Assembly (NCBI GenBank): GCA_023245415.1
Contig: JAHFKJ010000004.1
Coordinates: 2,798 to 66,797 of the forward strand
Length of the DNA: 64,000 nt
Reading direction: 5' to 3'
From: Candidatus Gottesmanbacteria bacterium
GTDB taxonomy: Bacteria; Patescibacteriota; Microgenomatia; UBA10105
Shown: piece after piece, positions 1 to 64,000 of the stretch
Numbering within the stretch: position 1 is the first letter of the stretch
Layout of the letters: every line of letters starts with the position of its first letter
Notes under the pieces: model-generated
Told to the model about the DNA's origin: nothing
Seen by the model: only the letters and a program-made list of their open reading frames with translations
The model's database searches: none
Program-made: the position numbers and the translations under genes

Positions 1-525
1 GACATAAGCAAAAAATGTCGCGATACCTACTACTGTCGCAGCCACAAAACCTAAAAGCAGTCCGATAAAATTCTGCATAAATGCTGAGAAAAGGGAGACA
101 CTGGCGGTAAACAAGGCAATTTCAAATCCTTCGCGGATAACCAAAAACACAATGGTCAAAAAGAGCGACATATCAAATTCTTCCTGCTGCAATTTTTGAT
201 GCGCTTTAATGAGCATCTCACCCCGGCCGCGGCGCATCACGTGGTGCAGAGAAAACACGACATAGGCGATAAATAATCCTGAAAAAATGAGCAAGTAACT
301 TTCCAAAAAATCAGCGTTTTGCTCAGTTAAGATAGTGCGCGCGTGATCTCCAAACACATATGTGCCAAAGGCAAGTAAGAGCGAAAAGATGATTCCAATT
401 GTCGCCGCCAGGTAAATTTCCACCTCTTTCTTAAGTTTAAGTTTCCTGGATATCCCTAAAAATACCCCCACAATCAGGAATGCTTCCATAAATTCCCGAA
501 AGGCGATGATAGCGGTCGTTAACAT
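1..525 (-). CDS. FTR1-family high-affinity iron permease (EfeU-like), N-terminal part; gene continues beyond window start
   Basis: Unlisted partial ORF with ATG at 525-523 on minus strand, open to position 1. Translation MLTTAIIAFREFMEAFLIVGVF...REGFEIALFTASV carries two RExxE motifs in hydrophobic segments, the hallmark of FTR1/EfeU permeases. Confidence 0.6.
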   Translation of the reverse strand, partial: MLTTAIIAFREFMEAFLIVGVFLGISRKLKLKKEVEIYLAATIGIIFSLLLAFGTYVFGDHARTILTEQNADFLESYLLIFSGLFIAYVVFSLHHVMRRGRGEMLIKAHQKLQQEEFDMSLFLTIVFLVIREGFEIALFTASVSLFSAFMQNFIGLLLGFVAATVVGIATFFAYV

Positions 526-685
526 TATTGTTCCTTTCCCACTAAAAAACCACCATACATATGGTGGCTATATTTTAAAAATAAGAGCGGGTGCGACCCT
601 AGCAATATTACGAGCACCCTTTATGTAAAAAACAGTGTCATAAGTAATCGTGTGAATATCTACTCTTCTTATACCCTATTCCGAC

Positions 686-2617
686 TTATCCCGTCAAGAG
701 AGTAAATCCCACGATTCCCAGCAACACCAAAAACGGTGCACAGTAGACTAAATTGAGCCAAAAAGCCGGATTGGTGAGAGGCTCAATCACCTTTGACAAC
801 ATCCAGGAAATTCCAGCAATCGGCTTCGTAAACAGAGTTTTTTTATCCGGAAAATAGACAACGATGAAATCTCCTTCAGTATTGACGAGTTGAATTTCCT
901 CAGTGGGGCTGACCTTGTTTAACTCAAATTCAATGGTGTATTCTTTTCCTTTCGAGTCAAGTTGCACCGGAAAACCAAACGGGTGGTATGAACTATCAAG
1001 AATTTGATAGACTTCATAAGTACTTTTTGCGATTTCCTCACCCTGCTCATTTCGCAACCGAACGGCCAGATTCGACTCTACATATTCCGTATTAGGAACA
1101 CCCGAAATTGGTTTTTTACGGACATGAAACTGAATCATGCCCAAGTTATTTACTTTCGCGGTGAATTTTTTTTGTAGGGGTTGACCGGTGATATTTTCAA
1201 TTTGCTTTTGGTTCATATTAAAACGTTGAGCAATAGTAAAAACAGCCAGAGGCGGTTTATAGGCAATGTAGAGTAAAACGAACACCGTTATGGTAAAGGT
1301 TGCAACTAGTCTTAGGGGCGAAAATAATCTCTCTTTCACTTTAATATCATTTAATTTCTTGGTCGCTGTTGTTTTTCGCTGTCTAAAATAGGCAGCTTCA
1401 AAAGAGTGATAGATAAGCCAAGAAAGGACCAGAGATAAAGCAAAAACAGTGATGGTTAAGACGAATGCGCTTATTGGATCATCATGCGAAATAAACTTTT
1501 CGGCAATTCCAATAATAAATGAGTGGGTCAAAAAAAGAGCGTAACTGTACGTGCCAAAAAATACTAAAACCGGCGATCCAAAAAATTTACTACTCAATGT
1601 ATCTGTATCAAGTATTGTCAACAGTAGTAATGCCAAGGGAACGACCCAGATCAACTGATAGTACGGATCAAAGCTTTTCGGAAATATATCCCGGCCAAAT
1701 TCAAGACCAAAAATGATGGTAAACATGATGACAAACCAACTGGCGTGAACAATAAATTTTTTAAATGGCGTCAAAATATGCAAGAAAAACCCAGTTTCAC
1801 TCCCAATGATCACTCCAGTTACAAAATACAACATGTAATGAATTTTGATAATTTCAAAACCTAAGATACGTTCGCCTATCAAATATAGCCCCATAAAAAA
1901 CGGAAAAATGGCTATATAAATGAGTAGGTTTAACCACTTCGATATTCGGGCGCGAACCAGATTAAGAAGCGGAATAACAATAACGGGATACAAAAGATAA
2001 AAAAACATTTCTGCGGTAAGCGCCCAATATACACCATCCATTTGGCCAATATATTTTCCAAAAGATAGTGTGAGCGTCGCATTTATGAGGCCGGAAATAA
2101 GCGTACGCAGCTGCGGATTCCACAACTGCAGAAAAACCGCTGGTGGTACGCGTTGTAAAACAAACGCATACCAAAGAGCAACGCCGAGTTGAAACAACAG
2201 CCAGCCGGGTAAAACCCAGCGTTTCAACCGAGAATGATCCAACAAATTCCAGACTATGCGGGCTGCCAAAATATCGAAGACGACGATGCACAGTGCAATA
2301 AACGGCGATACTTTCCCAAACAACAAAGTAATGGTAAAACTTATGACCATGATCAAAAATGCCGGAAACAGACGCAAATATCTGCGCGTTATAAATGAAA
2401 TAAATTGTGGATTTGGGTAGAGCTTGCCCATGAAAAAGCCGGTCAGCATGAAGAAAATAAAAACGCTAATCGGGCCGGTCCCAAGCAATATATCAAGTAA
2501 AAAATGCGCGCTGCGGGGAATAACGCTGTACCAAATACTCAAGGGTAAATGTGTAAAAATGACAAAGATGATAGCTAGTCCGCGTAAACCATCAAGTGAT
2601 GTGAGCCGCTGTTTCAT
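686..2617 (-). CDS. acyltransferase family 3 (OafA/YrhL-like) membrane protein with extra C-terminal domain
   Basis: 643 aa. N-terminus LDGLRGLAIIFVIFTHL is the typical acyltransferase_3 start; ~10 TM segments; ~250 aa soluble C-terminal extension. Confidence 0.7.
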   Translation of the reverse strand: MKQRLTSLDGLRGLAIIFVIFTHLPLSIWYSVIPRSAHFLLDILLGTGPISVFIFFMLTGFFMGKLYPNPQFISFITRRYLRLFPAFLIMVISFTITLLFGKVSPFIALCIVVFDILAARIVWNLLDHSRLKRWVLPGWLLFQLGVALWYAFVLQRVPPAVFLQLWNPQLRTLISGLINATLTLSFGKYIGQMDGVYWALTAEMFFYLLYPVIVIPLLNLVRARISKWLNLLIYIAIFPFFMGLYLIGERILGFEIIKIHYMLYFVTGVIIGSETGFFLHILTPFKKFIVHASWFVIMFTIIFGLEFGRDIFPKSFDPYYQLIWVVPLALLLLTILDTDTLSSKFFGSPVLVFFGTYSYALFLTHSFIIGIAEKFISHDDPISAFVLTITVFALSLVLSWLIYHSFEAAYFRQRKTTATKKLNDIKVKERLFSPLRLVATFTITVFVLLYIAYKPPLAVFTIAQRFNMNQKQIENITGQPLQKKFTAKVNNLGMIQFHVRKKPISGVPNTEYVESNLAVRLRNEQGEEIAKSTYEVYQILDSSYHPFGFPVQLDSKGKEYTIEFELNKVSPTEEIQLVNTEGDFIVVYFPDKKTLFTKPIAGISWMLSKVIEPLTNPAFWLNLVYCAPFLVLLGIVGFTLLTG

Positions 2618-2718
2618 AGTTTAGTAAACTACTAGTATAATGGATTATGTCGAGATGAATTTAAGAGAATATTTCAATTTTTCCTTGCTGAAAGTTTGAC
2701 CCCACGTATAGAATTTTT

Positions 2719-3552
2719 TTAAATCTGAAAAAAATCGTCCAACTCTCGTGCGTATTCTTTTATCTCCCCGTCTGGAATTGTTGGACTCGCATGTAAGTTT
2801 ACATACCCAGACGTATGAACGATGAACCATAATTCTCCGAATCTTGCAAAATATGTTGATTTTTTTTCTTTAGGGCTTTGCCCAAATTTTTTCATACCGG
2901 AAGGAAAATAAAGCATTTTACTATCAAAAAGACATCCTCGTTTTAAACTGCCAGTTGGTCGAATAAATAATGCCACATGAACTGGAGACCCAATAAAAAC
3001 TAATTTATCTTCCGGAATACCTCCAACGAACCCAGCTAAAGCGGCTGCTAACGTAGCTTCTTCTGCACATTGGAGCGGTGGTAAACCTTTGAAAGAATCT
3101 TGTAGCACCAGACTTTCTTCAAGAGAACCATTTTTACTCCCAACAAGTCGATTAAGGTTCCAATCTATTTGCCATTGCAATCCAACGTCAATCAAGTTAC
3201 GTGCCGAACAAGCTGCATAAACACTGTTAAAAGTGTCACTAATCAATTCAAGCGTATAAGGAACATTAGTAAAATTCAGGTATCCATAAAGCCCGGCTCT
3301 TTCTATGTGAGTCATATGGTGGGTACTATCGTGCAAATACTGCTGAACTGATGTGAGTCGGGTCTTAAGTCCAGCGGTTGGACTACTTTTCTGTAATAGT
3401 TTTTGTGCAAGTTCTTGCACATAAGTATTCGCTGTTTGCATCTGATACAGTTGCTTTATCCACGGCGGATGCGCGCCGAAATCTAAATAATGCAAACTGT
3501 GATCTGGGTATGGGTATGTTTTTACGGGTAATCTTTCTGTCACATAGAGCAT
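2719..3552 (-). CDS. hypothetical protein
   Basis: 277 aa ORF with no motif I can assign; compositionally coding-like. Confidence 0.4.
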   Translation of the reverse strand: MLYVTERLPVKTYPYPDHSLHYLDFGAHPPWIKQLYQMQTANTYVQELAQKLLQKSSPTAGLKTRLTSVQQYLHDSTHHMTHIERAGLYGYLNFTNVPYTLELISDTFNSVYAACSARNLIDVGLQWQIDWNLNRLVGSKNGSLEESLVLQDSFKGLPPLQCAEEATLAAALAGFVGGIPEDKLVFIGSPVHVALFIRPTGSLKRGCLFDSKMLYFPSGMKKFGQSPKEKKSTYFARFGELWFIVHTSGYVNLHASPTIPDGEIKEYARELDDFFQI

Positions 3553-4185
3553 TATATATTAGTATTTGCACTTTAGACGGCACGAAATCACTCAACACAA
3601 TCGGATTTATTGGTCATATAATTACCATATGAATGAAACTGTTTTTGATGAAATCACATCCACACGAAAAAGTGTTTTAATAGTTGGTCGCACAGGTTTC
3701 ATAAGGAGGAAAAACAAGACATGGTAATAATCTAGCTTTCTATACAACCACAAATGAGCGAGAAATTGACCCTGAGATTCTCAAAAAACTTTTTTCAGGC
3801 AAGACGCCAATTAATTTACCATCGCCAAAAGAACTTAAAATTGATGACAAAACCCAATCTGTGAAAGTAGATCACATTGATCAGTTGATTGGACATGATG
3901 TTTACGTTGATTCTCATCAGAACCCCTTTCTCTTGATTCCAATAGAAGAAGTTTATCTGGCAAAACTAAATTAACAATATTCGCTTCCACAATCGACTTT
4001 TATAGAGTCTGATGGCATTCAAACTGAAGTTAAGATCAAATATATGCCGATAAAAAAGAACTTGCGTCCATGCTTGAATTACTGAATGCTCCATACATTA
4101 ATGGAAAAGCATATATTGGCCCGATTTTAGGAACACTGATCGGATCATATATCGAAGCGGTAAAAAAGGTGAAAATCCTGATAGT

Positions 4186-4464
4186 GTGACATACAAGCTT
4201 CAAGAACAAATATTAAAAGAACATTTTACTCCGTTTCCACAAGGTTTCGAATCGAAGAGCGATGTGAGTGATAACGGTAGACTTACCTTTCATCAAAGTA
4301 ATTTTTTTACTTCTCTTTTGCCTCAATTTAAAGAATATACGGATAAAGCATTGAGCCTGCTGCAAGGCGTATCAGGAATAGAAGTACTATCAACTGAGGT
4401 GCCTGCAACTACCTCGGTTTATTTCAAAGCAGGATTGAAGTGTAAAATTAACTTTATTAGTTAA
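4186..4464 (+). CDS. hypothetical small protein
   Basis: 92 aa ORF in an otherwise fragmented region (3.7-4.5 kb). Confidence 0.25.
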   Translation: MTYKLQEQILKEHFTPFPQGFESKSDVSDNGRLTFHQSNFFTSLLPQFKEYTDKALSLLQGVSGIEVLSTEVPATTSVYFKAGLKCKINFIS

Positions 4465-4578
4465 CCTAAGTTACGAAATTAAACATGACGTTTCGGTTCA
4501 TCCCGACAAATATAGCCAAGGATGTATCAAGACGGTACGTCCAGAATCGTATGACACACCCCGGGGGTGGGTTTGTTG

Positions 4579-6534
4579 TTAGTTTGACCGGATGCAGTAA
4601 TTGTAGTCAGGAGATGGCGGAGTAATATTGCTGCAGGCAGAAGTGGAATGCAGTATGGTATCCTGGTCACTCGAATTTTCAAGCTGAGCCCAAAGGATAA
4701 AATTCGTGCGATCTGGCGGGACGACATAGCAATAAACATGTTTTTTGTTACCGCAAGTGGTGGAAATACCAGGTGGCTGCACTCCTCCAGGCAGACTTGG
4801 TTCAGGAGAAGATCCTGACACAGGAGATGGACTAACTTCAGGCATTATAACTTCACACTTATCAGTGACTGTCTGCTGGATAGTATTAATTGTTAAGGAA
4901 ACTGCATTAGTAGTAAATGTTCGCGCCACTACGGCCAGAGATAAATCCTGAACCGGAGTTGTATCAGATGAAACTGAGAGCGTAATATTAATCATATCTG
5001 AACAGTTATCTAAATTCCCATTTGCATCTGTATTAAGGACGAACGCATCATATGAATCCAGTAAACCGGTGTTATTATTCAAAGTGTGATTGCCTGCAGC
5101 CAAAATATGGCCGTTGGGAGTTACGATAACTGATCTAATTTCACCGGTCAAACTAATAGCTTTTCCCCAGATTAGATCACCTTGGTTGTTTAACTTTACT
5201 ATGGCTGGATTGACTCCATTTGCACCGGCTAAAATTACTCCGTCACTAGCACTTGAAAGTACCTCACTAAGTCCTCCTGCACCAAAGAGACCGCTTTCAT
5301 TAATCTTTACAATTTTCGACCAGAGTAAATTACCGCTTAAATCAAATTTAACTATCTGTTTATCATAACCCGAACCGTTATTATAAAGGCCGCCTATGAT
5401 AAAACCATCGCTCAAACTTATTACCGATGGTTCTATTTGAGCTCCCTGTTGAGGTAATAGTTTTGCCCAGACAATATTGCCAGAATCGTCAAATTTCATA
5501 ACTGCAAAATCATTAACGGTACCCGTACTTGCGCTTAATGAAGAAATCGCATGAATTCCGGCTATAATACCGCCGTCAGATGTTTGTGCAAGACTATTTA
5601 TGGATTCTTGTACAGGACTATCAGCTGTTTTAACCCAGACCTGATTTCCAAAACTATCAAATTTTGACAGCAAGGCAGCCCCTCTTGCGACATTATAGGC
5701 AGTGGTTTGCCCACCTATGACAAATCCTCCGTCATTCGTTGCTATCACTGTACTTGCTCTATCACCAGTACAGCTGTAATTCCCTGTGGTTTTTGACCAA
5801 ATTAAATTACCCAGGTTATCTAACTTAGCTATAAATATACCATAGGAACAGATCAATGAACTGCTTAATCCCCCTACCACCACATATCCGCCATCTGTTG
5901 TTTGGGCTATACCTGGGACAGTCAAATACCCGGTTGCATAATCTAAAGTTTTGGACCAAATGACCTTCCCCGCAGCAGTAAACTTGGTAATTAAAAATCT
6001 ACTTTTATGAATACCATAAGAATTGGTTTCATTAATGGTTATAAAACCGCCATCTGAAGTGGGTTTGATTTTATTGCGTGTTTCCTGTTGATCTCCTCCA
6101 TAAAACTTCAAAAAACCAATACTGCCAGTTTCTGTGGCCTTTGCCAAAGAAATAATATTCTGTGGTCTCTCCAAAATCAAGATGGCAGTCATTTTTTCAT
6201 TTAGATTAGCTTGACGCGGATCTTTAGGTTGGGTCCGTAAATATTGATCTAATAATCCCGGTATCCAATTTATACCGCTGTCTGAACTAAACTCTGTAGC
6301 TGTTGAAATCGCGGGTAGCGGTGGAAATGCTCCATGATCCAGGTAATAAACTATCAGCGCGTTGTGTATCCCTTGCAAATTACTCTTACGAACCGCGTCA
6401 TAACCTTTGGCAATTTGAGTATTGACGCGTATTAAAACTGCTATTGCAAGTAAACCCAGTAGCGTGAGTACGATGAGAATCTCGATTAATGTAAACCCTT
6501 GAAGACTATATCGACTGGTTTTATAAAGTTTCAT
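4579..6534 (-). CDS. type IV pilin-like protein (prepilin N-terminus) with beta-propeller-like repeat domain and Pro/Ser-rich C-terminus
   Basis: N-terminus MKLYKTSRYSLQG/FTLIEILIVLTLLG is a class III prepilin leader plus hydrophobic helix. At least 6 copies of a ~45 aa repeat share a G(N/K)xxW(S/A)K motif after D/N-rich segments (GKVIWSKT, GNLIWSKT, GNQVWVKT, GNIVWAKL, GNLLWSKI, GDLIWGKA). Likely start at second Met (6534), not 6549. Confidence 0.7.
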   Translation of the reverse strand: MKLYKTSRYSLQGFTLIEILIVLTLLGLLAIAVLIRVNTQIAKGYDAVRKSNLQGIHNALIVYYLDHGAFPPLPAISTATEFSSDSGINWIPGLLDQYLRTQPKDPRQANLNEKMTAILILERPQNIISLAKATETGSIGFLKFYGGDQQETRNKIKPTSDGGFITINETNSYGIHKSRFLITKFTAAGKVIWSKTLDYATGYLTVPGIAQTTDGGYVVVGGLSSSLICSYGIFIAKLDNLGNLIWSKTTGNYSCTGDRASTVIATNDGGFVIGGQTTAYNVARGAALLSKFDSFGNQVWVKTADSPVQESINSLAQTSDGGIIAGIHAISSLSASTGTVNDFAVMKFDDSGNIVWAKLLPQQGAQIEPSVISLSDGFIIGGLYNNGSGYDKQIVKFDLSGNLLWSKIVKINESGLFGAGGLSEVLSSASDGVILAGANGVNPAIVKLNNQGDLIWGKAISLTGEIRSVIVTPNGHILAAGNHTLNNNTGLLDSYDAFVLNTDANGNLDNCSDMINITLSVSSDTTPVQDLSLAVVARTFTTNAVSLTINTIQQTVTDKCEVIMPEVSPSPVSGSSPEPSLPGGVQPPGISTTCGNKKHVYCYVVPPDRTNFILWAQLENSSDQDTILHSTSACSNITPPSPDYNYCIRSN

Positions 6535-6824
6535 TTTCAAAAATTGCAATATTTTTACTGCATATTTTTGGCTATTTCATGTAATTAGAGTACCATAAAA
6601 AAAGTACTTATGTACAGGTAAAGATGGAAAAATGCTTCTCATGCTCTTAGTACTCTGATGTATAGAATATTTTGTTGAGCTAAAAGAAGAAAAACAGCAG
6701 GAATCACCACAAATCTAACTTTTTTCATGCGTTCAAGTATAGCAAATGTTTAATTTCACTTTTAGAAGGCTCTAGACTAGAATAATATAATCCGGAATAA
6801 CTGACAATATTATATAATAATTGC

Positions 6825-7553
6825 ATGCTTCCAAAATACCTGAATTTTCTAGAAAAACCATCAGAGCAGGAATTTTTTACAAGATTTTCTGCAATTTATA
6901 GCAGAGACAATAACGGCAATGCTGTCGCAATAGAATTAGAGTCTAATAGGTTGTTTAATAAGCTAATAAACAAATTACGTAAAGATGAATTATTTTTCTG
7001 CGATAAAATTCTAATCGGAGAAACCCTGGAAACAGCAATTACAAGATCATTACGCAGCGAACTTGGATTAGAGCTTGTTGATTATTACTTATCAGTATTT
7101 GACCGTGACGTGATAAAAAATAAGAAAGGTATCCCGGTAACGAGATTTTCTGTATTCACATATGTTGACTATGTGAAATTAAAAAATATTGTTATTGCAG
7201 GATACAAAGTTAAGTGGATTGAGAGATTGGATGCTCTAAAATGGTTGAGAGAAACCTATTTAACTACCTTTGGAAAAAGTTCATCGATAAAAAAGGATGG
7301 TATCTTGTCTTTTGTAAAAGATCTGTATACAGCAGGTGCGATTGATATCAATATCTATGAATTATACCGTGAAGAGGAAGCAACAATAGACAATCCACTC
7401 AAACCAGATTATTTAGATATAAGATTGCCAAAAAACAAATCAATGAGAAAAACAATTTTCAGTATATTCAATAAAGGGATTCTGAATTTAACATCAACAC
7501 GTAAAGAAGAAGTAGACTCAGATCAGAAAACTATTCAATATTATTGGAATTAA
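6825..7553 (+). CDS. hypothetical protein (weak, degenerate Nudix-box-like stretch GETLETAITRSLRSELGLE)
   Basis: 242 aa ORF; only a partial Nudix-box resemblance, not conclusive. Confidence 0.35.
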   Translation: MLPKYLNFLEKPSEQEFFTRFSAIYSRDNNGNAVAIELESNRLFNKLINKLRKDELFFCDKILIGETLETAITRSLRSELGLELVDYYLSVFDRDVIKNKKGIPVTRFSVFTYVDYVKLKNIVIAGYKVKWIERLDALKWLRETYLTTFGKSSSIKKDGILSFVKDLYTAGAIDINIYELYREEEATIDNPLKPDYLDIRLPKNKSMRKTIFSIFNKGILNLTSTRKEEVDSDQKTIQYYWN

Positions 7554-7599
7554 GTCGATTTAAGCATCAAAATATGCTATCAAAATAGTCTCAATCGAC

Positions 7600-8097
7600 T
7601 TACTGATGAGAGTATTTGAATCTCCTAATAATCGATTTTTGGTCTGGAGGAAATTTCGCTACTAAATCTTTGATCGCACGTTTTTGAACAGGGTGAATAT
7701 AATTTGGATTTAACTCGTGAAGCGGAATGAGCACGAAATCCCGCTCATGTAAGCGTGAATGTGGAATTTCAAGACTTTCGTTGGCAACAACTAGATCGTC
7801 GTAAAAAAGTATATCGATATCTGTTTCGCGCGGTCCCCAGTGAAAACGTGGAGTTCTGCCAATTCTTTTCTCGATATCTTTGATAAAAACAAGTAGTTCA
7901 TCCGGCGTTAATTTGGTTTATCCCCAAACAACGGTATTGAGAAAATTAGCCTGATTGGTATATCCCACTGCTTTTGATTCATAGATGGAGGCTTTTTGCA
8001 GACGCGGCACTTTTTTAGAAAGAAGTTTGATTGCAGTTTTTATATACTTCTCTCTATTACCAACATTTGATCCCAAGCCTAAAAAAATACTCTTCAT
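7600..8097 (-). pseudogene. folK: folK, 6-hydroxymethyl-7,8-dihydropterin pyrophosphokinase (HPPK), interrupted by an in-frame TAA at 7918-7920
   Basis: ATG at 8097 overlaps the folP TGA as ATGA. N-terminal 59 codons MKSIFLGLGSNVGNREKY...ANFLNTVVWG, then TAA, then 105 in-frame codons TKLTPDELLVFIKDIEKRIGRTPRFHWGPRETDIDILFYDD...; together they align over the full HPPK length (E. coli ...YLNAAVALETSLAPEELL...RWGPRTLDLDIMLF). Confidence 0.6.
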
Positions 8098-8921
8098 ATC
8101 AATTCTTCAAAAACTGAAATAAACTTTTTTGTTTGCAACACATCATGAGTTCTTATGTACGTTGCTCCATTGATAAGGGCAATCGCCGTTTCTGCTAACG
8201 TTGTTTCAAGTCGCTCTAAAGGCGGCACGATTTCCGGCAAATTAAGTTTTACTTTCAAAATCATCCCCAAATGGCTTTTTCGAGAAAGTCCGACCATAAC
8301 CGGACAGTTTAATTTTTGGAATTGACGCAGTTCTTTTATGATGGTTATATTTTGTTGAACTGTTTTTCCAAACCCGATCCCCGGATCTAGAATAAACTGA
8401 CTTTTCTGAATGCCTTTTTTTACGCCTTGTGACATTTGACCCTGGAAAAATTCACCGATATCACCGACTACATTTTTATACTTAATTTCTCCCTTCTGCA
8501 TGGTCCGGGACTTACCTTTAATGTGGTAGATAATAAATTTGCAGTTAAACTTTTTGACAACATCTGCCATTTTAGGATCAAACAACAGCCCTCCTAAGCT
8601 ATTGACCATAGTTACCCCGCGTTCAAGTGCGTTTTGGGCAACAACTGCTTTATTGGTATCGACTGAGATAGTGACTGAGTTTCCGATTTCTTTTCTAATC
8701 GCGTCGATCACGGGAATTACTCGTACCAACTCTTCTTGGGCCGAAACTCCCGTTGAGCCCGGACGTGTCGAATCTCCACCGACATCAATAATGTCTGCCC
8801 CTTCACGCACCATCTCTTTCGCTTGAGCCACTGCTTTATCTATATTTTGATAGTAGATACCGCCATCAGAAAATGAATCGGGGGTAACATTCAAAATACC
8901 CATAAGAAATACTTTTTTCAT
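8094..8921 (-). CDS. folP: dihydropteroate synthase
   Basis: 275 aa; MKKVFLMGILNVTPDSFSDGG... is the classic DHPS N-terminus; pterin-binding domain throughout. Confidence 0.9.
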   Translation of the reverse strand: MKKVFLMGILNVTPDSFSDGGIYYQNIDKAVAQAKEMVREGADIIDVGGDSTRPGSTGVSAQEELVRVIPVIDAIRKEIGNSVTISVDTNKAVVAQNALERGVTMVNSLGGLLFDPKMADVVKKFNCKFIIYHIKGKSRTMQKGEIKYKNVVGDIGEFFQGQMSQGVKKGIQKSQFILDPGIGFGKTVQQNITIIKELRQFQKLNCPVMVGLSRKSHLGMILKVKLNLPEIVPPLERLETTLAETAIALINGATYIRTHDVLQTKKFISVFEELI

Positions 8922-9072
8922 GCGTTAAAGCATAGCAAACACTGTAATCGCGTACATTGTAAAAAATGCAAGTTGTGTGCACACTCTCCAGTATAAAATT
9001 TTGCTTTGATAGGCTCTACGGGCTTTTATATCCAGTATTACCGCCGACACTAAACTTATCTATCTATCCCGG

Positions 9073-9321
9073 TTGTACATTGCGCTCATGGATGAAACAA
9101 ATCACACGTTTTGGCTTGCAGATGCAGTTGCAGAAATTGCCGAATACCGACACTCTATCCTTATGAAATTTATAGCAATGTTAGAACGAATTTTCATAGT
9201 TTCGCGTGTATCACCCCGAGGAAAAACTAAACAATTATTAAAAGATTATGATCTTAGGGACGAACAAGAAGCAAGAGAAAGACTCCCCGGTAAATGTGCT
9301 GAGTGTCATTTTGGGGGATAA
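9073..9321 (+). CDS. hypothetical small protein (C-terminal CxxCH)
   Basis: 82 aa ORF; no assignable family. Confidence 0.25.
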   Translation: MYIALMDETNHTFWLADAVAEIAEYRHSILMKFIAMLERIFIVSRVSPRGKTKQLLKDYDLRDEQEARERLPGKCAECHFGG

Positions 9322-9395
9322 TCACAGAAAACAGAAGGTTGTGCGATTTTGTCTGTTTAGTATTATTGAGGAAATCTTATTCATTGCTTGATTTT

Positions 9396-9665
9396 TTAGG
9401 ACTTAGTTAGCTGAAGCTTTTCCATCAACCACATCCGGGCAAGCGTCGAAACATTGAGCCCTTTATTGCGAGCTACCTTTTCTAATCTATCCTTAATCTC
9501 CTTTTGGACACGCAAGATGAGCGTTTCGTCTCTGGGTTTGTCAAGTTCGAAAACGATATCAACTTCTTTTGTCTCATCTTCAAAGTCAGTAACATTATGG
9601 GTATCCCAAAACTTGGCTTCATCAGTGTAATTTTTAAATTTAGGAATTCTACTTTTCTTTTTCAT
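9396..9665 (-). CDS. brnA: BrnA-family antitoxin (RHH C-terminus)
   Basis: 89 aa; FWDTHNVTDFED motif typical of BrnA; C-terminal ribbon-helix-helix-like segment; located immediately downstream of brnT as in known BrnTA operons. Confidence 0.75.
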   Translation of the reverse strand: MKKKSRIPKFKNYTDEAKFWDTHNVTDFEDETKEVDIVFELDKPRDETLILRVQKEIKDRLEKVARNKGLNVSTLARMWLMEKLQLTKS

Positions 9666-9924
9666 TTAAATCTCTCCTTTCCTTTTTACTCGCATCTCTT
9701 GCGGTAACTAAATAATATTTCCCCATTGTTTCTTTTCTAAATACCATTGTAATAATCCTTGAACCAACTCTTCCCACTACTAGATATCTTCCTGTATGAG
9801 TTTTCCTATGATAAAGAAAGTCTTTTCCGATTTTCTCGACCTCAACTCTAGTAACATTATGTTTTTTAATATGCTCAAGATTAGTCTCATCAAAGACCAA
9901 AAAACGAATAACGATCTTAGTCAT
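9649..9924 (-). CDS. brnT: BrnT-family toxin (DUF497 ribonuclease toxin)
   Basis: 91 aa; FLVFDETNLEHIKKHNVTRVEVEKI matches the BrnT F-WD-x-K-N-x-KHGV-F-E motif; overlaps the downstream antitoxin gene by 17 nt. Confidence 0.75.
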   Translation of the reverse strand: MTKIVIRFLVFDETNLEHIKKHNVTRVEVEKIGKDFLYHRKTHTGRYLVVGRVGSRIITMVFRKETMGKYYLVTARDASKKERRDLNEKEK

Positions 9925-9957
9925 ATTGTATTATACTGTATTACTAATGCCAAATAT

Positions 9958-10584
9958 TTAACTGTTTACATGTAGATCTACAAACTGTAATAAGCTTTCT
10001 TTTGCTTTATGCATAATCATTTCATAATGAAACGGGAGGGCGTTTTCAAAATCATATTTCAGCAATTTTTTACAGCTTACAAAACGCTCTTTTAAATCAC
10101 CATAAAAGTCACCAGCGCCTTTCAAGAAATCATTTATCTCACCATTGGGCAGTCCGCCAAACGTATCACCGGTAAATAATGCTTTAGAAGTTGATTCACA
10201 TACACAAATACTACCTGGTGTATGACCCGGAGTTAAAATCACTTCGAGGTTAGGAGCCAGTTTTGGCGGTCGAACAAATAATACATCAGGTCGCATCCGC
10301 AGCCACTCACTATTTTTATCAGCTTGATGCAGGTATACTTTGAGGCCAATCTTTTGCTGCCAAATTGTGCCGTCACTGATGCCACATGAACCATGACTAA
10401 GAAGTGCAAACATTGGCTTTTTGAAAGAAGATAAATATTTTTCAATCTCTTTGGAGTATGAAGGCAAATCAATCAGCACTAGCTTTTGCGCAGTATCAAC
10501 CACATAAGTACCAACTAATTCACTATAAAAATACTGATCCGCAAATCGGGATATTTTTGCATTAATCTTCTTTACTAATGTCAT
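9958..10584 (-). CDS. MBL-fold metallo-hydrolase
   Basis: 208 aa; LLSHGSCGISDG and TPGHTPGS motifs of the metallo-beta-lactamase fold. Confidence 0.7.
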   Translation of the reverse strand: MTLVKKINAKISRFADQYFYSELVGTYVVDTAQKLVLIDLPSYSKEIEKYLSSFKKPMFALLSHGSCGISDGTIWQQKIGLKVYLHQADKNSEWLRMRPDVLFVRPPKLAPNLEVILTPGHTPGSICVCESTSKALFTGDTFGGLPNGEINDFLKGAGDFYGDLKERFVSCKKLLKYDFENALPFHYEMIMHKAKESLLQFVDLHVNS

Positions 10585-11137
10585 GGGATTTTAAAGCAAT
10601 ATTAAGTTGGATTAATTCTTCAACCAAGCGCAAACAGCGCTCTTTAATTTCTGCATTAACTAATTCATATTCCGTTCCTCTATCCGCGTAATCATCATTT
10701 GCCGTCCCAATTTGAGACTGTAACGCATAACCATACATTGCCCGGACAACTAAACGTAAATGCTCACACGGATGCGCACAATTGCGGATTGAGCTGGAGT
10801 TACTCACCAAGGCTACAGGTTTATTACGTAAAGCGTCATAGTATAAATTATCCAAGGCATTTTTAAGGACGCCGGAATAAGACCCATGATACAGTGGTGA
10901 ACCAAGGACAAAGCCATCAGAGTTAGTAACTAATGTAACGAAATTTTTTACCAATTGGTTGGGAGTTAGTAGCGGGTTTTTATGAAACTCAGGCAGAGCA
11001 ATCGATAAGGGTTTTTCCCGTAAATCCCAAAAAATTGTTTCCATTCCCTTCTTTTGCAACAATTTTTCTATATGTCTTAACAAAATACGGGTATGGGATT
11101 TGTTAGCAATACTTCCGCAAACCAGCATTATTTTCAT
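10562..11137 (-). CDS. NAD(P)H-dependent FMN reductase / flavodoxin-like oxidoreductase
   Basis: 191 aa; MKIMLVCGSIANKSHTRIL N-terminus typical of FMN_red family. Confidence 0.7.
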   Translation of the reverse strand: MKIMLVCGSIANKSHTRILLRHIEKLLQKKGMETIFWDLREKPLSIALPEFHKNPLLTPNQLVKNFVTLVTNSDGFVLGSPLYHGSYSGVLKNALDNLYYDALRNKPVALVSNSSSIRNCAHPCEHLRLVVRAMYGYALQSQIGTANDDYADRGTEYELVNAEIKERCLRLVEELIQLNIALKSHDISKED

Positions 11138-11522
11138 AATTAATTTATAAAGGGTTAAGTTTCAATCCCCTATTCTATCAAAAAAAACTAACCTGCACCC
11201 AAATTAGTATGAACCTACCTGGAATGTCAAACATTCTTTGCCTGCAGGCAAGCTTACATACTGGAGGTGAGTTTTGATTTATATTTGTTTTTTTTAATTA
11301 ATACCCAAATCGTGGCGAGAGATCCGATAGGAATAATAATCCAACCGATTACGGAAATTGGAACGAACGAAAAAAGCAGTATTCCAAAGTACATATCCGA
11401 TAAACCATAGTCCAAAACCCCTGCCTATCGTATCTTTGAGTATTTGCATATTCATGAATTGAATCTTGTCTATATATTATCCTTATACAAAGTGAAGTCA
11501 AATAATAATACAGGGTAAAAGT

Positions 11523-11846
11523 TCAGATGTTTTGTTTTTTAAGGCGTTTCTCAAGTTCATCCATAGTCTTTAAAAAATTCTGTTCAATATCTATCTCATA
11601 TTTTTCAGAGAGAACTAAAATACTCCACAAACAGTCTGCGAGTTCGTGAGCTAACTTTTCATCTATATTTTTAACCTCACGAAGGCCTTCTTTTGCCATG
11701 ACTAGCTTCATTAAATCCCCAATATCTCCAACCAGTCCTTCCATCAGATTAAGATTGCTCCACTCTTTTCCGGTCTTTCTTTTTTCATGCTCTGAGTATT
11801 TAGTACGAATTTCTAACGCTTTTTGAGTAAGTTGCTTTATATCCAT
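11523..11846 (-). CDS. MazG-like nucleotide pyrophosphohydrolase (small single-domain)
   Basis: 107 aa; helical protein with EEx2E-like pattern (LMEGLVGDIGDLMKLVMAKEGLRE...HELADCLWSILVLSEKYEIDIEQ) typical of MazG/HisE NTP-PPase domain. Confidence 0.6.
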   Translation of the reverse strand: MDIKQLTQKALEIRTKYSEHEKRKTGKEWSNLNLMEGLVGDIGDLMKLVMAKEGLREVKNIDEKLAHELADCLWSILVLSEKYEIDIEQNFLKTMDELEKRLKKQNI

Positions 11847-12008
11847 ACAGAGAATTTACCATGAAAGATTCAATACTCTAATTATATCATTAAAATAAAG
11901 TTAAAAATGTTGTAACTGCATGGGGTATTCTTCCAAATTACTATCACTATGGTAGGTCTAGTTCATCAGATGTGTGGCTTGAAACTGAAACAAAGGTATA
12001 ATAGATCC

Positions 12009-12473
12009 ATGCAAAAAGCACCACGACAAATCATGTTTACTAATGAAGGCTATCAAAAAGTCAAAGATGAGTTTGAGCGGCTAACCCAGAAACGGAAAGA
12101 GGCAATTACGAGTCTGCAGCGGGCTCGGGAAATGGGAGACTTGAGTGAAAATGGCGCTTATAAAGCCGCCAGGTTTACTCTCTCAGATATCGACCGGCAA
12201 CTGAGGTGGCTCAAATATCAGATCCACTTTGGCGTCGTTACTAAGGCAACTCATACTGGCAGGATCGGATTCGGTAATACGGTAACTATCAAAAATGATA
12301 AAGGAAGCATCGAGTTCATGCTTGTTGACGGGTTTGAATCAAATCCTAGGGATAAAAAACTTTCAGTTCATTCTCCCATTGGCCGGGCAGTCGTGGGTAA
12401 AAAAGTGGGACAAACAGTGGTTGTCACTGCCCCGAAAGGTACGACTGAATATATGATTACCAGTCTTGAGTAA
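12009..12473 (+). CDS. greA: transcription elongation factor GreA
   Basis: REMGDLSENGAYKAAR matches the GreA/GreB coiled-coil finger motif; C-terminal FKBP-like domain; likely start MQKAP at 12009 gives the GreA length of ~154 aa (table ORF begins 11949). Confidence 0.85.
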   Translation: MQKAPRQIMFTNEGYQKVKDEFERLTQKRKEAITSLQRAREMGDLSENGAYKAARFTLSDIDRQLRWLKYQIHFGVVTKATHTGRIGFGNTVTIKNDKGSIEFMLVDGFESNPRDKKLSVHSPIGRAVVGKKVGQTVVVTAPKGTTEYMITSLE

Positions 12474-12492
12474 GAAATGGCAATTAATTTTT

Positions 12493-13020
12493 TCAATCAC
12501 CGCAGGTAGTACTTTTTTTAGCCATTTCGGTAATATATTCTTTTGTCACTGCTTCCTTAAGATGTACCGGATCGTTACTTCCGATAAACACCACCAGACT
12601 ATCATTGGGTTGGATGGGTAAATTTAAAAATGAAGGTATAATTTTTTCCCCTATATAACCTGTGGTGATTTTTTCATCAATGGGAAAATTGATATTGGTA
12701 AATAAATCTTTCCAGGTTGCTCCCCTTGCTTCAACATGTACCAAATCACCTACATTGTTATGCAGATGCGCTTTCTCCAGTTGCGGGTTTTCATGTTCCT
12801 CGTCTTCCTTACCATTTACTGTACACGGTTTGGTGTACATATATTTAATATCTGAAAAATCAATTTTCCGGTTATTTTGAAAAACTATAAATCCGCCGTG
12901 ATAGTGAACTTTAGGTTTCAGAATAAGCTTTTTAAATGCGAAAAAAATTCCGCCTCCTATAACTACGCCAACAATTAGAATAATGACAATGGTATGTTTA
13001 TTAATATGAGCTTTCAGCAT
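12493..13020 (-). CDS. hypothetical membrane-anchored protein
   Basis: 175 aa, single N-terminal TM, ends with CGD. Confidence 0.4.
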   Translation of the reverse strand: MLKAHINKHTIVIILIVGVVIGGGIFFAFKKLILKPKVHYHGGFIVFQNNRKIDFSDIKYMYTKPCTVNGKEDEEHENPQLEKAHLHNNVGDLVHVEARGATWKDLFTNINFPIDEKITTGYIGEKIIPSFLNLPIQPNDSLVVFIGSNDPVHLKEAVTKEYITEMAKKSTTCGD

Positions 13021-13099
13021 ATTTATAAATATTTATCTATTTAAAACTCGAGCATCAATCCATTTATAGCATATTTGCTTTCCTAAATAATTTATTTGA

Positions 13100-14314
13100 C
13101 TACTCATACCGCAGCGCGTCGATCGGAGAAAGTTTGGCTGCACGCCGGGCTGGATAAATTCCAAACACCACTCCAACGATCGTTGATACACCAACTGCCA
13201 GAAGTATCGCACTGGGCTGCAAAACAAAAGGAATAGGCAAAAATCGTGTGGCCAAAAATGATAATGATATACCCAGAATTATACCCACAATACCGCCTGA
13301 GACCGTCAAAACTATTGACTCAATTAGAAACTGCATCAAAATATCTTTTCTTTTAGCGCCAATCGCTTTGAGAAGTCCGATTTCTTTGGTGCGTTCGGTA
13401 ACGGTCACCAGCATAATATTCATGATGCCAATTCCTCCAACGACCAACGAGATTGCCGCAATTCCCGCCAGCATTCCAGTCAGAAGTCCGGTAACATTAT
13501 TTACGATCGAGAGCGCATCTTTTGAATTTCTAACGGTAAAGTCTGCAAGTACGGGATCGGTAATTTTATGTTGATCAAGTAAAAAAGCAATAATCTGCTC
13601 CTGTGTTTCGTCAACTTTTTTAGCATCGGTAGCTTGAGCTAATATTGCCTGAACTGAATCTTGGCCAAGAAAAACCTTCATCGCCGTAGTAGCTGGCACA
13701 TAGACTGTTTCATCAGGATTTGTAAATCCAACGCTACCCTTTGCTTTTGTTACTCCAATTATTCGAAAAGATCGTGATTTTATAGTAATTGTTTCACCTA
13801 TCGGATGAGCATCCTCCCCAAACAAATCAGCAACCACATCAGGTCCTAAAACTGCTACCCGACTATATCCGGATTCATCTTCCGGGCTTATAAATTCTCC
13901 CTGATTCATTTCCAAGCTGTTAATATTTGCATAGGTGGCACTAATCCCCAGTATCGAGGCATTTTTATTCTGTCCGTTGGTTACAACTTCAGCCTGAGTG
14001 GTAACTTGAGCCGAAACATCTCCAAGGTCCGGCATGCGTGTTTTATCGGCAAGAGCTAGCATATCAGCGTATTTCAAAGAGTTCGACGCCGAAGGTGGAC
14101 GACCGGGTATTTGTTTACCAGGTACGATAAATATCAGATTTGCTCCCAGTGATGAAACTTGTGAAGTGATTGAACTGCTCGCGCCTTGTCCCAAAGAAAT
14201 AATGAGAATAACTGAGGCAATACCAATAATGATACCAAGCATCGTTAGTATAGTCCGGAGTATATTTCCCCGTAGGGCGCGTATAGCAGATCTGATAATT
14301 TGGACGTAATTCAT
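13100..14314 (-). CDS. ABC transporter permease, MacB/FtsX family
   Basis: 404 aa; N-terminal TM, large periplasmic domain, C-terminal FtsX-like 3 TM segments. Confidence 0.85.
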   Translation of the reverse strand: MNYVQIIRSAIRALRGNILRTILTMLGIIIGIASVILIISLGQGASSSITSQVSSLGANLIFIVPGKQIPGRPPSASNSLKYADMLALADKTRMPDLGDVSAQVTTQAEVVTNGQNKNASILGISATYANINSLEMNQGEFISPEDESGYSRVAVLGPDVVADLFGEDAHPIGETITIKSRSFRIIGVTKAKGSVGFTNPDETVYVPATTAMKVFLGQDSVQAILAQATDAKKVDETQEQIIAFLLDQHKITDPVLADFTVRNSKDALSIVNNVTGLLTGMLAGIAAISLVVGGIGIMNIMLVTVTERTKEIGLLKAIGAKRKDILMQFLIESIVLTVSGGIVGIILGISLSFLATRFLPIPFVLQPSAILLAVGVSTIVGVVFGIYPARRAAKLSPIDALRYE

Positions 14315-14315
14315 A

Positions 14316-15029
14316 TTATTTTTTGGCGATAAATCGATTATTTTCTTTATCGGAAATAATCAAACCGTCTTTTAAGAGAATGATACGATTGGCAAACGCG
14401 GCAATATCCGACTCATGAGTAATCACGATAATCGTTCTGCCTTTTTTATTGAGATCTTGTAAAAATGTCATAATTTCATGAGACGTTTTACTGTCTAAGT
14501 TTCCGGTGGGTTCATCAGCCAAAATCATGGACGGATCCATAACTATTGCTCGGGCGATAGCCACACGCTGGATTTGTCCGCCGGAAATATGATTTGATAA
14601 ATTGGAAGCTTTATCCTCCAAGTGTACGAGGCGCAAACATTCAAACGCCCGCTCCGTTTGTTCATTTTGAGGCACCCGGCCATACATCATGGGTCTAATA
14701 ACATTATCGAGCACTGTCGTTCTGGGAAGAAGATTGAAGGCTTGAAAAACAAACCCTATTTCCTGATTTCTGATTTCTGCCAGTTGATCTTCGGAATATG
14801 CACTGATGTTTTTATTATTGAGAGTATATGTCCCCGAAGTTGGGGTATCTAACGCCCCGATAATATGCATAGTTGTGGATTTGCCGCTTCCCGATGGACC
14901 CATGATGGCTACAAATTCACCCTTGTAGACTTCAAGCGAAATCCCCTTAAGCGCCTGACATTCTGCGCTACCTGTAATATAACTTTTCGTAATATTCCGA
15001 AGCGATATAATAGGTTTTTTGTCGATCAT
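14316..15029 (-). CDS. ABC transporter ATP-binding protein (MacB/LolD type)
   Basis: Walker [10 protein letters not shown], signature [14 protein letters not shown], Walker [12 protein letters not shown]. Confidence 0.9.
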
Positions 15030-15047
15030 ACATCATACTTATGACAA

Positions 15048-16331
15048 CTAATTTATTGAGCTCGTAACTATCCAGTCGCCAACAGAAACACCTGCAGTAA
15101 CTTCAGTTCGGGTAGTACCTTTTAGACCGGTTTTGACCGGTATATAGTGAAAAGGAAGCATTTTACCGGCTTTATTTTTTACCATGCTATCTTTATTTTC
15201 CCCTGCCACTATCACTGCTTTACCTCCTTTATAGGGCTTAATCCCGGCGTTAGGAACAGTTAGCACATTCTCGTGTTTTGCAGTTTCTATAGATACAGTA
15301 ACTGTCATCTCCGTCTTTATATTCGCGTCTGGATTATTTAAATAAATCGTTGCATTATAAGTAATAACTCCATTCGTGTTCGTTCCAGCTGTGTCAATCG
15401 TTGCGATATGGCCGTTAAATTTTTTCTCGCGAAACGCATCAAACGTAATTGTGGCAGTTTGACCAATTTTCACTTTGTCAACATCTACCTCATTAAAAGC
15501 TATTTTGATCACTGTTTTTGAAATATCTCCCAGAATTACGAGTGTTGGAACCCCAGATACTGCTGTTGCAAGTGATGAACTGACCGTTACTCTATCTCCC
15601 AGAGAAGCTGAAAAATTTGCGATCACCCCTGGGACTGGAGCGGTAATTACCACATTCTGGGTTGCCTGATATGCGAGCCAAGTTGAGTTAACAGACGCTT
15701 TGGCAGCAGCAATCGCACTATCTGCTTCAAGAAATTTTTTCTCAGTCGCTGAAAAATCCTTCCTGGCTTGGGTAAGGGCGGCATCAATAGTGTCTTTTTC
15801 CAGTTGCGTATATTCAAGATGAGTATCCGGATTGATATTGTGGTTGTTTTTATAAATAACTGCCTCTTGAGCTGACAAAACTTTTTGTTGCGATGTCCAC
15901 ATCGAGGCATCAGCTGAAAGTTTACTTTGTTCCGCGGTTTTTTGAGTACTCACCGCACTTTGATAAGCTGTATAAGCTGTGGCTTGATCTTGAGTAGTTG
16001 CCGTACTTTTTACCTTAAAAAGGCTTTCTCCACGATCGATCGCATCACCATTTTTTACATATACTTCTTCAATATATCCTGTGCTTGATGAATACACATC
16101 AAATCTTCCCGAAGAAGTTACATTTCCGCTTTCTGAAACCACATCAACAACCGTATCCAGAGTTACCGGTTCAGTCGTATATTGTGGGCCTTTTTTTCGC
16201 AGCGGTGAGGCAAGAATAAGAAATACCGCAAGTACAACCATAATAATAGCTAATTTCTTTTTCTTGGACGCTTTCAGAAATGAGTTCTTAAGAGTAATAA
16301 TTTTTTTAAAAAATGGACGAATAATTTTCAT
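15048..16331 (-). CDS. HlyD/MacA-family periplasmic adaptor (efflux membrane fusion protein)
   Basis: 427 aa; N-terminal TM, coiled-coil and beta-barrel segments; position upstream of MacB-like ABC pair. Confidence 0.8.
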   Translation of the reverse strand: MKIIRPFFKKIITLKNSFLKASKKKKLAIIMVVLAVFLILASPLRKKGPQYTTEPVTLDTVVDVVSESGNVTSSGRFDVYSSSTGYIEEVYVKNGDAIDRGESLFKVKSTATTQDQATAYTAYQSAVSTQKTAEQSKLSADASMWTSQQKVLSAQEAVIYKNNHNINPDTHLEYTQLEKDTIDAALTQARKDFSATEKKFLEADSAIAAAKASVNSTWLAYQATQNVVITAPVPGVIANFSASLGDRVTVSSSLATAVSGVPTLVILGDISKTVIKIAFNEVDVDKVKIGQTATITFDAFREKKFNGHIATIDTAGTNTNGVITYNATIYLNNPDANIKTEMTVTVSIETAKHENVLTVPNAGIKPYKGGKAVIVAGENKDSMVKNKAGKMLPFHYIPVKTGLKGTTRTEVTAGVSVGDWIVTSSIN

Positions 16332-16336
16332 AACAG

Positions 16337-16780
16337 TTAATTTCGTTGTTCTTTTTGTAACGTATCAATAAGATTGATATGAATCCTGACAAGCTCCCGC
16401 AAGTCTTGATCGGGAATTTTTGAAAAAATTTTACTCATCTTATCCATGAATTTCTTTTTTAAGTTTATAATTTCCCGTTCTCCTGCAAGAGTAATAGTAA
16501 GCCTGACTATCCGTCTATCTTCCTGGTCATCCATCCGTTTTACGAGTTTGGCTTTTACCAGCCGCTCGATAAGCTGTGTGGCTGATGATTTTGACAGCTT
16601 TAATTGTCCAGCAATATCCCCAACCGTACTTAGCTTTTTCTCTATCAAAAATTTGAGTGCTGAAAATTGCATAAACGTTGCAATTCGTTCATCATGCGAT
16701 TCTTGAGTTTGCGCATCAAGAAATTTGTGCAACTGGCCCATGGTGTTGAATAGCTGTTCTATATAGTGCTGCTTATTCAT
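16337..16780 (-). CDS. MarR-family transcriptional regulator
   Basis: 147 aa winged-helix regulator (FSALKFLIEKKLSTVGDIAGQLKLSKSSATQLIERLVKAKLVKR); first gene of efflux operon. Confidence 0.8.
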   Translation of the reverse strand: MNKQHYIEQLFNTMGQLHKFLDAQTQESHDERIATFMQFSALKFLIEKKLSTVGDIAGQLKLSKSSATQLIERLVKAKLVKRMDDQEDRRIVRLTITLAGEREIINLKKKFMDKMSKIFSKIPDQDLRELVRIHINLIDTLQKEQRN

Positions 16781-16920
16781 AAGTTTTATTTATCTGTTAA
16801 ATAGTTTAACACATTAACTATATTTGATCAAGAAGTCCAAGATGCTGGTGGATAAACTCATTTGAACGATAAAAAGATGCGGATGGAAATATGATCCAAC
16901 TGATTCAGTTGACTGAAAAT

Positions 16921-17287
16921 TTATTTCTTATTAAATTTGGTTACCTTATGCACTTCACCCATTTTGTCGTATGTGGTCCACTTTCCTACTTGTTTGCCCT
17001 TTGCAAAATAACCCGAGCGCATTTTCATATTATTTCCGCCTGCCGGCGAGGCAGGTTTTCTATACCATTCCCAATATCCGTCGCACCTTCCTGTGTGCTT
17101 CTTTCTGATTTGTAATGATATTTCCCAAAGCCCACGATGCTTGTCCCCCACATGACTGCTTTTTCTCCGGTGATTTTATGAAACAACTCAAGAAGCACTA
17201 AGCTGTCACGCCGTTTTTCTTTCGGTTCGACCGTGTTGAGAAAATCTTCTGCTTTTGGGTAGTAGGTTTTGTTTTTAACTCGGACAT
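16921..17287 (-). pseudogene. frameshifted paralog of the DUF1801-like gene at 25156-25572 (N-terminal ~190 nt ~75% identical), C-terminal part diverged (MORN-like tail)
   Basis: Nucleotides 17100-17290 align to 25381-25572. Reading from ATG 17287 gives MSELKTKPTTQKQK, and a +1 shift is needed to continue EDFLNTVEPKEKRRDSLVLLELFHKITGEKAVMWGTSIVGFGKYHYKSE. Confidence 0.45.
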
Positions 17288-17334
17288 AATAGTTTAAGTC
17301 AACACCAGGATTGGCAATATATATTTAGATCTTC

Positions 17335-17862
17335 CTAACCACTTATTACAAAGGCACGAATTGGAGATCCGTCACTTTCTTTAATTTTCAGCGGTAGTCC
17401 GTAAAAAGTAAATGAAGCTGGTAATTGGTCGGTATTGGCTAAATTTTCGAAGGAAACAATATCATTTTCACAGAGTAGTTTTTCTACTGGGATATCAAAC
17501 TCGAACTGTGCTGAGAGCCCAACAAATTTAGGTGGAGTTTTTACCAGTTGCCGTACCAATTTCATATCTATATTTTGTGAGTGAAATACTACACCTATAT
17601 CTGTATCAAAAGTCATGTTTGAACTATAAAGAACAGCTTTGCCGAAAAAACGTTCGAGGGTAAGATCATCGAGCGTTTTTCCATTTTGAGCCATATGGTA
17701 GGGCGCATTTACATGTGTGCCTATATGAGTCGTAAGTGTGAGTTGTCGTAAATTCCAACCCTCTTTTTCAAGCGTGTGGATTTCTTGAATACTCACCGCT
17801 GGGTCACCTGGATATACCGGCATATTGTTGTAGAGTGTTTGAGTTAAGTCAATAATATGCAT
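17335..17862 (-). CDS. cyclase-family protein (arylformamidase/kynurenine formamidase-like)
   Basis: 175 aa; HIGTHVNAPYH matches the HxGTHxDAPxH motif of PF04199 putative cyclases. Confidence 0.75.
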   Translation of the reverse strand: MHIIDLTQTLYNNMPVYPGDPAVSIQEIHTLEKEGWNLRQLTLTTHIGTHVNAPYHMAQNGKTLDDLTLERFFGKAVLYSSNMTFDTDIGVVFHSQNIDMKLVRQLVKTPPKFVGLSAQFEFDIPVEKLLCENDIVSFENLANTDQLPASFTFYGLPLKIKESDGSPIRAFVISG

Positions 17863-18078
17863 TCCTGCATTATAACAAAATCCTATTTTGGCCTACTATG
17901 AATAAACCACTTGCTTCTAAGTTTAATAACTTTTTGAATAACACGCTTAACCCCATCAACATTCATCAGCTCTAATGCTTCACTTGAATTCACCCACTTA
18001 TAGTTTTGCTGCTCTTTTGGGCAATATTTTTTTTGCTTGTGCTTTTATAATTTGCTTTATCGGGAAATCCCTAGGTGT

Positions 18079-18138
18079 CAAGCCATTCTACCCCCGAGGT
18101 GGAAATATCAAGCCATTCTACCCCCGAGGTGGAAATAT
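18079..18138. repeat. perfect tandem duplication of a 30-bp unit caagccattctacccccgaggtggaaatat (2 copies)
   Basis: Read directly: 18079-18108 and 18109-18138 are identical. Confidence 0.9.
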
Positions 18139-18333
18139 ATCCGTCTCATGAATAATTTTACGAATTTTAGCAAGCATTTTACCACGCCAGCTCGCCTCGT
18201 GAAGCGGGTCGGAAAGATCTGCTATGAAACGATCAATTTTTTCACTTGGTTTTATTGACATATCATTTATTCCTAGGGATCGTTCAGAAAAAAATGGATA
18301 GTTATATTTGCTCCGAACTCTTGTGCCACACAA
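18118..18333 (-). pseudogene. truncated DUF1801/YdhG-like N-terminal fragment
   Basis: 71 aa; MSIKPSEKIDRFIADLSDPLHEASWRGKMLAKIRKIIHETD resembles the DUF1801 N-terminus, but the ORF stops inside the tandem repeat and no C-terminal half is found in any frame. Confidence 0.35.
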
Positions 18334-18530
18334 AGATCAAATTATTATAGAATGCGGTTTTTATTATAACAATTGTTTATTAAAATACGGATTTAAATTT
18401 ATCCGTCATAAAAGTTTGTTTTTTATGAAAGAAAAGTTATAACTACAAAAGCCGCCAGTCACCTCGTTTTTTTATACAAGCTTCCTGACGGCTCTTTTCA
18501 ATATTAAACTGCTTTTTGTAAAAAAATAGA

Positions 18531-18860
18531 TTACATTGGCATCGCTTCATATACGCGAACAGCGCCTTCACTATCATCTTTAAGTGCTGGACATCCCTTA
18601 GCAATTTTTGTTGCATCATCCATACTACTTGCATTGATGATGGTGTAACCTTTTGCCGGCCACATATCAGCTGGAATAGTTTCTGTACCTTTCGCAGATA
18701 CAGATTTTGCACCAGGAGCAAATGGGTTACCACCGTCAACCATCTTATCTTTAAATGTGCCAAACCAAGCCATCCATTTATCCATTGTTTCTTTCATGTG
18801 CGCTTTATCAATATCTTCTGGTCGTACACTACCGTAATATACAAATACATATTTTTTCAT
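18531..18860 (-). CDS. YciI-like (DGPF domain) protein
   Basis: 109 aa; GGNPF...ADMWPAKGYTIINASSMDDATKIAKGCPAL...GAVRVYEAM pattern of the YCII-related domain; possible intrinsic terminator ~40 nt downstream. Confidence 0.55.
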   Translation of the reverse strand: MKKYVFVYYGSVRPEDIDKAHMKETMDKWMAWFGTFKDKMVDGGNPFAPGAKSVSAKGTETIPADMWPAKGYTIINASSMDDATKIAKGCPALKDDSEGAVRVYEAMPM

Positions 18861-18941
18861 TTTTTCTCACCTCCTTCCTGCCCGCTGTTCAAGTGCTCTT
18901 CAGTCCGAGAACGAATAGTTCTGAAAAGGACTAAGGTAAGC

Positions 18942-19292
18942 TTAGGCGGGTCGTTTTTTAATTTTCAGATAGGCCGCATAATTTTCTAAAGTTTCTTCAT
19001 CACTGCCCCAATAAGAATTGTATTGCATAAGCCAATCTTGGATACCACGCAAAGATTGTCGATTAATTGTAAGAAACTTAATTCGGCCGATTTTCTTGAG
19101 CTTGATCAAACCTGCATCCTCAAGTATTTTTACGTGTTTGTGAATTGCTGGAAGTGAGAGATCACGCAAAGATGCTAATTGACTTATTGAATAAGGCTGG
19201 AGACCTAAAACGTAAATCATCTCTCGTCTGTGCTTGTTGGCAAGAGCTACAAAAACCTTATCTAGGGCATGTGGTGCGTGTGACCTGATCAT
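18942..19292 (-). CDS. ArsR/SmtB-family transcriptional regulator
   Basis: HTH FVALANKHRREMIYVLGLQPYSISQLASLRDLSLPAIHKHVKILEDAGLI; likely start at Met 19292 (table ORF begins 19394). Confidence 0.75.
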   Translation of the reverse strand: MIRSHAPHALDKVFVALANKHRREMIYVLGLQPYSISQLASLRDLSLPAIHKHVKILEDAGLIKLKKIGRIKFLTINRQSLRGIQDWLMQYNSYWGSDEETLENYAAYLKIKKRPA

Positions 19293-19488
19293 AATAGTTA
19301 ACTTAACGGTTAAGTATAATATGCAATGTGAGTTCTTGTCAATCAGATTATGATAGTTGGTAAGGGACAAATCAGAGCATTCTCCGGAGTCCATTTCTTA
19401 GACTGTGTCTATGACAGATTTCATAAACACTATAAATAATACCCACAGCATTTGAAAAAGCTCTCTGCTCCAAGGCGTAAGGAAAATG

Positions 19489-20373
19489 TCACTTTTGTAG
19501 CGGACCGATATGGACGGGTTTTGCGCCGGGGTTAGGGAAAGGATCCTCCTTCAAAAAAATGAAATCACTATTGAAATCATAACTTTGATCTCTTAAAAAA
19601 CCTTCATTATTGTGGCCACCCCCACACTTCAAAGGATGAGCATCTCTATACTCTCTTGAAATTATAAAATCTTCTCTTTTAAATCCCATGTTTGCAAAAG
19701 GGATAAAAGCCGCATCAGTCATCTCATCAAAAAGAGAAAGCAAAACCGGCCCTTTAAATAAAATGTTTGCCTCAATAGAAAAATCCGTACCGTCTTTGGG
19801 GCCGATTGTGCCAATTTGCTGACCGGACGCAACTTTTACGCCCACTTTATTAAATTCCGGAAGCAAATCTATGTGGAATAATCTGCCAAAGTAGTCGGGG
19901 TAAAGATTGGAGCGCACATGGACTTGTTTACCTATTGGAGTTTGTTCTGAGGAAATATCGGTAATTGTTCCATCAAAAGGAGCAAAAATCTTGATATTGG
20001 GTTGATCTGCTGTTGGAAACGAACGAATAGGCATACGAGTTACCTGATCCATATTTCTGCCATCATTTATATAATGCTTCATGCTCCGGCATGTTTCGCC
20101 ATTCCATGTATTTGAATAGTCGTGCCCCGCTTCCGAACGGAATTTGGAGATTTTATAAATTCTCTCAAACTCAACAGGCATGCTTGTTACCAGGTTTTTA
20201 GGAATTTTGCTTTCATCAAAAAAAATTATTGGTCTTTGCCAATTCCAAATAAAAGCCCCAAAAGCTACTAAAATTCCCAGTGTCACCAAACCAATTATCT
20301 TAACTGGATTTTTCATAAATTTTAGTAAATTTATTTTATGGCTATTCTGGCTTTGTCCATTTTTATCAGCCAA
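19489..20373 (-). CDS. hypothetical membrane-anchored protein
   Basis: 294 aa, one N-terminal TM; GQQIGTIG segment faintly M23-like but no HxH motif. Confidence 0.4.
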   Translation of the reverse strand: MADKNGQSQNSHKINLLKFMKNPVKIIGLVTLGILVAFGAFIWNWQRPIIFFDESKIPKNLVTSMPVEFERIYKISKFRSEAGHDYSNTWNGETCRSMKHYINDGRNMDQVTRMPIRSFPTADQPNIKIFAPFDGTITDISSEQTPIGKQVHVRSNLYPDYFGRLFHIDLLPEFNKVGVKVASGQQIGTIGPKDGTDFSIEANILFKGPVLLSLFDEMTDAAFIPFANMGFKREDFIISREYRDAHPLKCGGGHNNEGFLRDQSYDFNSDFIFLKEDPFPNPGAKPVHIGPLQK

Positions 20374-20384
20374 TTAATCCCTCC

Positions 20385-20576
20385 AAAACAGCACACCCGT
20401 CGCTTTCCGGAAGATATCTTCGAGCATTCCACGTTAATCCGCCGCGCATGGGTCTCAGCTTTCTTGGCAGTAGTAATCCACAAGATCCAATCCCTGCGTG
20501 TAAAGGGGTGTGATTTCCGACCACAACTTCCGCGCTTTAGGATTTGCCGCCAGCGCCTTTTGTAAATCTACCGGCA
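20385..20576 (-). pseudogene. frameshifted YdeI/OmpD-associated (OmdA, PF13376)-like gene remnant
   Basis: From ATG 20576: MPVDLQKALAANPKARKLWSEITPLYTQGLDLVDYYCQES then TGA (20455-20457). The conserved family C-terminus AKKAETHARRINVECSKISSGKRR continues in another frame; local GC is elevated. Confidence 0.4.
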
Positions 20577-20685
20577 TCTTGACGCCGATATCTCTCCTAC
20601 CGTTGCAATCTCTAACGTTTCAGCCATTATCAGGATAATAGCTTACTCCGACCATGCCTTCAGCATCCAAATCAACTCGTGATCC

Positions 20686-21153
20686 TTACATCACTCCCAG
20701 CACTAAAAAATAAATTCCCACCGTTGAGAGCAAAAGTGAAAAAATCCAAACAAATTTCCTTTTTACCAGCACCCCCATAGCTGAAATGGCAATCGCAATC
20801 TCAAAAAACGTCCCGGCAGTAGTCAACTCAGTATTTCGTGCAAAATAAGCAGTTGCCTTGGCCGTCGAGTCATCTGCCTGTTTTTCCAACCCTTTGACTT
20901 GCTGCTGGAGTTTCTGCTGATCTGATTGATTATTAGCAAGTTTAAGTATTCGATTGGCAATATCATTGGCTAGATAAGAGTTCCATTCTTTATTAGCCTT
21001 GGCTTGGTAATAATTGGAATTGTTCTTCTCTAGTAACAATGAGCTAGCGGCTGAACCCGCCCGCAGAGACGTAACGGCTGCCAAAACTGCAATCACCGCC
21101 GTAGTAGCAGCAATATAATCACGCCAATCAAATGTCTTTTCATTTCTTGCCAT
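20686..21153 (-). CDS. DUF4337-like membrane protein
   Basis: 155 aa; N-terminal TM, central coiled coil, C-terminal two TM segments, matching DUF4337 architecture. Confidence 0.5.
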   Translation of the reverse strand: MARNEKTFDWRDYIAATTAVIAVLAAVTSLRAGSAASSLLLEKNNSNYYQAKANKEWNSYLANDIANRILKLANNQSDQQKLQQQVKGLEKQADDSTAKATAYFARNTELTTAGTFFEIAIAISAMGVLVKRKFVWIFSLLLSTVGIYFLVLGVM

Positions 21154-21224
21154 AGTTCCAGTATGAATCTTTTTTTCATTACTTACAATGGTTTTGCGAA
21201 TAAAAAAAGACTACACTAAATACT

Positions 21225-23324
21225 ATGAAGCATTTTCGTACCCTTTTCACCATAATTTTTGTCCTAACTTTAATCGTTAGTTCTGTTTTCGCTCAAGTTC
21301 CTACTATTACTTTTTCCCTTGAAACGCAGCAGGCAGTTAAAACCTTGGCTCAGGACATATTGACTAACGGTCTCAATCCTCAGATTTCGGATATAAAAGC
21401 TCAACTTGATCCGCAAGATTACGCCACAGTGAAAACGATCGGCATGTTGCCAGACCATCCTTTTTACTTTTTGAAGGACTGGGGACGCAACTTACGAATC
21501 TTTTTTACCTTTGATCAGATTGGTAAAACACACTTACAACTAAAAAAAGGCAATCAAAAAACTTTAGAAGCTTTGTTACTGCTCGAAAAAGCTATTGCCG
21601 AAAAAGACACTAAAAAACATGACCGACTTATTGCACTCGCCAACTCCACTCTGGAAAACGTGGGGAATGAGTTTGATCAAGTACAACAAACTATCGCTCG
21701 ACTCAAAAGAGACAAATCATCTGACAGGGCCACGGTTCAGGATGACGCCTTCCGTTTTGCCAGTCAGTACTTAAAACATCAAGTCCTACTACAACAACAA
21801 GAAGACCGACTCAACAATGCCGACTTTTTAACCATTGAATCAACTCGTGTTCAACACTTAGGTAGTCTGGCGGATATTGTCGTAGCCAGTAATCGTACTC
21901 CTGAAGTATTTAGTGAACAACTGGTCGAAGTCCTTTCTTCTCAAGTCGGTAGCAACTACAGTCGGTTAAGTTTAATGGCGATTTTGCGAGACCTAGAAAA
22001 CAATGCTAGTGAAACAAACCATAAGTCATTGGAAATTGCCCAATCGCTCCTGCACAAAGAATTCGAAGTTAAACTGAGCAAATTATCCAAAGCTGAACGT
22101 TTAAAACTTATTAGACGGTATGCCAGCTTTATTCACGGCAATCCGATTCGTAAGTTTCAAGCCTACAACTTAATTTCCAAAAGCTTTACGTCGAAAGAGA
22201 TGCAACTCCTTACAGCCAACTTTAAAGACAAAGCTGCCCAAAGTTTTAAAACTCATTTGACTGCTTTAGATACTGAAGTCAGTCAGAAACAATTTGTGCA
22301 AACCTTATTCAGCAGTGATCCCATCGATATTCGGCTCCTGGCCTATACCGAAATTCGACTCCAGAAACCGAAGGTGTTAGGAATAAAAACTCAATTAGCA
22401 CAGGTAAATCTGGTTGCTCCCAAATCACCTACAGAAAACCCCTCGGTGGAACTGCAACATCTCCAAGCTCTCAAAACTATTCTGGACAATCAGTTGTGTC
22501 AAAACTATGGCCAAAATCCAGAAAGTCTAAAAGTTACCCGTTTCTTCACCCAAGCAACTACTCAACCAGATATTCTCGATATCCGAGTCGCTCAATTTGT
22601 GAACCAATCTATAAAAGCTTGCGATTCTAAAACACCGGAAACCAATGCAATAACGACAGAGCTCACAAATCAAATAGAGCAACGCTATATCGATCAAGCC
22701 AAACAAACTAAATTCACTAAACTACCAACAAAAACCAAAGCCAAGGAAATTTTACAAGAAGAACAAATTGAGACAAGCCCTCAAGACGAACAAAAAGTTG
22801 CCGAACAAGTGAGTGAAGAAATTACTCAAATTGAAAAAGAGTTTTCCACCAATCTCACCGTTATCAAGGAAAAAATCACATCCGTTGAAAAAGTTAATGA
22901 TACTGTAACCGACGTCGTCTCCGACGAACAAACTATTATTGAAGAAATTATCCAATCAGACGATCCCACCGATGAAGAGATTGCCGAAAAAGAAGAACAG
23001 ATTATCGAGGAAATTGTGGCCTCTGCCCAAACCGGCACCACCACTCCTCTGACAGAAGAATTGCCCCAAGAAATTCAAAAAGAAATTATTCAGAAAACCG
23101 CCCCGTTTCTCAACCCCAACCCAACGACTACCACCACAATTGTATCCCCGAGGCCGGCAGTCACCGCCGTGCCAATTGCCAGTCCAGCAATAGAACCCTC
23201 ACCAACTTCCACCGTCATTGAACAAGTTATTGAGACTGCAAAACCTGCTATCGAAACAGCAACTAGTCCAGCGCCAGTCGCGCCAGAACCAACTCTCGAA
23301 CCAGCTACAGCTCCTGGCTTATAA
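21225..23324 (+). CDS. secreted DUF5667-domain protein with Pro/Thr-rich C-terminal tail
   Basis: Signal peptide; LPDHPFYFLKDWGRNLRIFFTFD matches the DUF5667 N-terminal motif; acidic coiled-coil middle, PTTTTT...P-rich end. Confidence 0.6.
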   Translation: MKHFRTLFTIIFVLTLIVSSVFAQVPTITFSLETQQAVKTLAQDILTNGLNPQISDIKAQLDPQDYATVKTIGMLPDHPFYFLKDWGRNLRIFFTFDQIGKTHLQLKKGNQKTLEALLLLEKAIAEKDTKKHDRLIALANSTLENVGNEFDQVQQTIARLKRDKSSDRATVQDDAFRFASQYLKHQVLLQQQEDRLNNADFLTIESTRVQHLGSLADIVVASNRTPEVFSEQLVEVLSSQVGSNYSRLSLMAILRDLENNASETNHKSLEIAQSLLHKEFEVKLSKLSKAERLKLIRRYASFIHGNPIRKFQAYNLISKSFTSKEMQLLTANFKDKAAQSFKTHLTALDTEVSQKQFVQTLFSSDPIDIRLLAYTEIRLQKPKVLGIKTQLAQVNLVAPKSPTENPSVELQHLQALKTILDNQLCQNYGQNPESLKVTRFFTQATTQPDILDIRVAQFVNQSIKACDSKTPETNAITTELTNQIEQRYIDQAKQTKFTKLPTKTKAKEILQEEQIETSPQDEQKVAEQVSEEITQIEKEFSTNLTVIKEKITSVEKVNDTVTDVVSDEQTIIEEIIQSDDPTDEEIAEKEEQIIEEIVASAQTGTTTPLTEELPQEIQKEIIQKTAPFLNPNPTTTTTIVSPRPAVTAVPIASPAIEPSPTSTVIEQVIETAKPAIETATSPAPVAPEPTLEPATAPGL

Positions 23325-23334
23325 ACAAGAGATT

Positions 23335-23805
23335 ATGAAAAACTGGAAAAACTTAATCGTTTCAGTTCTCCTGTGTGAGTTAGTTGGTATTCTTGGCACT
23401 CCATTTACGCTCTCCGCCATTCCCACCTGGTACGCAACTCTTAATAAACCTTTCTTCGCTCCACCCAACCGGATCTTTGGACCAGCCTGGACACTTTTAT
23501 ACTTTCTGATGGGCGTTTCGTTTTATCTGATTTGGAAACAGGGATGGCGCAAGAAAAAAATAAAAACCGCAGGAATATTTTTTCTGGTTCAACTTGTTCT
23601 CAATTTTTTGTGGTCACCCATTTTTTTTGGACTCAGAGCACCATTACTTGGATTGATCACCATTGTAGCGATGTGGATAATGATTGTGATCACAATGAAG
23701 GAATTTTATCCGTTATCAAAGTTAGCATTTTATCTTTTGGTACCGTATTTAGTGTGGGTAAGTTTTGCTACGGTTTTGAATGCGGCGATTGTGATTTTGA
23801 ATTAA
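23335..23805 (+). CDS. tspO: TspO/MBR-family tryptophan-rich sensory protein
   Basis: TWYATLNKPFFAPPNRIFGPAWTLLYFLMGVSFYL is the TspO signature; 5 TM; start MKNWKNL at 23335 (table ORF starts earlier inside the upstream gene). Confidence 0.85.
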   Translation: MKNWKNLIVSVLLCELVGILGTPFTLSAIPTWYATLNKPFFAPPNRIFGPAWTLLYFLMGVSFYLIWKQGWRKKKIKTAGIFFLVQLVLNFLWSPIFFGLRAPLLGLITIVAMWIMIVITMKEFYPLSKLAFYLLVPYLVWVSFATVLNAAIVILN

Positions 23806-23818
23806 GACTTAAACTACC

Positions 23819-24940
23819 CTATTGCCCAAATTTAATAAACCGATTCAGATTGGAGCCTAAATTCCAATGCGTAGCTAGATAGCTACCCGGTTCAGGCTTG
23901 GGATTAAAATAGTCATCGTTATTACAATCAAAGTGGAAGGGGAAAAGTCCTGGACACAAATTACCAAACACTTCCCCTGGGCCATCTGACTTACACATGA
24001 TATCTGTGCCTCCTTTACCAATAGTTTGAGAATCAATGCAATGCTTTTGTCCATCTGTTCTTTCTTTTTTTGTGGCATGAGGAGCGCTGGGTTGGACAGC
24101 TCCCAAAGTGTGGGCATATTCGTGAAGGATGAGAATTGGGCCCATCATGTCATAACCAATTCCAAAATATTGGCGCATCACCTCCTCATCAACTTTATAA
24201 GAAAAGGCATAATCTGGTCCAGAGTTATAGACATTATCAATTGTCAGCCGATCGTCAGGGCCTTTTAAACTATTTTGAGCAATACATGGGGCAACCGCAC
24301 CGTTTTGACTGCAACCTGAAGCTTTACCATCGTAATGAACCACATATTTTACAGTCTTTTTATTATGTCCCAGCACACCAAGATCTCGGATTAAAACACC
24401 TCGTGTATCTGAAGCGTTAAAATAGTAATCGCTAGTATTTGGCAGGACTGCTTCAATTACCGAAATTTCTCCTTGATCACATAAAACTTTGAAATCTGCA
24501 GATACATTAAACTTTTTCGCTTCCGCGCTAACTATGCCATCGGCACTTTTAAACCATGACCTAAGTTTTGGTGCCATCTCTGGATACCTACTGGTGGTAT
24601 TTTTGGCCCGGATATAGATAATTTCTGTATGATAATCAGAAGCGTCTACACAAACAGGTTGGCCAGAGCCATAAAATGAAGACCTGTCGCCACTTCCGGG
24701 AAATTTGGGAATTTGCAGACTTTTAGCAGTCTGTTTTGTTATTGCGTCTTGGGTTTTTTGGTAGATGATGCGTGCACTAATAACTATGGCGATAACTACG
24801 TTGATCGCCACTGTAATCACTAGCGTAGTAATAATGATTTTTTTAAGATTATTTTTCTTCACTAGTATTAGTGTATCATAAATAAAACTATACGGATGAG
24901 TACTTCTGGCTCTGCTTAGTGGATGATATTCGAAATTCAC
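23819..24940 (-). CDS. membrane-anchored zinc metalloprotease (HExxH)
   Basis: 373 aa; N-terminal TM; HEYAHTLG zinc-binding motif followed by a Cys-rich C-terminus. Confidence 0.6.
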   Translation of the reverse strand: MNFEYHPLSRARSTHPYSFIYDTLILVKKNNLKKIIITTLVITVAINVVIAIVISARIIYQKTQDAITKQTAKSLQIPKFPGSGDRSSFYGSGQPVCVDASDYHTEIIYIRAKNTTSRYPEMAPKLRSWFKSADGIVSAEAKKFNVSADFKVLCDQGEISVIEAVLPNTSDYYFNASDTRGVLIRDLGVLGHNKKTVKYVVHYDGKASGCSQNGAVAPCIAQNSLKGPDDRLTIDNVYNSGPDYAFSYKVDEEVMRQYFGIGYDMMGPILILHEYAHTLGAVQPSAPHATKKERTDGQKHCIDSQTIGKGGTDIMCKSDGPGEVFGNLCPGLFPFHFDCNNDDYFNPKPEPGSYLATHWNLGSNLNRFIKFGQ

Positions 24941-25155
24941 TCAATACCAAAACGCAAACCAGAATACAGACCCGACTAGAAATAGCCAAGGCGACGCTAA
25001 TAAAAAATAGTAAACTGGGCTTGCTTCATTCACAGTTCTATTCACACTCCAGTATTGTTGTCCTTACCATATCAGGTGATGAGGCTAATATTACATTTAC
25101 AACTAAAGGTGATATATTTTTACTCAGGTAATTTATAACTTTATTACAACCCAAA

Positions 25156-25572
25156 CTATGAATACATCCGTTTACTATGAAATGAATTTTCCACAAGCGT
25201 TGCCAATATTTTTTGGTCCACATCGGAAAGTTTATTAATATACAAACATCCACCGCCTTCTTTGTGTTTGCCAAGTTTAGTAAGTATGTCTTTATTTTTT
25301 TCATTGCCGTGCATAATATAAAGGGTTAAATTTTGTTTTCTGGGCGAAAATCCAACTAATTGCCAATCTCCTTCTTGTCTACTTCTTTCCGATTTGTAGT
25401 GATATTTTCCAAACCCTACAATGCTTGATCCCCACATAACAGGTTTTTCTCTGGTGATTTTTGTAAACATTTCAAGAAGGACAAGACTATCTACTCTTTT
25501 TTGTTCTGGCTCAATCGTATTTAAAAAATCTTTGGGATCCTGATCTGTTGGTTTTGTTTTTGGTTCTGCCAT
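25156..25572 (-). CDS. DUF1801-like protein
   Basis: 138 aa; VMWGSSIVGFGKYHYKSERSRQEGDWQLVGFSPRKQNLTLYIMHG pattern. Paralogous N-terminus at 17100-17290. Confidence 0.5.
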   Translation of the reverse strand: MAEPKTKPTDQDPKDFLNTIEPEQKRVDSLVLLEMFTKITREKPVMWGSSIVGFGKYHYKSERSRQEGDWQLVGFSPRKQNLTLYIMHGNEKNKDILTKLGKHKEGGGCLYINKLSDVDQKILATLVENSFHSKRMYS

Positions 25573-25754
25573 AAAGCAATTATATCAACGGCTCAATTGT
25601 AGTAAAAATTGGACACCTCAGAAACTTTTGTTTTTACTTTTGAATAATGGATATAAAAATAATTTTAGAAAATTTACACGAAAGCTCAAAACTTAATAAA
25701 AATTATTCTTCAATATAATTTTGATTACAAGTCTAAAGTGATCTTATCTTAACT

Positions 25755-26426
25755 TCAGTATGATCCTATTTTGAAGGGTTCAGACGGTTCGTAAGTTGCA
25801 ATTATTACTCCGGTTGAGGTGATTTTTGTGTCAACCGGTTTAAAGCGCTGGGGACGAGTACCTTCCGCGAATAATTTTTTGCCGATGCCCAACGTCACAG
25901 GAAATGTCCAGATGTACATTCGATCTATTAAGTGGTGCCTAAGGAGCGTTTGTATAAGATTGCCGCTACCCCATACCCACAAGTCGGGACCTCCGCCAGC
26001 TGGCGGATTAATTTTCAGCTTTTTTATTTCCGAAACTACATCTCCGCCTGTCCTGAGCGACCCGCCCTGAGTCTTGTCGAAGGGAGTCGAAGGAGTGATA
26101 AGTATGGAATTGTTCCAAGAAAGTTTAAAAGGTTTATGTGAAACAACATACTTCTTCGTGCTATTCCACGGCTTAGCTATACGAGGTTCTTGTTTATCAG
26201 TTGGCCAATAACTCGCAAAAATTTCGTAGGTGCGTTTTCCCAAGAGTAGTTCAAAAGGAATAGCCATGAAGTCATCCAAAATCTTGTCCGCCACTTCGTC
26301 CCCGTAGTTCCCGCCTAACTGCCAACCTCCGTACTTAAATCCGTTTGAAGTATCTTCCTCCGGTCCTCCCGGAGCCTGCATAACCCCGTCAAGGGTAACA
26401 AATGTTGTTGTTATAATTTTTCTCAT
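25755..26426 (-). CDS. dihydrofolate reductase family protein (RibD C-terminal-like), paralog A
   Basis: MRKIITTTFVTLDGVMQAPGGPEEDTSNGFKYGGWQ... is the typical RibD_C/YwjB-type DHFR-like N-terminus; ~85% aa identity to 35093-35710. Confidence 0.8.
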   Translation of the reverse strand: MRKIITTTFVTLDGVMQAPGGPEEDTSNGFKYGGWQLGGNYGDEVADKILDDFMAIPFELLLGKRTYEIFASYWPTDKQEPRIAKPWNSTKKYVVSHKPFKLSWNNSILITPSTPFDKTQGGSLRTGGDVVSEIKKLKINPPAGGGPDLWVWGSGNLIQTLLRHHLIDRMYIWTFPVTLGIGKKLFAEGTRPQRFKPVDTKITSTGVIIATYEPSEPFKIGSY

Positions 26427-26487
26427 ATCAAAATATCTAACATTTAATGGCTCCACCTGATGGAAAATACCAGAACTTATTTCCTAA

Positions 26488-27045
26488 CTACTTAACCAAC
26501 CGAAAAGTCATGCTCGTTCTAACACGGGTAATTTCTTCAGTTTTAGTTCTTTCAAGCTTTATCTTATCTGTGTCTATATTTTCAAATAGTTTTAGTCCTT
26601 TTCCAAGAAGAACAGGCATAATATCTATCTGTAATTCATCACATAACCCCGCATTAAGGCATTGCTGAATCGTGCTTGCACCTATCACCTGAATATCTTT
26701 GTCACTTGCTGCTTTCTTTGCCTGAGAAATAGCACTCTCAATACCATCAGTTACAAATGTAAATGTTAGTTTGTCATTTCCTTTGGGATACTTTGCTGGA
26801 GGTGTATGTGTCAAGACAAAAATGGGAGCTTGAAATTCATAAGTCTCGTTAGCCCACGAAAATGGGTCTGCCATCTCATACACATATCTCCCCATAATAA
26901 CAGCTCTTGTGTTTTTAATCATTTCCTGAAAAGTTGGAGCATCATGGAGTTCACTAAAATCTGAATACAGCTTTTCTACGCTTCCTGCTGAATCGTTAAT
27001 GTATCCGTCCAAAGACATACTCATTCCAGCAATTATTTTCCCCAT
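26488..27045 (-). CDS. dihydrofolate reductase family protein (RibD C-terminal-like), paralog B
   Basis: MGKIIAGMSMSLDGYINDS...; ~93% identical to 36776-37336; start at Met 27045. Confidence 0.8.
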   Translation of the reverse strand: MGKIIAGMSMSLDGYINDSAGSVEKLYSDFSELHDAPTFQEMIKNTRAVIMGRYVYEMADPFSWANETYEFQAPIFVLTHTPPAKYPKGNDKLTFTFVTDGIESAISQAKKAASDKDIQVIGASTIQQCLNAGLCDELQIDIMPVLLGKGLKLFENIDTDKIKLERTKTEEITRVRTSMTFRLVK

Positions 27046-27079
27046 GATGAAATTATAACAGAAGGCTCGAACAGTCCAA

Positions 27080-27310
27080 TTACTTATCAAAAACTATTTT
27101 TCCGTTTTTACATATAACTTGTATCCCTGAATTTGTTTGAAAACGTTCCTTGTTTTTCAACTCGATGAACCCTTTACCATCATCATAAAGGCACCCATTA
27201 CCTATTAACCAGTTATTCCCTAAAAAAACCAATACAAGAAATGCTACAAAGAATAATACAAGTAATGTACTTAGTATTAGAAGTACATGTTTTCGATTTT
27301 TTTTCACCAC
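27080..27310 (-). CDS. small hypothetical membrane protein
   Basis: 76 aa, one TM; the gene sits between ~30-bp direct repeats (27050-27085 and 27311-27342) that occur only once upstream of the paralogous locus at 37321. Confidence 0.4.
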   Translation of the reverse strand: MVKKNRKHVLLILSTLLVLFFVAFLVLVFLGNNWLIGNGCLYDDGKGFIELKNKERFQTNSGIQVICKNGKIVFDK

Positions 27311-27738
27311 CTAATTATAGCAGAGGTTCGAACAGTCCAACAAAGGGTATAAAAAAAATGAGGCTAATTTTATTGGCTCGAAAAATAGACCGCTTCCCGA
27401 GAAACAGACTGGATTACGGAATAAGAATTTCCTGAATTTACAATGAAGTAAGCACAAGTTAAAGTTAAGACAATTTACTTTTGAACAAATTAGTTACCAA
27501 AGAAACTTCGAAAATATCAGGCATTTAATTTTAAATAGAAAGAATGTGTTAAATCGGTAGGTGTCTAGCTATTTCACCCGGGGGGTGGGATTACACCAGT
27601 GTCAATATTCCTAGACATCTCCTAAATGTCAATGGGTGAAAATCACTATATCGCTTTAGATTTTATAAAAAGTCAAGATTAAAGTCTCAAACACTCGCAC
27701 TCATCCTAGAACTCATAATTACTATATAATAAGTTTAT

Positions 27739-27996
27739 ATGTCAACAACTGATGACACATTTTCAATTGGGACTAAAGTTAAAATTCTCAGTGATCCAGA
27801 GTCTGGACCTGGTCCATGGCCAGCTCAGCCTACGGGAACTATCATTTCCGACGCAGAAATAGTAGATGGAAGAAATGGACCTCTAAATACATACTGGGTT
27901 CAATTTGATGAACCTCAATATGATACCGACAGAAGTGGTCCTTATTCAAAATCTCAAGTATTAGAAAAGTATCTTATGGTCCAGGGACGGTCCTAA
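27739..27996 (+). CDS. hypothetical protein; C-terminus (QGRS*) encoded by repeat copy A
   Basis: 85 aa ORF; last 4 codons lie inside the 55-bp repeat. Confidence 0.4.
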   Translation: MSTTDDTFSIGTKVKILSDPESGPGPWPAQPTGTIISDAEIVDGRNGPLNTYWVQFDEPQYDTDRSGPYSKSQVLEKYLMVQGRS

Positions 27997-28039
27997 AACT
28001 AACCGTCACAACAATCTAAAAATAGCATAGTTTTATTGG
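27984..28039 (+). repeat. 55-bp island repeat, copy A (gggacggtcctaaaactaaccgtcacaacaatctaaaaatagcatagttttattgg)
   Basis: Direct sequence match to copies B-E; core GGACGGTCC palindrome plus GACGGT/ACCGTC inverted arms. Confidence 0.9.
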
Positions 28040-28112
28040 ATCCCCCGGACGGTTGCTACTCGGACTTTAAGGGAATACCTGTTTACTTGGCAAGCCACTG
28101 TATAATACCTTC

Positions 28113-28865
28113 ATGTGTGGATTTTACGCCAGAGCAGAACTTACTCCTACTGACTTTCAAAAACTCTATGGAGTGGACGATATTGATGATGCGCTACTTT
28201 CTCCGCGGTACAATATCCGACCCGGAACAGTAAATGTCGTGGTCACCCGCAACTCACCGAATAAGGCACAAGGGATGCTCTGGTCTTATTTACCCGATTG
28301 GCCAGGATTTCCGGAAAGCAGAGCAGTTATTAACGCACGAATTGAAAGTATAAAGGAAGGCAAGTCTTTCTTTAAAAAAGCGTTTCTATCACAAAGGTGT
28401 ATTGTCCCTGCGTCTCAATGGGTGGAGTGGGCACCAGTGTCAGGAATCAAAATACCTCATGCATTTAAATTGAAGGGTAGGGATAATTTTTCTTTTGCTG
28501 GGCTGTGGAGTGAATATACCAATCGGAATGGCAAACGAATTAAGGGCTACTGCATTATCACTACCGAACCCAATCCCCTCGCATCCAAAGTTCATAATCG
28601 ACAACCCGCAATTTTAAGAAAAAGTGATGAGAATACATGGCTTGATCCCGATGAAAAAGATATGGTCACTCTTTTGAAATGCCTCGACGTTTACCCGCAA
28701 TCTGACATGGAAGCATACCCAATAGTCAGAGATTTGAGCGAAAATAGTCCAGATATTCTAAAACCTATTACTAAAAATCAGCTCGAAACTCAAATAGCTA
28801 AAAAGCCAAAACTTGCAAAACGATTGAAAACTAAGATACCTTTTGGACAAGTACAATTGGTTTAA
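28113..28865 (+). CDS. SOS-response-associated peptidase (SRAP/YedK/HMCES family)
   Basis: MCG start with catalytic Cys2; RYNIRPGT, AGLWSEY, IITTEPN...HNRQPAIL motifs. Confidence 0.8.
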   Translation: MCGFYARAELTPTDFQKLYGVDDIDDALLSPRYNIRPGTVNVVVTRNSPNKAQGMLWSYLPDWPGFPESRAVINARIESIKEGKSFFKKAFLSQRCIVPASQWVEWAPVSGIKIPHAFKLKGRDNFSFAGLWSEYTNRNGKRIKGYCIITTEPNPLASKVHNRQPAILRKSDENTWLDPDEKDMVTLLKCLDVYPQSDMEAYPIVRDLSENSPDILKPITKNQLETQIAKKPKLAKRLKTKIPFGQVQLV

Positions 28866-29123
28866 TTTTAAAAATCTCTTGACTTGACTCCCCAATATTA
28901 GCGTACTTCGAACGTATTTTACTGAAGGTGAAAAGGATTTACAACCGATTTTTGTTTAGTCGGTCTGTACGCAATGGATGATAGTTCGAACTAATTATAC
29001 ACAATCGTAGTTATATTGCGGGGGTTATGGTTCGATTATCCTCACCATCCTGAGCTTGTCTAAGGATTTACCCTGAACGAAGCTGAACGACACGCCAGTC
29101 CACCTCTGGCGGAAAAATAGATC

Positions 29124-29573
29124 CTAATTTTCTTTTACTTGTACGATACGTTCATAGAAAACTTTCGGTTCAATAATCTGTAACCGCTTAAGTGGAGGAT
29201 GACTTCTGAGAATCAAAAGATCTTTATCCCCGGTAACCAGATAGTCTGCCTTACCACCAAGTGCACAAGTAATTATTTTGGCATCTTTCGGATCACGGAT
29301 TGCTACAGGTGAATGTGGAATAGGTGTAATCATTTTAGCTTTGCGTTTAAATAAATTGAGAAATGCGGCGATTTTTTTGTCGGTAAGGTGGTACTTCGCA
29401 GTTAATTTTGTACGTTTAAGTACCTCTTCAACTTCTATAAATAAACCCTGAGTGCTTATGATTAAAAAGTTGTTTTCCCGCCACAATTCAAGAATTAAAT
29501 AGGGGAATCCACGCTCAAGGATGATACCACTGACGAAAACGTTAGTATCAATCGTTACTCTGAGCTTTGTCAT
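29124..29573 (-). CDS. PIN-domain toxin (VapC-like)
   Basis: 149 aa; TIDTNVFVSG N-terminal acidic PIN motif; overlaps upstream antitoxin gene. Confidence 0.7.
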   Translation of the reverse strand: MTKLRVTIDTNVFVSGIILERGFPYLILELWRENNFLIISTQGLFIEVEEVLKRTKLTAKYHLTDKKIAAFLNLFKRKAKMITPIPHSPVAIRDPKDAKIITCALGGKADYLVTGDKDLLILRSHPPLKRLQIIEPKVFYERIVQVKEN

Positions 29574-29865
29574 ATAACTCTTGTCGAACTTGTTCCGTAA
29601 TCTCAGTTATTTCTTTATACACTTCGTCTGGATTTTTATCTCGGTTTTTCTTGCGGATGGCATCAATCATAGTAAAAGCTGCTTGTTCTTGCTGTAGTTC
29701 GTTGTATTTGTCCAACATCTCCAAACTGATAATCGCCGCTTGTGGAGCATTATTGGTCATCACGACTACTGGCCGTTTGGTCTTTTTGACCCGAGCAAAA
29801 ACTTTTTTATACCCGCGCTGAATTTCGCGGGCAGAAATAGTGGATGGAAAAGTGTATGTCAACAT
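29548..29865 (-). CDS. Phd/YefM-type antitoxin
   Basis: 105 aa; KRPVVVMTNNAPQAAIISLEMLDKYNEL matches Phd/YefM fold pattern; translationally coupled to PIN gene. Confidence 0.6.
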   Translation of the reverse strand: MLTYTFPSTISAREIQRGYKKVFARVKKTKRPVVVMTNNAPQAAIISLEMLDKYNELQQEQAAFTMIDAIRKKNRDKNPDEVYKEITEITEQVRQELYDKAQSND

Positions 29866-30028
29866 ACATACCAGTATAGAAGAATTTTAACTGTATGTCA
29901 AGTTGATGACAAATTTTCTAAAAATGCAGCTGGTTATTTTGAGGGTTATACATAATATACCTGCTGAATATATTTGAGACATTGAGCTTAATAGAATGTA
30001 ACAATAGTACATTGGGGTTTATCCCATA

Positions 30029-30754
30029 TCAGTTGTTAGCCGAGCTTGTAAACTCTAAACCTGATATTCCTCTATACCGTATACGTTCTGGGAGACTGTT
30101 GATTCCTCGCGGATATTTCAGCATAACGCGTTTATACGATGGTGCTAAAATTGTCTCCGATTGTTGTGCAACAGCATGATGGAGAAAATGTGCTTCGGTT
30201 GCCTCAGCCCTTGGGTTAATGTTCGGCTGATCGACAGTCAACCTGCCATTTGCCATGTCCCGTACATGAGAACAAATCCAGGCCATTGTGGCTAGTGCCT
30301 CAATCGGTTTGGTTTGTGCTTTAACAATAAATTCAGGCGGTATGAGTACGTACGCTACTTCTTCCACCTGTTGTTTGCCTTTAGTCGCCGCAAATAAGAC
30401 GTGTGGTTCGTCATGTTTGCTTTGCATTGTGAGAGCTAATTGGGGAGGCATACCTAGCTGAATTGCTGCAGCAATCATATTATCGGTAAGCGCCGTAGCT
30501 ACCCGGAGCTGATTCATTATCCACCAAGCGGTTGTTCCAACTTCCTGCATATACTGATCATGCCCTCTGTTGGCAAAATAAGCTACCCCTGCTGTGAAGA
30601 AATCACTGGTTGCTTGGGCTACCTTTTCCCAAGGAGCATCTCTCACATGTTCTATTGTGTTACCAACCGTATAGTGGGTTTTCACCACTACATTAAATAC
30701 ATCTACAAGACGCTCACTTGAAGGCAAATATGAATTTCCATCTTCAACAGGCAT
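30029..30754 (-). CDS. hypothetical protein (GC-rich, probably foreign)
   Basis: 241 aa ORF; local GC ~50% versus ~36% surroundings. Confidence 0.45.
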   Translation of the reverse strand: MPVEDGNSYLPSSERLVDVFNVVVKTHYTVGNTIEHVRDAPWEKVAQATSDFFTAGVAYFANRGHDQYMQEVGTTAWWIMNQLRVATALTDNMIAAAIQLGMPPQLALTMQSKHDEPHVLFAATKGKQQVEEVAYVLIPPEFIVKAQTKPIEALATMAWICSHVRDMANGRLTVDQPNINPRAEATEAHFLHHAVAQQSETILAPSYKRVMLKYPRGINSLPERIRYRGISGLEFTSSANN

Positions 30755-31285
30755 ATATCAATAGTTGTTAAAACTTATGAATCAGTAGAATGTGGAAGGA
30801 TAACAAAAGTTTCTAGGTTTGTCAATATATAGGTTATTATATAATTAACATTAAACTGTAATTATGAGGCTAATTTAAGGATTAATATGTCGATTAATAT
30901 TTTCTTATAGGTCGTCATTATAGAAGTAACATTCTATCTTAGAACTTACATTCAAACTATTCTGGCTTAAGTAATTTCTGATCGTCGTTATACGGATCGT
31001 TAACACGTGTACTGATCCTTTATGCCTGCATGTTTGATACGTCATAATGCTTTAAGAGTGAAAAAAGTGTGGCAATCTGAGTGATTTCCATTCTGGGATT
31101 GGTATGTGCCTGCACCTCAGTAGATTCTTCCGCTCCCCCGTACAATTGCTACTCTGACATTGAGGGAACATCTGTTTGACTCTCTTAACATGAAAGTATA
31201 TCAGAAGTCTTACTCTAATTTGAAGTAGAAGTGATTTAAATTGTTGCAAATATCTAACTCAGCCTAGTGGAGGATGTTCGGAATT

Positions 31286-31873
31286 TTAGCTTTTAGCAAT
31301 TGAGCTCATCCATTTGACAAATCGCTGTTCCTGGTTCAAATTACCTATCCAAGGTACTTTTAAAACTCTCGGATCGTTGAATGCTGATCCCCCTCTAAAT
31401 CCATTTACCTGTTCTGATACAGCAATAAAACCATGCTTATATCCATGGGGGCGTAAACGATAATAATCTACTCGAGCGGCTTGTCCTATACTTAAGGTTG
31501 GCTCATTTGAATACTTTTTAGTGGGAATGTGTACTACTCCTACAGCCTGACTAAATGAATCGGTAAATCCAATAGTATTTCTATCGAGGTTCACTAGTAC
31601 GAGCGCGTTATGATTTTCAAACACCTGTTGAATTACTCGAGTATTTGGAACATATTTGACAATATCCCATTCCCTTAGTTTACCAAGCACTGTCAGAGTA
31701 TTATGTTGTTGTCCCATTGTCTCATCCGCTCGATCAAACCCAAATGATTCCAAATAGTCTGAAATTTGTTCCTCAAAATTTAATTCGGCAAAATCAACCT
31801 CAACACCAGTTTGACCTTGTGGTGGCGAAATTTCTGTTCCGTCTTCACTTAGCATGGTTAAATTGCACCACAC
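31286..31873 (-). CDS. hypothetical protein (GC-rich, probably foreign)
   Basis: 195 aa ORF with elevated GC, adjacent to previous. Confidence 0.45.
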   Translation of the reverse strand: MWCNLTMLSEDGTEISPPQGQTGVEVDFAELNFEEQISDYLESFGFDRADETMGQQHNTLTVLGKLREWDIVKYVPNTRVIQQVFENHNALVLVNLDRNTIGFTDSFSQAVGVVHIPTKKYSNEPTLSIGQAARVDYYRLRPHGYKHGFIAVSEQVNGFRGGSAFNDPRVLKVPWIGNLNQEQRFVKWMSSIAKS

Positions 31874-32048
31874 TTCAGTTTGAGTTAGTTTTGATGCTAC
31901 TTTGCACCCCTGGTAGGATTCTCTTCGGCTATTTCAGCTCTCATTGAACTTGCCGAAGTGCTCCCCCTAAAGGACTTTCTGCAACTACAAGTTAGAGTTT
32001 GATTTAAGTTTAAACTAAAATCAAAATGGTCTTTGAAACGGTTCAACT

Positions 32049-33239
32049 TCAGCCAGCCTTAGTCTGATTAAATCTCTTAAAAGCGAACAAAATCATTAGT
32101 AATAATCCAAGAATTAAGGCATTAAACTGCAAAGCTATCCTAATTCCAAAACGGTCGCTTATCATACCCAAAAACGGAATAAATAAGGCATAAATCAATC
32201 TTCTGACTAAACTTTGAAACGACAAAATAGTCGCAGCCCTTTCTGGGGGAATTAAAGTTAAAGTCTTTCCACTTATTAAAGTTTGGTTTACAACAACAAT
32301 CATACTAAATATTGAAAACAATGGAATAACAAAGATACTTGGAAACGCCCCCAAAATAAACATTGAAAATATAGCAAGTAAACCAATAACAACAAAAGCT
32401 TTATCTTTTAACCACAAATCAATCTTATAAGTTAAAAATTTTGAACAATAAGCGGAAAACAAACTGAAAGAGGCAAAAATAAAACCAAAATATACAATCG
32501 GAACTTTAAGCATCTGGAAATAGGGTTGGGGAAACCAATAAGCCGCAAATACCAAAGAGTTAATTGTAGCAAAATATAAAGTGAGCCAGAGAACTTTGCT
32601 ATTTGATTTTACTATCTGAACACTTTCTTTGATTATTCGAAGATAATTTGTTTTTTCTTCCCTTGGCAATTCATTCTCGGTATTTGAAAACGAGAAACCA
32701 ACTATTAATGCTATAAAAGTTGAAATGCCTGTTGCAATAAGAGTTAAACCCAACGAGACTGAACCAATAAATCCACCACCGATATTCCCCAGCGCTTGAA
32801 AGATTTGACTTAGCGCTCTAACTCCACCCTCTGTTTTATTGAAATCCTTATCTTTACCAAGAGATTTTAGGGTTTGATGGATAAAAGCCCTATCTGCACC
32901 AGAAATAAAAGCCATACCTGCAGCTATAGTCAATTCTCCAATAGCAAACTGCCAAAAATGGGAACTTAAACCATACCAAAATAGACCAATACTAAAAAAT
33001 AGTGAGCCGAAAATCAGACTTATCTTTTTACCGAAATAGTCAGCAAAACCGCCTGTTGGCAATTCCAATATCAATGCTCCAATAGCATAAATTGATTGCA
33101 AAGTAAAAATTTGGGTCATATTCAAACCCTTTGACTGCCAAAAAAGAACAATAACTGGAAAAAAGAAGGCAAGGCTGTTAAACGCCTCAAACAAGTAGTA
33201 TTTCTTTATGTTACCCTCCAAACGAGCGTCATTGTCCAT
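32049..33239 (-). CDS. MFS transporter
   Basis: 396 aa, 12 predicted TM segments, MFS-like loop motifs. Confidence 0.8.
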   Translation of the reverse strand: MDNDARLEGNIKKYYLFEAFNSLAFFFPVIVLFWQSKGLNMTQIFTLQSIYAIGALILELPTGGFADYFGKKISLIFGSLFFSIGLFWYGLSSHFWQFAIGELTIAAGMAFISGADRAFIHQTLKSLGKDKDFNKTEGGVRALSQIFQALGNIGGGFIGSVSLGLTLIATGISTFIALIVGFSFSNTENELPREEKTNYLRIIKESVQIVKSNSKVLWLTLYFATINSLVFAAYWFPQPYFQMLKVPIVYFGFIFASFSLFSAYCSKFLTYKIDLWLKDKAFVVIGLLAIFSMFILGAFPSIFVIPLFSIFSMIVVVNQTLISGKTLTLIPPERAATILSFQSLVRRLIYALFIPFLGMISDRFGIRIALQFNALILGLLLMILFAFKRFNQTKAG

Positions 33240-33516
33240 ACTTCTAATTATAACTTAATGTTAAATAATGAAAAAATAGAGATATAACGAAGTTTTCCTG
33301 AAAAAGTAATGTCTATGATATATGAAGAAAAACTTGCAAACGTAGTCTTCAAACTAAAAAAAAGAAAGAAAAATTACAAGAAAGGGTTACAAATTATCCA
33401 AACGGTTTTTGAAACCTTTGACATTCAACCGGTATACGCCTAAAGATTGGTTACCGAATTAACCAACTGTATAGGCACTTTATGCTAGAATGCCCACAGC
33501 TTAATATAATCACTTT

Positions 33517-34107
33517 ATGTCAATGTCAAAACTTATTTACTCGCTAATTACCTCTCTTGATGGCTATATGGCGCCGGCGGACGAAAGTGGAACATGGGCT
33601 AAGCCAAACAAGGAAGTGGACGCTTTTATGGGTGACTTAAAACGACCAATCGGCACCTATCCATATGGACGAAAAATGTACGAGACTTTGGTCGATTGGA
33701 GTACTATGAATTTAGAGAATGAACCAGGTGTTACAGGAGACCACGTTCAAACTTGGAAGACAGCCGACAAAATAGTTTACTCGAAAACGCTCGATAAAGT
33801 ATCGAGTTCTAAAACGTTTATAAAAACGAACTTTGAGCCAGAAGATATTAAACGACGAAAACAAAGCTCGACTAGCGATCTAAGCATAGGTGGTCCTCAT
33901 ATTGCTGCTGAGGCTATAAAAGCTGGCTTTATTGACGAATATCACCAATTTATAGCACCTGTCACAATAGGGTCAGGTAATGCTTGGTTACCTGATAATG
34001 TTCGCGTAAACCTTGAACTAGTTAACCAAAAACGATTCCCGAACGGCTTTATATATCTTCGCTATCAAGTCATATACAATCATATACAAGGACGGTCCTC
34101 AAACTAG
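33517..34107 (+). CDS. dihydrofolate reductase family protein (RibD C-terminal-like), paralog C; C-terminus (QGRSSN*) encoded by repeat copy B
   Basis: LIYSLITSLDGYMAP typical RibD_C start; last 6 codons inside the 55-bp repeat. Confidence 0.75.
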   Translation: MSMSKLIYSLITSLDGYMAPADESGTWAKPNKEVDAFMGDLKRPIGTYPYGRKMYETLVDWSTMNLENEPGVTGDHVQTWKTADKIVYSKTLDKVSSSKTFIKTNFEPEDIKRRKQSSTSDLSIGGPHIAAEAIKAGFIDEYHQFIAPVTIGSGNAWLPDNVRVNLELVNQKRFPNGFIYLRYQVIYNHIQGRSSN

Positions 34108-34145
34108 TTACCACAACAACCTAAACAAAGCATAGTTTTATTAAC
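34089..34145 (+). repeat. 55-bp island repeat, copy B
   Basis: aggacggtcctcaaactagttaccacaacaacctaaacaaagcatagttttatt. Confidence 0.9.
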
Positions 34146-34211
34146 TGCCTCTTTAGTTGATATGTTCAGAAACAGAAAGATTGAAATTTGTATTGCAAAC
34201 CAAGATATAAC

Positions 34212-34598
34212 CTAATCTAATTGAACAATTTGTATAAGGTTACCGCATGTATCATTAAATACAGCGATCGTTGATCCCGTAACTTTTGTTGGTTGCATCG
34301 TAAACCCCACACCCAGCTCTTTTAGTCTTTCATATTCTTTTTGAATATCTTCAACAAAAAATTGTGTAGCTGGTATACCTTGCGTCAAAATAGATTCTTG
34401 AAATTGCTTTGCCGCTGGATTTACGTTTGGCTCCAGAAGAAGCTCGGTTCCATTTTGTTCGTCAGGTGAGACAACCGTTAACCATCTGTAGTCCCCAACA
34501 GATATATCCTTTTTTTTCACAAAACCTAAAATCTCTGTATAAAATTTCAGAGCTTTCTCTTGTTCGTTTACAAATACACTCGTTATCTTTATTTTCAC
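34212..34598 (-). CDS. VOC-family (glyoxalase/bleomycin-resistance fold) protein
   Basis: 128 aa; MKIKITSVFVNEQEKALKFYTEILGF typical VOC N-terminus. Confidence 0.75.
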   Translation of the reverse strand: MKIKITSVFVNEQEKALKFYTEILGFVKKKDISVGDYRWLTVVSPDEQNGTELLLEPNVNPAAKQFQESILTQGIPATQFFVEDIQKEYERLKELGVGFTMQPTKVTGSTIAVFNDTCGNLIQIVQLD

Positions 34599-34702
34599 AC
34601 AATGATTATATCATGACGTTCCGCTGCGCGTGATGAAAAATATGAGTACATATTTTATTTCAAATTGACTTCAACTTCATACGTATGTATAATACATTTA
34701 TA

Positions 34703-34948
34703 ATGAAAACAATGACATGTAAACAACTATATGGACCATGTGATTCCCTGATCCATGGCGAAACCGCAGAAGAAATGATGGAGAATAGTAAAAAACATGC
34801 AATGGATATGGTTGCCAAAGGAGACCAGGTACATGGTAACGCAATTAAGGAAATGGGTGAAATGCACAAAAACATGGATGAAGCAGCGGTGAAACAGTGG
34901 ATGGAAAAGTTTCAAAAAGACTTCGACGCAATACCAGAAGACAAATAA
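34703..34948 (+). CDS. DUF1059-like small protein
   Basis: MKTMTCKQLYGPCDSLIHGETAEEMMENSKKH... matches the DUF1059 pattern; start at second Met 34703. Confidence 0.55.
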   Translation: MKTMTCKQLYGPCDSLIHGETAEEMMENSKKHAMDMVAKGDQVHGNAIKEMGEMHKNMDEAAVKQWMEKFQKDFDAIPEDK

Positions 34949-35092
34949 CTTTCTTCGCTCAACTACCACAAGTTACCGAACAATTCCTAATTTCTATTTA
35001 CCTCTTTTTTAGGTTCTCATGTCCAACTCTTGGTATTGAATTTTCAAGATTAAAATATCTGGCTCCACTTGGTGGAGGAAGTAACTTCAGAA

Positions 35093-35710
35093 TTATCCTA
35101 TTTTGATGGGTTCTGACGGTTCGTATGTTGCAATTATTACTCCGGTTGAGGTGATTTTTGTGTCAACCGCTTTAAACAGCTGCGGCTGTGTGCCGTTTGC
35201 GAACAATTTCTTGCCGGTGCCCAACGTCACCGGAAATGTCCAGATGTGCATTCGATCTATCAGATGATGTTGTAGGAGCGTTTGTATAAGATTGCCACTA
35301 CCCCATACCCAGAGATCAGGACCTGTGCCAGCTGGCGGATTAGTTTTCAGCTTTTTTATTTCCGCCACTATATCTCCCGTAATGAGCACTGAATTGTTCC
35401 AAGAAAGTTTCAAGGGTTTATGTGAAACAACGTACTTGCGCGTAGCGTTCCACGGTTTGGCTATGTGAGGTGCTTGTGTGTCAGTCGGCCAATAACCAGC
35501 AAAGATTTCGTAGGTGCGCCTTCCCAAGAGCAGCTCAAAAGGAGTGGTCATAAAATCATTTATTATCTTGCTCGACACTTCGTCTTCATAGTCTCCGCCT
35601 AACTGCCAACCTCCGTATGTAAAACCGTTTGATGTATCTTCCTGGGGTCCTCCCGGAGCTTGCATCACGCCGTCAAGAGTCATGAATGTCGTAGTGACGA
35701 TCTTTCTCAT
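35093..35710 (-). CDS. dihydrofolate reductase family protein (RibD C-terminal-like), paralog A'
   Basis: MRKIVTTTFMTLDGVMQAPGGPQEDTSNGFTYGGWQ; ~88% nt identity to 25755-26426, lacking a 42-bp insert. Confidence 0.8.
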   Translation of the reverse strand: MRKIVTTTFMTLDGVMQAPGGPQEDTSNGFTYGGWQLGGDYEDEVSSKIINDFMTTPFELLLGRRTYEIFAGYWPTDTQAPHIAKPWNATRKYVVSHKPLKLSWNNSVLITGDIVAEIKKLKTNPPAGTGPDLWVWGSGNLIQTLLQHHLIDRMHIWTFPVTLGTGKKLFANGTQPQLFKAVDTKITSTGVIIATYEPSEPIKIG

Positions 35711-35913
35711 ATGGACTTTTTTAGTCTACCAAATCTTAAATCAAAATACCTAACCTTTGATGGCTCGGCCTGACGGGTCAAAATAATTCTAGTTTTCATC
35801 AGTTAATTATACCAAAGTTCGAACGCTATTAAGGACGCACAATTGACCGCTAAAAAGCTCTGTGATAATCTTACTTACTATCAAATAGATAGTAAAATCA
35901 CCAGAACAATAAT

Positions 35914-36243
35914 ATGGGCGACCGCACTTTATATCACAACAAATATCAAAAAAAATACGGACTGAAAAAAAATGGCAGATTATTCTTTATGAAATGTGTT
36001 GGAGTTGCTTTCATTATTGTCGGTATTCTATCATTTGCTTTAGTGGTTTTGGTGGGTAGTCTATTTTTCCCAATCGGTCCTGATGGATTATCGCCACAAG
36101 ATGCTGTGATACAAAGGATAATGAGCAATTTGGAAATACTCAGTGGAGTTAGCTTCGTCGCTGGATTTTCCATCACCTGTCTGGGTTTTATTGTAGGTGT
36201 TTATAGATCTTCTTTAAAGTCAACGGGCCACTCCACCGGCTGA
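35914..36243 (+). CDS. hypothetical membrane protein
   Basis: 109 aa, 2 TM; followed 14 nt later by repeat copy C. Confidence 0.4.
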   Translation: MGDRTLYHNKYQKKYGLKKNGRLFFMKCVGVAFIIVGILSFALVVLVGSLFFPIGPDGLSPQDAVIQRIMSNLEILSGVSFVAGFSITCLGFIVGVYRSSLKSTGHSTG

Positions 36244-36257
36244 AGCGGGTGGTCTAG

Positions 36258-36310
36258 GGACGGTCCTCAAACTAACCTTTACAACAATCTAAATAGCATA
36301 ATTCTATTGG
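36258..36310 (+). repeat. 55-bp island repeat, copy C
   Basis: gggacggtcctcaaactaacctttacaacaatctaaatagcataattctattgg. Confidence 0.9.
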
Positions 36311-36407
36311 CTTCCCCACTTTGCAGATGTGTTCAGGTACCGAGAAATAGAGTTTAGAATGCGACCCGCTTATGCAACTATTTGACAATTTGAAGCTCCC
36401 CAAGAAT

Positions 36408-36779
36408 CTATGAACCCCGAAAAATCTTCTCCATCTTCCTACCCTTTGCCAACTCGTCCACCAGCTTATCCAGATACCGAACCTTCTGCGTCAACGGATT
36501 CTCGATTTCTTCTATGCGATATCCACAAATTACTCCGGTGATGAGACGTGCATTGGGGTTAAGCGTTGCCTGTTGGAAGAATCTTTCAAAAGTAGCATTT
36601 TCTTTTATTAGTTCCCGCAGATTCTTGTTGTCGAAGCCAGTTAGCCACTCTATTACTTGATTCAATTCTTCTTTTGTTCTCCCTTTCTTCTCCACCTTTA
36701 CGACATACATGGGATAGACCGAGGCGATGGTCATATTTGCGATCCGTTGATTGTGCGTGTTGGAATTATTCATATTCAT
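36408..36779 (-). CDS. DUF2200-like protein
   Basis: 123 aa; VYPMYVVKVEKKGRTKEELNQVIEWLTGF pattern. Confidence 0.55.
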   Translation of the reverse strand: MNMNNSNTHNQRIANMTIASVYPMYVVKVEKKGRTKEELNQVIEWLTGFDNKNLRELIKENATFERFFQQATLNPNARLITGVICGYRIEEIENPLTQKVRYLDKLVDELAKGRKMEKIFRGS

Positions 36780-37336
36780 TTAACCAACCTAAAAGTCATA
36801 CTTGTTCTAACAGGGGTAGTTTCTTCTATTTTAGTTCTTTCAAGCTTTATCTTATCTGTGTCTATATTTTCAAATAGTTTTAGTCCTTTTCCAAGAAGAA
36901 CAGGCATAATATCTATCTGTAATTCATCACATAACCCCGCATTGAGGCATTGCTGAACGGTGCTTGCGCCGCCTATTACCTGAACATCTTTGTCACTCGC
37001 TGTTTTCTTTGCCTGAGAAATAGCACTCTCAATACCATCAGTTACAAAGGTGAAGGTAAGTCTGTCATTTCCTTTGGGATACTTTGCTGGAGGTGTATGT
37101 GTCAAGACAAAAATGGGAGTTTGAAATTCATAAGTCTCGTTAGCCCACATAAATGGGTCTGCCATCTCATACACATGTCTTCCCATAATAGCAGCGCCTG
37201 TGTTTTTAATCATTTCCTGAAAAGTTGGAGCATCATGTAGTTCACTAAAATCTGAATAAAGCTTTTCTACACTTCCTTTGGAATCGTTAATGTATCCATC
37301 CAAAGACATACTCATTCCAGCAATTACTTTTCCCAT
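36776..37336 (-). CDS. dihydrofolate reductase family protein (RibD C-terminal-like), paralog B'
   Basis: MGKVIAGMSMSLDGYINDS...; ~93% identical to paralog B, with a near-identical 3' flank. Confidence 0.8.
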   Translation of the reverse strand: MGKVIAGMSMSLDGYINDSKGSVEKLYSDFSELHDAPTFQEMIKNTGAAIMGRHVYEMADPFMWANETYEFQTPIFVLTHTPPAKYPKGNDRLTFTFVTDGIESAISQAKKTASDKDVQVIGGASTVQQCLNAGLCDELQIDIMPVLLGKGLKLFENIDTDKIKLERTKIEETTPVRTSMTFRLVK

Positions 37337-37424
37337 GATGAAATTATAACAGAAGTTTCGAACGATCCAAAAAAGGGTATTAAAAAATGAGACTAATTAT
37401 ATTGGCTTCTCGTCGTAGAACAAA

Positions 37425-37643
37425 TCAGGAACTGCTTTGTTTCTTTATAAAGTGAATCAGAGTGAAATAAAGAACTACAAAAATGAGTAAACCTGCAGAA
37501 ATATCGAAAGCTGAAAAGTAACGAATCGGAGATGTAATTCCCATATTTTCTAATATGACGGTCCATTCTTCAACAATAATACCAAAACCAATAGAAATAA
37601 GGTATTTAGATTGAGGAGGTTTTCTAAAGATGAAGCCTAACAC
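37425..37643 (-). CDS. small hypothetical membrane protein
   Basis: 72 aa, 2 TM. Confidence 0.3.
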   Translation of the reverse strand: MLGFIFRKPPQSKYLISIGFGIIVEEWTVILENMGITSPIRYFSAFDISAGLLIFVVLYFTLIHFIKKQSSS

Positions 37644-37845
37644 TATGAGAAGAAAGCCTAAAAGGTAGTGATGAAAAGTCAGTTTGGTTTCAATAATCGC
37701 TGTGGTTATCTTTGGAGTATGGGAAAAAAAAGAGTATTGTAAATAAATTATTGCCCGAGTGGTAAAAGTTGATCTAATCTTTTTCTTTCATGAGGGTAGT
37801 ATATCAAAGGTGCAAATGTCCAACTCGGGATGAAGAAAATTCAAG

Positions 37846-37985
37846 GCTAATTTTATTGACTCCCCGCACCTGAGGAAGTCATAACCGCGGATTTCATGCC
37901 TATTATACAAGCCTTTCAGCATGTGGGATACAGAGGAGAGTTGCTGCAAAGGTGGGTGGAGATAAAGAAACTGCAAACCTATCTT
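37846..37985 (+). repeat. ~130-bp direct repeat, copy 1 (flanks the HTH-GHKL/STAS module)
   Basis: ~88% identical to 39066-39212; core gtcataaccgcggatttcatgcctattatacaagcctttcagcatgtgggatacagaggag. Confidence 0.85.
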
Positions 37986-38001
37986 TTGCAGTAAGATATG
38001 A

Positions 38002-38268
38002 TTACTGTTTTTTTAATATAGCCAAAGTAGCCTCAACAGAAGGATTATTGATGTTATCCAATCTAACCCTCTCTTTAAATTTCTGATGAAGCGGAGTTAA
38101 AAATTCGTCTGCCCAAGAAGGGGTTAATACTATAACACCAGTAAAATCCACAATAACTTCTTCTTCTGTAGATATCTGGCCTAGCACCGGTTGAAATGCT
38201 AACCACGCTTCTTTTCCTGAAGGACGTGATACTAAAGTTGTACCGAATTTCTTTAATTGTATGGTCAT
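38002..38268 (-). CDS. STAS-like (DUF4325-type) small protein, putative anti-anti-sigma/partner-switching component
   Basis: 88 aa; profile and size resemble STAS-like DUF4325 proteins encoded beside GHKL ATPases; overlaps upstream gene by 4 nt. Confidence 0.5.
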   Translation of the reverse strand: MTIQLKKFGTTLVSRPSGKEAWLAFQPVLGQISTEEEVIVDFTGVIVLTPSWADEFLTPLHQKFKERVRLDNINNPSVEATLAILKKQ

Positions 38269-39023
38269 GCTACTGCTTCAAAATGAATTATAGCCAAACA
38301 CCCGCTTATTGAAGTTTTTGCTTGATGTATTGCTAAATCATCATCACCTTGTTTTAAGTATAAATCGGCATTACCAGTTTGGTAATAGAGTGTAAAGGGA
38401 TTTTTTACAATAATTGATCGAACGAATTTTAAGCCGTTTCCTCTTGCTTCTGGATACCGACCAGAAATAGTTTCTGTAAAAGCAACTTTTATAGCTTCAT
38501 CTGAACTTTTCAAATTCGTACGCACTCTCTTTAATGTAGTAAGTATACCTTGTCCACGATCTGCTAATGCTACTTTCCTGTTTCGAATACTGTATGCGAA
38601 AAAGATACCAGGTATATCGGGCCAGTTTCCTAAATTATGATCGAAAGAATTATTCCCAATCTCTCCAGCAACGGCAGTAATAAGTGAAACAATCTCAATT
38701 GGAGCTACACTGCTTAGTTTTGATTGAAATTTCTCAAGTCTTGCTTGAAATACGTCACGAGATTGACAATACATATCGGGATTAGGTTCCGATGCTTGAA
38801 CTACTTCTACCCAATTCCGAGCAATAATGTCGACCTCTAACAAGAAATGATCAATATCTGACTGACGATAAAATCTATGACCTCGAGGACCACTACGAAA
38901 CGTAGGTAAACGACCAGCAAAATCCCATCTTCTCAGGGTATCTATTGAGACGTTAAGTAGTACGGCAACCTCACCAATGGACAAAAGCTTATCTTGCATC
39001 ATCATATGAGCAAATCTATGCAA
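38265..39023 (-). CDS. MerR/excisionase-type HTH fused to GHKL (histidine-kinase-like) ATPase domain
   Basis: N-terminus LSIGEVAVLLNVSIDTLRRWDFAGRL is an HTH_17/MerR-type HTH. C-terminal N-box EIGNNSFDH, G1 box ADRGQGI, G2 box ARGNGL are HATPase_c motifs as in RsbW/SpoIIAB-type kinases. Confidence 0.6.
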   Translation of the reverse strand: MHRFAHMMMQDKLLSIGEVAVLLNVSIDTLRRWDFAGRLPTFRSGPRGHRFYRQSDIDHFLLEVDIIARNWVEVVQASEPNPDMYCQSRDVFQARLEKFQSKLSSVAPIEIVSLITAVAGEIGNNSFDHNLGNWPDIPGIFFAYSIRNRKVALADRGQGILTTLKRVRTNLKSSDEAIKVAFTETISGRYPEARGNGLKFVRSIIVKNPFTLYYQTGNADLYLKQGDDDLAIHQAKTSISGCLAIIHFEAVA

Positions 39024-39065
39024 ATTATACCAAATCTATGCAAATCTATGCAAGCACTTAATTTT

Positions 39066-39212
39066 GAGGCTAAAATGATAGTGTTCCCCGCGCTTGACGA
39101 CGTCATAACCACGGATTTCATACCTACTATACAAACCTTTCAGCATGTAGGATACAGAGGAGAAATGCGGCAAAGGTAGATTAAAGTTTAGAAATTACAA
39201 ACCTCTCATCCA
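39066..39212 (+). repeat. ~130-bp direct repeat, copy 2
   Basis: see copy 1. Confidence 0.85.
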
Positions 39213-39283
39213 TTTACTCAAATCGATCAATAGAAACTGCATCAATGGATATTTTGTCATAAGGATATGATCCAAGGACGGTC

Positions 39284-39320
39284 CTCAAACTAATTGTTCC
39301 TAATGCGCTTGAAAGAAACT
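39284..39320 (+). repeat. 55-bp island repeat, copy D (degenerate: 18-bp core ggacggtcctcaaactaa retained, rest diverged)
   Basis: aaggacggtcctcaaactaattgttcctaatgcgcttg. Confidence 0.7.
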
Positions 39321-39822
39321 GAGTTAAAAATTCCCTGTTGAAAAAGAAATTGAATACTAATTGCAACATATGAAAATTAGTATAATGCCATTATGGCACT
39401 AAAACAACAACTTTTTGTCCGTAAATATTTGGAATTCAGGAATGCAACAAAAGCGGCTCTTTAGATTTATGATGTAAAAAACACCAACCCTGCTGGTGCG
39501 ATAGGTTGCAATAAATTAAAAAATATTAAGATCAAAAGTGAAATAGACAGGATTCTTGAGGCTGAAGAGTCTATACTCTTAACGTACTGTTAAATTAATT
39601 AATAACGTGATGAAATATTGTTCTGGACGAGAACAGCTTAAAGCAATAGATATAGTATATAAACTATTTGGTTATTTGTAACCCCCCATATACCCCCTTA
39701 TATTTTAATTAAAATTCTGAATAAGTGTCTCAAAAATACGGCTAATATTTTCTGGAAAAAATGGTCTGCATTACGGTGATATAATACGGATGAAAGAGAT
39801 TTATATTTAAATTAATATTAAA

Positions 39823-41145
39823 ATGAAGACTAAATGGAAACTCACATTAACAATAATTTTTTCCTTAACCCTATTTTTCTTCTCTTTTAATGTCAGTACC
39901 TCTTTTGCTAAAGATTGGAAAATTAATAAAATAATTTCAGGTAATGTAAATCCTTCTTATTTACAATTAGTGTCTGCAAAAAATGAATACGGTTTAGTTT
40001 GGGAAGATAATCGAGAAGCTGATTTAGAACTATATTTTTCCAGGATAAACAATAGTGGAGTAAAAATTGGTCAAGAAATAAAACTGACTGATGATACAGA
40101 GCACGACGAAACACCTGCTTTAGTTTGGAATGGTAAAGATTATGCTTTATTTTGGAGTCATAGCCGCAGTCAAATATATTTCACTCAGTTTAAAGAAAAT
40201 GGAAAGAAAATCATTGATAATAAATCATTAGAAGTTCATTCAAAGGGTTATGCCATCCATGTATCAGCAGTGTGGAATGGTGAAGAATACGGTGTCGTTT
40301 GGTGGGATGTACGGGATGCACCAGCTTGTAATCCTCCTGGTACAAGAGGTAGGGCTTTTTTTGCTAGAGTTGATAAAGATGGCAACATGATTGGTGAAGA
40401 AATACCTGTAAGTGATGCTTTTAGTAATCCTTGGCAAGATTATCACCCTTTAATGGTCTGGGATGGGGAAAATTATGCAATTTTTTGGAATGATAGCCGA
40501 GAAGGTGGAGAATGTACTGGTGGAGTTGGAGATGGAAATATTTACATGGCTAAAGTAAGTAGAAATGGAGAGAAAATATTAGGTGATATAAAACTACAGA
40601 GTAACGAACCTAGTCCACAACTTTGGGATATAGAGTGGGATGGTGTGAATTACGTCATCGGATATAACGGCAGAATTGCACAAGGTCATTTAGCAAAGAT
40701 GGACACTAATGGAAATACAATTCTAGTTGATCTTCCGATCAATTCCGACAATCAAGGGGGATCACCAATGATATCAGCTTATGATGATAAATATTATATT
40801 GCTTGGAGTGATTTTAGAGATCGTACTCCTGAAACTTTTTATAACACTGAAATTTACTATACAATCACTGATAAAAATGGAAATAAATTAATACCTGAAA
40901 CAAGAATTACCTATCAAGATGATTCACAAGCAAGAAACACTAAGATAACCTTCATTAAAAAATCAAAAGGAATAGCATGGTTAGATCTTAGAAGTGGTTT
41001 ACCTGAAGTCTATTTTGCATCAGAGAGTAATTATAAAATACCTTTGCCTAGTTTTACTTTTCAAATCCTTCCAACTATTCCCACACCTCCATCAAGTCCA
41101 TCCGCCCCTCCGATTCCATCTATGCTTCCATTTCCTACTTTTTGA
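39823..41145 (+). CDS. secreted repeat protein (beta-propeller-like W-x-G-x-Y repeats) with Pro-rich C-terminus
   Basis: Signal peptide; ~8 repeats of WNGKDYALFW / VWNGEEYGVVWWD / VWDGENYAIFWND / EWDGVNYVIGYNG type; ends PSSPSAPPIPSMLPFPTF. Confidence 0.55.
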   Translation: MKTKWKLTLTIIFSLTLFFFSFNVSTSFAKDWKINKIISGNVNPSYLQLVSAKNEYGLVWEDNREADLELYFSRINNSGVKIGQEIKLTDDTEHDETPALVWNGKDYALFWSHSRSQIYFTQFKENGKKIIDNKSLEVHSKGYAIHVSAVWNGEEYGVVWWDVRDAPACNPPGTRGRAFFARVDKDGNMIGEEIPVSDAFSNPWQDYHPLMVWDGENYAIFWNDSREGGECTGGVGDGNIYMAKVSRNGEKILGDIKLQSNEPSPQLWDIEWDGVNYVIGYNGRIAQGHLAKMDTNGNTILVDLPINSDNQGGSPMISAYDDKYYIAWSDFRDRTPETFYNTEIYYTITDKNGNKLIPETRITYQDDSQARNTKITFIKKSKGIAWLDLRSGLPEVYFASESNYKIPLPSFTFQILPTIPTPPSSPSAPPIPSMLPFPTF

Positions 41146-41238
41146 AATACGTTACCCCTACCTGATGTAATCTGCCTGCGATTCGCCGATCCGGGATCGT
41201 TTTAGATATAACAATCCAGGAAATTTATTACTTTTTAA

Positions 41239-41505
41239 CTAATTTATTCCCAAAAACTCTTTTATCATCATTCGTAACGTTGTTTTTCCTTTGGTGGTTT
41301 TGAAATATTCTTCTCTGCGTTTCGCATCTTTTTCATTGCGATACGCTTCATAATGAATGAGCTCAAAGGGAATATAGGGTTTTGTAGAAAGTTCAGAACC
41401 AGAATTGTGCTCTTGTACACGTCTTTTTAGATCTGAAGTAAAACCGACGTAAATAAAATCTTTTGTTAGACTACTTAGAACATACACGTAATAGAAATTC
41501 GACAT
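41239..41505 (-). CDS. GIY-YIG nuclease family protein (short; C-terminally truncated paralog of 45791-46249)
   Basis: FYYVYVLSS...IYVGFTSDLKRRVQEHN GIY-YIG motif; nucleotides 41266-41370 ~95% identical to 46010-46115. Confidence 0.75.
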   Translation of the reverse strand: MSNFYYVYVLSSLTKDFIYVGFTSDLKRRVQEHNSGSELSTKPYIPFELIHYEAYRNEKDAKRREEYFKTTKGKTTLRMMIKEFLGIN

Positions 41506-41509
41506 GAGT

Positions 41510-41670
41510 AATAGTGAGGACGCACCAGTCGTGACGAACCATACGATTCATCACTCCGGCGCATCCCAACGCGCACAACAGTTTTAGTCACGCTATCGTG
41601 GCGAAAAGGTATACCGTCGGGTATACCTCGTAGCGGTGCACCGTATGGTGCGCTGCTCGCCACCACGCCG
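41510..41670 (-). other. degenerate copy of group I intron 3' half + tRNA-Asn 3' region (intron/tRNA remnant)
   Basis: Minus-strand segments GCGCACCATACGGTGCACCGC, GAGGTATACCCGACGGTATACC and GATAGCGTGACT parallel the intron's GACGCACCATGCGGTGCATC, GTAGAGACTATACACCCGATCC and GAGATAGTCCAGTCC at 46378-46575; a GGTTCG T-loop-like piece follows. Confidence 0.35.
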
Positions 41671-41785
41671 ATTACACTATATCAGATTTTCAATAGGGAA
41701 ACGGTTGCCAGACTTAGGATCCAACTCGAAGTAGCACAAAAACTAGCCAATAATCCGCTCTATTATGAAGTTGTGGAGGTAACCA

Positions 41786-41989
41786 ATGGAAGATTTTGCC
41801 AACTACCCGTACCGTCTGAGAACTAAAAATGGACGCTATGTGAGCCAACAAACACTCTCTAGGTTGTCCAGCTATAGCCAGAAGTATCTGTCGTTATCGG
41901 AAACTGGAAAAGCTAAACTGTTTACGCGTTGCCTGAAGATAATTTTGGAGTCGTTAGGGATAAAATATATCGCTCCAGGACACTTCTAA
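41786..41989 (+). CDS. hypothetical small protein
   Basis: 67 aa ORF with GGAGG 7 nt upstream of ATG. Confidence 0.3.
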   Translation: MEDFANYPYRLRTKNGRYVSQQTLSRLSSYSQKYLSLSETGKAKLFTRCLKIILESLGIKYIAPGHF

Positions 41990-42144
41990 AAAGAATTTTG
42001 TGTGTTTCGACAAGTGTTTTCATTAACCTTTCTTTCTGCGCTGAGGTAGTTGTTTCTAAGTTGGTGGAAAAAACTATTCTTTTTATCTTCTGATTATGCC
42101 TTATAATAGCCTCTGTCATGAAATTTAACCTCAAGTGTAGGAAT

Positions 42145-44586
42145 TTATTTTAACCATCTTCGAACTACATTTAGCCGATAGACTAATTTAAACGTTTCGA
42201 CAATGAAAAACATAAGAACCGATAAACCTATTGCAATGAGCCAATAATTCAAACCTAGATTACTTAACCCAAAAAATTGCATCATAGTGGGTGTTGAGAA
42301 TGGCAACACCTGTAAACTAAACCCGGCAAGAACGGCAATTATCAGCCATTTGTTTTCAAAAAGATGATTTCTCCAAAATGGAGTCAATAATGCTCTTACG
42401 GAAAAAACATAAGCCAGAGAGTTAAGCCCCAAGGTAATAAAAACTACAGAACGAGCCATGATAATATCGCCAGACATTTTATATACGATAACGAATGACG
42501 ACAGCGCTATTAAACCCGCCACTAAGCTCACAAAACCTATGAGAGCAATCATCCATCTATTCACTAAGCGCTCTCCTGACGGACGGGGTTTCTCTCTCAT
42601 AATACCCGTCCTTTTAGGATCAATTGTTAATGTTAAATTTGGGAATCCGTCTGAAATCAAATTTATCCAGAGAATCTGGACAGCGCTTATTGGTAAGGGT
42701 AATCCAAGTACTATGCCTCCAACAACAACCAGAATCTCTGCAAAAGCATCACACATCAGATATAGGATTATTTTTCTGATGTTTTCAAACATTACTCTTC
42801 CTTCTTCTATCGCTCCTATTATCGTAGAAAAGTTAGAATCTAGAAGAACTAAATCTGCTGATTCTTTAGCAACGTCAGTCGCTTCACCTACCACAATACC
42901 AATATCAGCCTTGTGTAATGCCGGTGCGTCATTGACTCCGTCACCCATCATTGCCACAATTTCCCCATTTCTTTTCAAAGCTTCCACTATCATTAGCTTT
43001 TGATCGGGGGTGGTTCTGGCAAATAGCCGTATTGATTTTACTTTTTGTACCAATTCCTCAACGGTTAGCTTCTCTAACTCGTCGCCTGTCATTATTTCCT
43101 CTTTATCAACTGGTATTCCTAACTCGGATAAGACAAACTCTGAAGTTTTGGGGTAATCCCCCGTAATCACGGTGGTTTTGATACCTGCCGTCTTAGCTAA
43201 ATCAAGAGCTTCTTTAACTCCCGAACGAACCGGATCTGTAAAAGCCAATATGCCTACCCAGGTAAGATTTCCTTTAGCATCAGAAGTTTCTATACTTTTT
43301 TTCTCAACGGAAACTTCTTTTTTAGCAAGACCAATAAGTCTTTTCCCTTGTTTGCTTAAATCATCAATCGTTGAAACGATATCCTCTTTTTCTTTTTCTG
43401 ACAACGTTGTCCATTCCAGTAAAAGTTCAGGCGCTCCGTTCACAAAAAGCACATTATTATCTTTATACCACTGATGGAGACTGACAAAAAAACGTTCTCT
43501 TGGAGAGAAAGGTATGCTGTCAAGTCTGGGATGTTCGGAAACAAAGTCTTTAATAATTGTTCGTCCCCACTCAAAGGCAGAGATGACAACTGGGTCATCT
43601 AAATCGTTTGCTAAAAGTACCTGTTGTGCTAATTCCATTTCGTTTCCGATATGGTCAACGACCTCCATTTTCCCTTGGGTTAAAGTACCAGTTTTATCTA
43701 CACAGATGACCGTTACCCCGCCAAGTGTTTCAGCTGCCGATAGTTTTCTCACTAATCCCCTGCGCTTAACGATCTTTTGCATACCGATAGCCAAAACTAC
43801 GGTAAGGGAAACAAGAAGCCCTTCCGGAATGCTGGATACTGCCAAAGCGACAGAAGTCACGAAGATTTCCGTCACATTAAAACGGTACAAAATGCCAATA
43901 ATGAACACTATTGCTGTTAGCACTCCTACTATAATTACCAATTGTTTACTGAATATTTTGAGTTGGCATTGAAGGGGAGAATCCTCCTCCTGTTCTTGTA
44001 TTTGTTTAGCAATCGCCCCCATTTTTGTAAATGCTCCTGTTGTTTCAACAATCATCACTCCTTGCCCTGAAGATATTGTCGTACCCATAAATACGCTATC
44101 ATCCTTAACTTTGTTAACTGGAACACTTTCACCAGTAAGTACCGCCTCATCAATATAGAGACGGTTAGCAAACGTAATTTTTCCATCAGCTGGTATTTTT
44201 ATTCCCTGATCCAAAATCACCACATCACCGGAAACAATTTCTGATGTGTTAATGGTGCTTCTTTTTCCTTCCCGGACAACATTAGCCTTGTTTGTAACGT
44301 AGTGTTTTAGGGCTAAGAGAGCGTTAGTGGCCTTACTTTCTTGGATAAACCCCAAAATGGTATTAATAAATACTGCTAAGAAGATGATAAGGGAATCGGA
44401 ATAATGCCCAATAATCAAAGTAACAAAAGCTGCAAAACCCAAGACATAGATAAGAGGACTTCTAAGCTGTTGAACAAACAAAGAAAACTGACTGGGTGGT
44501 GGTTTTTCGGGCAAAATATTCAGACCGTCCTGAAGCTGTCTCTTTTTTACTTCCTCATTTGATAATCCTTGTTCATTTGGATACAT
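42145..44586 (-). CDS. cation-transporting P-type ATPase (type II, Ca2+-ATPase-like)
   Basis: 813 aa; DKTGTLT phosphorylation motif, TGDYPKTS-type nucleotide domain, GDGVNDAPAL hinge, 10 TM. Confidence 0.9.
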   Translation of the reverse strand: MYPNEQGLSNEEVKKRQLQDGLNILPEKPPPSQFSLFVQQLRSPLIYVLGFAAFVTLIIGHYSDSLIIFLAVFINTILGFIQESKATNALLALKHYVTNKANVVREGKRSTINTSEIVSGDVVILDQGIKIPADGKITFANRLYIDEAVLTGESVPVNKVKDDSVFMGTTISSGQGVMIVETTGAFTKMGAIAKQIQEQEEDSPLQCQLKIFSKQLVIIVGVLTAIVFIIGILYRFNVTEIFVTSVALAVSSIPEGLLVSLTVVLAIGMQKIVKRRGLVRKLSAAETLGGVTVICVDKTGTLTQGKMEVVDHIGNEMELAQQVLLANDLDDPVVISAFEWGRTIIKDFVSEHPRLDSIPFSPRERFFVSLHQWYKDNNVLFVNGAPELLLEWTTLSEKEKEDIVSTIDDLSKQGKRLIGLAKKEVSVEKKSIETSDAKGNLTWVGILAFTDPVRSGVKEALDLAKTAGIKTTVITGDYPKTSEFVLSELGIPVDKEEIMTGDELEKLTVEELVQKVKSIRLFARTTPDQKLMIVEALKRNGEIVAMMGDGVNDAPALHKADIGIVVGEATDVAKESADLVLLDSNFSTIIGAIEEGRVMFENIRKIILYLMCDAFAEILVVVGGIVLGLPLPISAVQILWINLISDGFPNLTLTIDPKRTGIMREKPRPSGERLVNRWMIALIGFVSLVAGLIALSSFVIVYKMSGDIIMARSVVFITLGLNSLAYVFSVRALLTPFWRNHLFENKWLIIAVLAGFSLQVLPFSTPTMMQFFGLSNLGLNYWLIAIGLSVLMFFIVETFKLVYRLNVVRRWLK

Positions 44587-44606
44587 ACGTTAAATACACA
44601 CTTCTT

Positions 44607-45548
44607 TTATTTAATCCCTAAGATAAATAGGTAAGTAAAAAATAGTAATAGTAAAACTATTCCAACCCACTTTGGAATTGGCTTACCACTGTAACGTCGC
44701 AGAATAAATACAAAACAAATCGTTGTTAAGATTAACCACACCCAATCCATTATTGGTACAGTCATAACAGTGGAAAAAAGCATAGCCACGCCACCAATAA
44801 ACAATAAGTTATAAATATTGCTTCCAATGATATTGCCAATGGTAATTTTCTCTTGGTGCTCCTCCTGAGTAAAAAAAGTAGTAAATAGTTCCGGTAAAGA
44901 AGTAGCCACTGAAGTTAAAGACAACCCCAGAATCGTTGTTGAATAACCAGTGAGGATAGATATGCTCTCAACCGAAGTAACGATTAAGAAACCTCCTAAA
45001 ATAATTCCTGCGATTGATAATATGACCGAAACTATTTTTCCAAAAGTGAGTTTTTCATTGTTACGTTTCTTGAATTGTGCCGAGTCCTCATGACTTCGCC
45101 CAAACATGCCCAATTCATATTCTCCAATGGTAAATAAAATCGCCAACACAAGAAGAAACAGCCCGGAAAATAGAGAAGGGAGCTTCATCAACTGCAGAAT
45201 TAAAAAGAGTGCGGTTATACCCAAGAGAATCAATGCATTACGCTGTGTCTTGGTTGTGCCAATGCGCAGTTTTCCAATTAAAACGCCCGCTGGTAAAACC
45301 ATAAGAATATTGACGATATTTGAGCCAACGATGTTGCCAAACGCTAGACCGGCGTCATGCTTCAGAACAGCTATTGTGGATACAGTTAACTCCGGTAGTG
45401 ATGTGCCAAAAGCTACAATAGTAGTTCCAACAATAAGCGGTGAAATACGAATGACTCGAGAAATTTTTTCAACTAATTTAACGAGTGTATAAGTAGAAAA
45501 TAAAAGAACTGCAATACCTATGCAAAACTTTATTAACAAATCAATCAT
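44607..45548 (-). CDS. Ca2+/Na+ antiporter (CaCA/YrbG family)
   Basis: 313 aa; two alpha-repeats GTSLPELTVS and ATSLPELFTT. Confidence 0.8.
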   Translation of the reverse strand: MIDLLIKFCIGIAVLLFSTYTLVKLVEKISRVIRISPLIVGTTIVAFGTSLPELTVSTIAVLKHDAGLAFGNIVGSNIVNILMVLPAGVLIGKLRIGTTKTQRNALILLGITALFLILQLMKLPSLFSGLFLLVLAILFTIGEYELGMFGRSHEDSAQFKKRNNEKLTFGKIVSVILSIAGIILGGFLIVTSVESISILTGYSTTILGLSLTSVATSLPELFTTFFTQEEHQEKITIGNIIGSNIYNLLFIGGVAMLFSTVMTVPIMDWVWLILTTICFVFILRRYSGKPIPKWVGIVLLLLFFTYLFILGIK

Positions 45549-45619
45549 ATGTTCATTATTATGAGTTTATGCTTGAAATTCTTACGATTGAATAAAAAGT
45601 TAACGACTAAGATAAATCT

Positions 45620-45675
45620 AAGGACGGTCCTCAAACTAACCGTCACAACAATCTAAAAATAGAACAATTTCATTC
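45620..45675 (+). repeat. 55-bp island repeat, copy E
   Basis: aaggacggtcctcaaactaaccgtcacaacaatctaaaaatagaacaatttcattc. Confidence 0.9.
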
Positions 45676-45790
45676 ACTCCTCCTTGGCTGAAATCTCTTC
45701 AGCTTCGGTCAGTGGTTTGTACCTACACCCACTCAGGAACTATACTGCTAAACATGTTTAGTGTAACGAACGAAGTGTTTATAGTACATA

Positions 45791-46249
45791 TTACAATGAT
45801 TCATTCACTTCTTTAACCTGTTGTTTCGTAATCCAACCTTTTCCTTTACACGTTAAACAAATAGCTACCATGCCGGAGGTACGTACTCCACTACGGGTAA
45901 AAAACGATTTAGTCGGGGCTAATCTTGTGCCCTGACATATTGGACAAACCATTGCATCTGGAGGTTTTTGAGACAAATCCTTCTTGAAGGAAGAAAAGTA
46001 TTCCTGAAGCATCATTCGTAACGTTGTTTTTCCTTTGGTGGTTTTAAAATATTCTTCTCTGCGTTTCGCATCCTTTTCATTGCGATACGCTTCATAATGA
46101 ATGAGCTCAAAAGGAATGAAGGGCTTTGTAGAAAATTCGGAACCAGAATTGTGCTCTTGTACACGTCTTTTTAGGTCTGAAGTAAAACCGACGTAAATAA
46201 ATTCTTTCGGTATACTACTTAGAATATACACGTAATAGAAATTCGACAT
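45791..46249 (-). CDS. GIY-YIG nuclease family protein with C-terminal zinc-ribbon (CPICQ...CLTCKGKG)
   Basis: MSNFYYVYILSS...YVGFTSDLKRRVQEHN; start at Met 46249 (the table start 46279 would run into the tRNA 3' flank); lies immediately 3' of tRNA-Asn. Confidence 0.75.
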   Translation of the reverse strand: MSNFYYVYILSSIPKEFIYVGFTSDLKRRVQEHNSGSEFSTKPFIPFELIHYEAYRNEKDAKRREEYFKTTKGKTTLRMMLQEYFSSFKKDLSQKPPDAMVCPICQGTRLAPTKSFFTRSGVRTSGMVAICLTCKGKGWITKQQVKEVNESL

Positions 46250-46339
46250 GAGTAATAGTGGAGACGTGCCAGACGGCACATCCCTGCCTCACCATTCTTG
46301 GCGAAGCGATGAACCTAAGCGCCAGCGAATGGTTCGTTG

Positions 46340-46609
46340 CTCCCCCGGCAGGATTCGAACCTGCAACCTTCTTCTTACAGAAACCCTCTTGTTACCAAAA
46401 GGACTGGACTATCTCATTCCGCCAGATGCGGATCGGGTGTATAGTCTCTACACATTTATGATGCACCGCATGGTGCGTCAATTTAGCTCGGGATTGTCCA
46501 ACACCTATAAAGTGTAGGAGTCCCCCGAATTAGCCCGATTTTTCAAGTCGCCTTACGACGAAAAGCTGCCTTATGACAGGAAGCCGCTCTACCGTTGAGC
46601 TACAGGGGA
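46340..46609 (-). tRNA. tRNA-Asn(GUU) interrupted by a group I intron in the anticodon loop (between nt 35 and 36)
   Basis: Minus strand: acceptor TCCCCTG/CGGGGGA (U1-A72, discriminator G as in E. coli tRNA-Asn), D-arm GCTC-AACGGTA-GAGC, anticodon stem GCTTC/GAAGA, spliced loop CUGUUAA, T-arm GCAGG-TTCGAAT-CCTGC. Confidence 0.7.
46378..46575 (-). ncRNA. group I intron (~198 nt, no ORF)
   Basis: R-like element GTAGAGACTATAC and S-like element GAGATAGTCC (P7 GACTA/TAGTC); P1 formed by exon CTGU with IGS GCAG, with U.G at the splice site; terminal G before the 3' exon; P8-like hairpin CCGCATCTGGCGG. Confidence 0.6.
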
Positions 46610-46851
46610 ATATTTTGTTTTATAAATTGTCTACCGCGATAACTTTTTAACTGTTTTTCTCGTTTAAGAGCTTGCTGACGTGATTGGACTTGTTCTTGAT
46701 AAATAATTACCCAATCACCTTCCAATCTCGCAGTATAACTATTTTTAAATGTTTTTTCGTTATGTAAAAGTTCTCTAGTTTCTATATCTTCGGTTTGCCC
46801 TATATAAAACTTTCTATGCCTTTTGTTGTAAATTGCGTACACAATAAACAT
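46600..46851 (-). CDS. GIY-YIG nuclease family protein (third paralog, more divergent)
   Basis: MFIVYAIYNKRHRKFYIGQTEDIETRELLHN GIY-YIG motif; stop codon overlaps the tRNA 5' end by ~10 nt. Confidence 0.7.
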   Translation of the reverse strand: MFIVYAIYNKRHRKFYIGQTEDIETRELLHNEKTFKNSYTARLEGDWVIIYQEQVQSRQQALKREKQLKSYRGRQFIKQNIPL

Positions 46852-46862
46852 ATAAAGCTTTT

Positions 46863-46912
46863 CAGGAAGCTGCTCCTACCTCCGCCAGTTGGCGGAGAGC
46901 TACAGGGGGAAT
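46863..46912 (-). repeat. degenerate duplicate of tRNA-Asn 5' exon (acceptor + D-stem + anticodon 5' stem) with an inserted 7-bp-stem hairpin
   Basis: rc reads TCCCCCTGTAGCTC[TCCGCCAACTGGCGGAGGTAGGAGCA]GCTTCCTGAA versus the genuine TCCCCTGTAGCTC[AACGGTAGAGCG]GCTTCCTGT. Confidence 0.5.
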
Positions 46913-47089
46913 GTAAATGAGCGGTTTTATACATTTCGCACATGATTTTGCGAAAGTATAACCCCCTTCAAGCCGTTTTTATCCTCCACTGGAGGACAAA
47001 CCGGCAGAAGATGGGTATATTATATCATGACTTTTTAGTTATACTCCCATCCGAGTTTTTTATGGAAATAAATTGTTAATAAAAAGTCC

Positions 47090-47118
47090 TTGACAAGTCC
47101 TGATATTGGTACTATAAT
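47090..47118 (+). promoter_or_regulatory. consensus sigma70-type promoter TTGACA-17 nt-TATAAT; predicted TSS ~47125, giving a leaderless mRNA
   Basis: TTGACA at 47090-47095 and TATAAT at 47113-47118; ATG of the RHH gene at 47126. Confidence 0.5.
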
Positions 47119-47125
47119 ACGTATT

Positions 47126-47380
47126 ATGAACACTCCTCAGACACAAATCAAAATTAACTTACCTCTTGCTCTTAAGGATTACCTCGAAAGTAAAGCTGCG
47201 AAATACGATATTCCTATTGCCGCCTATGTGAAACATTTAATACTCAACGATGTCATTGATTTGGACTATCCGACATTTAAGATTTCTGATGCGTCTGAAA
47301 CAAGCGCACGTAAAGCCTTGCGTGATAAAAAGAAAGCTAAAAAAGTGAATAATGTCGCCCAGTATTTTGAACAACTCTAA
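47126..47380 (+). CDS. ribbon-helix-helix antitoxin
   Basis: MNTPQTQIKINLPLALKDYLESKAAKYDIPIAAYVKHLI RHH pattern; start at Met 47126 given the promoter. Confidence 0.55.
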   Translation: MNTPQTQIKINLPLALKDYLESKAAKYDIPIAAYVKHLILNDVIDLDYPTFKISDASETSARKALRDKKKAKKVNNVAQYFEQL

Positions 47381-47386
47381 ACGGAC

Positions 47387-47656
47387 ATGAATTTCCAAAT
47401 ATCTCCCGATCTGGAAAAGAAATTACAGAAAATTAAAGTCAAAGATAAACAACTAACAGAAAAAGTTCAAAAGCAGCTGGAATTATTTCAGAAAAATTAC
47501 TTTCACCCTTCTCTTCGAATCCATAAATTATCAGGAAATCTTGAAAATATCTGGAGTATTGCTATCGATAAGAATTATCGCATGTTATTTTTTCTAAGTG
47601 GAAAAGAGGCTTATTTTTTCGACATCGGAACTCATGATCAGGTATACAAAAAATAA
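47387..47656 (+). CDS. RelE/YafQ-family mRNA interferase toxin
   Basis: 89 aa; HPSLRIHKLSGNLENIWSIAIDKNYRMLFFLSGKEAYFFDIGTHDQVY matches the RelE/StbE/YafQ toxin pattern. Confidence 0.7.
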   Translation: MNFQISPDLEKKLQKIKVKDKQLTEKVQKQLELFQKNYFHPSLRIHKLSGNLENIWSIAIDKNYRMLFFLSGKEAYFFDIGTHDQVYKK

Positions 47657-47705
47657 TAGCATTATCCTTCATACTAATTTCTATACTTTTTGCTACAATC
47701 ACTAG

Positions 47706-48557
47706 ATGTCATGGCAGGTATTTATTGCGCTCAGCGTCGTCTCCTATTCATTTTCGACGATTCTGCAAAAATTTTTCCTGAGCAGGGAAAAGATCGACCC
47801 GATGGCTTTTTCAATCTTTTTTCAGATAGGTACCGGATTTATAATCGGAGCATTTGCCCTTGTTAATGGGAAACTTGTTTTCCCCTACATGACTTCTTTA
47901 GCTGTAAACTTTTTGCTCATGATCGTTCTCTACACTTTGGGCAATATTTTTCTTTTTTTTGCGTTACGGAAAATAAATGCGTCGCAGTTTACGGTAATAT
48001 TTTCCAGCCGGGTCTTTTTTACGATATTGGCTTCAACCTTATTTCTTCATGAAGGACTTATACCGATACAATTTGTAGGAATTATGCTGATATTTGTGAG
48101 TGTGGCATTGGTTTCGTTTAAGAATTCCCGATTTTCGCTGGGTAAATATGAACTTTTTGCACTCGGCGCAGCTGTGAGTTTTGGGTTTGGCAATAGCAAT
48201 GATCGGATTATTTTAAAATCTTTTCCATTATATCCATATGTCTCACTGGCCTTTTTACTGCCGGCCATTGCCACCATGGTGGTATTTCCGAAATCGCTGA
48301 AAAAAATTTCCTCCTTTTTTTCTTCTTTTTTGTGGGTGAAGATTTTCTTATATTGCAGCGTATATGCAATTTCAGCACTCACATTCTTTACCGCTTTACA
48401 AATCAGCAATAATTCTTCACAAGTATCAGCGCTAAGTCTTATGAGCGTCATCATAACAGTGATACTTGCGATATTTTTATTGGGTGAAAAAGAACACGTA
48501 GCCAGAAAAATCATGGGCGCGGTTCTAAGTGTCGCGGGAGTTCTGCTTTTAAGCTAA
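47706..48557 (+). CDS. EamA/DMT-family transporter
   Basis: 283 aa, 10 TM, two EamA-like halves. Confidence 0.75.
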   Translation: MSWQVFIALSVVSYSFSTILQKFFLSREKIDPMAFSIFFQIGTGFIIGAFALVNGKLVFPYMTSLAVNFLLMIVLYTLGNIFLFFALRKINASQFTVIFSSRVFFTILASTLFLHEGLIPIQFVGIMLIFVSVALVSFKNSRFSLGKYELFALGAAVSFGFGNSNDRIILKSFPLYPYVSLAFLLPAIATMVVFPKSLKKISSFFSSFLWVKIFLYCSVYAISALTFFTALQISNNSSQVSALSLMSVIITVILAIFLLGEKEHVARKIMGAVLSVAGVLLLS

Positions 48558-48630
48558 ATCTGCACTTAATATTGCTAGTTTTCCAAATTACCTCTTGCAA
48601 ATTAAAGTACAAATTCTTTACTATAGTTAT

Positions 48631-49320
48631 ATGAAGAGAAAACCTGCTCCCAAGATTTTCTTCCTTGTTTTGCTTGTTGCCTTAGGCTTGTATGCCTACA
48701 CCAATGTCCTCCCCTTTCATTTTTCCGGGCAAAATCCATTGGTTCCAGAGAATTTAACGGGTTATTATGACAAATCCTCAGAAAAAGGTGTTTGGCACGG
48801 CGAAGATGTCATGTCATATTATATTCCAGAACCTTCCAAAATCGCTAAAATATTGGGTACTTCCAGTGGTGCAGCCAAACGGATTGAGGTAGATCTAACA
48901 AATCAACATCTCTATGCCTATGAAGGAGATAAAAAAGTATTTGATTTTTTAGTTTCAACTGGTAAATGGGGCAAAACACCAACCGGGACTTTTAACATCT
49001 GGATTAAACTGCGCGCTACCCGCATGTCAGGTGGAAATAGCGCACTGGGTACATATTATAATCTGCCGAATGTCCCATATGTGATGTTTTTTGCAAATAA
49101 TGAGGTCGACCGTTCCCGTGGATATAGTCTTCACGGTACCTATTGGCACAGTAATTTTGGCCACCCAATGAGTCACGGGTGCGTGAATATGCGTACCGAA
49201 GACGCGGAAAAAATGTATTATTGGGCAGACCCTAATTTAAACGGCAAACCTTCAATTTCGGCATCGACCGATAACCCCGGCACTCCAGTCATCATCTACG
49301 GCACAGCCCCGGCGGAATAG
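48631..49320 (+). CDS. L,D-transpeptidase (YkuD domain)
   Basis: HPMSHGCVNM catalytic motif; signal anchor; start at Met 48631. Confidence 0.8.
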   Translation: MKRKPAPKIFFLVLLVALGLYAYTNVLPFHFSGQNPLVPENLTGYYDKSSEKGVWHGEDVMSYYIPEPSKIAKILGTSSGAAKRIEVDLTNQHLYAYEGDKKVFDFLVSTGKWGKTPTGTFNIWIKLRATRMSGGNSALGTYYNLPNVPYVMFFANNEVDRSRGYSLHGTYWHSNFGHPMSHGCVNMRTEDAEKMYYWADPNLNGKPSISASTDNPGTPVIIYGTAPAE

Positions 49321-49342
49321 GTAATATGCTATCATCGGTAGT

Positions 49343-50479
49343 ATGAAACCAAAAACCTCAGCAGAACTAGCTGCCGAAATTCCTTTCCAAATTCGGCAAG
49401 ATTTAGAACGAGGCGATAAAATCCTTTTCTATACCCAGGGAAAATTCGGTATGCCCAAATTTCTGGTCATATTATATCTGGTTATCGGCTTATATTGCAC
49501 CATTGGAATTGGTACCATAGCTGCTTTTAACTATCAGGATTTACCTTTGTGGGGAGATCTACTTCTAGTCTTATTTTTCGGTTTCGGACTTGTTTTGCTG
49601 CATGGTGGCATAAGATCTTTTAAGAAACCGCTGTTTGCTATAGGCGAGACACATCTATTTACCATCATCGATGACCAAATCGAAAAAAAGACGTGGCGCA
49701 GTTTCTTGGCTGATTTTGTCGTATCTGGAAAGACTGGCAATTTTACTATCAGCCTAAAACATGATCCTGGATTTTCCTCAAGTGTATTTAGAGATTATCT
49801 CGTTGGTGTCAATATCTCCTTATCTCAAATTGGAATGATCGCCGATAGACTTCTCATGCAGGGAGAAAAATCGGATAACATTCTTTCTGCTTCATCATCA
49901 CCACTAATCCCCACTGAATTACAAAGTGTTGTTGATGGGTCAACCCTGGATTTTGTCGTCTCTGCAAATAAATCCTATCCATCTATTGAAATTTATTTTT
50001 TTGTTTTTATTGGCATTTTAATGAGCAGCTTCTCTGGCATCATTCTTATTGCTTTATTTTCTATAATTCATCAAAAACCGCTAGTTTTATCAATTGTCAT
50101 CGTTTGCTTTATTTTGCCATTCTTGGCCTTTTCTCTAACCATATTAACCTGGGGAATAAAGGAATTTTTCAACTCGAAAATATCTATATATAGCACTATT
50201 CTTGGCATTTATTTCCATAAACCCGGATCTATTCGAATTGTAGGCTGGTCCGAAATGTTCAGCGCGGCAGTTAAAAAGCCATTATTCGGTACATCCTATA
50301 TACTCTTGCGCGGATCATATGAAAATAATGCTGGTAGACTTCAAGGAATACATCATGATTATCTCTACCTCTACCTAAAACCAAATGACCTTCATGTTTT
50401 AGAAAAAATTAAACAGAGAATAGAGGAAAATAAGCACAAAAAAACTTATGTCGTTTCAGATCAAGTATTGGCAGTATAA
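49343..50479 (+). CDS. hypothetical membrane protein
   Basis: 378 aa, multiple TM. Confidence 0.45.
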   Translation: MKPKTSAELAAEIPFQIRQDLERGDKILFYTQGKFGMPKFLVILYLVIGLYCTIGIGTIAAFNYQDLPLWGDLLLVLFFGFGLVLLHGGIRSFKKPLFAIGETHLFTIIDDQIEKKTWRSFLADFVVSGKTGNFTISLKHDPGFSSSVFRDYLVGVNISLSQIGMIADRLLMQGEKSDNILSASSSPLIPTELQSVVDGSTLDFVVSANKSYPSIEIYFFVFIGILMSSFSGIILIALFSIIHQKPLVLSIVIVCFILPFLAFSLTILTWGIKEFFNSKISIYSTILGIYFHKPGSIRIVGWSEMFSAAVKKPLFGTSYILLRGSYENNAGRLQGIHHDYLYLYLKPNDLHVLEKIKQRIEENKHKKTYVVSDQVLAV

Positions 50480-50484
50480 TTAAT

Positions 50485-51093
50485 ATGAAAAACTTTGTTT
50501 GGATTTTCACTATATTTGTAGTCGCCATCGCCATATGCTTTTTTTCCCAAGGTTTTGTCTTTGACTCGTTGACTCCCCAGAACTACCAACTCGGAATAAT
50601 CTTCCTAGCTATTCCTGGATTTTTGCTGGCTGCAGCATTCATAAGTATCCTTGTAGCTTACGTTTGGCTTGCATTTATCAAAAAGACGGTTCACAATCCA
50701 GCCCCTCGGAACAAATTATCAAAACTTTTTGCATTAATCTTCATTTTATTTTTGTCCAGTATTGCAAGTTACGGTGCGTGGAAAGAAATCAAACAATTAT
50801 TCGATCAGCCTACGGAAATTAGCGGCAGCTGCCATTTATCCCGCGTTGAAAGAGTTATCACAGGAAGAAGGCCCGGACTAACTATAGGTAATTCTTCCTC
50901 ATATTTTATCTCCATAGACAACATCAAATACAAATCTTCATTTCCCAGATGGTTCTCTCTTTCTCCCAAACTAAGAGCATGCGAATTTGAAACTGATGGA
51001 TGTCCATGTATTTATCCGCAAATTAAAGCCATCGTTTTACCCCGAAACAAAATTATTTTGAACTATACTCCCGTTCAATATTATTCCAGGTAA
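50485..51093 (+). CDS. hypothetical membrane protein
   Basis: 202 aa, 3 TM. Confidence 0.45.
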
Positions 51094-52187
51094 TCTTTCA
51101 ATTTTTTGCTTCTCGTAGGATGTCTGAGCTTCCGCAGAGCTTTAGCTTCAATTTGACGAATGCGTTCGCGGGTGACATTAAATTCTTTGCCCACTTCTTC
51201 GAGTGTTCGCGGGCGACCATTTTCAAGTCCAAATCTTAATATTAAGACACGCTTTTCCCGATCGGTAAGTGTATTGAGCACTTCTTCCATGTGCTCCTTT
51301 AATAACTGACGCGAAGTGGAATCATACGGAGAAGGAGCTGACGTATCCTGGATAAAATCACCCAAATGCGAATCTTCTTCATCACCTACCGGCGTTTCCA
51401 ATGATGTAGGTTCCTGAGAAACTTTGATAATTTCCCGCACTTTCTCTACATCTACTTCCATGACTTTGGCTACTTCTTCCGGTAATGGTTCACGACCCAG
51501 TTCCTGCATGAGTTTACGCGAGGCACGTATAAAACGGTTGATCGTTTCCACCATGTGGACCGGAATACGAATAGTTCTGGCTTGATCGGCAATTGCCCGG
51601 GTGATCGCCTGTCTGATCCACCATGTGGCATAGGTGGAAAATTTGTAGCCTTTGCGCCAGTCATATTTTTCAACTGCACGAATAAGTCCCTGATTGCCTT
51701 CCTGGATTAAATCCAAAAGACTCATCCCCCGACCGATATATTTTTTGGCGATTGAAACTACCAGACGTAAATTCGATTCGATAAGTTTCTTTTTGGCGCG
51801 CATGTCGTTTTTTTCATAGCGCTTGGCCAAATCAACTTCCTGTTCAAAGGTAAGCAGAGGGACGCGTCCAATTTCTTTAAGATACATGCGTACCGGATCT
51901 GAAATTGCTGCATGATCCAATTTCGCGAGCGATTCGAGCTCTTTTTCCAGACTTGCCACACTCTGTGTCAATTCTTTTTCGTCTTCCTGACTGGTCGTTT
52001 CAAATACATCAATTCCCAAATTGATCAGTTTATCAAACAACTGATCCAGTTCTTTGAGATGAATTTCAGGTTTCGGATACACTTCAAGTATCTCATCCTG
52101 GGTCAAAAACCCATTGTCTTTACCTGTTTTGATAAGATCTTTGATCGAGGTGATAGTTTTGGATTTTGTTGTCATAGTTACATACAA
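51081..52187 (-). CDS. rpoD: RNA polymerase sigma-70 factor RpoD
   Basis: Regions 2-4 conserved: [51 protein letters not shown], region 4 [33 protein letters not shown]; start may be Met 52175. Confidence 0.9.
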
Positions 52188-52239
52188 AATAAAGGGAAGT
52201 ACCTTTTGTTAGAAGAGTTCCCCTATTTCGTATTATATA

Positions 52240-54003
52240 CTACATGAGTTGTTTTAGGCTAGAAGAGGTAGATTTTAACTCCGCGTTCAATTTCGTCAGC
52301 TTTGCTTCATCTTCCACTCTCTCTGCTTCATGCATATGAGTCGTTAGTTCTTTCATTATCCTGCGCAGATTGCTTTCTTTGATATGCAAAACCGTCTTTT
52401 CAAGTTCTTTTTCCCAATTTTCACGGGTGACATGAGTCAAATCACTTAAATAAGCGCTGTCAAAACCCGAGACCAATTCTTGAGGCAAAGTACTGGCAAA
52501 TTCAGCAATGATAATTTGCTCATGTTCCGACTCATAATCAATCAGCAGAATGCAGACTTTCTTAATGGCTATTTGCGTCAAATCAGACGGATCAATGTGC
52601 TCACATACGCGAACTAACGCTGAAGCCACATTTTCTGCTTGAACTATTAATGCCAGCATATGCTCTTCAAGAATCTGTTCGTGCGACTTCACAACTGGAT
52701 TCTGAACTTGAGTCGTTTTGTGCAATATTGGCTGCCGGAATTTTTTCAGAGCCTCACTCATTTTGTCTTCAGACACTGCAAGTTTAACACTCAATATTTT
52801 TATGTAATGTGCCTGAACGATCGGATTTTCGATTCGAGCAATGACAGGCAATATTTCATCGCTGATGCGTTTTTTGCCATATGGATCGTCGACCGCAAAG
52901 CGCTTACAGGCAGAACTGATCATAAAATCAAAATAGACAATTGCCTCCTGTACGGCCTTTTTCCACATGGAAGCATTTTCCCGGGCAGCTTCATCCGGAT
53001 CTTTACCAACCAGTGTTTCTACGACACGAATTTCAAATCCGGCTTTGTCAGCAATTTCTATTCCACGTCTGGTGGCTGCGTCGCCGGCTACATCCGCGTC
53101 TAGAGCCAAAACTAAACGGTCTGTAAATCGTTTTAGCAAATGAACCTGTGCATCAGTTAAGGCTGAACCTTTGATGGCAACCACATTCGTTACTCCTGAA
53201 TGATATGAAGAAATCAAATCAAATTCTCCTTCCACCACTACGCACGCATTCTGTTTACGGATCATTTCTTTAGTAATATGTATTCCATACAGAGTTTCGC
53301 CTTTGGTATAGAGCGGAGTTTCAGGAGAATTAATATATTTTGCTTCTTTAGGATAAGTTTCAAAAACTCTGCCGGAAAAAGCAATCGTTTCGCTGCGGAT
53401 ATTCTTGATCGGAAACATGATCCGGCTGCGAAAACGATCGTATACGCCAACTCTACCAGAAATTGATAATCCAGATTTAACTAGTTCATCGTTGGTGTAA
53501 CCTTTTTTACGTAAAAAAAGACTTAAGTTATCCCAGGATGTCGGCGCAAAACCGAGTTGAAATGTGGCAATAAGTAAATCAGTTATACCGCGCTGTTTTA
53601 AATACAGACGGGCGCGCTCGCCAACTCTGTGTTTGGTAAGTAAGTAATGATAATATTCCTGAGCCAAATGCTGCATTTCCAATAATTTTTCTTTTAACTC
53701 ACTCGTTGGACTTCCTGCCGGACGACTTTGCAGTTTTACTCCTGTTCTGTCAGCAAGTATTTTTAAGGCTTCGGGAAATTCAAGCCGTTCCATCTCCATT
53801 AGGAAAGTAAAGACGTCGCCTGATTTTTGACACCCAAAACATTTCCAAATATTCCGTTCAGGCGAAACCACAAATGAGGGGGTTTTTTCGCTGTGAAACG
53901 GGCATAAGCCTTTGAAGTTTCTGCCATATCGTTTCAAGGACATCGTTTCCCCGATATAATCAACCACATTCAAGCGTTCTTTTATTTGATCTAATTCATT
54001 CAT
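52240..54003 (-). CDS. dnaG: DNA primase DnaG
   Basis: CHC2 zinc finger CPFHSEKTPSFVVS...WKCFGCQKSGD, RNA polymerase domain, Toprim EGEFD; dnaG-rpoD synteny. Confidence 0.9.
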   Translation of the reverse strand: MNELDQIKERLNVVDYIGETMSLKRYGRNFKGLCPFHSEKTPSFVVSPERNIWKCFGCQKSGDVFTFLMEMERLEFPEALKILADRTGVKLQSRPAGSPTSELKEKLLEMQHLAQEYYHYLLTKHRVGERARLYLKQRGITDLLIATFQLGFAPTSWDNLSLFLRKKGYTNDELVKSGLSISGRVGVYDRFRSRIMFPIKNIRSETIAFSGRVFETYPKEAKYINSPETPLYTKGETLYGIHITKEMIRKQNACVVVEGEFDLISSYHSGVTNVVAIKGSALTDAQVHLLKRFTDRLVLALDADVAGDAATRRGIEIADKAGFEIRVVETLVGKDPDEAARENASMWKKAVQEAIVYFDFMISSACKRFAVDDPYGKKRISDEILPVIARIENPIVQAHYIKILSVKLAVSEDKMSEALKKFRQPILHKTTQVQNPVVKSHEQILEEHMLALIVQAENVASALVRVCEHIDPSDLTQIAIKKVCILLIDYESEHEQIIIAEFASTLPQELVSGFDSAYLSDLTHVTRENWEKELEKTVLHIKESNLRRIMKELTTHMHEAERVEDEAKLTKLNAELKSTSSSLKQLM

Positions 54004-54066
54004 ATGGCTAAATATGCAGGCTAATTGTAGTGTGAGTCCAAATGAATCACAAGCTAAGGTATTGAT

Positions 54067-55728
54067 CTAAAGTGAAGGGATAATTTTCTTTTTTTGGAGT
54101 TCAACGATTTGAAAATCCGGATCGTTGTTGGGATAGTAGATAGTCTTCAGAGTTCTGATAAATCGCAAGTTTTGGGGCAAAAGTGAATCCTGGGTAAATC
54201 TTCCATCAGCCACATACACAAAACGGTCAGGCAACTCATCTGTGAGATTCTTAATATCTGAAATAAAATGCCATTTGCCGATGCGATTCACATGCACCCA
54301 ATTCTGTTCGCCTGTCGGTCGATCGACATCTATGCCCTGTTGGTAAGCACGCGGATCAGAACGCATATAAAAAAGGTAGTATATATATAGTTGTTCAAAA
54401 CTCAAAGCTTGAGGTGCCACCACTATCGCTTCATAAGAACTTTCGAGCGATCGAAGACTACTGTATACATCCCGAAATCCATAAAATGCGAGAGGGCTTT
54501 GGACATAGGGAAAATACGCCGTATAGTCGACCCAAAATCGAGCTACTAAAACTGCTATAACTGTGATATATCCGGCATTCAATAATTTTAACCTTTGCCA
54601 TGAAAAAAGCCAGACGAGTCCAACTGCGCTAAAAATGTAAGGCAGCGGCAAAAGAGTCAACATTCGCCAAATATGGCCGCTGCTGGCAAGACTACCGGGA
54701 ATCCCATACAAAATTGTCCACAACAGTAGTATTCGGGGAAACTTGTGTGCATAGACAAGTTTGACAATCCCAATGACGATAAGCGGCAATTCAAAAATAT
54801 AGAGTAAACCCCAATTGTCAGGCATGCCGGATAAACCCAATTTGGATCCATTGACAAATAATGTCGGAGTCGAAAAATGTTCGCTGTAATTGCGGGCGAT
54901 TTCATAAACGCGCTCGCTGAATTTATTGTATGTAATCCGGCAAACTATCTTCGGATACACAGTCTCACAGGCACCCCGATGTTCATTGATCCGATTGACA
55001 AAACCGATCCGATCGACTGCTGTTGCCTGACGAAATCGTATGAAAAGCGCCGGATCAAAAAAATATACCGACAGGCCAATTAATTGAATGGCCATAAACA
55101 CCGCTGTCATTTTCTTGTTTTTGAAGATTTCCCTGCGGCAAACGACACATAATCCAAAGATAAAAAAAACGGTAAAAACTACATAGTTAAAATAAGTAAA
55201 ATAGGTCAAGGAAAAACATATACCTGAAACAACTAATAATTTCGGCTTTTGTAATGAAGTTAAGAAAAAATAAATACCAAATATAAACAAGGTCACGCCC
55301 CAATTGACATCTACACCATACCTTCCGAGACAGACATGCCAGGGCGATATGGCTAATAAAAATGCAGCAGTCAGGGCAATTCTTTTATGGTTAAACAACT
55401 TTTGCGCAACAAGATATGTTCCATAAACCGCTACTATACCGGCAATTGCAAAAGGAAACCGAACTGCAAATTCGGTCAGACCAAAAATTGCGATCGACGG
55501 GACGATAAGATATGAGCCGAGTGCCAGTTTGTACCCGCCGGTTTCACGGAAAATAAGCGGCAACGCAACTCCCCATTCATCCCGACCGGTTTTGAGAATC
55601 GAGTAAGCATTCCAACCGCTGCTGACTTCTTCAGGAATGAAGCCGTTGGGGATCTGACCCAAATTCCACAAGCGCAAGAATGCGGCCAAAATAAGAATAC
55701 TTAAGAGCCAGAAATTAAATTTATTCAC
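54067..55728 (-). CDS. GT39/GT83-type (PMT/ArnT-like) membrane glycosyltransferase
   Basis: 553 aa, ~12 TM; the N-terminal loop after TM1 carries acidic residues (IPEE, TGRDEWGV) as in PMT_2 family. Confidence 0.65.
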   Translation of the reverse strand: MNKFNFWLLSILILAAFLRLWNLGQIPNGFIPEEVSSGWNAYSILKTGRDEWGVALPLIFRETGGYKLALGSYLIVPSIAIFGLTEFAVRFPFAIAGIVAVYGTYLVAQKLFNHKRIALTAAFLLAISPWHVCLGRYGVDVNWGVTLFIFGIYFFLTSLQKPKLLVVSGICFSLTYFTYFNYVVFTVFFIFGLCVVCRREIFKNKKMTAVFMAIQLIGLSVYFFDPALFIRFRQATAVDRIGFVNRINEHRGACETVYPKIVCRITYNKFSERVYEIARNYSEHFSTPTLFVNGSKLGLSGMPDNWGLLYIFELPLIVIGIVKLVYAHKFPRILLLWTILYGIPGSLASSGHIWRMLTLLPLPYIFSAVGLVWLFSWQRLKLLNAGYITVIAVLVARFWVDYTAYFPYVQSPLAFYGFRDVYSSLRSLESSYEAIVVAPQALSFEQLYIYYLFYMRSDPRAYQQGIDVDRPTGEQNWVHVNRIGKWHFISDIKNLTDELPDRFVYVADGRFTQDSLLPQNLRFIRTLKTIYYPNNDPDFQIVELQKKKIIPSL

Positions 55729-55769
55729 ATCAATGAAATTTTTTTATCCAGGATCCTAAAATCTGCTAC

Positions 55770-56450
55770 TTACGAATACAATTCTTTTATTAAATTAAAT
55801 ATAAATTTCACCCCCATAACAGTTTTTAATTTTGACTGACCCCAACCCCTGGCTTTTTCGCGGCTGGGAATTTCAACCAGTGAAAAGCCTTTTTTTAAAC
55901 ATTTCACTACCATTTCCTGCTCAATCCCAAAATCATTTGCTGTTAGTCCCATTTTTAGTGCACTGCTTTTGCGTACACTGCGAAAACTATACAATACATC
56001 GGATAATTTCGTCCCGAAGCGTTTATTTACCAAATATGCTAAAAAGTCTGATCCGCCGGAACGCAAAATTCCCGCAAAATCCATATTTAAATCATAACTG
56101 CCACCCAGTCTCCGGGACCCGATCACCATGTCTGCTTTGCCTGATTTGATTGGGGCGATAAAACGGGGAATGTCACGCGATTCATGCGACCCATCAGCAT
56201 CAAATAAAACCACAACATCATACTGAGCTTTTTCTATACCCAGACGCACACCGTCACCTCTGCCTTTACCATGGTCTAAAGAGTACGCGACTCGTTGCTT
56301 TTCACAAATTGAGCGCGTGTTGTCTGTAGAATGTCCATCTATCACCATCACCTCATCTGCATAGGGTCTCACTTGATTTAGAATTTGTGCCAATCCTTCG
56401 CCTTCGTTTTTTGTCGGGATTACGACAGTCACACCATTTTTTTTCACCAT
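55770..56450 (-). CDS. GT2 family glycosyltransferase (polyprenol-phosphate sugar synthase / DPM1-like)
   Basis: VVIPTKNEGEGLAQIL...VMVIDGHSTDNT...VVLFDADGSH (DxD) motifs. Confidence 0.8.
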   Translation of the reverse strand: MVKKNGVTVVIPTKNEGEGLAQILNQVRPYADEVMVIDGHSTDNTRSICEKQRVAYSLDHGKGRGDGVRLGIEKAQYDVVVLFDADGSHESRDIPRFIAPIKSGKADMVIGSRRLGGSYDLNMDFAGILRSGGSDFLAYLVNKRFGTKLSDVLYSFRSVRKSSALKMGLTANDFGIEQEMVVKCLKKGFSLVEIPSREKARGWGQSKLKTVMGVKFIFNLIKELYS

Positions 56451-56506
56451 AAAGTTTTCCCATTATAGCATTCTCAACTACCAACCTCATGTTATAATCG
56501 GTACTT

Positions 56507-57712
56507 ATGCCGTATAAACCAAAAACACAAATAGGTGTCGGAGATGTAGATATCTCTCCACTGGCATATCGTTATATCAAAGAAATTTTGGATACCCGGC
56601 GCATCACCTACGGCAAATTTATTTCCCAATTTGAACGCGAAACTGCCCGAATTCACAAGATAAAATTTGCCATTTTTTGCAACAGCGGTACAAGTGCACT
56701 GCAAGTCGCTCTGCACGCGCTTAAAAAAAACTTTGGCTGGCAAGACGGCGATGAAGTGATTGTACCGGCGCTTACATTTGTCGCGACGGTCAATATTGTT
56801 TTGCAGAATAATCTAACTCCGGTATTTGTCGACGTCGAACCGGATTATTTTATGCTGGATGTGGAAAAGTTGGCCGCTGTAATCACGCCAAAAACGCGCT
56901 GCATCATCCCCGTGCATATCGGCGGCCAGCCGGCGGATATGGATCCGATTTTGAAATTAGCGAGAATTCATGGGCTAAAAATAATAGAAGATTCCTGCGA
57001 AACCATGTTTGCCAAATATTTGGGAAAACCGGTGGGTTCCTGGGGGGATTTTTCCTGTTTTTCGACATATGCAGCCCACACACTTGTAACTGGCGTGGGT
57101 GGATTTATTTGCACGAGCGATCAGGGATTGGCGATCAAAGCTAAAAGTCTCGTCAATCATGGACGCGACGGAATTTATTTGCATATCGATGATGATAAAA
57201 ATAAAAAAAATCAGCATCTTTTCAAAATTGTCGATCGCCGGTTCCGTTTCGAAGATGTCGGTTATAGTTATCGGGCCACGGAGTTTGAAGGTGCTCTGGG
57301 ATTGGCGCAAATAAAAAATTGGAAAAAAATTGTTTCCAAAAGACAGTTAAATGCTAAGTATTTAAGTCAGGGACTTAAAGGTCTGCAGCAATTTCTGCAG
57401 CTACCTCAGATCCGCACTAATTCAGAACATATTTTTATGTTTTTCCCATTGGTGATGAAAAATGATCGCATCAAACGATCAAAGCTGATTTATTTTTTGG
57501 AAAAAAATTTAATTGAGACCCGCTATTTATTGCCGTTATTGAACCAACCAGTCTATAAAAAAATTTTTGGGGATATAGAAAACAAATATCCGATTGCAAA
57601 AATGCTGGCGCGTCGGGGTTTTTATATCGGCTGCCAACCTAGTTTGACTAAGAAGCAACTTGACTATGTTATAGCTACATTCCACGCTTTTTTTGCCAAG
57701 TATCAAAATTGA
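56507..57712 (+). CDS. DegT/DnrJ/EryC1/StrS-family PLP/PMP-dependent sugar-modifying enzyme; active-site Lys apparently replaced by His (ColD/E1-like 3-dehydratase candidate)
   Basis: Family-wide conservation; segment GDFSCFSTYAAHTLVTGVGG aligns to ArnB GTAIFSFHAIKNITCAEGG, placing H where the Schiff-base K normally sits. Confidence 0.8.
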   Translation: MPYKPKTQIGVGDVDISPLAYRYIKEILDTRRITYGKFISQFERETARIHKIKFAIFCNSGTSALQVALHALKKNFGWQDGDEVIVPALTFVATVNIVLQNNLTPVFVDVEPDYFMLDVEKLAAVITPKTRCIIPVHIGGQPADMDPILKLARIHGLKIIEDSCETMFAKYLGKPVGSWGDFSCFSTYAAHTLVTGVGGFICTSDQGLAIKAKSLVNHGRDGIYLHIDDDKNKKNQHLFKIVDRRFRFEDVGYSYRATEFEGALGLAQIKNWKKIVSKRQLNAKYLSQGLKGLQQFLQLPQIRTNSEHIFMFFPLVMKNDRIKRSKLIYFLEKNLIETRYLLPLLNQPVYKKIFGDIENKYPIAKMLARRGFYIGCQPSLTKKQLDYVIATFHAFFAKYQN

Positions 57713-57719
57713 CCTGAAT

Positions 57720-58244
57720 TTACGAATATACTTGAGGATGAAGAAATGTAGCCAGAGCAAAAGCCACTCCATGCACCATGCCAGATGTACGCGTTACCAC
57801 ACCTTTTGTCATCAGACCAAACATCCCAATGCTTTCACCAATTTTTTCGGTGCCAAATAAATGATCAATTGCCTGTTCTAATGTTTCACCTTGATGAATA
57901 CGCTTGATCACTTGGTCCGGTAATACCAACCCGCCAGATGCACCAACTCCAATCTTTCCCAGTTTATTTATAATCACGACAAGCGAATGTTCAAACCAGC
58001 CAAATTCATGTTGGTGCAACCCACCTTCAATACCGACACCAAAATCCGCATATTTAATCTGATTAATCCCTCCCCGGGCCCGGTTTAAGGCTCCCCGGTA
58101 AGTTTCAATTTCCGTCAGCGGCTGCTCACTCACTCCGGAACTTACCTGAATTCCCGTAACTTTAAGCACGGGAAAATGTTTGCGAAACACAAATCTCACG
58201 GCATTGATTTTGGTTTTATTCGTCGAACCCACTGCAACTAACAT
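57720..58244 (-). CDS. inosine/xanthosine triphosphatase, YjjX (DUF84) family
   Basis: MLVAVGSTNKTKINAV...SGVSEQPLTEIETYRGALNRA pattern; start Met 58244. Confidence 0.65.
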   Translation of the reverse strand: MLVAVGSTNKTKINAVRFVFRKHFPVLKVTGIQVSSGVSEQPLTEIETYRGALNRARGGINQIKYADFGVGIEGGLHQHEFGWFEHSLVVIINKLGKIGVGASGGLVLPDQVIKRIHQGETLEQAIDHLFGTEKIGESIGMFGLMTKGVVTRTSGMVHGVAFALATFLHPQVYS

Positions 58245-58329
58245 AAATTTAAAACTCCCCAACTACAGAAATCCCAAATCGTAAAAAAAGTGAATTTTAT
58301 TAAATTAGTCTGGTGTTTTCTAATCCATG

Positions 58330-59124
58330 TTATTCTACTAACTTAAGTAATTCACCATGTAAATTTTCCGCGGCGGCGATTGAAGTAAAATTACGGGAGT
58401 AATTTTGGGGTGTAGAGGTAAAATCAAGCTGCTGGCCCTGGATATCCGTATACTTCCCACCGGCTTCCCCAACCAAGAGAAATGGCGCGGCATTGTCCCA
58501 GATTTTAGAGGTTTGGTTTAAGTAAGCGCCAAATTTTCCTGTTGCGACTGCGCAATAATCAAAAACGCTGTTGGTGGTGCGGAGATTGCGCGTATGTCTA
58601 ACTAACCGGTTAATCAATTTTACTTCCTGCTCGGTTTTTCCTTGTTCATCTGTAAAATCAATTCCGTAACTGACTAAAACGTTGGTTAAATTATTTTCTG
58701 TTGTCACGTGGATTGGCTGATGATTACAAAATGCGCCTTTCCCTTTTTCCGCTAAATAAAGCTCGTCCTGGATCGACAAATATATTCCCGCGCATTCTGG
58801 GTGCCAATTTTTAAGTTGAGCTATCATCACCCCAAACCAAGGTAGACCAGCGGCAAAATTAGAACTGCCATCAAGTGGATCTATGATCCAAACCGTATCG
58901 TTTGACTTACTTTGAAACCCGCTTTCTTCGGCAATAATCGAATCATTTGGAAAATGTTTTTCAATTTGGCCAATAATAAAATACTCACTTTCCCAATCAA
59001 CCTGGGTCATGATGTTACTCTGGTTTTCTTTGACTTCAATTTCTCTAATATTATGAAAACCGTGGCGAACTATCTTTCCAGCTTGTTTAAGAGTTTGTGA
59101 AATAAAATCGATTGGCAATATCAT
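58330..59124 (-). CDS. inositol monophosphatase family protein (SuhB-like)
   Basis: WIIDPLDGSSNF metal-binding motif and WDNAAPFLLVGEAGG C-terminal motif. Confidence 0.8.
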   Translation of the reverse strand: MILPIDFISQTLKQAGKIVRHGFHNIREIEVKENQSNIMTQVDWESEYFIIGQIEKHFPNDSIIAEESGFQSKSNDTVWIIDPLDGSSNFAAGLPWFGVMIAQLKNWHPECAGIYLSIQDELYLAEKGKGAFCNHQPIHVTTENNLTNVLVSYGIDFTDEQGKTEQEVKLINRLVRHTRNLRTTNSVFDYCAVATGKFGAYLNQTSKIWDNAAPFLLVGEAGGKYTDIQGQQLDFTSTPQNYSRNFTSIAAAENLHGELLKLVE

Positions 59125-59274
59125 TTAATTCTTAAATTATAAATCTTTTGAGATTTACTGACCCGACCAACGCCAACATATTACCGGCAATTGAATTTGA
59201 TTATCAAGATCCGGACTAGACGATTTATCTATTCATTTAGAAATTTATAGTTTATACTAAATTTATTAGTCATT

Positions 59275-61224
59275 ATGTTTCAAAATTACAATCTCTCATA
59301 TAAAAAAATCCTGCCGCTTGCAGCAATAGTATTTATCATCGGAACAGTTTTTCTGACGTCTTTTTTTCTGCAGCGGCAAAATCAGGAATTGCGCAGCCGG
59401 GCCCAGGTTTATCCAACCTGTCCATCAGATCAATGTTATGCTTCAAATTGTCCTACTGGAATGAGTCCAGTCGGAGGTACCTGTACAAACGCTAGTGATA
59501 TTTGTTGTGCAACTACCGGATCAACGTGCCTGCCACCCAACCAATGCGTGGCTTCATCCCAATGTCCTCCTTCCAGAATCGCCGGCGGGACGTGTACTAA
59601 CCAAGTTTGCTGTGCTCCACAAGTTTGTTCACCAGGATCATACACATGCGAAAGCAATGGCGATATCAGAGTTTGTAATAGTGACGGATCAGGATATGAT
59701 TTCGTCCGTTCTTGTAGACTTCCAGAGTATTGTGTAGCAGGTAATCCAAATTGTTTAACACTTCCATCACCTACCCCAACAAGTGTTCCAAATTGTCCGG
59801 CTGACCAATGCTATGTCTCTCCTAGCTGTCCCAGCGGTACAACCCTTCGCGCAGGTGGTATTTGCAGTAATCAGTCAGCGTTATGCTGTGAGCCAATCGG
59901 ACCAGCTTGTCAATCTCCTGACCAATGCGTGCTACCTGCTGATTGTCCCACTACACGACGGACCGGGGGAAACTGTATCGGAGGCGGAAATGTCTGCTGC
60001 AGTCCGCAAGTATGTACTCCTAACTCATATAAATGCGAAAGTAACGGTGATATTCGCAAATGCAAATCAGATGGCAGCGGATATGACCTGATAACTCATT
60101 GTTCGCCTCCAAATTATTGTGTCGACGGCAATCCCAGCTGTATTGCCCTTAATCCGTCACCAACGCCTGCCACTAAGTACGCCTGCCAGAGTAATGGATC
60201 GTGTGTAGTGAGCATAAATGGAAATTTTGATAATCTTTCACAATGCAGAGCCAACTGTGATATACCCCCAACTTATACTTGTTATCAGTGTAGTAATAAC
60301 CAATGTCAGACATTTACATCAACCACAAACTGTACAACCAATTGCAACGCCTGCCAACAACCGCCAACATACACCTGTTATAAATGTAATGGCAGTGCAT
60401 GTGAAACATATACTTCAACTACAGCGTGCGCCACCAGCTGTAATTCGTGCCAACCGCCTCCTTCTTACACCTGTTATTACTGCAGCAATAATGCATGCGA
60501 ATCAAATATATCAAATAGCCCCTGCACGACAGACTGTAGTTCCTGCCAAATCCAACCTCCTACCTATACCTGTTACGACTGCAACGGCAATGCTTGTGTA
60601 AGTTTTGACTCAACTTCGAGTTGTACTACCAGCTGTAATTCATGTCCGCCAGCACCTGTATATTCGTGTTCCCGCTGTAACGGCAATGTATGTGAAACCT
60701 ATACATCAACAACCAGCTGCAGTACTGACTGCAATGCCTGTCAATCTGTAAATCTAGCCGCTTTGTATGTCAAACTGCGTTTTGAAGGCGTAAAACTGCA
60801 GAGACCAAACAAACAGGTAAAAGTTGAATTGGAAAATATTACAACACCCGGCGTATATCAATTTACCCATTTAATCACCTTTACTTCTGATACAAATGGT
60901 ATTTACCGCAACAGCAATAATCAAATCACCGGTATTACACCAGCCAATTACAATATTTACCTTTCCGGCCCATCTCATCTGCGCAAAAAAATTGCCGGCA
61001 TCACCCTCACAACAGGAACAAATGACATTGATCTATCGACTCAAGTATTGCTTGCCGGAGACATAGTTGATGATAATAAAGTAGATTTGGCAGATTATAA
61101 CCAAATGGTAATAGATTTGAGCCAAAACAACGTCACCAGTCTGTCTGATCTGGATTTTGACGGAGATGTCGATATTTATGACTTCAACTTGATGATGGGA
61201 GATTTTGGTAAGACTGGTGATTAA
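59275..61224 (+). CDS. secreted/anchored Cys-rich tandem-repeat protein with C-terminal dockerin-like Ca-binding repeats
   Basis: N-terminal TM; two ~115 aa Cys-rich modules (CP.DQCY...CESNGDIR.C.SDGSGYD); seven ~31 aa repeats PPTYTCYxCNxxxCxTxTSTTxCxTxCNxC; C-terminus DIVDDNKVDLADYN...LDFDGDVDIYDFN. Confidence 0.6.
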   Translation: MFQNYNLSYKKILPLAAIVFIIGTVFLTSFFLQRQNQELRSRAQVYPTCPSDQCYASNCPTGMSPVGGTCTNASDICCATTGSTCLPPNQCVASSQCPPSRIAGGTCTNQVCCAPQVCSPGSYTCESNGDIRVCNSDGSGYDFVRSCRLPEYCVAGNPNCLTLPSPTPTSVPNCPADQCYVSPSCPSGTTLRAGGICSNQSALCCEPIGPACQSPDQCVLPADCPTTRRTGGNCIGGGNVCCSPQVCTPNSYKCESNGDIRKCKSDGSGYDLITHCSPPNYCVDGNPSCIALNPSPTPATKYACQSNGSCVVSINGNFDNLSQCRANCDIPPTYTCYQCSNNQCQTFTSTTNCTTNCNACQQPPTYTCYKCNGSACETYTSTTACATSCNSCQPPPSYTCYYCSNNACESNISNSPCTTDCSSCQIQPPTYTCYDCNGNACVSFDSTSSCTTSCNSCPPAPVYSCSRCNGNVCETYTSTTSCSTDCNACQSVNLAALYVKLRFEGVKLQRPNKQVKVELENITTPGVYQFTHLITFTSDTNGIYRNSNNQITGITPANYNIYLSGPSHLRKKIAGITLTTGTNDIDLSTQVLLAGDIVDDNKVDLADYNQMVIDLSQNNVTSLSDLDFDGDVDIYDFNLMMGDFGKTGD

Positions 61225-61243
61225 AAAATATACAAATCAATTT

Positions 61244-61948
61244 TTAGGCAACTTTAGGCAAAAATGATGTATCCACAAAATACTGGTGCGGATTGGCGGG
61301 ATTTATAACAACTGGAATCTGCTTATTTTGAATAAACCGGGTTGGATCCATCCATAAATCTCCACTTTTAAATACATATAGTTTATTATCCTGAGGGTTT
61401 AACCACTGGCAGACGATATTGGTACCCTTTTCTCCGTTGACTTCAACCAAGCCTTCTCCGAGAGATACAAAGTCAGCCATTACTTTTTGCCCGTGAATTT
61501 TGAGCCAGGCATTGGTTTGCTTCTTCTTAATTTGAAACATGATAATACACCCGCCGATGCCAAAAAATATCACGCCCAAAAGACCCATAATTGCTGGCAA
61601 AAACCACAAATCCATAAATGAATCAATTTTTGCGTTATCTGGATTTGAATTTTCATAATATAACGTAACTTTATCTCCGACTTTGTGAGCGGGCGGATTT
61701 GTTCCACTGCTCGAAATATATTCATGACTTTCACCGTTCGTAGACTGAAAACTCACTTTCGGCCGGTACGTCCTACTGCCTTCGGAATCCTGAGAACTAA
61801 TCAGCTCTACTACTTTTCCTTGAGCTCTATCTGCAGTATGGATAAATTTATAATTTGCAACTCCCACAAATATGGATATCACAAGAAAAGGCAATCCGAC
61901 GATGGAGAAAACTAAACCTATGATGGATAACGCATTTGCTTTAAACAT
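61244..61948 (-). CDS. DUF3592-like membrane protein
   Basis: 234 aa; TM followed by Y/W-rich beta segments (GDKVTLYYENSNPDNAKID), pattern repeated. Confidence 0.5.
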   Translation of the reverse strand: MFKANALSIIGLVFSIVGLPFLVISIFVGVANYKFIHTADRAQGKVVELISSQDSEGSRTYRPKVSFQSTNGESHEYISSSGTNPPAHKVGDKVTLYYENSNPDNAKIDSFMDLWFLPAIMGLLGVIFFGIGGCIIMFQIKKKQTNAWLKIHGQKVMADFVSLGEGLVEVNGEKGTNIVCQWLNPQDNKLYVFKSGDLWMDPTRFIQNKQIPVVINPANPHQYFVDTSFLPKVA

Positions 61949-62054
61949 AAATTACTACTCTAAGAGTAGATAAATCCTTTAATTTAAGCTAAACAAGAAC
62001 CCTACAATTTATTTATACTCTAATACTTGGACAAATGAAAATATATGTCAACAT

Positions 62055-63047
62055 TTACCTTAAGTATTTATTGAAAAAATCGACATCCCGCGCCACTACC
62101 ATTTTCCAGCTTCCGGACAAATTATGATCCGCACCCGTATAGGTATAATATGCAATAGTTTTACCCTTGTCTTGGATTAAATCTACAAATTCATCACTCC
62201 ACTTTTTTGGCACTGCATCATCTTGTGTACCTTGGTGTAATTGTAACGGAGATTGAATATAGTCTAAGTAATTACGCATTGAATAAAGTTCAACATCATA
62301 CATGGATTCAAATTGAGCCAATTTTTGGCGCAGCATTTTCCCCCGATCGTCAAACTCATCGGTATAGTAAAGAATCGAATACGGAAATGGTTTGGTTACG
62401 GGAGCCCATACCGACGTTGGGTAGGATTTATTGACAATTTCCAAGACCGTTAAGGCTATCTGTCCGCCATTACTATGTCCCCAGATTCCCACTTTTCCCG
62501 CGTCAGTTTGCGGTAGTGTGGAAACAGAAGCTAATAAATTAAGGGCAGTTGTATATGTCTCAAACCGCTCTGCAAATACATCAGCAGATGGCGAAGCTGA
62601 ACCTCCATAACCCAAAAAATCCGGAGCCAAAGATATGAAACCATTTTGCGCAAAGACTTCGGCGCTTCGTTGTGTGCCGATTCCGGGTGCATATTTTTCT
62701 TTCTCAACAAAACCGCGAAACTGCACTATTGCCGGAAATTTTTGACCCGGTTTACCTATAGGAATATGTACAAGTCCGGTGATTTTTTTCCCGTCAGAAT
62801 CAAAATGGAATTTGTGAGTAGTAAAATCTTGGGCAGATGCTATTTGTTCATCCAGAATAATCTGGCTTGGTTTAAACTCGCGCCGGCGTAAAGTCTCAAT
62901 CGTATATTTTTCTAAAGGTTTAACTTTTGGAGTCTGGTTTTCTGCAACTGGGGATAAGTATTTTCTTATTGAATAATTATTTATAAATATCAAAGTCGTC
63001 AAACTACCAGTAGCTAATCCAAGAATTAATCCAATCCAAATTTTCAT
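62055..63047 (-). CDS. alpha/beta hydrolase (S9/dienelactone hydrolase-like)
   Basis: Signal anchor; nucleophile elbow GHSNGG; C-terminal D and H-containing segments (GTQDDAVP, GADHNL). Confidence 0.7.
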   Translation of the reverse strand: MKIWIGLILGLATGSLTTLIFINNYSIRKYLSPVAENQTPKVKPLEKYTIETLRRREFKPSQIILDEQIASAQDFTTHKFHFDSDGKKITGLVHIPIGKPGQKFPAIVQFRGFVEKEKYAPGIGTQRSAEVFAQNGFISLAPDFLGYGGSASPSADVFAERFETYTTALNLLASVSTLPQTDAGKVGIWGHSNGGQIALTVLEIVNKSYPTSVWAPVTKPFPYSILYYTDEFDDRGKMLRQKLAQFESMYDVELYSMRNYLDYIQSPLQLHQGTQDDAVPKKWSDEFVDLIQDKGKTIAYYTYTGADHNLSGSWKMVVARDVDFFNKYLR

Positions 63048-63152
63048 AGCATGAGTTTATCATACGGGGTAATACAAATAACTTAACAGGCAATCATTTC
63101 AGTCTTGACAAATAATGTGATAAGTGTATAATAATGAAAAAGTGTTTAAATA

Positions 63153-63455
63153 ATGAATTATATTGCATCCATTACTTCCCAAGGCCAACTCACGATCCCT
63201 AAACCGCTACGGGATGCATTTGGAATTTCCGGCCGGGCCAAAGTATACATTACCCAAAAAGGCGACAAAATAGAACTTAAACCATATAAGCCACGTGATA
63301 TTCTCTCTCTTTATGGAATTTTGAAAGAAAATCCAGTAGTTAAAGCCAATAAAGGTAAACCGCTTCAACAAATAATCGATGAAGAAAGTACGGCATTTGA
63401 GAAGGCAATCGTTGATAATGTTGTAGAAGAAATGGGTCTGCCGCCGCGAAAATGA
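63153..63455 (+). CDS. AbrB/MazE/SpoVT-type antitoxin (VapB-like)
   Basis: QGQLTIPKPLRDAFGISGRAKVYI swapped-hairpin motif; 4-nt overlap with the PIN gene. Confidence 0.65.
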   Translation: MNYIASITSQGQLTIPKPLRDAFGISGRAKVYITQKGDKIELKPYKPRDILSLYGILKENPVVKANKGKPLQQIIDEESTAFEKAIVDNVVEEMGLPPRK

Positions 63456-63838
63456 TCATTTACACACTTGATACCAACTGTCTGCTTCGCTATTTGACGC
63501 GCGACATTCCCACCCAAGCCAAAAAAGTCCGTAATTTGATGTCTACGGCCAAGAAACATCAGGTGCGTCTGTCTGTATGCGAACCAATTTTCATTGAAAC
63601 GGCAGTCATGCTGAAGAATTACTTTAAATACGACCGCGACAAAGTATTCTTACTACTATCTGACCTGTTGGCTGCACCAGAATTAGAAATTGAAAATCGT
63701 GACCGGCTCGCCAAAGCCACTGTCTTATATCACGAAACCTCGGTTGATTTTACCGACTGCATTCTCTTGATTTATGCTCAAACTCAGCGTTATAAGGTTT
63801 TTACTTTTGACTCAAAACTCGCCCAGATTACTGATTAA
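63452..63838 (+). CDS. vapC: PIN-domain toxin VapC
   Basis: MIIYTLDTNCLLRYL N-terminal Asp; conserved distal acidic residues (FDSKL). Confidence 0.75.
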   Translation: MIIYTLDTNCLLRYLTRDIPTQAKKVRNLMSTAKKHQVRLSVCEPIFIETAVMLKNYFKYDRDKVFLLLSDLLAAPELEIENRDRLAKATVLYHETSVDFTDCILLIYAQTQRYKVFTFDSKLAQITD

Positions 63839-63882
63839 CTCGTAATTATCTCTTCTTCATTTAAAGGTCGCCGTTGCGGATC

Positions 63883-64000
63883 TTAATCGAATCTGCCTGA
63901 TTCTTTTAATTCATGTTGGAAATTTTTTGAGACGAAGTCGATGCTATATTCGACCCATTCCAGAAGTTGTCTGTCAGTTTTGTATTCACCCTCGCTCACA
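63883..64000 (-). CDS. partial hypothetical CDS (C-terminal 38 codons; gene starts beyond window end)
   Basis: Open frame from window end to TAA at 63885-63883. Confidence 0.25.
   Translation of the reverse strand, partial: VSEGEYKTDRQLLEWVEYSIDFVSKNFQHELKESGRFD

Follow-up and report, generated by a model that had tools for sequence, protein, structure and literature searches.

The 64-kb stretch of Candidatus Gottesmanbacteria DNA analysed here (the window) carries, on its minus strand at 46609..46340, a 72-nt tRNA-Asn(GUU) gene whose anticodon is broken between positions 35 and 36 by a group I intron. Three GIY-YIG genes lie inside 6 kb of this region, two of them flanking the split tRNA-Asn on its own strand. 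The features of the locus, in window coordinates, are as follows.

47387-47656, plus strand: ORF for a ParE/YafQ/RelE-like toxin (PF24732, PF15738)
47090-47380, plus strand: small ORF with no Pfam hit
46851..46600, minus strand: GIY-YIG (PF01541) ORF of 83 aa, the stop codon of which (TAG) is made up of tRNA nucleotides 8-10
46576..46609, minus strand: 5' exon, tRNA positions 1-35 (34 nt, terminating in CUGU; from ARAGORN on the spliced sequence), comprising the acceptor 5' strand, D arm, anticodon-stem 5' strand and loop bases C32, U33, G34 and U35
46576, minus strand: U35, the -1 uridine of the 5' splice site
46378..46575, minus strand: group I intron of 198 nt, ORF-less (RF00028; limits set by the U(-1)/omega-G rule and the tRNA fold)
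46378, minus strand: terminal (omega) G of the intron
46340..46377, minus strand: 3' exon, tRNA positions 36-73 (38 nt, beginning UAAGAAG), comprising U36, A37, A38, the anticodon-stem 3' strand, variable loop, T arm, acceptor 3' strand and, as its last base, the discriminator G (46340)
46249..45791, minus strand: GIY-YIG (PF01541) ORF of 152 aa, in which two C-terminal CxxCxGxG motifs form a zinc-finger-like tail
41505..41239, minus strand: third GIY-YIG (PF01541) copy, with 93% DNA identity over 266 bp to 46275..46010

Read on the minus strand, the intron begins with CAUAAGGCAG and ends with UUUCUG. The tRNA-Asn gene does not encode CCA, the bases after the discriminator G being CAA. Directly upstream of the GIY-YIG/tRNA cluster, and on the opposite strand, the ORFs at 47090-47380 and 47387-47656 probably constitute a type II toxin-antitoxin pair. 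Elsewhere in the window, an intergenic motif roughly 50 nt long, GGACGGTCCTCAAACTAACCGTCACAACAATCTAAAAATAG, recurs in at least four to five copies of the same orientation (45622-45674, 27985-28037, 36253-36303, 34088-34163 and 39270-39293, plus strand). It holds a 7-bp hairpin that was scored as terminator-like on the minus strand, and the one at 45622 is situated some 75 nt upstream of a minus-strand Na/Ca-exchanger gene.

Detection and limits of the intron

The first-pass annotation of this DNA had described a full tRNA cloverleaf with U1-A72 and a discriminator G, interrupted in its anticodon loop by a 198-nt insertion that ends in G, and had predicted that splicing would restore the loop CUGUUAA with anticodon GUU. 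To decide the matter, it had proposed a comparison with the RF00028 covariance model, a fold of P3-P9 and a comparison with the tRNA-Asn genes of related genomes. Each part of the description was borne out. When the exons were joined by hand, ARAGORN called tRNA-Asn(gtt), with U1-A72, G73 and the loop CUGUUAA; we take U1-A72 and G73 to be features of E. coli tRNA-Asn. The tRNA contains a G27.A43 mismatch that is common to 67 of 110 homologues.

The intron gave a full-length match (model positions 1-253) to the Rfam family RF00028 (Intron_gpI) at 46590..46385 on the minus strand, scoring 69.9 bits where the gathering score is 50. Its E-value was 1.2e-17 when a 751-nt region (46100-46850) was searched with laxer filters and 1.1e-15 when the whole window was searched in E-value mode, a scan in which it was the sole RNA family hit. 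Given these scores, the insert stands far beyond chance. Two routine searches of the whole 64-kb window nevertheless came back empty: ARAGORN with default settings called no tRNA, and the Rfam gathering-threshold scan with standard filters returned nothing, even though 69.9 bits exceeds the gathering score. A feature that both of these searches pass over is easily overlooked by routine annotation.

To place the splice sites, we enumerated every 5' site after a U and every 3' site after a G, and retained the combinations with U33 in a 7-nt loop, four or more base pairs in the anticodon stem and a product of 70-78 nt that ARAGORN recognised with a consistent anticodon. A single solution survived for the window: Asn(GUU), with a 198-nt intron at 35/36, which puts the insertion at 46575..46378 and a G at its last position. 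Run in intron mode, ARAGORN instead reported a 'tRNA-Asp(gtc)' of 94 nt, interrupted at 37/38 by a 177-nt intron. We rejected this call as an artefact because of its aberrant long extra arm and because the same kind of miscall has been described for a related genome (PMC13011429). The plus-strand ORFs that are listed across the intron were likewise set aside as antisense artefacts; the intron is too small for an ORF.

Intron structure and its conservation

A complete set of group I helices could be drawn for the intron (all on the minus strand; counts of covarying or doubly changed pairs refer to the homologues described below).

46579..46566: P1, CUGUc/gGCAG with loop AUAA, in which exon CUGU and the intron C (46579..46575) pair with the guide GGCAG (46570..46566)
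46561..46548: P2, UCGUC/GGCGA with GNRA tetraloop GUAA; 5/5 pairs with double changes, the G and the final A of the loop being invariant
46538..46534 with 46437..46433: P3, UCGGG/CCCGA, enclosing the P4-P6 domain; 3/5 pairs covary
46528..46523 with 46493..46488: P4, UCGGGG/UCCCGA
46519..46512 with 46504..46497: P5
46479..46472 with 46467..46460: P6a, GACGCACC/GGUGCAUC; 8/8 pairs covary
46446..46441 with 46412..46407: P7, GACUAU/AUAGUC, the guanosine-binding helix, pseudoknotted with P3
46431..46428 with 46422..46419: P8, CCGC/GCGG; 4/4 pairs covary
46402..46385: P9, CCUUUUG/CAAGAGG with GNRA tetraloop GUAA; 7/7 pairs with double changes
46378 (last base): 3' tail GUUUCUG after P9, ending in the omega G

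P7 encloses the 3' strand of P3 together with the P8 hairpin, and at the 5' splice site P1 has a U35.G wobble. The R-like and S-like elements that had been recognised from the letters as forming P7 are intact, and the proposed pairing of CUGU with a GCAG guide, with U.G at the splice site, is present in the window and invariant in 110 of 110 homologues. We found no convincing P10 in the structure of the window intron. Folding P1 plus the intron without constraints gave a minimum free energy of -69.9 kcal/mol (z=-4.13), a stability reached by 0 of 200 shuffled sequences; this fold gives back P1, P4, P5, P6a, P8 and P9, and P2 approximately.

We then searched a set holding one genome per GTDB species with an exact two-block pattern, CCCGAGCTAAAN{12,42}TGTAGAGACTATA, the blocks of which correspond to the 3' strand of P4 with J6 and to the 5' strand of P7 (about 0.1 chance hits expected). 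In this search the compact core of the window intron recurred at no fewer than 119 loci, the genome of the window not being among those matched. At least 96 of these are tRNA-Asn(GUU) genes and at least 14 are tRNA-Asp(GUC) genes, every one interrupted at 35/36 by an intron of 174-242 nt. Among the matches listed, almost all records that are meaningfully named belong to Patescibacteria, mostly to the Microgenomates group (Gottesman-, Woese-, Roizman-, Davies-, Ames-, Levy-, Curtiss- and Shapirobacteria), and a few to Parcubacteria or Saccharimonadales; this tally covers the named records, many others being titled generically as 'uncultured Gammaproteobacteria'. The highest intron identity to the window among the matches listed was 80%. 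In one locus from another Candidatus Gottesmanbacteria genome (L007), the exons are 100% identical to those of the window and the intron is 77% identical.

The surroundings of the gene are also shared in part. Window genes at 51078-54039, about 5-8 kb from the tRNA, have homologues with up to 89% amino-acid identity in 8-kb loci around the intron (L063, L060, L065, L089 and others), many of them from Patescibacteria. These shared flanking homologues indicate that synteny around the split tRNA-Asn gene is partly preserved within the group. Judged from the matches of its intron, exons and flanking genes, the window very probably derives from a Patescibacterium of the Microgenomates type.

When 110 precursors were aligned with MAFFT, P1 kept its C-G, U-A, G-C and U.G pairs without variation and the fifth P1 pair covaried, whereas P2, P3, P5, P6a, P8, P9 and the tRNA stems stay paired through many pair types. 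The omega G is present in at least 90% of the aligned homologues. P4 is invariant, as is P7 in all homologues, but the search pattern fixed P4 and the 5' strand of P7, so that their invariance is partly built in and uninformative; the 3' strand of P7 lay outside the pattern. For a quantitative measure, we scored a hand-drawn structure that includes the P3/P7 pseudoknot on an alignment of 36 sequences picked for diversity. All 36 have the P1 U.G, 96.7% of the cells are paired (76.1% in shuffled alignments) and 47 of the 69 pairs have changed on both sides, with compensatory changes in P2, P3, P5, P6a, P8 and P9. The covariation score was 0.545, against 0.154 for shuffled alignments, and none of 500 shuffles matched any observed measure. 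As a control, sliding the 3' partners by 1-3 columns lowered pairing to 37-47%. Retention of the arrangement across about 110 species, together with the compensatory changes, implies that the RNA structure is under selection.

Proposed splicing, alternative readings and possible movement of the intron

Taken together, these data make it very probable, as far as sequence can tell, that the locus is a functional tRNA-Asn(GUU) gene with a compact group I intron at 35/36 that lacks an ORF and splices itself. We infer that the window intron is catalytically active and, with 64 kb of the genome in view, that this may be the only tRNA-Asn gene of the genome. In the precursor, C32-U35 and the first intron base would pair with the guide GGCAG to form P1, placing U35 in the U.G wobble, and the P3-P9 core would fold with GNRA tetraloops as L2 and L9. 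Exogenous guanosine bound in P7 would then attack 3' of U35, after which the terminal G (46378) would take the place of the guanosine in the pocket and the free 3'-OH of U35 would attack after that G. Ligation of the exons would yield the loop CUGUUAA with the anticodon GUU. These steps are standard group I chemistry. The anticodon stem directly abuts P1 and, by analogy with cyanobacterial pre-tRNA-Leu, probably holds and aligns the exons; alignment of exons by the anticodon stem is established for the cyanobacterial tRNA-Leu introns.

GIY-YIG is a known homing-endonuclease fold, and for this reason we examined the association of the GIY-YIG genes with the intron. The flanking genes could encode free-standing homing endonucleases that mobilise the ORF-less intron in trans, in which case the mobile unit would consist of the tRNA, the intron and the nuclease genes. 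Consistent with this idea, two PF01541 ORFs bracket the tRNA on its own strand, one of them terminating inside the tRNA 5' end, and the 93% identical paralogue 5 kb away suggests, from its sequence, a recent duplication or mobility. However, the duplicated segment (46275..46010) excludes both the tRNA and the intron, and the 83-aa protein consists of the catalytic domain alone, without a DNA-binding domain. Moreover, a GIY-YIG ORF lies within 400 nt in 4 of 109 related intron loci, 78 of which are flanked by 600 nt or more on each side. On this count we rejected GIY-YIG as a conserved partner of the intron, and we regard its mobilisation in trans as improbable.

The position of the tRNA-Asn gene among apparently mobile GIY-YIG genes, in a view that takes in 64 kb of the genome, might also fit a decayed pseudogene, in which the tRNA would be disabled by an intron that had lost its ability to splice. 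Against this, every core helix is intact, the window sequence agrees with the family consensus at all invariant positions, and the same arrangement, with its compensatory changes, recurs in the roughly 110 species considered above. In addition, default ARAGORN and the Rfam scans found no other tRNA of any kind in the 64-kb window. We therefore consider decay highly unlikely and retain the reading as a functional gene.

Boundaries two bases upstream, giving a tRNA-Thr(UGU) with an intron at 33/34, are scarcely credible: the sequence permits them (..CCU/GU...UUUC/UGUAAG, yielding the loop CUUGUAA) and in several homologous loci the Thr(UGU) solution also comes through the splice filter, but in the window the Asn solution alone survives the U(-1)/G rules, the Thr(UGU) intron would end in C, contrary to the omega-G rule, the invariant P1 U.G sits at U35 rather than U33, and U1-A72 and G73 match what we take to be the features of E. 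coli tRNA-Asn. ARAGORN and tFind commonly report Thr(UGU) for such loci, but the sequenced spliced products of related introns show excision at 35/36 (PMC13011429).

All tRNAs with GUN anticodons share CUGU, the 4-nt target of the intron's guide, and reverse splicing or gene conversion could therefore transfer the intron between tRNA families without the need for a homing endonuclease. One metagenome-assembled genome, JADHUT01 (Candidatus Microgenomates BS150m-G53), holds both kinds of split gene:

L025:347-613, minus strand: tRNA-Asp intron locus of JADHUT01
L067:1-271, minus strand: tRNA-Asn intron locus of JADHUT01

The introns of these two loci are mutual nearest neighbours, with a distance of 0.19, compared with 0.24-0.30 to the main Asp clade, and they have P5 and P6a sequences in common. 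In 194 of 200 bootstraps, the L025 intron had an Asn intron as its nearest neighbour; with the full alignment, it was nearest to L067 of its own genome in 84 of 200. The sequences of this pair hint that the intron may have been copied between two different tRNA genes within one genome. More broadly, we put forward as a tentative possibility that the intron has been carried between tRNA families, in which case the window copy would be a snapshot of an actively spreading ribozyme lineage and not a frozen relic.

If the window gene is the only tRNA-Asn(GUU) gene of its genome, every asparagine codon would hinge on ribozyme splicing. This sole-copy reading would fit the published picture in which genome-reduced Patescibacteria keep group I introns in essential RNAs. 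There is also a practical side: because routine tRNA finders and a default Rfam scan miss the gene, the genome would falsely seem to be without tRNA-Asn, and default pipelines can silently lose this intron.

Relation to known tRNA introns

Small, ORF-less bacterial group I introns that lie in a tRNA anticodon loop and draw P1 from loop nucleotides, like the window intron, include those of Azoarcus tRNA-Ile(CAU) (subgroup IC3, about 205 nt), which is inserted after the anticodon (36/37), and of cyanobacterial tRNA-Leu(UAA) (249 nt in Nostoc PCC 7120). The Azoarcus intron presumably also has GNRA loops on P2 and P9 and a core sequence similar to that of the window, a likeness that we treat as a lead only. 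The guide sequences of the Azoarcus and cyanobacterial introns differ from that of the window, and the tRNA-Leu intron is inserted at 34/35 (PMC13011429), compared with 35/36 here.

In one respect the first-pass annotation did not hold: it knew of no group I intron in tRNA-Asn, but the class already appears in Williams 2020, according to PMC13011429, and in Nakagawa et al. (mSystems 2026, PMC13011429), who describe group I introns at 35/36 in tRNA-Asn and in tRNA-Asp genes of Patescibacteria. It was first listed as 'Asn.4Ug' in the tFind preprint of Williams 2020 (10.1101/2020.01.27.920355, as cited in PMC13011429); that preprint (bioRxiv, 10.1101/2020.01.27.920355) reports an expansion of the intron-tRNA classes from 4 to 21. 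In 95 complete Patescibacteria genomes, 15 tRNA-Asn(GUU) genes and 3 tRNA-Asp(GUC) genes have group I introns at 35/36, and tRNAscan-SE, ARAGORN and tFind miss or mis-assign such genes (PMC13011429). Structural subgroup IA accounts for 25 of the 28 introns at 35/36, and none of the Patescibacteria tRNA introns was assigned to subgroup IC (PMC13011429). Self-splicing in vitro, with exact excision at 35/36, has been demonstrated for a Saccharimonadia tRNA-Asn (GCA_016700035.1) and a Microgenomatia tRNA-Asp (GCA_001029755.1), and mutation of the terminal G to C blocked ligation (PMC13011429).

The published Patescibacteria tRNA-Asn introns agree with the window intron in host tRNA (Asn GUU), insertion site (35/36) and phylum, in P1 (CUGU with GCAG, with U.G at U35) and in the terminal G. 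Even the way in which the gene is misread recurs, GCA_016700015.1 drawing the same kind of ARAGORN miscall (Asp GUC, 37/38) as the window (PMC13011429). The window copy is not among the published sequences (PMC13011429), and at 198 nt it is shorter than the published tRNA-Asn introns with complete sequences, which span 205-312 nt (PMC13011429, Table S3). Four published tRNA-Asn introns that encode HNH proteins measure about 570-600 nt by the coordinates given for them (PMC13011429). Many of the full-length published tRNA-Asn introns, including all those from Saccharimonadia, have an extra insert between P7 and P3' that is absent in the window.

Among the published sequences, the nearest to the window intron are two compact tRNA-Asp introns from Microgenomatia, those of GCA_001029755.1 (196 nt) and GCA_030583725.1, which tie at 69% (global identity over the longer sequence, compared with the introns of PMC13011429 Table S3). 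The GCA_001029755.1 intron matches that of the window in its compact P1-P9 layout, its insertion site and its guide sequence, and the core blocks GGCUAAUUCGGGG, AAUCCCGAGCUAAAU, UAAAUGUGUAGAGACUAUA and AGAUAGUCC are common to both introns. It differs in its host tRNA, which is Asp instead of Asn, and in the sequences of P2, P5, P6a, P8 and P9. Class, insertion site and mechanism are thus already in the literature, and the window holds one more, previously undescribed copy; because class, site and activity have been published, it adds little as a discovery in itself. What the comparison extends beyond the published complete genomes is the reach of the compact variant, which is very common in Microgenomates tRNA-Asn genes, in at least 96 species representatives.
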